Position numbers and translations under genes: made by a program | Assembly: GCF_963921235.1 (NCBI RefSeq) | Contig: NC_086097.1 | Span: 154,754,001 to 154,818,000 of the forward strand | DNA length: 64,000 bases | Direction: 5' to 3' | From: Mobula hypostoma | Lineage: Eukaryota | Notes under the pieces: model-generated | Told to the model about the DNA's origin: nothing | The model's input: the letters and a program-made list of their open reading frames with translations, nothing else | Databases searched by the model: none | In this document: positions 1 through 64,000 of the stretch, one piece after another | How positions within the stretch are numbered: the stretch's first letter is position 1 | Layout: each line of letters begins with the position of its first letter

Positions 1-134
1 AAATCAGCTATGATTTATATTATCGTCAGAACAGGCTTGAAATGCAAGATAGCTCACCATTCTTGCTTCTGTTCCTTACATTTTTTAACAGAACCATTCA
101 GTTTTGAGAATGGAATAAAACGAATGATACTCAC

Positions 135-206
135 ACGAGATCCTGGTAGCCCTAGAACTCCTGGAAACCCTGGATCTCCATTTGATCCTTTTGAACCCTT
201 TGGTCC
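135..206 (-). CDS. COL22A1: Collagen exon, 72 bp: GPKGSKGSNGDPGFPGVLGLPGSR
   Basis: tttag|GGA...CGT|gtgagt; perfect Gly-X-Y. Confidence 0.95.
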
Positions 207-1118
207 CTAAAATTCAAAATAATTTCTAATAATACAGTAATTTCTAATAATTTCTAATAATACTAGTTTAATCTCTAAAATAAGATAAAAGTAGATAAGT
301 CAATTAATCAGTACAAAATTCATGTTTTTGGCATAGACAAAGTACTTTATGAAGAGGGTTACTTAACACAAAAAAAATTTGTTTTATAACATGAATGAAA
401 AAAGGGCACAATTTTGAAATCTTGGCTCACTGCATGATTACAAAATGTTTGCTTTTAATTTTTCATATCTTTCTTCTCTTTTCTAAATAAGTTGTTTCTT
501 TCTAGCAGGTGTTGATGATGAAGTTATTACTGTTAAAGTTGACTCTATCCTCACCAAAACAAAATTAAAAGGTGTGTCTACTAGGAAGTCTGCACAGGAG
601 AGCCATTTGAATTTTCTGTCTCTGTTGTCCATGGACACTGCCATCAACAATGATAGTTTCATTAACATGACAGTTTGGTTCACAAAGCATAGATTAGAAA
701 CCAAACCTGTAGCACTCATGAAATAATCAAAAACTGAACATATTAAAATTAATGATACCAACGTTAAAAATAATTATACTAATAATGGATACTTATTAAT
801 GTCTAGTCTCCTAACATACAACCGTTCAATCTTTTGAATCATTCAGTCTTTTTGAGAAGTCTTTTTGTTTTTAATGGAACATTATAAGTTTCCGTGATCT
901 GATCACCAGTTGGTGAAGCTTAATCAAATAACGCATCCAATAAACAATACCCTTTGTAAAATACATGCATTCAAAACAAGCAGAATTCACTCTTCCATCC
1001 CTACAGAAAAATGCACATATTTATTTTCATCAACCATTCTCCCACCCCCCATCACTTCCCAAAACCCAACTGCACAATGCACATTTTTCTTCTATTTATT
1101 GTTAACTGTGGGACCTAC

Positions 1119-1172
1119 CGGTAGACCTGGTTCACCGGGCTTTCCTTCAGGTCCAGAAGGGCCAGGTTTACC
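1119..1172 (-). CDS. COL22A1: Collagen exon, 54 bp: GKPGPSGPEGKPGEPGLP
   Basis: ttacag|GGT...CCG|gtaggt; Gly-X-Y. Confidence 0.95.
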
Positions 1173-1193
1173 CTGTAAAGAATTACACACGTT

Positions 1194-3548
1194 ATTTCAA
1201 AGTTCAAAGTAAGTTTATTATCAACATACTGTACATATATGTCACCATACACAGTATAATCCTGAGATTCATCTCTTGTGGGTGTTCACAGTAGATACAA
1301 GAAACACAGTAGAATTAATGAAAGACCATATCCCACAAGACTGACGAACTCCTAATATGCAAAAGACAATAAACTTTGCAATAAAAAAGAGGGAAAAAAG
1401 AGAGAAAGACTAATAAACAAACAAACAAGCAAGCAAACAATAAATAATTAAATAAATAGATAAATAAGTGATAAATATGAGAACATGAGATGAATTGTCC
1501 TTGAAAGTGAGTCCATAGGTGTGAGAACAGTTCAGCGATGGGGTGAGTGAAGTTGATTGAAATTACCCCTTCTGGTCCGATAGCCTGATGGTTGAAGGGT
1601 AATAACTATTCCTGAACCTGGCGTTGTGCGTCCCAAGTCTCCTGTACTTCCTTTCTAATGGCAGCAGCAAGAAGAGAGCATGGCTCGGATGGTGGGGATC
1701 CCTGACGATGAATGCTGCTTTCCTGCAACAGTGCTCCTTGTAGATGTGCTCATTGATAAGGAGGGTTTTACCCATGATACACTGGGTTGTATCCACTACT
1801 TCTGTCGGCTTTTCCGTTCAAGGGCATTGTTGTTTCCACACCAGGCCATGATGCAACCAGTTAATATGCTCTCCACCACACATCTATAGAAGCTTGACAA
1901 AGTTTTAGATGTCATGTCAAGTCTTCACAAACTTCCAAAAAAGTAGAGGTTCTGTTGTGCTATGTTAATAAGGACACTTAAGTGCTGGACTCAGAACAGA
2001 TCCTCTGAAATGATAATACTGAAAAATTTGAAGTTGCTGACCCTCATTGCCTCTAATGACCTGCTGACGACTGGCTCATGGACCTTTGGTTTTCTTATTC
2101 TGAAGTCATTAATCAGCTCCTTGGTCTTGTTGCCATTGAGTGAGAGGGTGTTGTTGCGGCACTATTCAGTCAAATTTTTAGTCTCCCTCGTAGTGATTAG
2201 CACAATGCTTTACAGTACCAGCGAGCCAGGTTTATCTCCTACTCCTCCCTGTGACTGCGTAGGTTTCCTCCAGGTGCTCCAGTTTCCTCCCACAGTCCAA
2301 AAACGTACCAGTTGGTAGGTTAGTTGTGAATTGTAAATTGTCCCTGATTAGGTAGGATTAAATCTGAGTGTTAAAAGGCCTGAACAGATTAGATATGGCA
2401 AAGTTATTTCCCATGGTAGGGGAGTCTAGGACAAGAGGGCACCACTTCAGGATTGAGGGACATCCATTTAGAACAGAGTTGTGGAGAAATCACTTTAGTC
2501 AGAGGATGGTAAATCTGGGGAATTTATTGCCATGAGCAGCTGTGGAGGCCAAGTCATTGGATGCATTTAAGGCAGAGATATATAGGTTCTTGATTAGCCA
2601 GAGCATCAAAGGGTATGGGGAGAAGGCAGTGGTGTGGGGATGACTGGAAGAATTGAATCAGCCCATGATTGAATGGCGGAACAGACTTGATGGGCCAAAT
2701 GACCTACTTCTGCTCCTATATCTTATGGTCTTAAATTGAGGGGGTGCTGGGCTGCGTGGCTCAAAGGGCTGGAAGGGATGATTCTACACTGTATCTCAAT
2801 GAATGAATGAATAAATAAATAATAAATAAATTTGCCAATTCATCACCATATTTGATACAGCCAAAAACAGTGGTGTTATCAGCAAACTTGTATATGACAC
2901 TGGAATCGTGAATAGCCTCACTGTTTTAAGTATAAAGTGCATAGAGCAGAAGGCTAAGCACACAGCCTTGTGGTTCTCCTTTTCTGATGGTGATTGTGGA
3001 GGAGATATTGTTGCCAATCCTAACTGACTGTGGTCTACAAGTGAGGAATTTGAGGATCCAGTTGCAGAGGGAAGTATTGAGGCCTAGGACTTGAAGCTTA
3101 CTGATGAGTTTTAAGGGGATCATCATATTGAATGCAGAGCTGTAGTCAATGAATGTATGCAACTTCACTGTCCATATGTTCCAGGGTTGAGTGAAGAGCC
3201 AATGAAATCAGATCTGCTGTTGATCTATTGTGATGGTAGGCAAATTGCAGCAGATCTAAGTCACTGCTCAGATAAGTGTTGATTTCTTCATCACCAACCT
3301 GTCAAAGCACTTCATCATTGTACATGTATGTGCAACTGGATGATAGTCAGTGAGGCAGGTCACCAGGTTCTTTTTAGGCACCGGTATAATTGAAGCCTAC
3401 TTGAGACGGGTGGGTACCTCAACTCCTGAAGGTATTGATAAACATTCCAGCCTGTTGATTGACACAGGTCTCTAGTGCTCAGCCAGGTACCCTGTCTGGG
3501 CTGGATGCTTTCTGCGGGTTCACTCTCCTGCAGGATGCTCTCACGACA
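1194..3548 (-). mobile_element. Degraded Rex1/Babar-type LINE 3' part, interrupted by a SINE and a CR1 fragment
   Basis: ORF 1563-1796 (DPHHPSHALF...RFRNSYYPSTIRL) and ORF 2926-3168 (FIDYSSAFN...[17 protein letters not shown]). Confidence 0.75.
2188..2826 (+). mobile_element. HE1/V-SINE-like SINE split by a CR1 3' fragment (~2370-2733)
   Basis: gtttcctccaggtgctccagtttcctcccacagtccaaaa core and (aata)n tail; the inserted CR1 ends in tcttatggtctt. Confidence 0.65.
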
Positions 3549-5400
3549 CTTCTCACGCTCTTAAACTTTTCGATGGTTTTAAGTTCCCTGGCCCCCACTG
3601 CTTTATTTTCACCATGGATGTCCAGTCCTTATATACTTCCATCCCCCATCAGGAAGGTCTCAAAGCTCTACGCTTCTTTTTGGATTCCAGATCTAATTAG
3701 TTCCCCTCTACCACCACTCTGCTCCGTCTAGCGGAATTAGTCCTTACTCTTAATAAGTTCTCCTTTTGCTCCTCCCATTTCCTCCAAACTAAAGGTGTAG
3801 CTATGGGCACCCGTATGGGTCCTAGCTATGCCTGCCTTTTTGTTGAGTTTGTGGAACAATCTATGTTCCGTGCCTATTCTGGTATCTGTCCCCCACTTTT
3901 CCTTCGCTACATCGACGACTGCATTGGCGCTGCTTCCTGCACGCATGCAGAACTCGTTGACTTTATTAACTTTGCCTCCAACTTTCACCCTGCCCTCAAG
4001 TTTACCTGGTCCATTTCCGACACCTCCCTCCCCTTTCTAGATCTTTCTGTCTCTGTCTCTGGAGACAGCTTATCCACTGATGTCTACTATAAGCCTACTG
4101 ACTCTCACAGCTATCTGGACTATTCCTCTTCTCACCCTGTCTCTTGCAAAAACGCCATCCCCTTCTCGCAATTCCTCCGTCTCCGCCGCATCTGCTCTCA
4201 GGATGAGGCTTTTCATTCTAGGACGAGGGAGATGTCTTCATTTTTTAAAGAAAGGGGCTTCCCTTCCTCCACTATCAACTCTGCTCTTAAACGCATCTCC
4301 CCCATTTCACGTACATCTGCTCTCACTCCATCCTCCCACCACCCCACTAGGAATAGGGTTCCCCTGGTCCTCACCTACCACCCCACCAGCCTCCGGGTCC
4401 AACATATTATTCTCCGTAACTTCCGCCACCTCCAACGGGATCCCACCACGAAGCACATCTTTCCCTCCCCCCCCCTGCATTCCGCAGGGATTGCTCCCTA
4501 CACAACTCCCTTGTACATTCGTCCCCCCCATCCCTCCTCACTGATCTCCCTCCTGGCACTTATCCGTGTAAGCGGAACAAGTGCTACACATGCCCTTACA
4601 CTTCCTCCCTTACCACCATTCAGGGCCCCAAACAGTCCTTCCAGGTGAGGCATCACTTCACCTGTGAGTCGACTGGGGTGATATACTGCGTCCGGTGCTC
4701 CCGATGTGGCCTTTTATATATTGGTGAGACCCGACGCAGACTGGGAGACTGCTTTGCTGAACATCTACGCTCTGTCCGCCAGAGAAAGCAGGATCTCCCA
4801 GTGGCCACACATTTTAATTTCACATCCCATTCCCATTCTGACATGTCTATCCACGGCCTCCTCTACTGTAAAGATGAAGCCACACTCAGGTCGGAGGAAC
4901 AACACCTTATATTCCGTCTGGGTAGCCTCCAACCTGATGGCATGAACATTGACTTCTCTAACTTCCGCTAAGGCCCCACCTCCCCCTCGTACCCCATCTG
5001 TTACTCATTTTTATGCACACATTCTTTCTCTCACTCTCCTTTTTCTCCGTCTGTCCCTCTGAATATACCTCTTGCCCATCCTCTGGGTCACCCCCCCTCC
5101 TTGTCTTTCTTCCCGGACCTCCTGTCCCATGATCCTCTCGTATCCCCGTTTGCCTATCACCTGTCCAGCTCTCGGCTCTATCCCTCCCCCTCCTGTCTTC
5201 TCCTATCATTTTGCATCTCCCCCTCCCCCTCCAGCTTTCAAATCCCTTACTCACTCTTCCTTCAGTTAGTCCTGACGAAGGGTCTCAGCCTGAAACGTCG
5301 ACTGCGCCTCTTCCTATAGATGCTGCTTGGCCTGCTGCGTTCACCAGCAACTTTGATGTATGTTGCTTGAATTTCCAGCATCTGCAGAATTCCTGTTGTT
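3549..5400 (+). mobile_element. Penelope-like retroelement (RT plus GIY-YIG endonuclease), 5'-truncated, disrupted by a stop and a frameshift
   Basis: RT motifs FTMDVQSLYTSIP, MGTRMGPSYACLF and YIDD (3803-4648); VIYCVRCSRCGLLYIGET GIY-YIG (4645-4971); hammerhead motif in the 3' pLTR. Confidence 0.92.
5268..5303 (+). ncRNA. Minimal type I hammerhead ribozyme of the Penelope pLTR
   Basis: AGTC-CTGACGA-(AGG..CCT stem II)-GAAAC-GTC-GACT; intact catalytic boxes, palindromic minimal stem III. Confidence 0.8.
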
Positions 5401-5839
5401 AGCTTGGATGTAATGATCTGAGTGGTGTTTTCCCATGCTGCAGGTCTGAAGCTGACTGTATAGGTCGGTTCAGATAGCTGCATCACAGGGAGAGTTCCTT
5501 TAGTTATTGTTTCGAATTGCCTATAGTTGACACACTGAGCTCAAGAGTCTGGAAGCTCTGTTGCAGCTTTATAAACTCCAGTTAGGCTGCATCTGGAGTA
5601 TTGCATCCATTATAGGAAGGTTGGGTAGTTTTCTCCGGAGTGGCAGAGACTAAGAGAAGTTAATAAAAGTAAAAATAAGTTATAGATGGAGGAGACATCT
5701 GGTATCCTTTTCCAGGGGCTGAAACATCTAATACTACTGGGCATTCACTTAAGGTGAGAGGAGGCAATTAAAAAGGAAATGTGCAGAGGCAGTTTATTGA
5801 GGCTTTAAGCAACAGGTAATGGTAGTGTTTATATCTTAC

Positions 5840-5893
5840 CTGATCACCTCTCAAACCAGGAGGACCTTGAGATCCCATAGGTCCTTGTTCTCC
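5840..5893 (-). CDS. COL22A1: Collagen exon, 54 bp: GEQGPMGSQGPPGLRGDQ
   Basis: ttttag|GGA...CAG|gtaaga; Gly-X-Y. Confidence 0.95.
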
Positions 5894-7553
5894 CTAAAAA
5901 GATAAACAGTGCTCCATTGTAAAATACATACTTTCAAAACAAACAGAATTTTATAAAGACATCAGTTAAAAGGAAAAAAATATATATTTATTGAAATAAC
6001 ACTTTAAATTGGCATTCTGTGAATCAGGCATCCTGACTGCTGTAGATTCTTAAGAAAAACTTGCAGACTTTGACTTCATTGGATGACACTGGTGCTGTAA
6101 TGAATTGCAAAGAACAATGACACCAGACCAAGACCGATCTATTGTGGTACTGTAGTAACTTGACTCATTGATTGTGATCATTCTTCTGCCTAAAAGATGA
6201 ACTTGGACGTCAAGGATTTGCATGTACTCATACCAGTTACTGGCATAGGAATTACTAACCTCCCCCTCCCCCACAAAAAAACAAACATGGATTCTAAGTT
6301 ACAGTATTAGAAGTTCACATCTTTATTCTATTTCAGATATTCTTACCCAAACTTCCTTAAATCTTTGATCAAAACTACTGATGGATATTTGTTTCCCTTC
6401 TCTGGCTTTTGCTAACCTGGGGTCAAGATGATTGATTAATATCCAACAAATACCTTTCTGCCTGATACAAGACAAAATAAAGTCACAGGACATCTCGAAG
6501 TGTTTAGGAGACAGGTGATGTATCAGCAGTTGCTGGAGTAACGGCACGTTATTAAATGACTGTAGGAGTACAGAAGGCTACAGAGACAGGGTTAAGCTTT
6601 CCGTGGTAAACATTCCACAGGGTTAACAACATCTTTGTGTCAAGAAAAAATACTTTCTTGTATCACTCTTAAATGTCTTATCCAATATCCCAAGACACTG
6701 ACACCTGGTTCAAAACCCTCAGTGTGGGAAACAACCTCCCTGCATCCAGAGAGGCACTATTAGAAGTTTGTATGTTTCACTGAGTTTTCTTATTCTAAAC
6801 CCTAATGAATATATACTCAGTCTATTTTCGTAGAACTGTTTATTCTACGTAATGATGAGAGTCCAGAGATCTGTTTGTTTGTTTGCTACTTTTTCATGTT
6901 ACCCAACTTAAATTGAGCTTTTGTGCGAGTTAGATGAATCTTCTGCTTTACAAGTGATTTCTATGTTACAGCTGTTTGAGTTATGGAAATTAGCTTTTGC
7001 AATCAATACACAAAAATCTTAATTATGGAATAATATTTGCTGCAGTTGAATTTGTCTGAGAAAAAAGTAAACTGCGAAAGACACAGATTGTGTCTATATT
7101 TTTAAACTTGCATTTCTTGATGCATGTGAAGTTGGAGTTTTTCAATGAGATATGTTCATTTAGCAATCTGTTTCTATTTATCAAATAAACAGGCTGCAGG
7201 CCAAATCTCTAGCTAAAGTTCTGACAAACTTTTAACTTCGAATCAATTACTAATTGTCTTCTTTGGTGGCCATGCATTTCCATCACTAGAGGTCCATCCT
7301 TCATTATAAAATTTGTTAGTTTGCGTGAAGTAATATGTTCATAATTTTGAAAAATGGAATTTATAAGACAAATGCTAATGTATGATTACATTATGTCTTG
7401 TAACACAAAGGAAAATAATTAACACTGTAGGTAAAATAGAGCACATGGAATGAGGCCAAATTCTCAAAAGGCTATGATGTTTCATGTGTGATATATAAAT
7501 ATATATTTAATTAAATTAAAGAAAACTCTAGTTTTGTTTGATTGAACACTTAC

Positions 7554-7607
7554 ATCCTTTCCAGGTATACCTGGTGGACCTGGTGGCCCGGCCATCCCGG
7601 TTTCCCC
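7554..7607 (-). CDS. COL22A1: Collagen exon, 54 bp: GETGMAGPPGPPGIPGKD
   Basis: tggcag|GGG...GAT|gtaagt; Gly-X-Y. Confidence 0.95.
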
Positions 7608-8658
7608 CTGCCAGAAAAGAAAATTACTTTTAAAGGACTTCTTCACCACCTTATAATTTCTGAACTTAGTATGACAACATTTTGGCTCAGGAAGGTTTAT
7701 TTTTTTATCTGGACAGATGTCTTTTCACATCTTGAAACAAAACAGGCTCTACATCAGAAATATTAGAATCAATGGCAATTAATAAAAAAAAGAATTGCTA
7801 GAACTGATTTGGTATTGAACATATTTTCCCAAGACTCCCAACAACAATAGAGTGGCAGAAAGGGTCTTACCAAGTAAAAAAGGTCAATGTCTTGTTTAAG
7901 TCTATATGCTTAGGCAAAGCACTACACATTGAAACAATGCCAGAAAGCCAATACAAGGGAAAAAAATCATTTTAAATACTCATAGTGCACTTTCTCACCT
8001 GCTTCTCCATTGCAAATAGATACTTACTGTTGTTATCACATTTAATACATCTGGCATGCCATGCTTCCCTCTATCAGAATTCTTATTCGTTTATTTGGAA
8101 AACCGTATTAGATCAGACACTTTAGTTGTTCACAAAGGCAGAATTTCTTTCTTTAAATCATTACTTCAGTGTTAAGCATGATTGCCTTAATATTGAAACT
8201 TGTAAAATTTCAATGATAATTGCCAAACAAGTAACTTCCTATGCACAGTTATTCTTTTAAATTTACTAACTATACATAAGCCATCTTTAAAAAAGGTCTT
8301 TAAACACTAATATCTTTGCCTCTGATGTTGTTTTTTCTTCTGAGTACCTCCACTGCTTTCTGTTTTTAGGTCAGATTGCCACCATCTGCTGTATGATGAA
8401 TTTATCAAAATCTTTTAATTAATTATTATTCTTCCCACTAGCCTGAGGAATGCTATAAACCAAGTTAAATAATATTTAGTCTTTTCTGGATGAGCAAGAA
8501 AATGAACGTTGGGTAAAATTTACATTGCGGGAATACTAACTCCATCTAAAGTGCATGGGCATCTGAGTGTGATACAGGACTTTTTACATCAGTAATATGC
8601 ACAGTTTTTCCTGATTTTCCATATTTCAGCCTTCGGGTTTTATGTTTCCAGTACTTAC

Positions 8659-8703
8659 TCTCGGACCAATCAAACCATCTGCACCCCTCTGGCCTTTAAA
8701 ACC
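8659..8703 (-). CDS. COL22A1: Collagen exon, 45 bp: GFKGQRGADGLIGPR
   Basis: acacag|GGT...AGA|gtaagt; resembles recalled human GFKGHTGDSGAPGPR. Confidence 0.95.
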
Positions 8704-8974
8704 CTGTGTAAAAGAAATTTTGAAGTAATGGGTCAGATAGTTATTTGTGACAGTCCAAACTTGCACTTCAAAATAAGGCCCTTTAAAAATTTACTTGTCT
8801 TCTTTGTGACGCAATAAGGGTGGTCTCTAAGAATATTTTGGTGTTTCATATGTTCGGAATCTTTATATTTAAGGAGGCAGCAAATATGATTGAGTTCAGT
8901 CATCATCCAGTCCCTGTATTTCAGGGTGTACTTGGATTGCTGAAGGAGAAAGTCTCAGTTGTGGGACGGAGGTG

Positions 8975-9330
8975 GGGAGGGTGGCATAGTAACGTAGCAG
9001 TCAGCATAACACTTTATAGTGCCGGTAATTGGGGTTCAATTCCTGCTACTGTCTGTTTACATGTTTACCCACGCTCCCAACCCCACTCCCCTGCCCACCC
9101 TCCCCCCAACCCCACCTGTGACCATGCAGATTTCCTCCAGGTGCTCGTGTGTCCTCCAATGTTCAAGAAAGATGTAGGGGTTAAGGTTAGTAAATTGTGA
9201 GCATGCTACATTGGCTCCAGAGGCACGGTGACACGTGCAGGCTGCCCCAGCACATAGTCAGACTGATTTAGTTATTGACGCAAACGGTGTTTTTCACTGT
9301 ATGTTCATGTGACAAATAAAGCTAATCTCA
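8975..9330 (+). mobile_element. tRNA-derived SINE (HE1/V-SINE-like)
   Basis: A-box-like ggtggcatagtaacgtagc, B-box-like ggttcaattcc, V-domain-like ttcctccaggtgctc, LINE-like tail gacaaataaagctaatct. Confidence 0.65.
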
Positions 9331-9503
9331 TTTTACCTTATCTTATCATCTCGCAATTGGAATACGCTTTAAATGCATATGCCTGGCCAAATTAAAGCAC
9401 AATATCTGAAATGAATTCAGATGAGTCCTCAATATAAAAAATTAGTACCTTGGATCTCATACACTGCAGGCGTAGGAGTTAATATTAACAATTCAGTACT
9501 TAC

Positions 9504-9557
9504 TGGGATTCCGCGGAGTCCATTCCTGCCAGGAGGTCCAGGGATACCTGGCCTCCC
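9504..9557 (-). CDS. COL22A1: Collagen exon, 54 bp: GRPGIPGPPGRNGLRGIP
   Basis: ttttag|GGG...CCA|gtaagt. Confidence 0.95.
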
Positions 9558-9832
9558 CTAAAACATTAAAGCAGAGACTGTTGAATAATGGTTTTCCATG
9601 ACATAAAATGTTTTTAAACATTCCTTGTTGATATTAACATTACATAAAACAATGTTTAATGCCAAACATATACAATTTCTATTTCTGAATTTTTAAAAGG
9701 ATGTTACCCACGATCTGAACTCTTTTATGATGGATTGTATATAAATTGCTTTATTTCCCCATTAGGAAGATTGGAATTTTACATTTGTAATTTGGACCTG
9801 GATGTTGTGAGATAAAAGTCTTAGCTTCTTAC

Positions 9833-9886
9833 CGGCTCTCCAGCACGTCCAGGTTTACCATCTTTTCCATTTTTTCCTGGAAGTCC
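9833..9886 (-). CDS. COL22A1: Collagen exon, 54 bp: GLPGKNGKDGKPGRAGEP
   Basis: attcag|GGA...CCG|gtaaga. Confidence 0.95.
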
Positions 9887-9949
9887 CTGAATATCATACA
9901 AAGAACAATCTTTATTTCTGTCTAGAGCAGTTTCCAAAGTATTCCAAAT

Positions 9950-11126
9950 TTTCAGAAGACATTTGATAAAGTGCCACACATGAGGCTGCTTAACAAGATG
10001 AAATCGTATTGTGTTACAGGAAAGATACTAACATAGAAAATGAAATGATTGACAGGCAGGAGGCAGTAAGTGGGAATAAAAGGGGCCTTTTCTGGTTGGT
10101 TGCCAGTGACTAACGGTGTTCCTTAGGGGTTAGTATTGGGACCGCTGCTTTTCACATTGTTTGTCGATGATTTAAATAATGAAATTGATGATTTTGTGGC
10201 AAAGTTTCTGGATGATACGAAGATAGGAGATGGGGTAGGTAGTGCTGAGGAAGCAATACGATTGCAGCAGGATTTAGACAAATTGGAAGAATGGGCAAAA
10301 AAAGTGGCAGATTGAATAGAGTGTTGGGAAATGTATGACAATGTATTTTGGTAAAAAGAACAATAGTGCAGACTATTATCTAAATGGGGAGAAAATTCAA
10401 ACATCAGAGGTGTAGAAGGATTTAGGAGTCCTCGTGCAAGACTCTCAGAAGGCTAATTTACAGGTTGAGTCTCTGTTAAAGAAAGCAAATGCAATGTTGG
10501 CATTCATTTCAAGGGGGAATAGAATATAAAAGCAAGGAGATAATGCTGATTCTTCATAAGATACTCGTTATGCCACATTTGAAGTATTGTCAATGGTTTT
10601 GGGCCCCATATCTCAGAAAGAATGTTTTGTCATTGGAGAGAGTCTGGCAAAGGTTCACGAGGATGATTCCGGGAATGAATGGATTAATATACGAGAAGAT
10701 CTTGACAGCTTTGGGCCTCACTAGAATTTAGAAGAATGTGAGGGGGTGAGGGAGGATCTCATTGAAACCTTGCGAATATTGAAAGAACTAGACAGAGTGG
10801 ATGTAGAGAGGATGTATCATACCATAGGGTGGTATCCAGAACCAGAGGGCGTAGCCTCAAAATTGAGGGGCAACCTTTTGGAACAGAAATAAGGAAGCAT
10901 TTTTTCAGTCTATGGAATGCTCGGCACAGACTGCAGTAGAGGCCAAGTCCATGGGTATATTTAAGGCAGAAGTTGATCGTTTCCTGATCAGTCAGGGCAT
11001 CAAAAGATATGGCGAGAAGGCAGGTGTATGGGGTTGAGTGGGATCTGGGATCAGCCATGATGGAATGGTGGAGCAGACTTGATGGGCTGAATAGCCTAAT
11101 TCTTCTCCTATGTCGTATGGTCTTAT
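9950..11126 (+). mobile_element. CR1 LINE 3' fragment (degraded RT)
   Basis: FQKxFDKVPHMRLL and KFLDDTKIG remnants; 3' end cctatgtcgtatggtcttat. Confidence 0.85.
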
Positions 11127-11837
11127 CCTGAATAGCCCTAGTGTACTAATTCCTAATTGGGTATCACTGCATAGGGATTCACTATAAAGAAATTACACAA
11201 GGATTTTATTCCACACACCAGGCCTCACAAAGTTAGTAGAGTTTGTTAGAGATGAATGGGAAAACAAGGCTCATCTAGGAGGAGATAAATGGAAAGCTTT
11301 GTAGTAGGAAATGGAAGAGTAGTTGCTGAGAATGGAGTCAAATAGAGGGAGGTTAGATTTAAGCAAAGTCTACTTTAAAGCAGTCCATTGTGAGTGAGGA
11401 CAACTTCCCTCCCCTGAAGGTTCTAAGTGGCTAATTAGGCCAATGTGCAATTACAAACTCTGTCACAGGTGCATTCAGATCTGCTTGATGGGTTGAGCAG
11501 GTAAGGTGCTGACCTCATTCTGCTCTTCACTGGGATTTCATGTACACCCGATGAAGGGTCTGAGGTGCCCCTTCTCCACTTTAATCAGCCACACATTGGC
11601 GATTCCGATGTTAGAGAGAATGTTACATTCTTTCCAAGGATGTGTTGAGAACACCTTTGAGCAGAGAGTGGGGCAGTATGGAGAAACCTTAGTCCTTGCA
11701 CATAAAACAGGTACCCAGTTCTTTCATCTTGTATGCACCAGAGCAAACTGATCACATTACAGTGGTACAGGGGGCTTGTCAAGTTGGGGCAGAAAAGGAA
11801 TGCAGTGGGATGATATATTTAGGTGAATACACACAGT

Positions 11838-12120
11838 AATACACACTTGGTGGCCACTTTATGAACTACAGGAATGGAACCTAGAATCAGAATCACTGGC
11901 ATATGATGTGAAATTTGTGAGTAGTTTGGTTTTCGGCTCAATAGCCCATTTGCTTCAAGGTTCAGTATGTTGTGCATTCAGAGATGCTTTTCTGCACCCC
12001 ATTGTTATAATGCATGATTATTTGAGTTAATGTCAGCTTGTACCAGTCTGATCATTCTCCTCTGACCTCTCTCATTAACAAGGCTTTTTCATCCACAAAG
12101 CTGCCAGTCACTGGATGTTA
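11838..12120. mobile_element. Tc1/mariner-like remnant
   Basis: TIR-like acacttggtggccactttat and internal sequence recalled from fish Tc1-like elements; degraded. Confidence 0.45.
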
Positions 12121-12194
12121 GTAGAATCATCCCAGCACTCCCTTGAATCCAAGCATGTCCTTACTTAAGTAATGCCACCAAACACATACACAGC

Positions 12195-12942
12195 ATCACA
12201 CACAAAATATAGGAGGCCATAGATGGACATATCGGAATGGGAATGGGAAGTGGAAGTTAAATGAGTGGCCACTGGGAGATCCCGCTTGTTCTGGCAGATG
12301 GAGTGTAGAAACCTGGCGGTGGTCTCCCAATCTACATCCGGTCTCACCGATACACAGAAGGCCATACCGGGAACACCGAAGACAGTAAATGACCACAACA
12401 GACTCACGGGTGAAGTGTCGCCTCACCTGGAAGGACTGTTTAGGGCCCTGAATGGTAGTGAGGAGGATGTGCAAGGGCAAATGTCCACTGGCATGATAAG
12501 GCCACACTTATATTCCATTTGGGTAGCCTCCGACCTGATGGCATGAACATTGATTGCACAAACTTCTGGTAATACCTCCCAACACCCCCTCCCCACTTCA
12601 CCATTTCCCATCCACTTTTCCCTTTCTCACCTTATCTCCTTGCCTGCCCTTCGCCTTCCTCTGCTGCTCTCCCAAGGCCTTCTGTCGCTTTCACTAATCA
12701 ACTTCCCAGCACTTTACTTCATCCCTCCCCCTCCAGGTTTCACCTACCGTTTGGTGTTTCTCTCTCCCTTGCCCCCACCCTTTAAATCTACTCAGCTTTT
12801 TTCTTCAGTCCTGCCAAAGGGTTTCAGCCTGAAATGTTGACTGTTCCCTTTTCCATAGATGCTGCCTGGCCTGCTGAGTTCCTCCAGCATTTTGTGTGTG
12901 TTGCTCAGATTTCCAACATCTGCAGATTTTCTCTTGTTTGTG
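12195..12942. mobile_element. Penelope-like fragment with internal inversion (GIY-YIG on minus ~12195-12480; 3' end on plus)
   Basis: VIYCLRCSRYGLLCIGETG on minus; degenerate hammerhead at ~12808-12842 on plus. Confidence 0.75.
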
Positions 12943-13297
12943 TACACAGCATTTCGTCTTAAGTACATAATGGAATACCTTGGGATATCATAGTTTAATA
13001 TCACATGCTGTTCTGGAAGATATTTTCTTGAGATTCCACCAGTATTGAATCAGGTTTAATATCACCAGCATATGTTGTGAAAATTGTTAAGTATTGGTAC
13101 TTTCTTAGAGTTGTTCCCGCTCGTCCGTCACAGCACTACCGGAAATGTAATTGAAATACCATATAAATAGATTTCTTTGAAACATGGTGAAAATTATGTT
13201 GTAACAGTGTGAAATCCTTGTCCATTATGTGCTACTCAGCAATTCTAATTTTTTATATATGTAATGTTGGAATGAAACAAAACAGAATGTAGAACTA

Positions 13298-13469
13298 CGC
13301 AAACACGAGGAAATCTGCAGATGCTGGAAATTCAAGCAACACACGCAAAAAATGCTGGTGGAACGCAGCAGGCCAGGCTTTCGTTTTGGGCTTTGGGTCT
13401 GGCCTGAAATGTCGACTGTACCCCTTCCTGTAGATGCTGCCTGGCCTGCTGCATTCACCAGCATTTTTG
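13298..13469. mobile_element. Short inverted pair of Penelope pLTR ends with a 14-bp TSD
   Basis: Flanks agaatgtagaacta (13284-13297) and agaatatagaacta (13470-13483). Confidence 0.75.
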
Positions 13470-13475
13470 AGAATA

Positions 13476-13581
13476 TAGAACTAATTTACTTACAAAACAG
13501 AAAGTAGAACTACATTACTTACAGAACAGAATGTAGAACTCAATTACTTTCAAAACAGAATGTAGAACTAAGATTACTTAC
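13476..13581. repeat. ~29-bp tandem repeat (about 3.6 copies) containing copies of the exon's splice donor
   Basis: tagaact starts at 13476, 13505, 13534 and 13563; ttacttac (GTAAGTAA on minus) at 13486, 13515 and 13574. Confidence 0.85.
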
Positions 13582-13635
13582 AGGTGGTCCTATCAATCCT
13601 GGTGGACCTTGGATTCCTGGAGCACCATCTTTTCC
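13582..13635 (-). CDS. COL22A1: Collagen exon, 54 bp: GKDGAPGIQGPPGLIGPP
   Basis: tctcag|GGA...CCT|gtaagt. Confidence 0.95.
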
Positions 13636-15086
13636 CTGAGAATATTCATAGATTTAACCATTATCAATATATTTTGTCAGCAGTTGGTCAATACATTGTG
13701 TTTAGTTACATTCTCCTCTTGATATCATATTTCAAATATGATAAACACAGTTTTTAAAGTTTCCAGAAATATACTGAACGACGAGCACTGCATGAGTGGC
13801 TATTCACACAAAATGCTGGAGGAACACAGCAGGTCAGGGAATAAATGATCAATGTTTTGGGCAAGGCCCTTCATCGGGACTCTGCTGAGGGTTCCTTTAG
13901 TATTTTGAGTGTATATCTCAAAATTTACAGCATCTGCATTTTTGCCAAGAAATTTTTCCATTTGCACCTTTCATCTGCAGATCATGATTTGGAGCCATTT
14001 AAATTCTCTTTTACTACAGTAACTATTTCAAGTATAAATTGTCGTCAGTGACATGGTACTGAACACTTACAATGTAGTTCACCAAAGCATAACTGTCACT
14101 ATTTTGGCATCATTCATGCAAATGATTACATCATTAATGTGTACCAAACTGATTGCTGCCTTACTGCCAAAAATTGGAGCAATAGTTAGTTCCAGCAAAC
14201 AAAATCCCGCTACAGGTCAGTTTGTTGATATAAATTAAAGGGTCCAACCTAGGATATTGATGTGTCTGATTACCTGAGTTTTTAATACACTCCATATTTT
14301 GCACTTCACTGCTGGGTCTTATAGTATTTTCTGCAGCTTGGCACATCAGAAACTCATGCTGTGTTCTCTGGAGAGCAATGAGCCAATGCCTTACAGTGGC
14401 TTGAGTATACCTGCAGTACTGGATTCAAACTACACGGTGATTTCTGGGCAAGAGTTCAGCAGTCACATTCCCCTCTCTGCTGCATTGTTTCTCATTTTGA
14501 TGATAACCTTTTCTTTAGCTCCCTGGAGATGGCTGGCGAGAGTCCTACTCCCTTTTTTATGTTTGAGCCATGATGTTTGTAATAATTTGCTGGATTGCTC
14601 ACCAGTCATGGAGCGTAGATTAGGAAAATCAGTCCCATTTGCTGAGGCAAAGCTGAAGCATTGCTAAAGGAGAAAAGAGGTAAACTTGGTAGGCCAACTC
14701 CATGAAAATCAATCCCAAAAGTCTCTCTGATTATGGGGCATCATTAAAGTCCTTTCAGTGGCAACACCTGATGCTCCATAAAACTTCATGGAGTATGCAA
14801 AGGCTTATCTTAACTTCCTCAAAACTGGTGTTGCCCCCTTCACTCCATCATAATGTTCTAATAACCCTTACAATAATTAGTGATGGTGTTACTCCATCTC
14901 TAATCGAAGCTGTGAAGAACAATATTAAATTGTAAGCTCTGAATTTATTATTCCAGTTCCTCAAATGCTGTGCTCTTTCCTTATAGTTGACCTGATACTG
15001 GGATTCCCAAATGAACAGATGGAAGTCAGAGACATTTCTATTTTAATGACCTAATAAAAAAAAGAGCTGGCACTGATGCTCTAATC

Positions 15087-17353
15087 TAGTGGTCACCAAC
15101 CTTTTTAAGCCCAAGATCCCCTACCTCGACCTCAGTGAAAGGCAAGATCTACTTACTAAATCGTTTAGAGAAAAAACAGCTCAGATTGTACTTCCAATTT
15201 GAGGCCTTTTATTTAGGCGAATTGTATTTGAATTACACAAAATACTTTTGTCAAACTTTCAAATTAATTCAAACAAGAAAACACTGTAACTAGCATATCA
15301 AACAGGCCATAGCTGTCTTTCTTTAAGAATATTACAATACTTCACACCTTTAATTCTAAGTTTCATTATTTAATTTTATTTCAACACGAAAAATAAAGAA
15401 TAAAAATTGACTGTTGCATGCAGTGTGATGACTAGGGCTGAATACTTTTTACTAGTTCCCTGAAATTTGGCTCATAACTACAGACAGCCAGTCTGAGACA
15501 GTCTGTGAGGTGTAGGGTTGCCAACTGTCCCATATTCCCCTCGCTAAGGTAGAACATTCCTATGAAACCTTTCGTGTCGAAATGTTTTATGCTGAAGAAG
15601 CAATTACCATTAATTTATATGAAAAAAAATTCTGAGCGTTCCCAGACCCAAAAAAATTACCAAATCATACCAAATAACACATAAAACCTAAAATAACACT
15701 AACATATAGTAAAACCAGAAACGGTATGATAAATACACAGCCTATATAAAGTAGAAATAATGAAAATTAAGCCAAAACAGATTCATAGGATAAAAAAAAT
15801 CGGCATGTACGTGCATGCGCACACAGGTGCCCGTGCAAGACTTCACGGTCATGGTAGTCTTTCTCGGGGTAAACGCAAATGTCCCGGGATTTGACTGCTA
15901 CTTTTGTCCGTTATTTGGGAATGAGAAAGTTGGCAACCCTAGTGAGGTGTCTGTCAGTAAGTCAGCTCCTGTACTTAGATTTAATAATTTTCATCTGTGA
16001 AAATGCAATTTCACATAGATAAGTTGACCCAAAGTAGGCACTGACTTTTAGTGGTATAAAACCAACGCGCATACTGCGCATTGCTTGGCCCCATCAGTAG
16101 TAATTGCCACCAGTTTATGAATGGGGATGTCATTTTCACTGACATATTTTTTTAAACTCATTGTAAATATCCTCACCTCTCATTCTTTCCTTTAGTTGCA
16201 AAAGAGTGAGGAAGTCCTCCTTTGTTGTAAAATCCTGGAAAGCCATTCTGACAAATACAACAAGCTGAGCTGTGTGCATTACATCCAGGGATTCATCGAA
16301 CTGTAGTGAAAAATATTCACGTCCTCTGACAGTGACTCTACCCTCCTTGTCACTGTTGCAGGGCCAAGCAGTATATTACGTATTGCGGTTGTGATGTCGT
16401 TTTTGTTTTTAAAGTCATTAAAAGCAGTCTCTGCAGTAATGACCATTGCTTCCTTGAATAAATCGCCATCTGTAAAACGCTTCTTGTGTTTAGCCAAAAG
16501 GTGACTTACACGAAATGATGCTTCAATAGCAGCCTTATTTTGAGCAGCATGTATTGTAGAAAATGATTGCTGGGCCTTCAACCCCGATATCAGCTCAACT
16601 TTCCAGGCACGAATTGCGCTCTTTGGGGGTTAGGTGTCTTTAAATTCCTGGTGGTTGGTGTTGTGGTGCCGCTCCAGATTCCCTCTTTTAGTCAGTGCTT
16701 GTGTTTGGTGGCACAACATACATACACACTTGTCTTTCACCAAGGTAAATCGAAATTCCTCTTCCCATTCTGGATGGAATTTGTATGTTTTCGCCTTCTT
16801 TCATGGAGCCTCTGCTATGCTATCAGGATATCACGAGCGATTGCCAATTGTGTCGCCTCTGATCTGAGATGACATTTACGTGCCAGACGGCTCCTAATTA
16901 ATTAGCTTGTTTATTTCGGCTTTTTTTCTTAAAGATGTGCTGTGTGCATCTTGACTACCGCTGCACCACTGCATGCTTCGCGGCCTGGAGGTTGGGGACC
17001 ACTGCCGTATATTGATGTTTCTGACAGTCTGTACTCTTATCTAATCTGATTGGTCACTTTGATGCAGCACAGGCTACGCTGAAAATGCGGTGCATGGCGG
17101 AGAACTACACACATGCGCACTGGGCAGAAAGAACGGAACTATACCCCCGCAACCCGGAAACAATCTCTCTTTACAAACAGCTTTTTAGCGAAAATATTGC
17201 TATATTACCATTATCCTAATTAGTATTACTTACTTTTATAATGCTCACATTACAACAGTATTTGTGTATTTATTTTTGATTTTTCTTCAGGATCGACTGG
17301 GAAAGTCTCAAAGATTGACCGGTCGATCGCAATCAACGGGTTGGTGACTCCTA
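15087..17353 (-). mobile_element. Internally deleted hAT (Charlie/SPIN-like) DNA transposon
   Basis: TIRs tagtggtcaccaacc / ggttggtgactccta; perfect 8-bp TSD ctctaatc (15079-15086, 17354-17361); transposase remnant 16279-16581 (EASFRVSHLLAKHKKRFTDGDLFKEAM). Confidence 0.9.
15513..15941. mobile_element. Non-autonomous hAT-type MITE nested in the larger hAT
   Basis: 14-bp TIRs tagggttgccaact / agttggcaacccta; perfect 8-bp TSD gtgaggtg (15505-15512, 15942-15949). Confidence 0.92.
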
Positions 17354-18355
17354 CTCTAATCAATTGAAACAGTTTGATCAGAAGCAGAAGCTCCAAAACT
17401 TAAAATCTGTGTAGTCAGGAGCAAGCTGGTAACTTCAGGCCTGTAAAGAATGTTTGGAATTTCTAAAAATTATCTTGTGAAACCCTCCATTTGATGGGTA
17501 TAAATCACTGTCTAGAACTTGGTAAGCTGAATCTGGGGGGAAGGAGATAAACTGGTTGCTCTGAACTGAAGTCTGGCAATTAAAAGGGAACAACTTCTTG
17601 TTGCATCTCTTAGAAGATCAATTGACACAATCAGCTGGCATTCCACCCAGGATGTACAAACAAGTTAATTAGAAAGAGATTCATCCAGTGCCTATCTAGA
17701 TAATTCTTAAGTGCTTTGAGAGTACCTGTCTCTAACTCTCGTTCAAGCAGTGCGTTATAACGGTTGCTGGGTGGGTGAAAGAATTCTTCCGAAGGTCTCT
17801 TTAAACCTCTGATCAATCACCATAACATTATGTTCTTTAGTTTTAGATGCTTCTATTCTGGAGAAAAGTTTCCTACTACCTATGTCCCACCTACCTTTGC
17901 AGAAAATATCACTCCAGGCAGATGAACTTTGAGTATTCCCCGCGATGTATACTTACTTCAATTTTACCAGCACTTCTGATGTCACGTTTGGTCAAACATT
18001 GTCAGAGTATCATGGGTCAGTCACTGCTGTTTCACCCCTGGAATTCAGCTATTGGGCCATATTTGAACTTAAACCTTAATGAGGTCTGGAGCAAAGTTAT
18101 CATGAGAACATCGTCAATGGGCTTGTTTCTAGAAAATTAGCCTTTCTCGAAAGCAAACCAGTTGGAATGGCTGGTTGATTGTGGCATTCATACTGATAGG
18201 CGATAATTTACCAGCCCCTGAATTGAATGAGATTGCAATGTGATCAACAGCATTGCACCATCCTTCAAAGACATAAGAATTTTATTTGAACCAGTGTATA
18301 ATGCATAACATTTCTTCTAAACTTCCTTTCATATATTTCTGAAGCTTAATTTTAC

Positions 18356-18409
18356 CTTCTCTCCTCGTAGACCTGGTGCACCAGGAGATCCAGGAATACC
18401 ATCAGCTCC
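18356..18409 (-). CDS. COL22A1: Collagen exon, 54 bp: GADGIPGSPGAPGLRGEK
   Basis: tttcag|GGA...AAG|gtaaaa. Confidence 0.95.
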
Positions 18410-19615
18410 CTGAAAGGAATAGAACAATTTAGCTTAGTTTGTGCCTCTGATACCATTTCCAAAATGGACAAATTGCTAAATCAAATAGATGTCTTTGTGT
18501 AGTCCCTTTATGATAATGCTTGACAAGCACTGACATTCAATTTTCAGAAAGAATGGACTAATCCAGGCAAATGACAAATCACAAAAGATGTACGGCAAGC
18601 TATATTTATTATAGACCCCCAACACTAGGTTGTCCCAAGGCTATGGCAGGGTTCCGTTCTTGTGAGCTGCTTGCAACTTGAACGGTTCACAGGTTGGAAA
18701 GGTGGTCTTGAACTGAGTTTGCAGACAGCAGGAGATGTCCACAGCCCTGCAGCAGCTGGAAAATCAATACCAGCAAGCTCCCAAGTGCTCAATCCTATGT
18801 TTGACTGCACATAAGTTGGGTGTTGGTAAGTTTGGGGGAGCCTGTATAAAGTCAGACAACTGTATGACAAATAATAAGGTTATCAAGAACACATAGTATG
18901 TCGGTTCAGATGAAAGTCATTTGGCTCCTGATATCTGAAGTGTTCTGATACCTTCACTTTGGAAATCCTGTCATTTGTGCCCTCATTAAACCCAAATAAC
19001 CTCTAATAAGAATTGTCATTACGTCACACATAAGGAGGTTATAAACTGCAGAGTATTTCAAGCATTCTCTCTTTTTATTTATTACCAGCATTCACAGATT
19101 TTAACTTCATTAATGTTCTGACATGTTTTTCCAAATGATACTGATCATTTTGGCAAATTTTGCTGTTACTCTCTTGTACTTTACAAGTTGCATTAATCTC
19201 TTCCAATTGTTTTGACTTATTTTTGTTATCGATGCAGTACCACTTTCCATTTTGATATTCTTTAAATTAGTTGATACTTTACAGAAGGTCAATAGATGTG
19301 GGTTGCTTGTAGAGCATTGACCAACTTAAAAATCTGTTGAGCCTCCCCCTTTTAACAGAATGAGCCAACCTTCACAAATAATGCAATCATTTTGGTAATT
19401 CATACCCACTTCCTCAAAACCACATCCTCTAATGGCTAAAAGATTATGTTTGTTGAACTCTGTACATGAAAATCAAACTCAAGCCTAAGCAATTGAGAAG
19501 ATGCTCGATTTAATTTCTTTGTTTAAATTAAATTCATCACTGAGAGAAATTGTATTATTTTTTTCTGCACTGAAAATTTACTGTACTTAAACATCATGCA
19601 CAAAGTTAGACTTAC

Positions 19616-19669
19616 AGCTTGGCCTAGATCACCAGGTGGTCCAGGGTACCCTGGTAATCCTGGATTACC
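19616..19669 (-). CDS. COL22A1: Collagen exon, 54 bp: GNPGLPGYPGPPGDLGQA
   Basis: tcttag|GGT...GCT|gtaagt. Confidence 0.95.
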
Positions 19670-20846
19670 CTAAGAAAAGCAAGCAAAATATTTTAGTAAA
19701 AAAAGATCAAAAGATATGATAACCTTCAAGTTTAGCCTCCTTGACAATCTATAAAACAGTGGCTGCATATTCTGCTACATTTCCTAAATTCAGTTTCACT
19801 GAATGGAGCAGGTCCAATCCTATTTAGGTTATTTCAGTAATTTACAGACCTAGTTTTCACGTTTCCAGGACTTCCATGATAATAACTCGCCTCTTACCAC
19901 ACCTTGGCTGACCTTCCACCACCCAGCAGTCACCCAAATCCTAGCCTATGTGTCATTAATATCTCAGTCAGAATCATACAAGTACCTAACATCTGTCCGA
20001 TCTTAAACCTTCAGAACACTACCCCGAGCAATAATTACAAGACTCCTAACTAGGCAAACACTGATCCCCAACTCTAGTCATGTTCCCATCCTTCTCTCAT
20101 CTAAATTCCTTTGCATAATCCACATTTGGTCCTCATGTGCTATTGAATTCATTAGCTGACCTCCATGTTTAATATGTCTCTATTGGGATTAACCACATTC
20201 ATTCAATATTCCTCAGAATGTATGCAATTAATCTGTTGTTATTGTGTTTTGCTGATGTTGAGATTGACTTTTAAATGATTATCTGCTTGTATTCCAATAC
20301 CATCCAACCTCGGTGATAGTGAAATAAGAGTAGTTAAGATCCATCATATTAAGAAGCACAGATCCATTCCTCCATTTAATCTGACTCTCTGTTATTTACC
20401 TTTTACAACCTTTCAAATCAATACCTCTCTAAGTCCAATATCATTTACATCTCTCTGAAGCGGTAATATTGTCATATTTTCGTGGGCAGTGCAAAGCAGG
20501 TTGAAAGGCAGACCTGAATGATATTATAGTGAAATAATATTGGCCATGGGATCACAAAGGAAAATAATCACGCTCTTAGCTATGCCTATAACTGTTTTAG
20601 CTGTAAAAGGAAGAAGCTTAGATTATTTTGGACATGAATTGAAAGATGAAAAATAGAGATGTATTCCTTATTGACTATTGTAAATATTGTATATAATATA
20701 ATATAACCACATCAAGCTACGTGTTTGAAGTTCATAATTTTTAGAGACAACCTACAAAGTGGCACTGTAACAACATACAGGACCTTTACCAAATGGAAAT
20801 GAATCACTCAGAACTGTTTTATCATTGAAGGCAATTCACATGTTAC

Positions 20847-20900
20847 CTGTTCTCCCTTTTCACCAGATGAACCAGGCAAACCACGTTCTCCTTTGCTACC
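20847..20900 (-). CDS. COL22A1: Collagen exon, 54 bp: GSKGERGLPGSSGEKGEQ
   Basis: tattag|GGT...CAG|gtaaca. Confidence 0.95.
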
Positions 20901-23033
20901 CTAATAGATTGATACAGAAGAACAACAAAGCATTAGATGCTGAGTGGTCAGAGCATTGAGGGGTTAGGTGAGAGGGCAGGTGTATGCGGTTGAATGGAAT
21001 CCAGGACCAGCAATGTTACCCAGTTTCCCTCGGGATCAATAAAGTATATCTATCTATCTATCAATGATGAAATAGCGGAGTGGACTCGATGCGCTGAATG
21101 ACCTAATTCTGCTCCTATGTCTTATGCTGGTGACAACTCAATAACAGTTCTAGCTAGGAAGCGATTAGGGGAAAGAGAAGATAGTTGTTGTTAGTTCAGA
21201 ATTTCTTCTCAATTGCTGCTAGTGACTGCCATGATTCTGAATAGAATAGAGAATGAACATACCTAAGCTGTCTTTAGACAATCATGGGCACTGGCCAATA
21301 GTAGATAACTTGTTATTTCAGAGGACAAAACTGTGGTTAATTTGTAATTACACTTGGCAATGGCCTCACAACCAATTCTGTTCAGGGAGCAATTAGGTTC
21401 CAGTACTAAACACAACCCGGTGACCAACAGTTAACTATTTATCAAAGTTCCTAAATAAAAGAGATTTTTGAAGAACGGAGGTACAAGTATTCTGTGAGGG
21501 GAGCTGGGCTATAGAGAATTTATGTTCTTGAACCTACTGTAAATCAGTTAAGAACAGAGAAAATAAAATTAAGGGTAGTGTATTTTGCTGTATATGTCCT
21601 CTCTGCTATTTAATAAAATTATGGATGATCTTTTGTCTCAGTCACCTTCCTAAACTTACATCATAACCCTTGATTTCTTTAATATTTAAAACTTAATCAA
21701 TAAAATTTTAAAATATACTCAGAACTGAGCCTTGGCAACCCTGTTAGTAGAGAATTTCAAAGATTGTCATCCTTGTCCTAATTACCTTTTCTGAGTCTGA
21801 GGGTCTTCGTTTTAAGCAATATAATCAAGGGAAGTAACATCACAGCACCTACCTATTCTGCTCCATAAGAATATTGTACATTTCAACGAGATCATCGTTT
21901 TATCTTTGAGAGTGAGTACAGGCAGTCAAACCCCCATTTCAGATTTGAATCCAATCAGTCTTCTGTGCACCCCCTCTTTACAAGTACAGTATAACTTTCT
22001 TTCAGCAGGGTGACCAGACTGGTTCTTAAATCTGATTATAATAAAGGCACCATTCCTGTAACTGTCCTAGCTGAAGACTGATCTAATATATTTTAAGGGC
22101 TAGAAGTTTGAGTGCGAGTGCACCTGTTGGAAGGAAACTCTGCAAGGCTGTAGATGTGAAGGTCTTGCTCATCTTGATGGCCTGATTTATATAGACTAAC
22201 TTATAAAAGGCAGGGAATGGACTTAGTTTTGATTTGGATTATTCAACCCAAATGCAAAAGCTCTCTTGCTCATTAACAGTTCAATGGTTAAAATTGCAAT
22301 CCATTCATGTAGCATTCCACAAGTCATTCCCAAAGTTGTGATACTGAGAGCATTATAGAATATAGTAAGTAAATATAGAATTCTGAAAACAGTATTCATT
22401 TTCTAGCATGTAAAAAAATCAAACAGAAATTTATTTGAAGCTATATATCATTTTTTAAAAATAAGATTTGTAAGTGGCCAGTAATCTGATGGATCAAATC
22501 TAAACACGTGTACTATGCACAGAGGATAGAAATGTTATCATCCCAAGATATCGGATTGGAAATGAATCCCATACAAAAGGTAGAAAAACAATAAGGTGGG
22601 ACAATGTATTTCACTAATATGCACATTATATAAGTAGTTGCTCAAATGGCTTTGTGAAATACCATTTGTGTGTAGTCCTTTCTCTGAGTTCTACTGTATG
22701 TACTTTTATCTGTGGTACTCTGGTTTCCACAGAAGTACTACAGAATGAAAAAAAAAGTGGTGGAAGCTTTAATTAATTGGTTAGTACCATGCTGGCATTT
22801 TTGGCCTACTATGGTAATGATAATATGTAGGGAACTTCTGCTTTCCATCACAGGTTCTGAAGTTTTCGCAGACAACAACTTAACTCATTGTGCCAAAGCG
22901 GTACTCAGTTAGCAAAAGTTTACATTGAGTAAACAATCTATTGCTTTGGAAGGATAAATGTTGGTTAGGAACTCTCAAGGAAGGAAGAAAAGAAAGAACA
23001 ATTCAGGTATGGATTATACAGATATTATCTTAC

Positions 23034-23087
23034 CATTTTTCCCTCTGGACCTTGTGGTCCTGGTGGCCCTGGTAGTCCTTGGTCTCC
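23034..23087 (-). CDS. COL22A1: Collagen exon, 54 bp: GDQGLPGPPGPQGPEGKM
   Basis: tattag|GGA...ATG|gtaaga. Confidence 0.95.
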
Positions 23088-23679
23088 CTAATAAAAGGAA
23101 AGGTTGATGAAAGGCAAACACCAACTCTTCTATGAAAAGGTATCATTTCAAAGTACAGTATTCAAAGAAAATGTGATCCCAAGGATAATTATATTTGACT
23201 GATATTTTTCAGATCTAGCAACCTTCTTACCATGTTCCTCAATCATTGGTGTTTTAAGAAATATACCCTCTTGAATTAATTTATGTGCTTTTAATAAATT
23301 TAATGTATTATATTTACTGTGGTAAACATTGTGCCTATTATATCTTCTTAAATATAATTTCTTTTTTAACTTGCGGTTGTGGACATTTGATTCATTTCCC
23401 AATCAATTATTTCCTTTCATTTATTTTGCCCTTCATTCAGGAAACAAGTCTAACCATCCCAATTTTCTTTGGTGCTTGACTGGATTTGTTCATCTTTTTC
23501 ACCTCCTTGTCCATTAAGGACTGTCGTACCCTTATAACAAATGATCAGCACAAAAAAAATGGAAGTGTCAACACATACATTTCAATGTACATGAATCCAA
23601 AGTTTGGGACTATTTACTTTAAAGTTATATTTTATTTTTATTTTATTCTTCTTCATGAAGCCCTTTCTATTTCACTTAC

Positions 23680-23793
23680 CCTTAATCCATCTTTTCCAAC
23701 TTTGCCAGGGAGACCTGGATGGCCCTTACTTCCTGGTAATCCAGGGACTCCTGGTAATCCAGGTGGACCTGCTGGACAGCTAGTACACAACTC
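23680..23793 (-). CDS. COL22A1: Collagen exon, 114 bp: ELCTSCPAGPPGLPGVPGLPGSKGHPGLPGKVGKDGLR (NC/COL junction with CxxC)
   Basis: cttcag|GAG...AGG|gtaagt; CxxC-P-x-GPPG junction as in recalled COL22A1 DVCNDCPPGPPG. Confidence 0.95.
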
Positions 23794-24694
23794 CTGAAGA
23801 TCCCAAATTAAAATTATGTTAGAAGGTATTTAGAATTATTACGCCGAATAGAAGAAGCTACCAGGCTTGTTTGTCAAATATAGCAGCGGTTACCAATCCT
23901 ATGAGGGTTGAAGCTATTGGTACATTAATTACAAATTCATTTGACAAGAATTTATATAAAATCTACTAGGGGTCCTCCTCCCAGATGTAAAAAAAAATGA
24001 ATTATATCAAAAGAAAACTCATAAGCTTTTATAGCCATATTTAATAAGCCAGAGAATTATCATCATGCCTGACAATGATGAAAGAATTATGGTGATATTT
24101 TGTTGATGCATGTTTATGGAATCATCAAATCACTGCAGCATAGAAGGAAGACATTTAGCCCATCAAATCTATGCCAGATTTTTGTAAAGTTATTCAATTT
24201 TATTCACCAATAGTTATTCATTTCCTTTCAGCCATGGAAACATTTTACTTTCAAATATTTATGCAATTCTCTGTTGAGAACCAAAATTAAATTATAATTT
24301 TATATGTGATGTATGAAAGACTTTTTCTCATATCACCCCTGTTGTTAATTACTTTACAATCTTTTTCGCAACAAATCTTAAGAGAACAGCTAAACATAGA
24401 AGAGACATTGTTCTAGTGCCAAACTGAGCAGAAATTCAGGTGATATCTTAATCTGCAATTATATTCAAGAACTAAAGACTACTTTAAAAATGAATACTAT
24501 TACCCGTTCCATTTTCCATGCATTAGAAAGTGCTAGCATTTATTCTTGACCAAAACTGATGTTTGGAATGGTCATCGATCAAGAAAACTACCCTATTTCA
24601 AAACTAGAAACAGAGGGAAGCAGCACTAACTTCTTATTTTCAGGGAATATAAAGTAAACTTTAAAGCTGTTGAGTAAATCTGGATGTATAAAGT

Positions 24695-24970
24695 ACTTAC
24701 CACTACCTCAGGTTGTTTCAAAGTGCTTCACAGCCAATGAGGTCATATTGAGGAATATCTAATAAAGTATTATTGGCCATCAAATTTAGATTAATGTAAA
24801 TAATATTGACAGCAATTTTGAGTATTGAAGGAACAAATATTGGCCAGGATACTGGAAAGCCTCTTCCACTCTAATTCAATTAAATAATGTCAAAGTATGT
24901 TTCACATTCACATTGATGTAAAAATGGTGTAGGATATCAATAGGAAGATAGTGTAATTGCCTCTTAGTTT
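24695..24970 (+). mobile_element. Old DeuSINE (SacSINE1-like) remnant
   Basis: aaagtgcttcacagccaatga...aaatattggccaggatact resembles the recalled Deu-domain SINE consensus; highly decayed. Confidence 0.4.
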
Positions 24971-26822
24971 AAGTTGAAATCAACTTAGATAAACTTAATC
25001 TATTTATAGATTGAACTTCATCCCGTGATTTATAGCTGGGATTTTCAGACAGAATCAAAGCCCACTTTGTCACCTCTGGATTTTGATTATAATTTTCACC
25101 TAATCAAGCAAAAGACGGAAAAATATGAGATAATAGGATCCCTGAGAGAAATTAGGACTGAAAACCGAAGCAGTATCTGGTTTAACTATTGGAATAAAAG
25201 CTACAAATATAGGTGTGTAATGCCCATTATGACGTTTGCTCAATATATCTGTGATCTTTACGGGTTAATATGCCTGAATCAGAATCTACACGTAATCCCG
25301 CCCACATTACTCCTGGGTGGAAACTGCAAGGTTCTGCCTATTGCCCTACTTCAGGAAGATTCAATAGGTCCTTTGATCATAGTAAAATCAAAATACATTT
25401 GATTTGATGTTGTATAACAGTGAAAATATTAAATGACCTTTTATAATTTTTAAGAGATTTTTTTTAGCCAAACATTTAACTTACTACTGGAGGGTTTGCG
25501 AGATTCACTTACTAAAGTGCATTGTCAGCTGGATTAACAAGACAATGTACACAGTCATTATGCTTAAATACATTAAGGAATAGTTTGTAATGGAAAGAAT
25601 CAATTATATTACATTCCATTGTCCAACTCAATTGGTTCATGGAAGACCTTTAGCAATCAAGCAAAAGAATTTTAGCAAACCCTAACAACTGTGATTTGGG
25701 GCCCACATTGATCAGTGTTCCAACCAATTCCAAATGGCTATGCTCTCTCACTCAGCTGACAAGAACACTATCAAAACTCTTAAAAACACAGGAAACACAT
25801 GACATCAGAAATTAAATTCAAACTATACAAACAATCTGCAAATAGCTTAACTATACAGTAAAATTCAGTAAACTCTTATTCATGTTATGTCCTTAATAAA
25901 TAATATTCTGCTTTTATCTTCTGGAGCTGACTGAACTGGTTAATGTCTCTCTTTAGGCGATTAAGAAGCACTTTGTCAAGAATGTGGGTACTCAGTTACT
26001 TACAATGCTTTGAGAGATCAGCACTATAGGCATTTTTCCAGCTTCCAGTTGCAAATCATAAATCAATTACTTTCTCATATGCAGTAGAGACCCCGCCTAA
26101 ATAGCTGCCTGAATTCCCTTCCTGTTTTCCTTCAGCACTGCAGCTTTCCAATGGCATGAAAATTGGATTGCTACTCTCTTACACAGAAGCAGAATACTGA
26201 TGTTAATAATACAAATAATCAATTCTCAGCAATATTCACATACATTTATCACCTAGAGGGAACAACGTCATCCACAATACAATCATAAAACCAGAGTCAA
26301 TGATATTCACCATTATCTTATAATTAAATCAAGAGTTATTTTTATGGAATCTGTCACAGAATAATATTTAGTCAACCCAATGCAACATTTTAACAAAGCT
26401 TGTCAATAACTGAGAACAGTAAAGGAGTAACAACAGGAACAGGCAGAATTGTACTGGGAAAGGAAAGAAATATTGGTGTAATTTTCAATACTGATATTGA
26501 AAAATCAAAGTTTGAGAGCATATATAGGAAATTGATCATGTAGAATAACAGAAAAAGCAAGAACTTTACCAAATCATGCATTTTTTTTATTTCTCTAGCA
26601 ACTTTTATTTAGAATCACCTGGTTCTTTGATACAAGGAAATGTATACTTCAGATAATTTCGTGTCTCTTTTCCCATCCCTGACAACATCAATAAGCAGTT
26701 TATGACATGGCCAAATCACAGTGAGTGTTTAATTTTGCATTGGTTCAACTGTAATATCTGGAGTTGAAAATTGAGCTTTTTTCTCCCGAGTGGCCACCTT
26801 AGACGACTACAAACCCACTCAC

Positions 26823-26870
26823 CTTGGCCATGCCTTCTATCTCTCTCCTGGAAATAAGAGGTAATGATGC
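26823..26870 (-). CDS. COL22A1: Non-collagenous linker exon, 48 bp: ASLPLISRREIEGMAK
   Basis: ctacag|GCA...AAG|gtgagt; phase 0, 16 aa; same position, length and terminal AK as recalled human GLSSLLSPGDINLLAK. Confidence 0.85.
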
Positions 26871-27796
26871 CTGTAGGTCAGAACATACCATTGCATTATT
26901 TTGTCAATGGAACTATTTTACATGCAATGCAGATTATTTCCTTTTATTTTATGCTTCCTTTTTTGAGTCAATTTATTCGGGCATTGGATATGGTAAAGTT
27001 AGCATCTGTAATTTGATGGCTAGATGCTATTAAAGTTGCTGAAAGAGGAGACAAAGAAGAGAAAAAGGTATGCTGGGCATCAGCTATCAGTTTTCATCTT
27101 TGGAGCTGTGACTCCAGTCTATCACTCAGCTGAATGCCTAATTCTTACAATAAAAATGGTGCACTGCACCTCTTTAATCTTACCAGTCATGGATATGGAG
27201 ATCTTTCACATTTTCAAACTTATAATATTATAAATCTCTGAATAGGGTTTACAAGGAGTTTGTGCTTTCTATTGGTCAATATGAATTGTATCAGACACCA
27301 TATTCATAGTCAAAATAATTTTATGATGTCAAAATACAACAGTGCGCTGAATCAGCATGGCTTCAATGTGGTTCTACAATGGTTGGACAGCGGGCATTTT
27401 TGAATTTAATAAAGACCCAGGGAGCATTATTTATTTTTCTTGTGGGCCTTCTGAGAGCCAGAACAGGCGACTGGGTAGAGGCAATGGAATGCCTCAGTAC
27501 TTCCTCTGATCCATATATGGTGAACTTTATATTATGTCCAAATGCAAAAAAAGAAGAGCATATAATGACAGCTACCATCCATTAGAAATGTCAAAAAGGC
27601 TGAGGGGGAAATTTGTCTCAATGACCAAAAGCCCACCATACCTGAGGAAAACAGAGTAAATGCTTAAGATAAAGATGTACAAAACAAGAGAGGTAAAAGG
27701 GCCAACATTAAGAGGCAGCAAGAGCGTAAAAGGAAGAGAGAGTAGAGATAATTTTTGGAAAAGGCCCGATAGACACAAAATACAAAGCTAACATAC

Positions 27797-27841
27797 AGGC
27801 TTTCCTGGAAGTCCCGGATCTCCTCTAGCACCGGGTAAGCC
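27797..27841 (-). CDS. COL22A1: Collagen exon, 45 bp: GLPGARGDPGLPGKP
   Basis: ttgcag|GGC...CCT|gtatgt. Confidence 0.95.
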
Positions 27842-28578
27842 CTGCAAGACAAACCAGAAACCTTTTCACATACAGAAGTCACTTTTATTCTCAAGAAAAT
27901 CTAGATATAGCAATTCCAAATTATTTCAGGTTATATAAAATTCTTCTGGTGAATGAGGCAAGGTCACAACATAAATCAGCATCTGTAAGTGTCTACTTTA
28001 AAAGTTTGTGTGTCTTTATTTTCAGGAAACATTCTATCCACCAATGATCATCATATGGGAATAATTTACTACTTGTTTAGTTGCTGGTGATAACAAAGCA
28101 GTTCAATTAATCAGTTTAACTGGTTCCTAAAACTATCATGCTTTTAGGAAGATAAAACTTACCTCAGTAAAATTAATTTTGGCTTTTGTTGACAATATAT
28201 AAAGCATAATTTTTATCTGGCCTTCCACTGAACATCCCTCTGGATTTTCCTCTCTTTTCACTTTAGTGAGAGGGTGGGATGATATGTGATTTATGCCTGA
28301 CTTTCTAAAATGTTTTTTTTTCTTTCTGTTAGCAGCTCCAATTGGATTTCTCTGCACTGCACGTTACCCACTGAAACAAAGGATAATAGGCTACTCTGAT
28401 CCTGGCTCTCACTAAGTGCTGCTGAGGAGTTTGCAGTGGGAGGTTGTGATGGCTATACTAATGGCTGGTCTCCACTTCTGTTAGATAATCAGATGTGGAA
28501 TTTTATTTTGTAGGGTCAGCAAAACTGATTAATGTTAATGTTATAGAATCCTTTATTGTGAAGATTAGTAAGACTTAC

Positions 28579-28632
28579 ATCATTTCCTGGGGGCCCAATT
28601 TGGCCTCTGAATCCAGGTGGACCTCGTGGACC
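28579..28632 (-). CDS. COL22A1: Collagen exon, 54 bp: GPRGPPGFRGQIGPPGND
   Basis: ttctag|GGT...GAT|gtaagt. Confidence 0.95.
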
Positions 28633-29237
28633 CTAGAAATTAAAATAATGCCATGTTTTAATCATCAAGATACTAGATCAAATCATAATATTGACAAAGT
28701 ACTTCTGGGTATATTTAAATGCAGTTTTAAAGACTCACATAAAATGACTGTCCATGTACCTTATTTGACTTCCAGGAATTAAACTATTAAGTATGGGTTG
28801 TATAGAAGCTAAACAGTGATCCAAAAGAATGTTTCAAAAGATAAATGGTTTTACAGGTGCCAGGTGACTTGTCTCCTGTGATAAAAATAGTACCTGCTGG
28901 AAACACTCAGCAGGTCAAGAGAATCTTTAGAGAGTGTAACAGAGTTCACATTTCAGAATCATCAGGATGAGATCTTAACATTGTCCTGCTGAATGTTTGC
29001 AGTAATTTCAGCAACTACAAGCATTTCATTTTCATTAATAGGATTACAGGATGTGGCTGTTACAGAATAAATCAGCATTTATTGTACATCATGAATTATC
29101 CTTAGAAAGTTGAAGGCAACTGCTTCCCTGAACAACTGCAGCTATTGCAGTGAAGGCATACTCACCGTACTCTTCACTGGCATTTAGTCAAATGATAAAT
29201 GAACAGTCATATCAAGATAATATGACTTGTCAGGGGA

Positions 29238-29840
29238 AGACCATATGACCATAAGATACAGGAGCAAAATTAGGCCATTTGGCCCAATGAGTCTGCTCCG
29301 CCACTTCATCATGGCTGATCCATTTTCCCTCTCAGCCCCAATCTGCTGCTTTCTCCCTTTTTCCCTTCATGCCCTGACTAATCAGAATCCATCAACCTTT
29401 GCCTTAAATATACCCAATGACTTGGACTCCATAGCCACCTGGAGCAAGGAATTCCACAGATTCACCACTCTGGCTAAAGAAATTCCTCTTCATCTTTGTT
29501 CTAAAAGGACATCCCTCTATTCTGAGGCTGTGTCCTCTGTTCTTAAGACACCCCATCATAGGAAACATCCTCTCCACATCCACTCTTTAGTGGCCTTTCA
29601 ACATTCGATAGGTTTCAATGAGGTCACCCTCATTTTTCTGAATTCTTGTGATTAGAGGGTCAGAGCCATCAAATTCTCCTGATGTGACAAGCCTTTCAAT
29701 CACAGAATCATTTCTGTGAACCTCCTTTGAAGCCTGTCCCATCCTTTCTTAGATAAGGGCACAAAATTGTTCACAATACTTCACTAGTGCCTTAAAAAGT
29801 CTCAACATTACATCCTTGCTTTTACATTCAAGTCCTCTTA
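29238..29840 (-). mobile_element. CR1 LINE 3' fragment
   Basis: gaccataag tail; MLAFILRGLECKSKDVMLRLFKAL remnant. Confidence 0.8.
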
Positions 29841-30507
29841 AAATGAATGCTAACATCATATTTGATGTTAACGCAAGGATAATGTAAAATAAACATGGAA
29901 TTAATGTAGGATTAATGTAAATCAGTGGTTGATGGTACACAGTTCTTTTTAAGCTGCATGTCTCTAAGCCTCTATGCTCTATGACATGGAGAGAAACTTA
30001 CATATGAATGGTTTTCAAATGGAAAGAAGCCATTAAACCACCAAATCAGTAACAACTTTAATTAAGAACATTTCAGATAGTCCCACGACTCTGTTCTCTT
30101 CTCATAAGCCATCAAATTACTTCATTACAGATAGCTATCCAGCTTCCATTTGAATACTATAAATCAAACATCAGCACCCTCGAGAGTGCGATCCATGCCC
30201 CAACCACAGTGGACAAAATAATCTTCATGTCACTCTTAGTCATTTTTCCATTCATCTTCATTCAATTTCCTCGGTTCTTGAGCCCTCTGACAACTCTAAA
30301 TATCTTTCAATGATTTTAAACATCTCTATGAGATCCCCTTGCAAACTCATCTTTTGCAAGTACAACCCTTCCTTTCCTAGCAACCTATAAATTAAAGCCA
30401 TTTTTCCCTGAATTCTTTTTGGTATTTTTTTTCTGCTCATTTCTTTGACCTTTACATTCTTTCTGAAGTGTGGTTCCTAGAAATGGAAACATACTCCAAG
30501 TATAGTT

Positions 30508-31495
30508 TATAGTCATAGTCATACTTTATTGATCCCAGGGGGAAATTGGTTTTCGTAACAGTTGCACCATAAATAATAAATAGTAATAGAACCATAAATA
30601 GTTAAATAGTAATATGTAAATTATGCCAGTAAATTATGAAGTAAATCCAGGACCAGCCTATTGGCTCAGGGTGTCTGACCCTCCAAGGGAGGAGTTGTAA
30701 AGTTTGATGGCCACAGGCAGGAATGACTTCCTATGACGCTCTGTGCTGCATCTTGGAGGAATGAGTCTCTGGCTGAATGTACTCCTGTGCCCACCCAGTA
30801 CATTATGTAGTGGATTGGAGACATTGACCAAGATGGCATGCAACTTGGACAGCATCCTCTTTTCAGACACCGCCGTGAGAGAGTCCAGTTCCATACCCAC
30901 AACATCACTGGCCTTTCGAATAAGTTTGTTGATTCAATTGGTGTCTGCCACCCTCAGCCTGCTGCCCCAGCACACAACAGCAAACATGATACCACTGGCC
31001 ACCACAGACTCGTAGAACATCCTCAGTATCGTCCGGCAGATGTTAAAGGACCTCAGTCTCCTCTGGAAATAGAGACAGCTCTGACCCTTCTTGTAGTCAG
31101 CCTCAGTGTTTCTTGACCAGTCCAGTTTATTGTCAATACGTATCCCCAGGTATTTGTAATCCTCCACCATGTCCACACTGACCCCCTGGATGAAAACAGG
31201 GGTCACCGGTACCTTAGCTCTCCTCAGGTCTACCACCAGCTCCTTAGTATTTTTCACATTAAGCTGCAGATAATTCTGCTCACACCATGTGACAAAGTTT
31301 CCTACAGTAGCCCTGTACTCGACTTCATCTCCCTTGCTGATACATCCAACTATGGCACAGTCATCTGAAAACTTCTGAAGATGGCAAGACTCCGTGCAGT
31401 AGTTGAAGTCTGAGGTGTAAATGGTGAAGAGAAAGGGAGACAAGACAGTCCCCTGTGGAGCCCCAGTGCTGCTGATCACTCTGTCGGATGCAGTG
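30508..31495 (-). mobile_element. Rex1/Babar-type LINE, 5'-truncated (RT C-terminal half), relatively young
   Basis: ORF 30934-31479 (GAPQGTVLSPFLFTIYTSD...KFSDD); ORF 30658-30900 C-terminus; tagtca-repeat tail. Confidence 0.85.
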
Positions 31496-31789
31496 TTTTA
31501 TAAATGTTGAGCATGACTTTTGTTCTCTTATACTGTACATTTCTGTTTACAAAGGTCAACATGCCATTTTCTGGTGGAGGCACATTATTGTTCCAAGTTA
31601 TACAGAGTACCAATTAATTGTATAGAAATGGAAAGATGGGGTCGTTCAAGAGGGTGTTAGATGCACTACCCAGAGTGTAAAGAACTTAATGTCTGTGTTG
31701 GCTTCTTTGATGTAAACATACAGAAAGGAATCAGGCCATTGGGTTCAGCTTGTCCACACTAACCATTAATCCCACAGACTTCTGTGTCT

Positions 31790-34470
31790 AAACAATTCAA
31801 GTGCTCATCTATTCCTTTGTTGTTGTCAGTGACCCTGCTTCAAACATTCTCTCAGGCAGTGGATCCCAGTACTTACCATTCTCTGGGTGAAGAAAAGAGT
31901 CTCCATCATTACTGATTCCCCTCTCTCTAAATCTAAGTCGCTTAGTTTTACCTATCTCTGATATGGGGGAAAGTTTCCTAAAGTCTTCCCTATCAATACC
32001 TCTCATAATTTTATATATATTAGTTATATTCCCTCCAGTGAGAACAGAACTTGCTTCTCAAATCTCTCTTCATTACAGAACTGCTCCATCCGAGGCAACA
32101 TTCTAGTGAATCTCCTCTGCACCCCTCCCAGCGCCATCACGCCAATTCTATAGCATGATGCCCAGAACTTTATTTAGTATTCTAAATGAGATGAGACCAA
32201 TGTTTTATAAATTTGGAACATAAATTCTCTATTTCTGTATTCAATGTTCCAACTAATAATGAGCGGTATTACATTTGCCTTCCTAATTTTTTTTATCTAC
32301 ATATGTTGCCATTTTCGAGAATCTGTGGATTGGTATTCCAAGTACTTCAATTCCATAGTAGTCCCTAAGATCCTACCATTCATGGTCTATGACGTAGGCT
32401 CTTTAGTACTCCCAAATCTATCATCTCTCACCTTGATTAAATTCCGTCTGCCATTTTTAGACAATTTTGCTGACAGATTAATAATCCTCTGCAGCCTAAA
32501 CATACTTTCCACAACAACTCCACCAATCTTTTTGTCATCAGCAAACTTACTAATCATGCTTTATACATCAACATTCATTCATGTAAATTGCAAACAATAA
32601 GGGTCACAGCCAATATTCTTTCTAAATTTTTTTTACCACTGTGCAGACCAACCATTACTCTGAACAGGAAATTTTTTACACAGCCTGAAAATTGTGTAGC
32701 ATTTCAATTTTTTTGTACTATGCATACTATGAATATTTTGAATGAAAATTGAAAAATCACATATTTCTGATTTTATTTATTAATTCAAGAGTATAATGAC
32801 ATTATGAAATTTCATGTTTCTTAAACTTTTAAACTTGGATGATATTGGCTTTCAGCTGGCTGACTCTTATTAACAATAAGCAATTGACTTCCATTTTGTG
32901 TCATTTATTACAATTTGTAACAGTGTTGTAAATACTTTCAACCTCTAAAATATTTCAAAGTAAGTTGAGATATGTTTACGATTTAGAAAATGTATGGATT
33001 ATTTTCATTAACACATAATTAATTACAGGGTATTTCACGATACATTGATATAAACTGTTCCCACTAAGCTTTGCGGGTATGCGGCAACAAAGGATATGTG
33101 CATGGGAGCATTTCAGTCACTGCACCTGCAAAACTTAGTGCCTCATCACTAATCCTTTTAGGATTAATACCCAATCACAAAAAAAAATTATTTGTGATTT
33201 TTTTTAAATATCAGAAACAAAAATTCTAACATTACCCTCTCCTTTTGCCAAGCCAATTTTGGACCCATTTTGCCAACCTGCTTTGGATTCTAGGGACACT
33301 AGCTTTTGAACCAGTTTTCTATAGGTATTTTCAAAGGACTTACTAAAAAGTATTGCCCTGTCTTCAGCAATACATTTTGTTACCATTTCAAAGAATTCAA
33401 TCAAATTGGTCTGACAGGATTGTAATGACTGTCTCTGATTAAATCCTCTCTTTCTAAGTGATCACTAATCCTCTTCCCTCAGAATTGTTTTCCTGTATCC
33501 TCCCTACCAGTGATGTTAGGCTCTCAGGTCTATAGTTACCATGCTTTTCCCTGCTGTGCTTCTTGAAAAGGAGGATAATGTTTGCAGATCACCAGTTACC
33601 TGTTACCTCATATGTCCAACTAAGGTTTAAAAATCTCAGCCAGAGCCCCAGTAATCTGTTTCCTTGCCACAGTAGAAGCCTAAAATAAATCAATCCTGTC
33701 ATGGGGATTTATACACCTTCAAGTCTGCTAAGGCATCAAGTAACTTCTTCTTTATGGAGACATCCAACTACAAATTTTCTTTGTGATTACCATTAAAATA
33801 TATTCTCCTAGGACTTCACCTATCACCTAAATCAAATTGCCCTTTTTTCAATTTAAAAGCTTCTCTATACGTTTCCACATCCATTTTAAAAATATAGAGA
33901 GCTATGTTCACTATCTTAAAAATGAATAGCACTTCCACTTGACCTGATATTGCACAGGATAAGGTCCAGCAATGCTCCTTCCCTCAAAGATGTATCTATA
34001 TACTGCTTCAAAGAGCTCTCCTGTTCACACATCAAAAACTCTGCTCCCCTCCGTACATTACTGAACATTACTGCACAGGAACAGACTTAATATCTATGCC
34101 AACAATTGTGCCAACTTAAGCCATTTACGCTAAGGCATGCCCAGTTACTATTTGGGAGCTGAAATCCCCCTGTACAATTACCTTTTTTTTTGTCATATCT
34201 CTGGGATACTTGCCTACATATCATATCTGTTGGAAGGTCTGTAATACATCTCCAGAAAAGGAACAATATTATTTCAAATCTCTATCTGTATGGTCACGTT
34301 TTAGGAGCCTTCTAAGACATCCTCCCTCAGTACTGAAATAACACAATCTTTGACTCACAGTGCACTGTCTCATCCACTTTTGCTACCTCCTCTGCCTAAC
34401 CTGAAATTTCTATATACTGGGATACTGAGTTGCTGTGATGGAAACAACAGACTGGGCCCAACCCCCTTAG
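31790..34470 (-). mobile_element. Old CR1 fragments (~31790-32610 and ~33210-34470)
   Basis: Degenerate CR1 ORF2 peptides (IEFFEMVTKCI; MRGIDRED). Confidence 0.55.
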
Positions 34471-34830
34471 TAATTAACCCTTGAACTGAAATCCACTTTG
34501 CTAGTTCTAATCCTTGTAACAAAACAAATGCAATTTAATTTTGAGTTCCATTGTTGTATATTTATTCATTATTCTGCAGACTGGACTTACTATTTTTCAT
34601 CTACTTGATTGCGTCTCTATCTCAACAACTACTCTGAATCCCCTTCCCTTGCCAATTCATTTAAAATTTTTCCTAACAGCACTAACATTTTCCCCCCAGG
34701 AAGAAATGAACAAAATCAAAGCATACAATCCAGCAAAATCTTGGCATTTAAGCATTGTGTGATAATTTAACAAAGCAGTCCATTGAACAGTTGGAATCTT
34801 CACATGAATTAACATAATGTTTTGTCATAC

Positions 34831-34866
34831 CGGATGACCTCGTTCACCCTGTTGTCCTGCAGAGCC
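34831..34866 (-). CDS. COL22A1: Collagen exon, 36 bp: GSAGQQGERGHP
   Basis: gcccag|GGC...CCG|gtatga. Confidence 0.93.
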
Positions 34867-36856
34867 CTGGGCAAGAAGAAAGAAAATCACAATGTTATTA
34901 TGTTTTTCCTAACATGTAAATTGGTTATTTTTCATGAACTCTAGTCTCCATTCAGTGATGAACAATCAGGAATGACCAAAGGGCCAACAAGAAGCCATAA
35001 TTGTTAATAAAACACCATTAGTCAACATTTTAGGGGGTTTTTAAAGTTTTATTGCATTTGGGACACAGAGTCGATTTGTATTTTTTTTAAAACTATGTAA
35101 CTAACAGCCTTTTAGCAATATGACAACCAGACAATAAACGCATCCAGAAGATTAGAGTGTTTTAGGCATTTGTTAGTATGATATTTAAAAACTAAAAGTC
35201 TGATACTAACAATTGGTAAAATAATTCAGCCATAGAAGAAGTGATTGTGACATCAACAAATTTGCATAACGGCAAATAATTTGCAATGATAACATCCACA
35301 GGTTGTGAAAGGGACAAAATAAATAGAGGAAGTTTTTGTTGTTTGCATGGTTAAACAGCAGTTCAAATAAATTCATTCCAAATCTCAAAGTGAGACGAGT
35401 TTCATCACCCTCCATACCCTCTGCTTTTGGTGAGTAATGAATGGTGGTAGAGCAACGCTTAGTGAAATATAGAGGTCAGGCAGCCTTTGTTGAAAATGTC
35501 ACTATATCGTCAAGTCTGAGTAAAAAGTCATGATGGATGCTTTCTGTGGAGGACATTAAATTTATTACTGTTCACAAATTGCTTTGTAATTGTTTTGAGA
35601 GCTTACTGACAAGGAATTATTCCAAGCTAGATTTTAACAAGTATAACTACTGCCTTGATATTTCACGAGTACATAAACATTTTGATCCAAATGCAAATTT
35701 GCCAGAAAAGCATTTTATCTCCACACAGTCTCTTATTAAAAATGCAGTGTTTGTGTCTGTCCCTTTATTCTGGTGTATGTTCATTGATGGAGATTAATGT
35801 GTTGATCTTCTGTTCTTGGAAAATTTAAATCATTTCACATGGAACAGGGGAGAATGCTAAAGCAGAATGGCAGTGAATGGGCACATAAAATGAGTTATTA
35901 ATGAAAGAATAGTATTAATAAATAGTTTGCCTTATGAAACAAAGAGAAGAACATTAGCATTCTTTCAGAGTCATGTGTTCACAGTGCCTCTTCTAGATGT
36001 AAGCAAGCTCTGGTCATATTGTTATCCACAAGTGATGGAAACATCCTGTCATGATGACAGCAAATTATAAAATGTCATTTCAACAATTACTTGGCATTTT
36101 GAGAAATATGAAGATAACAGCAAAAGATAATGATCCATAAACTTAATACAACATTTTCAAAGTAATGAAGTTAATTATGATGTGCTAATAATTGGAGAAT
36201 AGGATGTGAAACCTGATTTATTGGCCTGAAAAGTGACCCGTGGAATCAACTGTGCTTGGAGTGGATACTTCAAATATTCCCAGTGAAGCTGGCAGTCAAG
36301 TGCAATAAGTGAGATCAAGAGATTGAGTGAATTCATAATCTTTTGTATAATTTCAGGAATATTAGACAGAAGCATATGTTCATAGGGGAGCTTTAAAACT
36401 GGTTTGTATCCAATGTAAGAGGAAACTTTGTGCCAAGTGTTGCATTGAGAGTTACGAGCTTCAGTAAAGAATATCCTTTTTTTAAAAAACTCTTCTTGTG
36501 CATTTATGTAGGTGGCAACACACAAAAAGAAAGCAAATTTTAATTTAACCTGGATCTCAGTTCCTTCAGTCAGGGGCTAGACCTATACTTACAGGCCTAC
36601 TGAGTAAAATTGATGAAATTAACTCAAATTTAGACCGACATTATGCTATCCTGCATCATTTGGAATGGAGCTGAGACAGAATACATAGTAACCCGTTTCC
36701 TTTTATCAAATGTGCTGATGGACATGCTTATAAAAATCAACACATAAAAATTAAATTTCTGTTACCTTAAAACCCAAAGCACAACATATCTTTAATTACT
36801 TGACTTAAATTTGCTTCCAAAAAACAGTACTTTTGACAATTTATCATTTAACTTAC

Positions 36857-36934
36857 TGATGGTCCAGGGATTCCTTCACCTGGAGGTCCCTTTTCACCAG
36901 TCATCCCTGGTATTCCAGGATCCCCTGGATCACC
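36857..36934 (-). CDS. COL22A1: Collagen exon, 78 bp: GDPGDPGIPGMTGEKGPPGEGIPGPS (Gly-X-Gly imperfection)
   Basis: ttgcag|GGT...TCA|gtaagt. Confidence 0.95.
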
Positions 36935-37586
36935 CTGCAAGGAGGAAAGCAATGGATCATATTAGGGCATGAGAATGAATAATTTGCTGCATTCTAATTT
37001 GTTATTTTTATGTGTTATCTTCGTGGGTACCGGAAACTCTTGGAGACACAGGAGATAACACGACAGCACATGCAGGAGCAATTCAGTGGGTTGAATCATC
37101 TGTGTGCGGGGTGGGGGGGTGTGGAGGGAAGAATTGTTGATACTTCGGTTTGGCACAGTCTTGATGCAGGGTCTGAAATGTCATCAATTCCTTTCCCTGT
37201 GCATATGCTACTTGACCCATTGAGTTTCTCCAGCAGGTAGTAGCATTGTAAATAACCGTCGAAGGTTTCATAATATTGAATATAGGTAGACATTTTTTTT
37301 TGCTCTAAGGTTTATGGCTATTCTTAGCATTGTAAACTCTTGAAGATTTCATTTCCTCTCTGGTCTTGATGCTTCTAGTTGTGGAGGAGCCAAAACTAGT
37401 TTCATAATTAAAAGGTGAGGTTTATTGAAAAGTAACCATTGGTTATAGCTAACCTCAAACTACACTTGATCACAATTGCATAAATCTTTTGAGAACTCCT
37501 TACAAAATTGAAGAAGACATAGAATTTATAACATTGAATATTACAGTACAACAACACCTTCAGTCCTTGATGTTGTGAACTAATTC

Positions 37587-38231
37587 CAGGGGTGGTGAAT
37601 CTTTTTGAGAATGTGTGCCCAAATTGGCAATAATCTCCTCAAAAATTCCTCTCATGTCATGGTAATTTTGAGCAGAGATTATCATCGATTAACAAATTAG
37701 TAAAAAAGAATTATGGACTTTTTTTTTAAAAAAAGGAAAGAGGTTGAGCCCTGTTTCTTATTTACACGTATTCACTGTTTTACTATTAATACAAGTGTAA
37801 CAGAGACAGATTGAAATCAATGAGGCATTTTATAAATCCAGTTCAAAAATTATTCATAATTTTTAAAAGGACAATTGAAAAATAACATCATATCTAAATA
37901 GTATTGTTATTGTAACTGGTTACTATCCAAGCACTGATTTGTATACCAGGCCAGTGTGGATTTCAAACCCGATCATCAAACATCATGTATTCTAACAATT
38001 GCCTAGCTGGTGCCAAGCTCACATGAGCTGTTTACTGTGAAAACGACTTCAGTGCTGTTGTGTTGTAAGAAAAATACTTTGCTGCTTTCTTTGGCAGTAA
38101 AGATAATCATTATGTACCTTTTTATAATGGGTTGGATTTAAAGAATCGTGAGCTGGTACTGCATGTCACAGTGCCAACAAAATTTTGTATGTGCCATTTT
38201 GAACATGCATGCCATAGGTTTGCCATTCCCG
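37587..38231. mobile_element. Degraded non-autonomous hAT-like element
   Basis: Imperfect TIRs caggggtggtgaa / tttgccattcccg; no recognisable TSD. Confidence 0.45.
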
Positions 38232-38639
38232 AATTAAGCCAATTACATCCACTCCTTTCTGCTTGTACTTGGTCCATATCTCTCTATTCTCTGCATATTG
38301 ATGTGCCTCTCTAAGAGCCTTCTACTTGACATTTAAATTTACTTGGCACTTTATCCATAAAGTGACATTGCCGACAGTGCAATTGTCCCTCAATGGAATG
38401 TCAAAGTCTAGATGTTTGAATTTGGTGACAAGTGTAATATGGAAATTCATGGAAGAGGTTACAGGTGTGCAAATGACCGGCAATAAATAGATTATGATTT
38501 AAAAGAAACAGGATACATGGGTGAGAAAAACATTCAGGAACGAAAAAAGGAAAAGGAATGCAGCTAGTTTATAGTGTAGCTACGTAAACACTATGGCTAC
38601 AGAAATACATACCTCTAACACATCTCAGACATATCTTAG

Positions 38640-39072
38640 AAACAGATCATTTCCTCCCTGCTTTCCACTGGGATTGCTCCTTCTGTGAATCCCTTGGCTT
38701 TTGTCCCTCCCTATTAATCCCCCTCCTGGCACTTAACCCTGCAAGTGGAAAAGGTGCTATACCTGCCATTCACCTCCTCCCTCACCTCCATTCAGGGATC
38801 CCAACAGTTCTTCCACGTGAGGCAACACTTCACCTGAGACCAATGGCCAACCATTTTAATTCCCATTACAATTCTGACACAACGCTTCATGGCCACCTCT
38901 ACTGCCACAATGGAGCCACTCTTAAGGTTGGAGGAGCAGAATCAAAATAAGGTTTGTTATCACTGGTACGTGTCGTGAAATCAGTTAACTTTGAAGCCAC
39001 AGCAACACCTCATATTCCATCTGGGTAGCCTCCAAATTGATGGCATGAACATTAATTTCTCAAACTTCTGGT
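38640..39072 (+). mobile_element. Degraded Penelope-like GIY-YIG fragment
   Basis: Similar to 4480-4970 (gtgaggcaacacttcacctg; ctgggtagcctccaa..gatggcatgaacatt). Confidence 0.7.
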
Positions 39073-39808
39073 AATTTTCCAGAAGGTGATGAAGCAGAAA
39101 CAGAAAAGGGAACGAATATAGGCAGACAGAACCACAAAGATGCTGCATGCAAGAATCTATCACCATGAAAAGGCCCACAAAAGAACAACTGATAATTTCA
39201 ATTTCAATAGAATTTTTATTTGTTACTTTCAATATCTTCTCCACACAGGTCCACTTCATATCTTTGTGTCTTCTGGCTTCAGCTCAGACTTTTACTAAAT
39301 TCCACTTCATTTTGAACTCCTACTTTCAAGCATACACATATACTCGGGGTTTCTTACTTAGCATTTTCTCCCTGCTTCGATTCAGGCTCACACCTCTGAA
39401 GCCTGTGTCTTTGCAATTTGGCATTTTCTCTCAGCTTTCTTTCTGGCTCAACACTTTGAAGTCCATTTTAAGTTCCAAGCATGACCTCTCTGACACCTTG
39501 TTCAGGTTCAGAAAGCACACCTACTGCTTGCTGATTTCATCAAAGAGACCTAACTTACGTAACTGGTCTTTTAGCATTATTTAGCCCCATCTCAACAGAT
39601 GGCCAGCAATACAACGATACCTAATAAGGGATAAAAAGGGTCAAATGTACAAATTAGGTCACATGTGCACTTCAATACCATGAAAGGTCATGAAATGCAG
39701 GCAGAAGCACTGTATACCAAAATGGTCATGATACCATATAAGGATATGTGTTAAGCATTTGTACGCATCACCATCAGTGACAGGGGGGAAATTGCCACTC
39801 GTGCCATG

Positions 39809-39815
39809 TATAAAA
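39809..39815 (+). promoter_or_regulatory. TATA box (TATAAAA) of the protamine-like gene
   Basis: Consensus TATAAAA starting 60 nt upstream of the ATG; an Inr-like GCAGT lies ~30 nt downstream (39838-39842). Confidence 0.7.
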
Positions 39816-39868
39816 TGCCAACGTTTCTGAAGTGTTAGCAGTAGTCAGAGCTAAGCCAAAGCAGCAAT

Positions 39869-39973
39869 ATGGCAAGAGGCCAGTCTCGGAAAAGCTCTGG
39901 AAGAGGAAGAAGACGTGTTGGTCGGAGAAGGAGGAGAAGACGTAGAGGGCGAAGAGGAAGGAGAAGTCATTAA
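39869..39973 (+). CDS. Protamine-like sperm nuclear basic protein, 34 aa, intronless, nested antisense in a collagen intron: MARGQSRKSSGRGRRRVGRRRRRRRRGRRGRRSH
   Basis: 18/34 Arg with an R8 tract encoded by mixed codons (CGG/AGA/AGG/CGT/CGA), so not a microsatellite. MAR start, N-terminal Ser cluster, no acidic residues. Kozak gcaatATGG, upstream TATA, downstream AATAAA. Resembles dogfish protamine scylliorhinine Z3 (recalled as ARSRSRRSYGRGRRRGGRRR...). Confidence 0.88.
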   Translation: MARGQSRKSSGRGRRRVGRRRRRRRRGRRGRRSH

Positions 39974-40126
39974 CTCTCTCAAGACATTTCAAATGGAAAA
40001 TAAGCCACATTTGGACCAACGAATATTAAGAGCCAACTACTGCATGAAACATCCTGCTATGTCCTACAATTAGCAGACTGACTTGCCTTGCATGTGAAGA
40101 CTTCATTATCTTGTTGTTTGACAATG

Positions 40127-40132
40127 AATAAA
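40127..40132 (+). terminator. Polyadenylation signal AATAAA of the protamine-like gene
   Basis: First canonical AATAAA after the stop codon, ~150 nt downstream. Confidence 0.65.
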
Positions 40133-40246
40133 AGCATCAGCAATGATGCTGGAAAAAAATATGTGTATGCCTTGATATTTTTAGATAAGAGCATATAGAT
40201 ACAGAAATATACGTACAGTTCCACAATGATCTAGATATTTTCTTAC

Positions 40247-40291
40247 CTTGGGTCCTTGGGGTCCTGGTAATCCAGGTGTACCAGGTTGGCC
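40247..40291 (-). CDS. COL22A1: Collagen exon, 45 bp: GQPGTPGLPGPQGPK
   Basis: ttatag|GGC...AAG|gtaaga. Confidence 0.95.
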
Positions 40292-40462
40292 CTATAAGTA
40301 CAAACATCAATGTTAATGTGCTGAATAACAGTATAAACCCCTGCATGTCTTTTTGTTTAAATTGCCAAGTCAATAGATCCAAACTTTCACTAAATTGAAC
40401 ATTCTTGGTCTTACAACAAAAAGCCTACACTTCCAAACATTGTGTAATATGAGTTAACTTAC

Positions 40463-40567
40463 TGTTTTCCCGGTTATACTTTCACCTGGTGGTCCAGGAA
40501 TTCCAGCTGGCCCAGGGTTACCGGGCGTTCCAGGCACTCCTGGGTCACCATCTTTACCAGGTTCCCC
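40463..40567 (-). CDS. COL22A1: Collagen exon, 105 bp: GEPGKDGDPGVPGTPGNPGPAGIPGPPGESITGKT
   Basis: ctacag|GGG...ACA|gtaagt; 35 aa with a helix interruption. Confidence 0.95.
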
Positions 40568-43065
40568 CTGTAGTAGGCAGTAGAAAGAATGAGAAATAGT
40601 GGAGAGAGGATGACTGTATTTTCCTCTTCACAGCAATCTCACAATTAATGTTGACTAATGGAAATACAAATGGAAATGCAGATTTATAAAACCAGTTCAT
40701 AGTCACACTAAAGATTTGAACCTACTCTGTGAAATCATGTTTCTTTGGCCAGATGCTAGTGACAAGAGACTTCACAGGACAAAATGTAGGCAGAAGGAAT
40801 ATAGGTGACTGGGATTGCTGATGGTATAATTTCATTGTTAGATTAAGATTTTGCACCATGCTTGTAACTTAAACATCGCTTTTCTGTTGAGAACTGCTGA
40901 TTTTAGATGAGTTGTTGGCATGCATCATACATACTTCCTTTCTTAACATACAAGATAGGATTGCCATAGAGTAGTGCAGCTTTGGGACAATTATATTGGA
41001 AAGTCTCATAATGGACAGGACTTCCTGTACTGGAAAGGAAATCTGTCCATTCCCTGTGGTATTGACAAGGTAGATGCCAATATAAAGCCAACAATAACCA
41101 CGAGGGAAGAGTTGGGAATCTAAAGGACAGCTCCAACTCTTTAAAAGGAGTGACTGATGAGAGCAACACAGTTTCTCTGAAGTCCAGCGCCACGTGGAGA
41201 ATGAAAGAATTGACTAAAGACTCGCTGTAAGATCTTGGCTCTTACTGATGTCTACCTGGATAACCGGCATTTATCTAAGGCCAGGTCCAAGCACTCAGAG
41301 CCCATTTGACACATGGGGCACAACGGATATAGTCTTGTCACTAGGGCCCACATGTCACCAGGCATTGCAGGATTTGGGTGTGTTGCGGGCAGGGCCACAA
41401 CAAGTTTCCATGTAACGGATATCCCGGAAGATCCTAATAGTAGGACAAGTTCAATGGCTCAGACCATCTCTTCTAACCATAGTCATTGCATGAGATGCTA
41501 TTAAACTAGGAAAAATAAATTACAGGTTTTCAAAATCTGACCATTAAAACCCGTTCAGGACTTTCAGAAAAAGATCATAAATATTAATGAAAATGCAGAG
41601 TACTGGAAATACCCAGGAGATCACACATTTAATGTTACAAATAAATCTATTAAACAGACAACACAGACATGTTGTGTCACCTAGGCAACCTTGGTTTCCA
41701 CCATACACTGACGTTCACTTTGCTCTGCCCACCGCTTCCCCTCTCTGCAATTTAAACATACATTTGTTTTCTCACTTCTCCAGGTGTGATGAGAGGTCAT
41801 TGATCTGAAGTGTTAACTATTCACCTTTCTCTGCAGATGCTGCTTCAGCTGCTGAACATTCCCCGTGTCTTCTATTTTTATATTAGGTTTCCAACAACTG
41901 CAGAATTTTGATTTTCATTAAAACTTGCTGCTGTTGCCACACCTTTCTCCCCACCTAACCAAAAGGGAATGTCCTCTCAGAGAGCAAATACTTCTCATTC
42001 AACTATTTCGGGAACCGATACTTCCTCATTGTTTTCCTCAAAACCCACTGGCACAAAATCCCTCAAGCACATGGATTTGGATCTGTTTCTAAAAGAGTAA
42101 AATCTCAGTAAAAATTTGTGGCAAGGACAATTATTCAAAGAATTTCACAGCCCACTATCCCCCTAACAGCTTTGTAAAATAACTCTTTGAATAAAATGGG
42201 TTTGCTGAAATTCTGAAATACAAAAAGAATAAAAGTACATCTGGTGAGAAAGAAACAGGTAACATTGTCATTGTCATTAATGTGAAACATTAAGCCTGTG
42301 ACTTTTTCCATAGACGTGGCCTAATTTGTTGACTCACCCAGCACTGTCAGCATTTCAACTTTTATTATTACTATAAGTACTATTTTGACTGAAATTATTT
42401 TAACTATTTCACATGTAAGTTTGAGTCTTATGAACTTGATTCAGGATTTTGAGAAGGTGACTAGGATGATTTATGTGGATGGGGGCTGTAGATGTTGCTT
42501 ACATCGATTTTAGTTTGGTGATTGACAAGATCCTGCATGTTTGGATGTTCAGAATACGTGGGCTCCATGGTGAACTTGTAGTTTTGATTCAAAATTGTCT
42601 TGGACTATGGAAGGAAGTGGGTAGTAGTGGAAAGGTGTTTGTTATTCTGGTTAGATATCTGTGACCAGTGGTGATCCATAGGGTTAGGAACTGGGTCCTC
42701 AATATTTATAATAGATTGGCTGGTTGTTCAGTTTGCAGAGGATACAAAGATGGCGGAGTTGCAGGTGAAGAAAGTTGTCAATGGATCAAACCATCAGTTA
42801 CAGTTGTGAGTGGAGAAATGGCAGGTGGAGTTTAATCCTGGAATCGTGCGTTGTTACAATTTGTGAGTTTGTCAAGTTTAAAGCGGATTTTGCAGAATGA
42901 GTTTCTTACTCAGAAGTGGTGGGTATGCATGCATCAATCTACCTTTAATCCCACCCTCCCATTTAATTTCTAGTCACTTCAAAACAAAAGCATTCCAAAG
43001 GATATTTACGTCTCCATTATTGTCAAGACAACAGGCCTTGTATCTTACGATTAACAGTATCTTAC

Positions 43066-43119
43066 TTTTTCACCTCTGAGACCATCTTTGCCTGGAGGAC
43101 CCGCCACTCCAGGGATTCC
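43066..43119 (-). CDS. COL22A1: Collagen exon, 54 bp: GIPGVAGPPGKDGLRGEK
   Basis: atacag|GGA...AAA|gtaaga. Confidence 0.95.
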
Positions 43120-44434
43120 CTGTATAACAAGGAAACATTAGATATTAATATTTTTTTAAGAAGAAGTGCACCTGTGAAATATCTTTTTCCTGAATGCTGC
43201 CCTGCACACTTACAACCCATCACTCAGAGAGGTCTTGGAAAGGGAGGTGGATTCAACCCTCAAACATTCCTCTGTAGCACCACAGCTCTGAGGGCTGTTT
43301 ACTGAGCTCTGAATAATTGGATGGATAACATGGTGTTTACTAAAGGGAGAAAGAGAAATTCATAAGCATCACAATTGTCTCAGTACTCCACTGTCATATA
43401 GGTTCTGTTAGACAAGGGACCAGGCTGGGGAGTTATCTGAGCAAAGGTATATTCAGCGGACTCTGGGCTTGGAAAGGCTGAGATGGAGTTTCTGAGAGGA
43501 AGCATTGCAAATCTTGTAATTGGCCTCTGAAATGGTGGTTTATGAAATGAGGAATTTGCCAGGCCTGGGTGATTCTCAATAGTAAGGAACAGATGTTTAA
43601 AAATGGGCCAGGTTCAAGGTTCAAGATTCTTTCACTTTATGTGATGCTAGTCAATCTATTCAACTATGCAGGCAAAGCCTCTGTAAGACGATGGCAAAAG
43701 TTGCATTAACAAACTTGACATGACTAATTGTCACATGACCACATGTCCTTTTATTGGTCATCACAACTTAAGCCTAATATGGTCATTCTGACAAATGGTC
43801 AAGCCTCCAGCCATGTACAAACATTTGTAATTCAATCTGCACACTTAATTAAAATAAACATTTGTTGCACCAATAAAAGCTGCTAAACTGCCAATCTCTA
43901 AGATTAGGGTAATAGCAATATACACTAGACCTGAGTAACATGCATTGCATCGTGATTCAAGTAAAAAACTTCAAAATTTCATTTCCAGGTTTGTTATTTA
44001 ATTAATTTCTACCATTTTCCTTCTTTGTCTTTATATCTTGATGCAGTTAGCATAGGTCTCAGGTTGGTGAAACATTTAGTCTTCACATTGACCAATGGCA
44101 GCAAATGGAGTCAATGCTTTTAACAAGTTCAAAATATCCAACCAGCTCAGCTTGCAGGAATATTGATTGATTTGAATCATTTACTTTATTAATGAAGTAT
44201 GAGGGTCAACATAATAAATTATTTTATGAGATTTTATTTCCACCTCTCTTTCTCCCACATCGTGCAACCATTCATTTTTATACTGAGATCAATTACATTT
44301 ATTTGGACAAACATCTCACTCGGTTTCAATCCTGTCACCAGTTCCTCCTGATCTACCTCCAACCAAACAACTCATAAGCTCACATTGGCCATTTGAAAGG
44401 AATTCACTGCCAGCATTGATCTCTTTGCACTTAC

Positions 44435-44479
44435 CACATTTCCTGGGACCCCATGTGGGCCTGGTCTTCCAATTAGACC
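44435..44479 (-). CDS. COL22A1: Collagen exon, 45 bp: GLIGRPGPHGVPGNV
   Basis: ctgcag|GGT...GTG|gtaagt. Confidence 0.95.
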
Positions 44480-45024
44480 CTGCAGTGAGATAGGCGAAAA
44501 CAAATGTATCTCCAGTGTTTAACAATTTAGCCCAGATCGTTCTCTAAATTAATCACTGAAGTAGTTATGAAACAAAATGGTGGCAGTATTGCTTTAAAGC
44601 AATCCTAAGCCATTCACTGCAAGTATTCAGTCAGCAGAAGGCTGTTAATTATAAATGTTACAAACCTCAAGAGAATCATAAACTCAAGCTGATTTCAAAT
44701 TGGTCTCTGTTAAGATGTGGTTTGGAGAATTAGAATGAGCTGAGGGTACATCTTTGCCAACATTGAACTGGAATGGAGTCAGGCAACTCTTGGAGGGATT
44801 TAACTCAAATAGAACTGAGTGTAGCAATGTTTGGTGGGATTACTCACTGGTAGGTGGTGATGGGAGTAATCGAGATGTAGCTGGTGAGGGAAATACTCTG
44901 TAAAGATGCAGTTTGGCTAGTGTTACTAGAGTAAGTGAGCTGGCTGCAGAAGCAATTAGGCAAGTCTACACAGTGTGATATCGAATTGGTTCTCGTATTC
45001 AAAAAGGAATGGAAAAAAATCTCA

Positions 45025-45321
45025 AGCAACACACATAAAAATTGCTGGTGAATGCAGCAGGCCAGGCAGCATCTATAGGAAGAGGTACAGTCGATGTTTT
45101 GGGCCGAGACCCTTCGTCAGGACTAACTGAAAGAAGAGATAGTAAGAGATTTGAAAGTGGGAGGGGGAGGGGGAGATCTGAAATGATTGGAGAAGACAAG
45201 GGTCGCGGCCCGAAACATCGACTGTACCTCTTCCTATAGATGCTGCCTGGCAATTTTTCACCAGCAATCTTTATGTGTGTTGCTTGAAATTCCAGCATCT
45301 GCAGATTTCCTCGTGTTTGCG
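45025..45321. mobile_element. Inverted pair of Penelope pLTR ends with a 15-bp TSD
   Basis: tggaaaaaaatctca at 45010-45024 and 45322-45336; arms 45025-45198 (-) and 45199-45321 (+). Confidence 0.88.
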
Positions 45322-45484
45322 TGGAAAAAAATCTCACTTGAATTGGAAGGTAACTGAGGTGGACTGCAGAACTAGTAGTTCCAGACTCAACTAAATTGAT
45401 TGAAAGATGTATTTGGTTAGGGAATAAAAACAGAGAGGCCAAATTGTTTTACAAGTTTTTTTCCTAAACATATATATACTATTT

Positions 45485-48400
45485 AGACCATAAGACCATA
45501 AGACAAAGGAGCAGAAGTCAGCCATTCAGCCCATCGAGTCTGCTCCGCCATTTTATCATGAGCTGATCCATTCTCCCATTTAGTCCCACTCCCCCGCCTT
45601 CTCACCACAACCTTTGATGCCCTGGCTACTCAGATACATATCAATCTCTGCCTTAAGTACACCCAATGACTTGGCCTCCACTGCCATCCGTGGCAACAAA
45701 TTCCATAGATTCACCACCCTCTGGCTAAAAAAATTTCTTCACATCTCTGTTCTGAATGGGTGCCCTTCAATCCTTAAGTTATGCCTTCTTGTACTAGACT
45801 CCCCCATCATGGGAAACAACTTTGCCACATCCACTCTGTCCATGCCTTTTAACATTCGAAATGTTTCTATGAGGTCTCCCCTCATTCTTCTAAACTCCAA
45901 GGAATACAGTCCAAGAGTGGGCAAATGTTCCTTATATGTTAACCCTCGCATTCCCGGAATCATTCTAGTGAATCTTCTCTGTACCCTCTCCAACATCCTT
46001 TCTTAAATAAGGAGCCAAAAACTGCCCACAGTACTCTAAGTGAGGTCTCACCAGCGCCTTTTAGAGCCTCAACATCACATACTCAATTCCTCTGGAAATG
46101 AATGCCAAGATTGCATTCGCATTCTTCACCATCGACTCAACCTGGAGGTTAACCTTAAGGGTATCCTGCACGAGGACTCCTAAGTCCCATTGTATCTCAG
46201 AACTTTGAATTCTCTCCCCATTTAAATAATAGTTTGCCCGTTTATTTCTTCTGCCAAAGTGCATAACCATACACTTTCCAACATTTTATTTCATTTGCCA
46301 CTTCTTTTCCCATTCTTCCAATCTATCCAAGTCTTTCTGAAGACTCTCTGTTTCCTCAGCACTACTGGCCCCTTCGTATCATCAGCAAACTTAGCCACAA
46401 AGCCATCTATTCCAAAATCCAAATCGTTGATGTACAACGCAAATAGAAGCGGCCCCAACACTGACCCCTGTGGAACACCACTGGTAACCGGCAGTCAACC
46501 AGAATAGGATCCCTTCATTCCCACTCTCTGTTTCCTGCCAATCAGCCAATGCTCTATCCACGTATGTAACTTTCCCGTAATTCCATGGGCTCTTATCTTG
46601 TTAAGTAGCCTCATGTGTGGAACCTTGTCAAAAGCCTTCTGAAAATCCAAATATACAACATCCACTGCATTCCCCTTGTGTCGCCTACTTGTAATTTCCT
46701 CAAAAAATTGTAATAGGTTTGTCAGGCAGGATTTTCCTTTAAGGAATCCATGCTGAGTTCTGCCTATCTTGTCATATGCCTCCAGGTACTCCGTAACCTC
46801 ATCCTTAACAATCGACTCCAACAACTTCCCAACCACCGATATCAAGCTAACAGGTCTATAATTTCCTTTTTGCTTCCTTACCCACTTCTTAAATAGCGGA
46901 GTGACGTTTGCAATCTTCCAGTCCTCCAGAACCATGCCAGACTCTATCGACTTTTGAAAGATCATTGCTAATGCCTCTGCAATCTCCACAGCTACTTCCT
47001 TCAGAACACGAGGGTGCATTCCATCTGGTCCGGGAGATTTATCTACCTTTAGACTATTCAGCTTCCTGAGTACTTTCTCTGTCGTAATTGTGACTGCGCA
47101 CACTTCTCTTCCCTGACACCTTTGAGTGTCCGGTATACTTCTGATGTCTTCCTCAGTGAAGACTGATGCAAAATATTTGTACAGTTCCTCCACCATCTCC
47201 TTATCTCCCATTTCAATTTCTCCAGCATCATTTTCTATTGGTCCTATATCTACTTTAACCTGTCTTTTACTCTTTATATACTTGAAAAAGCTTTTAGTAT
47301 CCTCTTTGATATTATTTGCTAGTTTCCTTTCATAGTTCGTCTTTTCCCTCTTAATGACCTTCTTAGTTTCCTTTCGTAAGCTTTTAAAAACTTCCCAATC
47401 CTCTGTTTTCCCACTAATTTTTGCTTCCTTGTATGCCCTCTCCTTTGCTTTAACTTTGGCTTTGACTTCTCTTGTCAGCCACGGTTGCATCCTTTTTCCA
47501 TTCAAAAATTTCTTCTTTTTTGGAATATACTTCTCTTGCACCTTCCTCACTTCTCGCATAAACTCCAGCCACTGCTGCTCTGCCGTCCTTCCCTCCAGTG
47601 TCCCTTTCCAGTCAACTTTGGCCAGTTCCTCTCTCATGCCACTATAATTTCCTTTACTCCACTGAAATACCGACACATCAGATTTCGGCTTCTCTTTTTT
47701 TAAATTTCACAGTGAACTCAATCATGTTATGCTCACTGCCGCCTAAGGGTTCCTTCACCTCAATCTCTCTAATCACCTCCGGTTCATTACACAATACCCA
47801 ATCCAGTACAGCCGATCCCCTAGTGGGCTCAACAACAAGCTGTTCTAAAAAGCCATCTCGCAGACATTCTACAAATTCTCTCTCTTGAGATCCAGTGCCG
47901 ACCTGATTTTCCCAATCCGCTCGCATGTTAAAATCCCCCACAATTATCATAATACTGCCCGTCTGACAAGCCTTTTCTATTTCCTGTTGTAATTTGTAAT
48001 CCACATCCCTGCAGCTGTTTGGAGGCCTATAAATAACTGCCATCAGGGTCCTTTTACCCCTGCTATTTCTTAGCTCAACCCATAAAAATTCTGCACCTTC
48101 CGATCCTATGTCACCTCTTTCTAATGATTTAATATCATTTCTTACCAATAAAGCCACGCTACCCCCTCTGCCTACCTGCCTATCCTTCCGATACACCGTG
48201 TATCCTTGGACGTTCAGCTCCCAGAGACATGCATCCTTTAGCCACGTCTCGGTGATGGCCACAATATCATACCTGCCAATCTGTAGCTGTATGACAAGAT
48301 CATCCACCTTATTCCTTATGCTGCGTGCATTTAAGTATAACACCTTAAGACCAGTATTTGGTACTTTTCGCTTTGATTTCACTGCAACTTTATTGCACAG

Positions 48401-48546
48401 CAACTCATCCCAATGGCTACAAATTTGCCCCATCACCTGCCTGTCTTTCCTGACATCTTTACTGCTCACTATCTTAGATTTATTTCTGTTTTCCCCTTCC
48501 TCCGCTCTATCATTCCAGTTCCCATCCCTCTGCCAAATTAGTTTAA
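45485..48546 (-). mobile_element. CR1 LINE with near-complete ORF2 (APE endonuclease plus RT), frameshifted
   Basis: ORF 47678-48565 (LYLNARSIRNK, ITETWL, GDFN); ORF 46495-47676 (KSPGPDG, NYRPVSL, LDFQKAFDKV); taagacca-repeat tail. Confidence 0.93.
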
Positions 48547-49326
48547 ATTTCTTTTCTTTTCTCATTAAATATTATGAGGATTTGGTCATCTTCCTTTGGG
48601 TCAGTGCTCACTTATCTTTTGTATCTTTCTCTAAATTAAGAGCATGACAGAAATACCTGTTTATATTTTTTGTCACTTTAGAAAGGCATGGCTATACAGG
48701 AACTGAGAGCTCACAACTGTTAAATTTTCTCAAGTCCCGACAAACCTATGGGGAAATTACTGTGCATTTCTGTATCCAGGCTTTGAGTTACAGGAAAACA
48801 AAAATAACATTTCTTTTTAAATAAATTACCATTCAGGCTCAATAATCGAGCTAAGTATTATGGCTAATTCCATGCATCAAATGTCAGTGAAGAGCAGTAT
48901 GGAAGAGGATCACAGGAGTGTTTCAGAGACCAGCTATATGAAGACACTGGCAAAGCTATGGCTGGTCACTTAAAGAGAGATTTAACAGGGGTATTCAAAA
49001 TCATAACAAATAAAGACAAAGCATTTCCACTGTCAGGAAGCCTGCAAAACAATGAAGATGGAATTAATATAACTACAAGGGAAAAAAGTAAAGGATGTTG
49101 AGGCAAAATATTTTTAGAAAGCAAGCTCTTATGATCTCACTAACTGCTTAAAACTACTGGAGGGAAATGGATAAAAGCAAATACTAAAAATGTACAGATT
49201 TATGGAGAAGTGTCAGGGATCGGTTTGCAGGAATTGTTCTCTGAGAAAGGAGTTGCTCTTGTTTTTGGCCAATTAGATATTATAAATGTAGCAGCAAAAT
49301 TAATTGTATTTAAATAAATAACTTAC

Positions 49327-49380
49327 CATTTCTCCTTTTTCCCCTGGAATCCCAGGAGGTCCAGGATTACCCTGCTGACC
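49327..49380 (-). CDS. COL22A1: Collagen exon, 54 bp: GQQGNPGPPGIPGEKGEM
   Basis: cgtcag|GGT...ATG|gtaagt. Confidence 0.95.
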
Positions 49381-50353
49381 CTGACGATTAAAGGTAGCCA
49401 ATATCAGTTAAATATTCCAAGAGAACTGAATTGATTTCACATTTATATATGCTCAAGTAGAATATAAAATATCCAGTCATGGAGATTTTATTTGACTGCA
49501 TAATTCATATTGGCACAGATTCGCCAAAATTCACTTCACTAGCACCAAGTTAAATGCAGATTATTCATAGTGCAACGAATGTTTCTGTGATCTTTCACAA
49601 GTGTTTCAAAAGTGCTTCACTACAGTTTCTTGAGGGGGCTTTAAAGTCTGGATAAAACTGTATGGCGATAACAAGTAGTTCAAAGCTTCAAAAAGTCATG
49701 TTATAAAATTTTATGAAGGAATTAGCATAGTCAAATCTAGTTTTTTGCCCACTTTCTAAAAATCTAGCTTGATTACACTATGGCTCATTAATTTTTGTGG
49801 TATTGTTACATGATATATTTAGGACGAACAAGATGGTAGGATCTGACTGTTATGGCTCATTTATTTTGAATAGTTGAAAATCAAAACCTATAGATGCTGA
49901 GAATCTGAAATAAACAGATATTTCTGGAGGTACACTGTTGTACTGTAGTCGTCAAATGTTTACAGAGCTTATTGATTTTAATACACCACGAAATTTTTCA
50001 AAATTTAACAATTGCATATGTTAAAAAGTACCAAATTGTGCTGATTTGTGGCCGAATTGGGCTGGAGGTCGAGAGGCCGCTTCTCGACGGGTGAAGATTT
50101 CATGGAAGGACCGAGTTTGAGCTGTCGCCCTTCTCGAAGTTTCAAAATTCCGAGACGCATGCGATTATTGGTGTGGACTGTAGTTTATATTGCTCTCCTT
50201 CAGCATTTCAGTTTATTCTTTCTTGTTCTCAATTGGTGAGTGGGAAATATGTTACTCTTTTTGGGTGAGGGAGGAGTTGAGGTTTGATGTTATTATCACT
50301 GTTTTTTTGTCTAGGAGAAAATTGGGGGTTCGGTGCTTGATGTTTTACCTGCT

Positions 50354-51025
50354 GTGTCCAGGTGGGTGATCTGTTTGCTTTTGTGTGAGAGAGAGGTTGA
50401 GGGGTGTGGGGTTTAATGTTTCCATTGTCATGTCCGGGTGGGCGATCTGTTAGTTATTGTGTGAGAGAGAGGTTGGGGGGTGTGGGGTTTAATGTTTACA
50501 TTGTTGTGTCCAGGTGGGCGATCTGTTAGTTATTGTGCGAGAGAGAGGGTGGGGGGTGTGGGATTTAATGTTTCCACTGTCGTGTCCAGGTGGGCGATCT
50601 GTTAGTTATTGTGCGAGAGAGAGGGTGGGGGGTGTGGGGTTTAATGTTTCCACTGTCGTGTCCAGGTGGGCGATCTGTTAGTTATTGTGCGAGAGAGAGG
50701 GTGGGGGGTGTGGGGTTTAATGTTTCCACTGTCGTGTCCAGGTGGGCGATCTGTTAGTTATTGTGCGAGAGAGAGGGTGGGGGGTGTGGGGTTTAATGTT
50801 TCCACTGTCGTGTCCAGGTGGGCGATCTGTTAGTTATTGTGCGAGAGAGAGGGTGGGGGGTGTGGGGTTTAATGTTTCCACTGTCGTGTCCAGGTGGGCG
50901 ATCTGTTAGTTATTGTGCGAGAGAGAGGGTGGGGGGTGTGGGGTTTAATGTTTCCACTGTCGTGTCCAGGTGGGCGATCTGTTTGCTTTTGTGTGAGGGA
51001 AAGGTTGGAGGGGGGTTGGGGTTTA
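50354..51025. repeat. 76-bp G-rich minisatellite, about 9 copies
   Basis: Unit gtgtccaggtgggcgatctgttagttattgtgcgagagagagggtggggggtgtggggtttaatgtttccactgtc; period 76 (e.g. 50582, 50658). Confidence 0.95.
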
Positions 51026-51276
51026 CGAATTTGTTTCTTTTCTTCTTCATACGGTGGCGGGGGGACTTCAATGACTTCCATGGTTTTTCTGTATTTTTTG
51101 ACCTTCTGGAGAAGACAAATTTCAGAGTTATAATTAATTGAACCTTTGAACTTTTAAATTTTATCTTCTGTGATGTGCAAATAAATTTCAGAAGTTGTTA
51201 TGGGCAAAAATAGAAGCATTATTAAACATGGGTTTAATTTTAATGAGAGATGACTAGATAGAGGTGTGTAAGATAA

Positions 51277-52897
51277 GCAACACACATAAAAATTGCTGGT
51301 GAATGCAGCAGGCTAGGCAGCATCTCTAGGAAGAGGTACAGTCGACGTTTCAGGCCGAAACCCTTTGTCAGGACTAACTGAAAGAAGAGATAGTAAGAGA
51401 TTTTAAAGTGGGAGGGGGAGGGGGAGATCCAAAATGATAGGAGAAGACAGGAGGGGGAAGGATGAAGCTAAGAGCTGAAAAGTTGATTGGCAAGAGGGAT
51501 ATGAGAGGATCATGGGACAGGAGGCCTAGGGACAAAGAAACGGGGAGGGGAGAAACGCAGAGGATGGGCAAGGGTATAGTGAGAGGGACAGAAGGAAAAA
51601 AAGAGAAAAATATATATATATATAATAATAATAAATAAATAAAGGATGGGGTACGAAGGGGAGGTGAGGCATTAACGGAAGTTAGAGAAGTCAATGTTCA
51701 TGCCATCAGGTTGGAGGCTACCCAGACGGAATATAAGGTGTTGTTCCTCCAACCTGAGTGTGGCTTCATCTTGACAGTAGAGGAGGCCGTGGATAGACGT
51801 ACCTGAATGGGAATGGGACATGGAATTAAAATGTGTGGCCACTGGGAGATCCTGCTTTCTGTGGCAGACAGAGCATAGGTGTTCAGCGAAACGGTCTCCC
51901 AGCATGCGTGGGGTCTCGACAATATATAGAAGGCCGCATCGGGAGCACTGGACACAGTATATCACCCCAACCGACTCTTCTTCGTCTTGCTTTCTGCAGG
52001 GATCGCTCCCTACGCGACTCCCTTGTCCATTCGTACCCCCATCCCTTCCCACCGATCTCCCTCCTGGCACTTATCCTTGTAAGCAGAACAAGTGCTACAC
52101 ATGCCCTTACACTTCCTCCCTCACCACCATTCAGGGCCCCAGACAGTCCTTCCAGGTGAGGCGACACTTCACCTGTGAGTCAGCTGGGGTGATATATTGC
52201 ATCCGGTGCTCCCGATGCGGCCTTCTATATATTGGCGAGACCCGACGCAGGCTGGGAGACCATTTCGCTGAACACCTACGCTCTGTTCACCAGAGACAGC
52301 AGGATCTCCCAGTGGCCACACATTTTAATTCCACATCCCATTCCCATTCTGATATGTCTATCCACGGCCTCCTCTACTGTAAAGATGAAGCCACACTCAG
52401 GTTGGAGGAACAACACCTTATATTCCGTCTGGGTAGCCTCCAACCTGATGACATGAACATTGACTTCTCTACTTCTCTACCTCCCCTTCATACCCCATCC
52501 GTTATTTATTTATTATTATTATTATATATTTTTTTTCTCTCTCTGTCCCTCTCACTATACTCCTTGCCCATCCTTTGGGTTCCCCCCCTCCCCCTTTCTT
52601 TCTCCCTAGGCCCTCCCGTCCCATGATCCTCTCATATCCCTTTTGCCAATCAACTTTCCAGCTCTTAGCTTCATCCCTCCCACTCCTGTCTTCTCTTATC
52701 ATTTCAGATCTCCCCTTCCCTCTCCCACTTTCAAATCTCTTACTATCTCTTCTTTCAGTTAGTCCTGATGAAAGATCTCAGCCCGAAACGTCGACTGTAC
52801 CTCTTCCAAGAGATGCTGCCTGGCCTGCTGCATTCACCAGCAATTTTTATGTGTGTTGCTTGAAATTCCAGCATCTGCAGATTTCCTCGTGTTGGTT
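51277..52897. mobile_element. Penelope-like insertion with a long inverted duplication (GIY-YIG plus pLTR on both strands) and a 10-bp TSD
   Basis: Minus arm ~51277-51976, plus arm ~51977-52897; tgtaagataa at 51267-51276 and 52898-52907; hammerhead motifs at 51340-51375 (-) and 52761-52796 (+). Confidence 0.88.
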
Positions 52898-54245
52898 TGT
52901 AAGATAATACAGTTTAATATTGTGTTCAGTTCTAGTTGCCTCATTATAGGAAGGATGTGGAAACTTTAGAGAAGGTGCAGAAGAGATTTAGGTTAGAGAA
53001 CATGTATTATGAGGAAAAAGTTGATCAAGCTCACGATCTTCTCTCTTCAGTGAAGCAGGATGCAAGGCCTCTTGAGAGGGGATTATACAATTATAAGAGG
53101 CATAGGTAGAGTGGAGAGCCAGAAACCTTTATCTTGGGCAGAAATGACTAATATGAGGAGCATTGGATGAAAGTATAGGGGGATCTCAGGGGTAGGACTT
53201 TTACACAGAGAGTGATAAGTGAGTGGAACGTGCTGTAAGGTGTAATGGTAGAGGCAGATACATTAGGGATATATTAGAGAGTCTTAGATAGGCACATGGA
53301 TGGAAGAAAAATAGAGATGAAGGGGTTTGGTTGATCTTAGAGTAGGTTACTGTAAAGGGTTGGCACAACATTGTGGGCTGAAGGGCCTGTACTGCATTGT
53401 TCCATGTTCTATGATTTATGTTGCAATTACTGATTGTGCCAAATTGGAAACCCCATCCTTAATGCTAAAAAAGATGTTCTAAAGACTTTCTGTTTAGAAT
53501 AAATATCGACAGGTTTTTGATTATCTTTATAGAATTAAATCTCCACAGGACAATTTGCTGTTGATCCATTTAACAAAATTGTAACAGGAAAATTATCTGA
53601 AATAATGTAACCCTTGTTAAACTACAGCAAAGCATTATCTTTAATATTTATCTACTTGAATGAGAATTTCTCACCAACACAACATAATAAAAAGAAACAA
53701 TAACAAGCAAGTGCAAGCTTGCAAATATTGCCTTGGAACAGCACTAATTTACACTTTTATTTTCAAACTTTTGAAAGGCATCATTCCAAAGAGGGACTTC
53801 AGGGAGATATTCTTTGAAATCCTCCAACATAATCATGATTCTTGTAAACTTAACTCCTAGCTTCAGGTACTTTTCAAAAGGGATCAGAATCCATTAATCT
53901 GATAAAGTATATTGCAGAAAATTGGCACAATATTGAAAATATTTGCTAGCTCCCTGGTCCTGCTGTGTACATACTGACACAAATCAGCCCTCTAATCTTT
54001 CTCTTTTCCCTTCCTAATGAGCACCTGGTCCCTCAGCTTTTATGCAAGTACTCATTGTGCACAAATCTTCAAGGTCTATCGTCTACTGGAGGTTCACATC
54101 TGACATAGGGTGCCTTCTCACTCTTTTGAATGTCGAATTGTGTGTGACTAATTGTGCATTTCCAGCTTCTTTAACTTGTACATTCTGCATTCTGAGTAGC
54201 ATTAAAAAGAATTTACATTACTCTTACAGAGGAGAATGAAAATAC

Positions 54246-54299
54246 CTTTGAACCTGGAATTCCTCGTTGTCCCCTTTCACCTGGTGTTCCGTGGGATCC
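54246..54299 (-). CDS. COL22A1: Collagen exon, 54 bp: GSHGTPGERGQRGIPGSK
   Basis: ttttag|GGA...AAG|gtattt. Confidence 0.95.
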
Positions 54300-55743
54300 C
54301 TAAAACAGAACAATTTCAAATTATGATGACTTTAAAACCAAGTTTCTATTTCATAAATGATGCTTAAAATACAACTCTAAATATTTTGGATCTTGTACTG
54401 TGTGCTTTGCCAGTTGTACTTCTATTAAATTCATAAGAGAAATAAGTGTGTTGAATTTATTTTTATGGTAACAGAGTCAAAACGAGAAAATTCAACTCTA
54501 CAGAAGAACCAAACAGTACATTGTAGATTTAGGTCTTTCAACTCACTGGACTGAGCCAACCACAAAGCCAATCTAAATGAATCCCATCTGCCTGTACATG
54601 GTCATTATTGCTCTATTCTCTGCCTGTGCATGAGTCTGTCTAAATGACTCTAAAAATTTACTGTCATATTTACTTTCATAAGAGCATAATACAGAGGAGC
54701 ACAATTAGGTCATTTGGCCTATTGAGTCTGCTTTGCTATTCCATCATGGTTGATCCCAGATCCCACTCAATGCCATACACCTGCCTTCTCACCATATCCT
54801 TTGATGCCCTGACCAATCAGTAAATGATCAACTTCTGTCTTAATTATATGCATGAACTTGGCCTCCACTGCAGTCTGTGGGAGAACATTTCACAGATTTA
54901 CTTCTCTTTGGCTAAAAAAATTCCTCTTTACCTCCCTTCTAAAGACTTGCCCTTCAATTTTGAGGCTGTGCCCTCTAGTTCTGGATAGCCCCACCATAGG
55001 AAAAATCCTCTCCACATCCACCTTATCTAGTCCTTTCAATGAGATCCCCCCAACATTCTTCTAAATTCCAGTGAGTAAGGCCCAAAGCTGCCAAACACTC
55101 CTCATATGTTAACCTCTTCACTCCCAGAATTATCCCTGTGAACCTCCTCTGGACTCTCTCCAATTACGACACATCCTTTCTGAGATATGGGGCCCAAAGC
55201 TGTTGACAATACTCTAAATGCTAATGTCTTATAAAGGTTCAGCATTATCTCCTTGCTTTTATATTCTATTCCCCTTGAAATAAATGCCAATATTGCATTT
55301 GCCTTCTTTACCATAGACTCAACCTGTAAATTAACCTTATAGGAGTCTTGCACAAGGACTCCAAAATCCCTTTGCACCTCTGATGTTTGAACCTTTTCCC
55401 CATTTAGATAATAGTCTGCACTATTGTTCCTTTTACCAAAATGCATTATCATACATTTCCCAACACTGTATTCCATCTGCCTCCTTTCTGACCAATTTTC
55501 CAATTTGTTTAAGTCCTGCAGCAATAGCATTGCTTCCTTAGCACGACCTACCCTTCTCCCGTCTTCATATCATCCACAAACTTTGCCACAAGGCCATCAA
55601 TTCCATTATCCTAATCATTGACAAACGATATGAAAACCTCCTGTCCCATTAATGACCACTGAGGAACACCATTAGTCACCGGCAGCCAACCAGAAAAGGC
55701 CCCGTTTATTTCCATTTGCTGCCCCCTGCCTGTCAGCCATTCT

Positions 55744-58700
55744 TTATACTTTATTGTCACTAAACAATTGGTACTAGAACGTATGATCATCACAGCGATA
55801 TTTGATTCGCGCTTCACACTCCTAGATTACAAATATTAAATATTAAAAATAGTTAAAATTAATAAATATTAAAAATTTAAATTATAAATCATAAATAGAA
55901 AATAGAAAAATGGGAAGTAAGGTAGTGCGAAAAAACCGAGAGGCAGGTCCGGATTGTTTGGAGGGTACGGCCCAGATCCGGGTCAGGATCTGTTCAGTAG
56001 TTTTATCACAGTTGGAAAGAAGCTGTTCCTAAAATGGCCATATGAGTCTTCAAGCTCCTGAACCTTCTCCCGGAGGGAAGAGGGACGAAAATTGTGTTGG
56101 CTGGGTGGGTCGTGTCCTTGATTATCCTGGCAGCACTGCTCCAACAGCGTGTGGTGTAAAGTGAGTCCACGGACAGAAGATTGGTTTCTGTGATGTGCTG
56201 CGCTGTGTTCATGATCTTCTGCAGCTTCTTTCGGTCTTGGACAGGACAACTTCCATACCAGGTTGTGATACACCCTACAAGAATGCTTTCTACGGTGCAT
56301 CTATAAAAATTAGTGAGGGTTTTAGGGGACAGGCCAAATTTCTTTAGTTTTCTCAGGAAGTAAAGGCGCTGGTGGGCCTTCTTGGCATTGAACTCTGCTT
56401 GGTTGAACCATTGACCCCGAGGAACTTAAAGCTTTTGACCTGTTCCACTTGCGCACCACTGATGTAAATTGGGTCGTGCGGTCCACTACTCCTTAAGTCA
56501 ACAACCAATTCCTTCGTCTTGCTGACGTTGAGGGATGGGTTATTGTCTTCGCACCATGCCACCAGGTTCTTAATTTCTCCTCTGTACTCAAACTCATCAT
56601 TACCCGAGATACAGCCTACAATTGTTGTGTCATCAGCAAACTTACATATTGAGTTTGATGGAAACTTGGCTACACAATCATGGGTGTACAGTGAGTACAG
56701 CAGGGGGCTGAGTACACAGCCTTGTGCGGCACCAGTGCTTAGAGTGATTGTAGAGGAGAGCTTGTCCACTATTTTTACAGCCTGGGTCCTGTCTGTGAGG
56801 AAGTTGAAAATCCAGCTGCAGATCTGAGTGCTAAGGCCCAGGTTCTGGAATTTAGGAATCAGTTTATTTGGAATGATGGTATTAAAGGCAGAGCTGTAGT
56901 CACCGAAAAGGAGCCTTACTGAAGCACCTTCAATAACTCCAAAAGACTGAGCTTTGGTAAAATAGTGAAAGGCTTTTATTTGCTGTACAATACGACCTCC
57001 ACGGTGAGTGTCTGCCCCCGGACTGAGGGGGAGGGTCAAGGCGAAACACCTTTATACAGGACTCTGTGGGAGGAGCCACAGGGGCAGTCAGCAGAGGGTC
57101 GTGTCCAGACAGTTAACCCGGTTACAACATATATATATGGTTTACCACACTTACGTATGCGTCTTTATTCTCCAGGTGTTCTAAGGAGGAATGTAGGGCC
57201 AGAGAGATGGCATCTGCCGTTGACCTGTTGCTCCGATAGGCGAATTGCAAAGCGTCGGGGTTGACCGGTAGGCTTTGGTTGATGTGCGCCAAAACCAATC
57301 TCTCGAAGCACTTCATAGCAATTGATGTCATTCAGGTCAATAGTCATTCAGGCATGCCACCTTGCTCTTCTTCGGCACTGGGATTATCGTTGCCTTCTTA
57401 AAACACGAGAGTATCTCAGACTGAAGCAAGGAGCAGTTGAAGATGTCAGCAAACACTCCAGCTAGCTTGCTTGCAAAGGCCCGGAGAACCCCTCCTGGGA
57501 CGCCATCTGGGCCCGTCGCCTTCCTTGGACTTATCTTCAGGAAGGCCCTTCTAATGTCCTCCTCGGTGACGATGAATCTCAATGCCACCAGGTCTGGTTC
57601 ATCCGGAGGGAGTGGGATGTTCCTCTTCTGTTCAAATCTTGCATAGAATACGTTAAGTTTGTCAGGAAGAGAAGTGCCACAGTTATTGATATTCCCAGCC
57701 TTTTCTTTGCGCCCAGTGATCTCATTTAGACCCTGCCATAGTCTACTGGCATCCCTTTGGTTAGCCTGGGCTTCCAACTTGGCTCGATATTGCCTCTTGG
57801 CGCCCTTAATTGCTTTCTGGAGTTCACGCCTGGATTCCCTGTAGCGACTAGTATCCCCAGACCTAAAAGCCGCAGCTCTAGCCTTTAAAAGGGACTTGAC
57901 CTCATAATTCATCCAAGGTTTCCGGTTAGGGAATACCCTGATCGTCTTGCGAGACACACAGTCCTCCGTGCATTTCCAAATAAAGTCCGTGACAGCTGAG
58001 GCATACTCATCGAGGTTAGCTGCCGAGTCCTTGAATACTAACCAGTCCACTGATTCAAAGCAGTCACGGAGGACCTCATCCGTTTCCTCTGTCCAACGTG
58101 ACACTACTTTTGTCTCCGTGACCTCCTGCTTCAGTTTCTGTTTGTAAGCCGGGAGGAGGAGTACGGCCTGATGGTCCGATTTTCCGAAGTGAGGTCGTGG
58201 GATGGAACGGTAGGCATCCTTGACTGCTGTGTAGCAGTGGTCAAGTATATTCGGGCCTCTAGTGGGGCAGGCGACATGTTGGTATAACTTCGGCAGCACC
58301 TTTCTGAGGTTGGCCTGGTTAAAGTCCCCAGCTGTAATGAGCAAAGCCTCCGGATACCTGGTCTCAATTTCACAGATGTTTGCATACAGTATGTTCAGAG
58401 CACACTCTACGTCCGCCTGGGGGGGGAATGTCGACCGCTGTCAGTATGACCGAGATGAATTCCCGTGGCAGATAGTAGGGATGACACTTCACCAACAGGT
58501 GTTCCAGGTCCGGGCTGCAGGAGCTTGTCAGTGCTACTGTGTCCGAGCACCACCCAGTGTTGATCAGTAGGCAGACACCACCTCCCCTCATCTTGCCCGA
58601 AGACGCCGTGCAGTCCATCCGATGGATCGAAAATCTCTCCAGTCGGATGGCACAGTCAGGGGTGGCAGGGGAGAGCCAGGTCTCGGTGAAACAGAATACA

Positions 58701-59257
58701 CAGCAGTTCTGCATCTCCCTGCAGTAGGTGAGTCTCCCTTTAAGATCATCCACCTTGTTCTCTATGGCTTGCACATTAGCTAGTAGGATGGTGGGCATAG
58801 GGACCCTGAAGCCCCTCAGCTTCGATCTGACCAGCAGCCCAGGTCTTTTCCCACGCTTCCTCGGTAAGTAGTGCATCTTTCCAGGTTTCCGTCGATGCAG
58901 TGTGTTGTTGTCAGCTCTGTGAGGTTGGTCAGACGCTCCGGGTCGGGCCGAGTAACGGGGAGGCTCTGCTGCCACTTCCAGCTGCCGGAGGCCCGGGCTG
59001 TCAATTGAGTCGGACCCCGAAGCTGACACTTAATCCCGGAGGGCCGTGCTCCTTGCTGAAACAAGTCCGTAAACCGAGTCACGGTTGCAGAGGCCTCCGC
59101 TCCAGCCAAGCCTCGGGCTCGATTTCCGAGGTCGGCGGCGGAGGCCTCACTTCCGGCAACTGTGGATGGCCACCAATGGGGCTTTATGGTGGTTGCTCCA
59201 GGGAAGTGTCTGGGGCACCTTGAGGTCTCCGCCGTCACTTCTGTGTGGTCGCCTGCT
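55744..59257 (-). mobile_element. Near-full-length Rex1/Babar-type LINE (APE plus RT), frameshifted
   Basis: [53 protein letters not shown] and KFADD in ORFs from 59029 down to 55983. Confidence 0.88.
56920..57149 (-). mobile_element. Solo LTR (230 bp), probably Gypsy/BEL type, inserted in the Rex1 RT
   Basis: TG...CA termini; 5-bp TSD cttac (56915-56919, 57150-57154); TATAAA and AATAAA on the minus strand; it interrupts the RT motif ...DAYV|RLLF. Confidence 0.85.
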
Positions 59258-60384
59258 CCATGCCAGTATCTTTCCTATAATGCTGTAGGATTTTATGTTG
59301 TTAAGCAGCCTCATTTGTGGCATCTTATCAAGTGCCTTCTGACATCCTAGTAAATGACATCCACTGCCTCTCCTTTGTCCACCCTGCTTGTTATTTCCTC
59401 AAAATGTTCTAATAGATTTATCAGGCAAGATTTTCCTTTACAGACACTAAGCTGACTTTGACTTATTTTATCATTAGTCTCCAAGTACCTTGAAACCTCA
59501 TCCTTAATAATGAACTCAGACCCTTTACCAACCACTGAGATTAGGCTAACTGGCTTATAATTTCCTTTCTTTTGCCTTCCTCCCTTCTTAAAGAGTGGAA
59601 TAACATTTGCAATCTTCCAGCCCTCCGGGACCATGTCAGAATCAAGTGATTCTTGAAAGATCATGCACAATGCATCCATTATCTCTTCAGCAACCTCACT
59701 CAGGACTCTGGGATGTAGTCCATCTGACCCAGGTGACTTATCCACCTTCAGACCTTTGAGATTGCCTCACACTTTTTCCTTTGTAATAGCAATGGCACTC
59801 ACTCCTGCTCCCTGACACTCATGGACCTCTGGCATACTGCTACTGTCTTCCATAGTAAAGACTGATGCAAAGTACCCATTAAGTTCATCTGTCATTTCTT
59901 TGTCCTCTATTACTACCTCACCAGCATCATTTTCCAGTCGTCCAATCTTGTCTCTCACCTCCCTTTTACTCTTTATATAACTGAAAAAACTTTTCATATC
60001 CTGCTTTATATTATTAGCTAGTCTGCCATCATATTTCATCCTTTCCCTTCTAATAACTTTTTTATTTGCAACTTCCCACTCACTTTTGCTACCTTATATG
60101 CCCATTCTTCAGCGTTTATGCAGTCCTTAACTTCCTTTCTCAGCCACTGTTGCCTACCCCTGCCATTTGAGAACTTCTTCCTCTATGGGACTTAACTATC
60201 CTGCACCTTGTGAACTATTACCAGAAACTTCAGCCATCTCTGCTCTACCATCATCCCCACCAGTACATTTCACTGGCAACATGTTCCTGACACTTATAAC
60301 ACCCTGTGGGCACCGTTCAGCATGAACTTGGCAGGTTGAAGGGCCTGTATACAAGCTGTAATACTCTTTGATTCCATCACTCTA

Positions 60385-61330
60385 CCCCATGAGGTTCCAT
60401 ATCCAGCTCATCATTCTCTGATTTTTGCCATTATCAGTGGGATCCTACTACTAATCACATTTTCCTCCCCCACCCTCCACCACTTTTCACTTCCCATAGG
60501 ATTCCTCTCTACATGACTCCCATGTCCACTCATCCCTTCCCACTGGTCTTCCTCCTGGCACTTATTCCTGCAAGTGTGATAATTGCTATACCTGCCTCTA
60601 TACCTCCTCCCTCACCACCATTCAGGACTCCAAACAGTCCTTGCAGGTGAGGTAACACTTCACCTGTGAGTCTGATGGGATCACCTACTGTACCTGGTGC
60701 TCCCAGTGTGGCCTTCTCTACATCTGTGAGACCCAGCTTAGGTTGAGGGACATCTTCATCAAGCACCTTCGCTCCATTCGCCACAAAAGGTGGGACTTTC
60801 CAGTGGTCACCTTTCGACTTCCCATTTCCATTCAGACATGTCAGTCCATGGCGTCCTCTATTGCCATGAAGAGCCCACAATCAGGTTGGACAAGCAACAC
60901 ATCTATTTCTCTAACCTGGTAATTTCTATATCCTCCCCTTTTTCTCTTTTTCCATTTCCCATTCTGGTTCCCCTCTCACCCATTCTTTTCTCACCTGCCC
61001 ATCACCTCCTCCTTCTCTATATTAAATGATCCACTATCCTCCGATTGGATTCCTTCTTTTTCAGCTCTTCACTTCTTCCACCTATAATCGCTCAGCTTCT
61101 TACTTTATCCCCCTTCCCCACACACTTTCCCCTCACTTGGTTTCACCTCTCACTTGGCAGTTTGTATTCCATCTCCTCCCCCACCTTCTTATTGTGACTC
61201 CCGCCCCCCCCCACACCTTTCTTTCCAGTTTGACTGTAGAATTTTGTCCTGAAACATTGACGATTTATTCTCCATCCCCCATAGATGCTGCCTGACGTGT
61301 TAGTTCTTCCAGCATTTTGTGTGTGTTCCC
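60385..61330 (+). mobile_element. Older, degraded Penelope-like 3' fragment
   Basis: Collinear with 4380-5370; decayed hammerhead near 61230-61262. Confidence 0.75.
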
Positions 61331-61659
61331 TAAACCTGTCAGCCTTGCCTATTATTACTACTAACAGGGACATACAAATTCCATAATTCCAATATTTCAC
61401 TTTTGAAGACATCCGACTTTGCCTTTGCCAAAAACAACCTATCCGAATCCACATCTGCCAGATCTCTTCCGATGCCATCAAAATCATCCTTTCTCCAACT
61501 TAGAATCTCAACCCAAGAACAAGTCTTAACTTCTTTCAGCGCATGGAATTATGATCAGTTGATCCAAACAGTTCCTCTACACACACTTCTGTCCCCTGTT
61601 GTCTTATTCCCCAAGAGGAGATCCAGTATCATGCCCTCTCTAGTTGGGACCTCTACATA

Positions 61660-63690
61660 TTTTTAAGGAAACTTTCTTGAACGCATTTGACAAACTCTAT
61701 CCCATCTAGTCCTTTTACATATGGGAGTCCCAATCTATATGCAGAAAGTTAAAATCATGTATTATCAAAACCTTATTTTTCTTATGAATATCTGCTATGT
61801 CTATACAAATTTGCACCTCTAAATCTCACTGATTCTTGGGAGGTCTATAGCAGAAACCCATTAATGTAGTTATCCCTTTCTTGTTCCTCACTTTCACTCA
61901 TATTCCCTTGGTAGATGGGTCCTCCTGTATATCCTCTCTGAGTACTGCAGTGAGAAGCAATACTCACCTTCTCTTTTAATACCCCCCATATTGAAAACAA
62001 CTGAACACCACAACATTGTGCTACCAGTCCTGTCCCTCCCGCAACTGGCTACAATATCATAATTTCACATGCCAATTCATGCTTTTAACTCATCTGCCTT
62101 AACTACTGTACTCCTTCCATTGAATATCTGCAACTCGGAACATTGGTCCTACTACAGCCTTTTGTTTTCAGTCTTTGCATGAAAGCTTAAAATCTACTTT
62201 CCCCACAGCCACTCCACTTGGTGACCTCTGATTGAACCTCCTCCAGTTCAGGTGCAAAAGTCCTGTTTGTACAGGTCCCACCTTCCGTTAAAAAGAGCCC
62301 AATGATCCAAAAATGTGAAGCCCTCCATCCTGCACCATTTCCCGAGCCATGGGTTAAATCGCATCATCTGCTTAATTCTAACCTCACTAATATGTGACAT
62401 GGATAGAAATCCCGAGATTACCACCCTGGAGATGAAAGTCAAAGTAAGTTTTTTTATCAAAGTATATAGAGTATATGTCACCATACACTAGCTCGAGGTG
62501 TCAAAATGATTGTGGTGAGTCTAGTGTGGCAGTGGCGTAGTGGAACGTGCTTGTCACTCTCACTTTCAGCTTCCACCGCTGGCTAGCAATCCATCAAAAA
62601 GGAGAGCTGAATGTGTAAGTCCCTCCCTGCCAGTACATAGCCTCTCCAACAGCAAACCTCATGTAGTGCCTCCTCACTGGTGACACATGGAAATTGAACT
62701 CACTTCGGACTCAGACTGAACTACAGAGGATGGGGAGGAGGTCTGGCCCCTGCACACGTAGCACACTGGCCCACTGGCGTGTGGACGTGCCCTGGTACTC
62801 TTGAACCAGATCCCCAACTATGGGTAAATAGCCCCACTGCCTTGTGGGCAGCCTCAGGAGAGACAAAGACAATGGGAGTAAACCCAGACAGAAAATCTGG
62901 AGTGGAGTCCCTAAGGCAGCTGGACATCATTGAACATCCCTCCGGCAGCTCCTGCAGCCAAGCTGGTGCCAAACGTATTGCATCCTAAGTTTTCCTTGGG
63001 CTACACTGGTGAGGCCGAGAGGGAGATCTTGGCAACTGCGCATCTCAGGATCTCCATACCTTGTGCCCAGGCTTGAGATGATGATGATCATCACCCATTG
63101 TCCTTCAAAACAGATGGATACAAATGATACTACCTTGAGATATATTTTCTTGCAGGCATTTACAGGAAAATAAATAAATACTATACAATTTATGAAATAC
63201 TATTTATAAAAAAGACTGACAAACAATGTGCAAAATTAACTTAACATCTAACTCTCTGAACTCACTTTGCAGGACCTCTGCCTATGTCAATGATACCAAT
63301 GTGGACCACATTCTCTGGCTGCTCATCCTCCCTCTTGACAATACTGGGATTTAATCTGAGATATCTCTGGCCCTGGCATCTGGGAGCCTCATTCTTGGTC
63401 AGACAATCTCCTGGCTGCATCCCTAACCATTGAATAGCTTATCACTACTGCTTGCCTCGCCTCTGTCCTTCCTTCTGAGCTATAGAGTCAGACTCATCAC
63501 TGGAGACCTGACTGTGGCTTCCCTCTGCTCACTCATTCCTTTCCACCAACAGTATCCAAAAGGATATACTTATTATTGAGGGGAATGACTACATGTATAC
63601 CTTATACGGACTGCCTAATATTCCCTTTCCCTCTTCTGACAGTCACCAGTTACCTGTGTCCTGCAACTCATGACTAACTGGCTCTGTGAC
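61660..63690 (-). mobile_element. Degraded CR1 5' region (ORF1 esterase-like and APE), interrupted at ~62435-63240 by a LINE tail that carries an unclassified ~620-bp insertion
   Basis: ORF 62248-62484 RFNPWLGKWCRMEGFTFLDHWALFNGRWDLYKQD resembles CR1 ORF1 SGNH esterase; tail gtcaccatacacta|ccttgaga is split by 62500-63128. Confidence 0.55.
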
Positions 63691-64000
63691 CTTAAGACTA
63701 TACAACAGGGGAGCAGAAATAGGCCATCTGGCCCATCAAATGGCCAATGGAATTGTTGTTTGCCTCTGAAACCAAGTAAGAGTGTCATCGTTGTTGGTTT
63801 GGCTTCTGGGACCATTCAAAAGGCTGATCAGGCTAGTTTGAACTTTATGCTGCCCATAATACATTGAATCAAGTATATCTCTTTGAGTGACACAATCATC
63901 AATAGACATACTATAGTGAGCATGACACTATTGCATTTCTATTCTGCCTCAGGAATTCTCTCAAGTTCAGTTCCAATCTTGATGAGGCTTCAGTTACTGA

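Follow-up and report, generated by a model that had tools for sequence, protein, structure and literature searches.

The stretch of DNA analysed here, which we call the window, covers 64,000 nucleotides (C1:154754001-154818000) of a 3.48-Gb genome. On its plus strand lies a short, arginine-rich open reading frame surrounded by the elements of a compact gene:

39809 to 39815, plus strand: TATA box (TATAAAA) of the protamine-like gene, read from the sequence and absent from the processed copy L002
39846 to 39868, plus strand: 5' untranslated region, placed by the 5' end of L002 at 39846 and by a jump in contig depth in sequencing run X1
39869 to 39973, plus strand: intronless, Arg/Gly/Ser-rich, Cys-free protamine-like frame of 34 codons plus TAA, read from the sequence and kept in frame among the indels listed for runs X1, X4, X8 and X11
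39974 to 40159, plus strand: 3' untranslated region, placed by the ends of L002 and of a second processed copy, L003, and by poly(A) ends in X1
40127 to 40132, plus strand: polyadenylation signal AATAAA, read from the sequence and carried by both processed copies

The TATA box, ATG, 34-residue Arg-rich frame, stop codon and AATAAA that a preliminary description of this DNA had pointed out are all present where it placed them. The frame encodes MARGQSRKSSGRGRRRVGRRRRRRRRGRRGRRSH; its start codon at 39869 is preceded by A at -3 and followed by G at +4, and its stop is a TAA at 39971-39973. It holds 18 Arg and one Lys, with no Asp, Glu or Cys, and Arg, Gly and Ser together make up 28 of its 34 residues; the others include Gln, Lys, Val and His, and there is no Pro. 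Without its Met the predicted peptide would have 33 residues and a mass of 4.08 kDa. The Arg residues form clusters of three, eight, two and two (R3, R8, R2, R2), and Ser stands at positions 6, 9, 10 and 33. The R8 tract does use the four different Arg codons claimed for it (CGG, AGA, AGG and CGT), and the whole frame uses five.

The Arg fraction of 0.53 ranks first among the 622 ATG-initiated frames of at least 20 residues in the window, where the next best reaches 0.31, and none of 100 first-order Markov resamples of the window went beyond 0.35. Net basic charge per residue, at 0.56, is likewise the highest among 3,347 frames of 15-150 residues in 264 kb of the locus (next, 0.40), and no other basic frame stands out in those 264 kb of COL22A1. 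Tandem-repeat calling over 36000-45000 gave seven weak calls, of which one, a 6-bp unit that just reached the minimum score of 30, covers the Arg tract. Since these calls are few and weak, the tract is no plain microsatellite.

The frame lies in an intron of a collagen gene, whose Gly-X-Y exons, with AG/GT ends, occur on the minus strand on both sides of it. Candidate exons of this kind number 41, some overlapping, through the window and upstream of it; those that frame the locus are:

40463 to 40567, minus strand: COL22A1 exon of 105 bp, its donor site forming the joint seen in run X1
40247 to 40291, minus strand: COL22A1 exon of 45 bp, upstream of the host intron, Gly-X-Y with AG/GT ends
36857 to 36934, minus strand: COL22A1 exon of 78 bp, downstream of the host intron, Gly-X-Y with AG/GT ends

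The host intron between the 45-bp and 78-bp exons (36935-40246) is 3,312 bp long, and the poly(A) site of the protamine-like gene comes within about 90 bp of the upstream exon; the intron between the 105-bp and 45-bp exons is 171 nt. A vWA exon that shares the orientation of the collagen exons lies 0.23 Mb upstream. Of 128 proteins compared with it, white shark collagen alpha-1(XXII)-like ranks first, at 95% identity, and those next in rank, at about 61-72%, are mostly other vertebrate collagen XXII and unnamed vWA entries. Further N-terminal exons of collagen XXII-type proteins lie colinear between this exon and the window. FAM135, which is found downstream of COL22A1 in mammals, lies 0.6 Mb downstream on the strand of the host. 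TRAPPC9, another mammalian neighbour of COL22A1, gave a single match, one exon at C1:197219385-197219528. This lies 42 Mb from COL22A1, which argues against full synteny with the mammalian order and suggests a rearrangement relative to that order.

On this evidence the host gene is identifiable as COL22A1 of an elasmobranch. The preliminary description had proposed a gene of elasmobranch origin, antisense in an intron of a collagen XXII-like host. The host stands, through the vWA-exon match, the colinear exons and the position of FAM135; so does the antisense arrangement, with the frame on the plus and the flanking collagen exons on the minus strand; and the origin accords with a vWA exon closest to white shark collagen XXII-like. 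A location apart from the mammalian protamine cluster, whose neighbours are RMI2 and SOCS1, had also been claimed, and agrees with the finding of RMI2 on contig C36 and of the protamine-like gene on C1. Elsewhere in the genome, more than 50 vWA-domain exons are crowded into about 0.55 Mb (C18:139.48-140.02 Mb), which we take to be a large collagen VI-like expansion.

A DNA search of the genome returned at least three matches, comprising the gene itself and two processed copies. The first copy, L002 (C58:62620610-62620908; L002:1493-1800), matches 39846-40146 at 94%. Its first base corresponds to a position 23 bases ahead of the ATG, so that neither the TATA box nor any flank is included, and A8 closes it 14 bases after AATAAA. 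Its frame carries a one-base deletion in codon 11, which is a frameshift, together with the substitutions R15K, R19Q, R25C, R28C and H34P, Gly33 being kept as in relatives; L002 decays where the parent frame does not. Both flanks belong to one LINE family (40 of 3,571 candidates were scored for one flank), and by comparison with one uninterrupted LINE copy the insert replaces about 555 bp of the element in the same sense; a second LINE copy used for comparison aligned with one of the flanks only. The 5' junction shows an overlap of 4-5 bases and there is no target-site duplication. A template switch of the reverse transcriptase is the likely origin, or else an insertion accompanied by a deletion. 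The second copy, L003 (C45:53492277-53492317; L003:1500-1541), consists of 41 bp of the mRNA 3' end and an A-rich tail, with extra AT-rich letters, framed by 21-bp direct repeats; being short, it is weaker evidence of retroposition than L002.

A heritable copy requires an mRNA in germ cells, and the two copies thus indicate germ-line transcription of the gene into a polyadenylated RNA; they also give the strand and the approximate ends of the mRNA. Sex and stage aside, the germ-line expression proposed earlier is in this way borne out by the genome itself. The copies also bear on the suggestion that a match to a dispersed repeat family would speak against a gene, since two of the at least three matches, the gene included, are processed copies. 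We rejected both a dispersed repeat and a microsatellite, given that number of matches and the minimum-score tandem call. The retrocopies and the divergent partner transcript treated below are additions to the preliminary description.

Sequencing runs from four organisms (X1, X4, X8 and X11, from 16 listed) were aligned to 39061-40860. Eleven of the 16 contain part of the stretch, and none is recorded as RNA. X1 carries a spliced collagen mRNA joint at donor 40462 and is therefore RNA. In this run, for which a tissue is not on record, 24,837 of 849,289 contigs fall on the 1.8-kb locus. Over 39841-40080 the depths of the contigs add up to 3e6-9e6, compared with 159 for the promoter and 12-62 for the collagen exons, contig depth being neither an expression ranking nor a source of strand information. 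The block at 39841-40200 dominates, and the jump in depth falls between the bins 39781-39840 and 39841-39900; with the 5' end of L002 this points to a transcription start at about 39840-39846. In 40 X1 contigs, loose poly(A) ends follow position 40159. The expected polyadenylated plus-strand transcript is thus found in X1, in agreement with the tails of L002 and L003, and the depth suggests great abundance. Cleavage occurs at about 40146-40159, L002 giving 40146 followed by A8, the A-run of L003 corresponding to 40153-40157 and X1 giving 40159. The gene has its own TATA promoter region and a polyadenylated plus-strand mRNA of about 300 nt, and it is transcribed in the germ line. Two side observations belong here. 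A genomic A7 run at the poly(A) site (40153-40159) may have been left behind when the gene itself entered the intron by retroposition, or may have arisen by chance. The collagen joint in X1 implies that exon 40247-40291 is 9 nt, or one Gly-X-Y triplet, shorter in that organism.

In X8 a single contig covers 39061-40375, through the gene into a collagen exon, which shows that the gene is nested in the organism of X8 too. All 27 gap letters of X8 are accounted for by listed indels, none of them in the frame, and its long contigs differ from this genome at 74 of 1,315 and 36 of 505 places. X4 covers the whole frame and departs from this genome at four letters, none by C>T or G>A, and by one 3-nt deletion within the Arg run, and X11 covers 39900-40174 with three other letters; each is a single contig, at depths of 7.0 and 4.8, and carry-over from other libraries is possible. 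The deletion, at 39929, occurs in 69 X1 contigs (about 28% of summed depth) as well as in X4, and it may be an allelic length variant, a second copy or an assembly artefact. Among the substitutions listed (40 of 136), the sole difference in the frame common to the four runs is non-synonymous, at 39965, where Ser33 of this genome is Gly in all four and in the retrocopy. Loose ends of X1 also read Gly where this genome has Val17. Being unlike the relatives, Ser33 and Val17 amount to at least two amino-acid changes in this lineage. The predicted reading frame is kept in the relatives: of the frameshifts that had been named as evidence against a gene, none falls in the frame among the indels listed for X1, X4, X8 and X11.

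Could the transcript be a germ-line non-coding RNA, in which a purine-rich stretch reads as Arg and Gly by chance? AGA and AGG make up 13 of the 18 Arg codons, the weak 6-bp repeat overlies the tract, and no database search gave a protein match. However, the ATG of the frame is the first after the start site and stands in a strong context, and five CGN codons are kept, with a CpG observed/expected ratio of 1.04 in the frame versus 0.29 in the host intron. Moreover, the sole indel listed for the frame in the four runs is the in-frame 3-nt deletion, whereas the retrocopy has lost the frame and four Arg codons. We regard a non-coding RNA as highly improbable.

Protein searches were weak or uninformative for a 34-residue, low-complexity query and lent no positive support: a Pfam scan of the peptide gave no family, an exact look-up did not find it, comparison with 1.84 billion protein representatives returned no match, none of 5,465 candidates for a 42-residue open frame reached E <= 10, and an Atlas search gave no usable match. 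A profile search of the genome with Protamine_P1 (PF00260) did not find the locus, and its five sub-threshold matches elsewhere, a repeated 43-codon frame on small contigs, are not protamine-like. A repeated GC-rich unit with open frames of 163-196 codons and a weak Protamine_P1 score is present on the small contigs C140, C148, C169 and C178 (L039-L043). A second protamine gene of the same type was sought by pattern, which recovered the parent and seven simple-repeat matches against 15 in a control, and none emerged. Over 38900-40500 Rfam gave one match, to SNORA69, whose 25 bits (E 0.11) fall short of the 47 required, and a metagenome scan for the host DNA returned nothing. Across the DNA, protein and pattern searches, the protamine-like gene counts as single-copy. 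Short and of low complexity, it escapes profile and similarity searches and is thus probably unannotated.

Upstream of the protamine-like gene, X1 has a second block of depth, at 39181-39540, with values of 6e4-3e5 over most bins. We describe it as a divergent partner, with the following features:

39200 to 39540, minus strand (strand inferred): partner transcription unit, drawn from the X1 depth block and translations, single-copy
39567 to 39573, minus strand: partner TATA box, TATAAAA in X1 and X8, with two letters different in this genome
39215 to 39220, minus strand: partner AATAAA, read from the sequence
39358 to 39461, minus strand: internal duplication with a period of 60 bp (20 codons), 39358-39401 and 39418-39461 being 75% alike
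39574 to 39808, no strand: candidate shared bidirectional promoter, 235 bp between the two TATA positions, one low-depth X1 contig linking both high-depth blocks

The partner TATA box (39573-39567) lies about 32 bases before the edge of the depth block. X1 and X8 share the differences at 39568 and 39571 that make it TATAAAA, and the box is broken in this genome; six of the 12 listed differences from this genome on which X1 and X8 agree fall within 39550-39579. Between the two TATA positions the word GGTCA occurs four times on the plus strand (39639, 39657, 39686 and 39724). Four copies of GGTCA were found in none of 2,242 other segments, but some complex 5-mer occurred four times in 40 of 1,123. 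The GGTCA words at 39639-39728 resemble nuclear-receptor half-sites.

We lean towards reading the partner as a decayed second gene. The perfect TATAAAA that two relatives have at this distance from the edge of the block favours this reading, as do the 20-codon duplication and the pattern of indels: X8 has none within 39291-39603, and those of X1 and X8 fall at 39285-39290, behind the candidate coding part. It is also quite conceivable that the partner is promoter-upstream antisense RNA, a by-product of the very strong protamine promoter, terminated by the first poly(A) signal that it meets. Its start lies on the opposite strand, some 300 bp upstream of where protamine transcription begins, and its summed depth in X1 (6e4-3e5) compares with 3e6-9e6 for the protamine. 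In keeping with a by-product, translations show no intact long frame in this genome, all frames being short or interrupted; no retrocopy or paralogue was found in the genome, and a homologue search with one frame read through its stop gave no candidate.

If the partner is a decayed gene, there is a hint of where it came from. Its 3' part aligns inverted to the 5' region of the protamine-like gene with a score of 47, a value reached by none of 200 shuffles and none of 1,006 real segments, the best of which scored 46. Birth by inverted duplication of the protamine gene is no more than hinted at by this alignment. Two other candidates were discarded. A 163-codon stop-to-stop frame on the plus strand (39093-39584) undergoes a net one-base shift in X8 at 39285-39290, and a collagen terminal exon is at odds with the finding of no joint to the partner and collagen exons at depths of 12-62. 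Directly behind the partner 3' end lies a fragment of a dispersed repeat (38653-39075), with many copies in the 264 kb.

P-type protamines are described as proteins of about 3-10 kDa with 50-70% Arg, in which segments with Ser/Thr phosphorylation sites lie on either side of central runs of 3-11 Arg (PMC8812575, PMC13251019), and salmine contains 65% Arg (PMC6523547). At 4.08 kDa without Met and 53% Arg, with R3, R8, R2 and R2 set among Ser 6, 9, 10 and 33, the predicted peptide falls within this compositional definition. We conclude that this elasmobranch very probably carries, antisense within a COL22A1 intron, a P-type protamine gene that is functional, single-copy and intronless. We propose a model, by analogy with other protamines, where the gene would be switched on after meiosis in spermatids and its mRNA then stored. 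The 33-residue peptide, its Met removed, would be phosphorylated on the N-terminal Ser 6, 9 and 10 and would replace histones, its Arg clusters with Gly hinges binding and neutralising DNA. Post-meiotic transcription, storage, phosphorylation, histone replacement and neutralisation of DNA charge by Arg clusters have their basis in the family (PMC8812575, PMC13251019, PMC11607694). As it has no Cys, the peptide cannot cross-link, and it would be an acid-soluble, non-cross-linked component of the sperm nucleus. Nesting would be tolerated because of weak collagen transcription where the protamine is on; spliced collagen contigs occur at low depth in X1, the same run as the protamine contigs.

Stage and tissue are assigned to the protamine by analogy only, and another small basic protein could be encoded instead, either a transient, transition-type protein of spermatids or a peptide that binds RNA or DNA in somatic cells. 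In the dogfish, several successive protein transitions are reported for spermiogenesis (PMC11607694). Nevertheless, the size, the 53% Arg, the single Lys and the domain layout fit final protamines, and the peptide has no signal peptide-like or folded part. We consider such a protein improbable and retain the protamine gene.

To our knowledge, what has been described of protamines in sharks and rays is limited to proteins and cDNAs of a single dogfish. The literature that we could search, which leaves outside most subscription journals, the home of the dogfish work, contained no chondrichthyan protamine gene or locus, none for scylliorhinine Z3 and no link between a protamine and COL22A1. The protein type is old, but the gene appears undescribed, and so do its nested position, its retrocopies and the divergent partner. 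A wider speculation, which we offer as doubtful, is that the sperm-packing genes of elasmobranchs have their home in this COL22A1 intron. A protamine of the Z3 type and another spermatid gene, so far undescribed and possibly its inverted duplicate, would stand head to head across one 235-bp promoter with repeated nuclear-receptor-type half-sites, the partner being lost in this lineage. If this were true, the lack of synteny with the amniote cluster would be genomic evidence for a separate gain of protamines in cartilaginous fishes. A fixed address between two collagen exons makes an unalignable protein family a question of synteny, and a comparison of this intron across skates, sharks, chimaeras, bony fishes and lampreys may tell whether vertebrate protamines had one origin or several. 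Further, in a group whose testes are staged by cysts, the locus offers a compact promoter and a marker of spermatids, and the broken TATA box of the partner is a natural loss for study.

The two retrocopies resemble processed pseudogenes made by LINEs, and LINE/mRNA chimeric retrotranscripts, in their mRNA-only extent and A tails; L003 shares the direct repeats of processed pseudogenes and L002 a same-sense position inside a LINE. Unlike ordinary processed pseudogenes, L002 lacks a target-site duplication, has taken the place of about 555 bp of LINE and shows an overlap at its 5' junction.

Amniote protamine P1 (PF00260, PRM1) has central Arg clusters flanked by Ser segments and a TATA promoter (PMC8812575, PMC2690471). 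The gene described here is alike in Arg clusters, Ser segments, Arg content and TATA promoter. P1, however, has 50 residues, whereas the peptide here has 34, with no Cys, no intron in its gene and no match to PF00260. The P1 locus has RMI2 as a neighbour, whereas here the gene lies in COL22A1 on C1 and RMI2 is on C36; with no PF00260 match and no RMI2 on C1, we do not place the gene in amniote P1. The protamines of teleosts (salmine, iridine and clupeine) are encoded by intronless genes in multi-copy families. Like the peptide here they have about 30-34 residues and no Cys, but the present gene is single-copy, encodes a Gly-rich peptide with no Pro and is nested in a collagen intron.

The closest comparison is with scylliorhinine Z3, reportedly described by Sautiere et al. 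in 1981 as a Cys-free protamine of the dogfish Scyliorhinus canicula, so that the protein type is said to have been known since then. Z3 has about 31 residues, only Arg, Gly and Ser, with no Cys, an Ala-Arg start and Ser near the N-terminus, and its layout is Gly-Arg-Gly-Arg3 followed by a long Arg run. The peptide here is also Cys-free, rich in Arg, Gly and Ser, and from an elasmobranch; it differs in that Z3 is a sequenced protein of about 31 residues, and the present one a predicted peptide of 33 that includes Gln, Lys, Val and His. The likeness to Z3 is a tentative one, and Gly17 of run X1 presumably brings the relatives closer to the Z3 layout.
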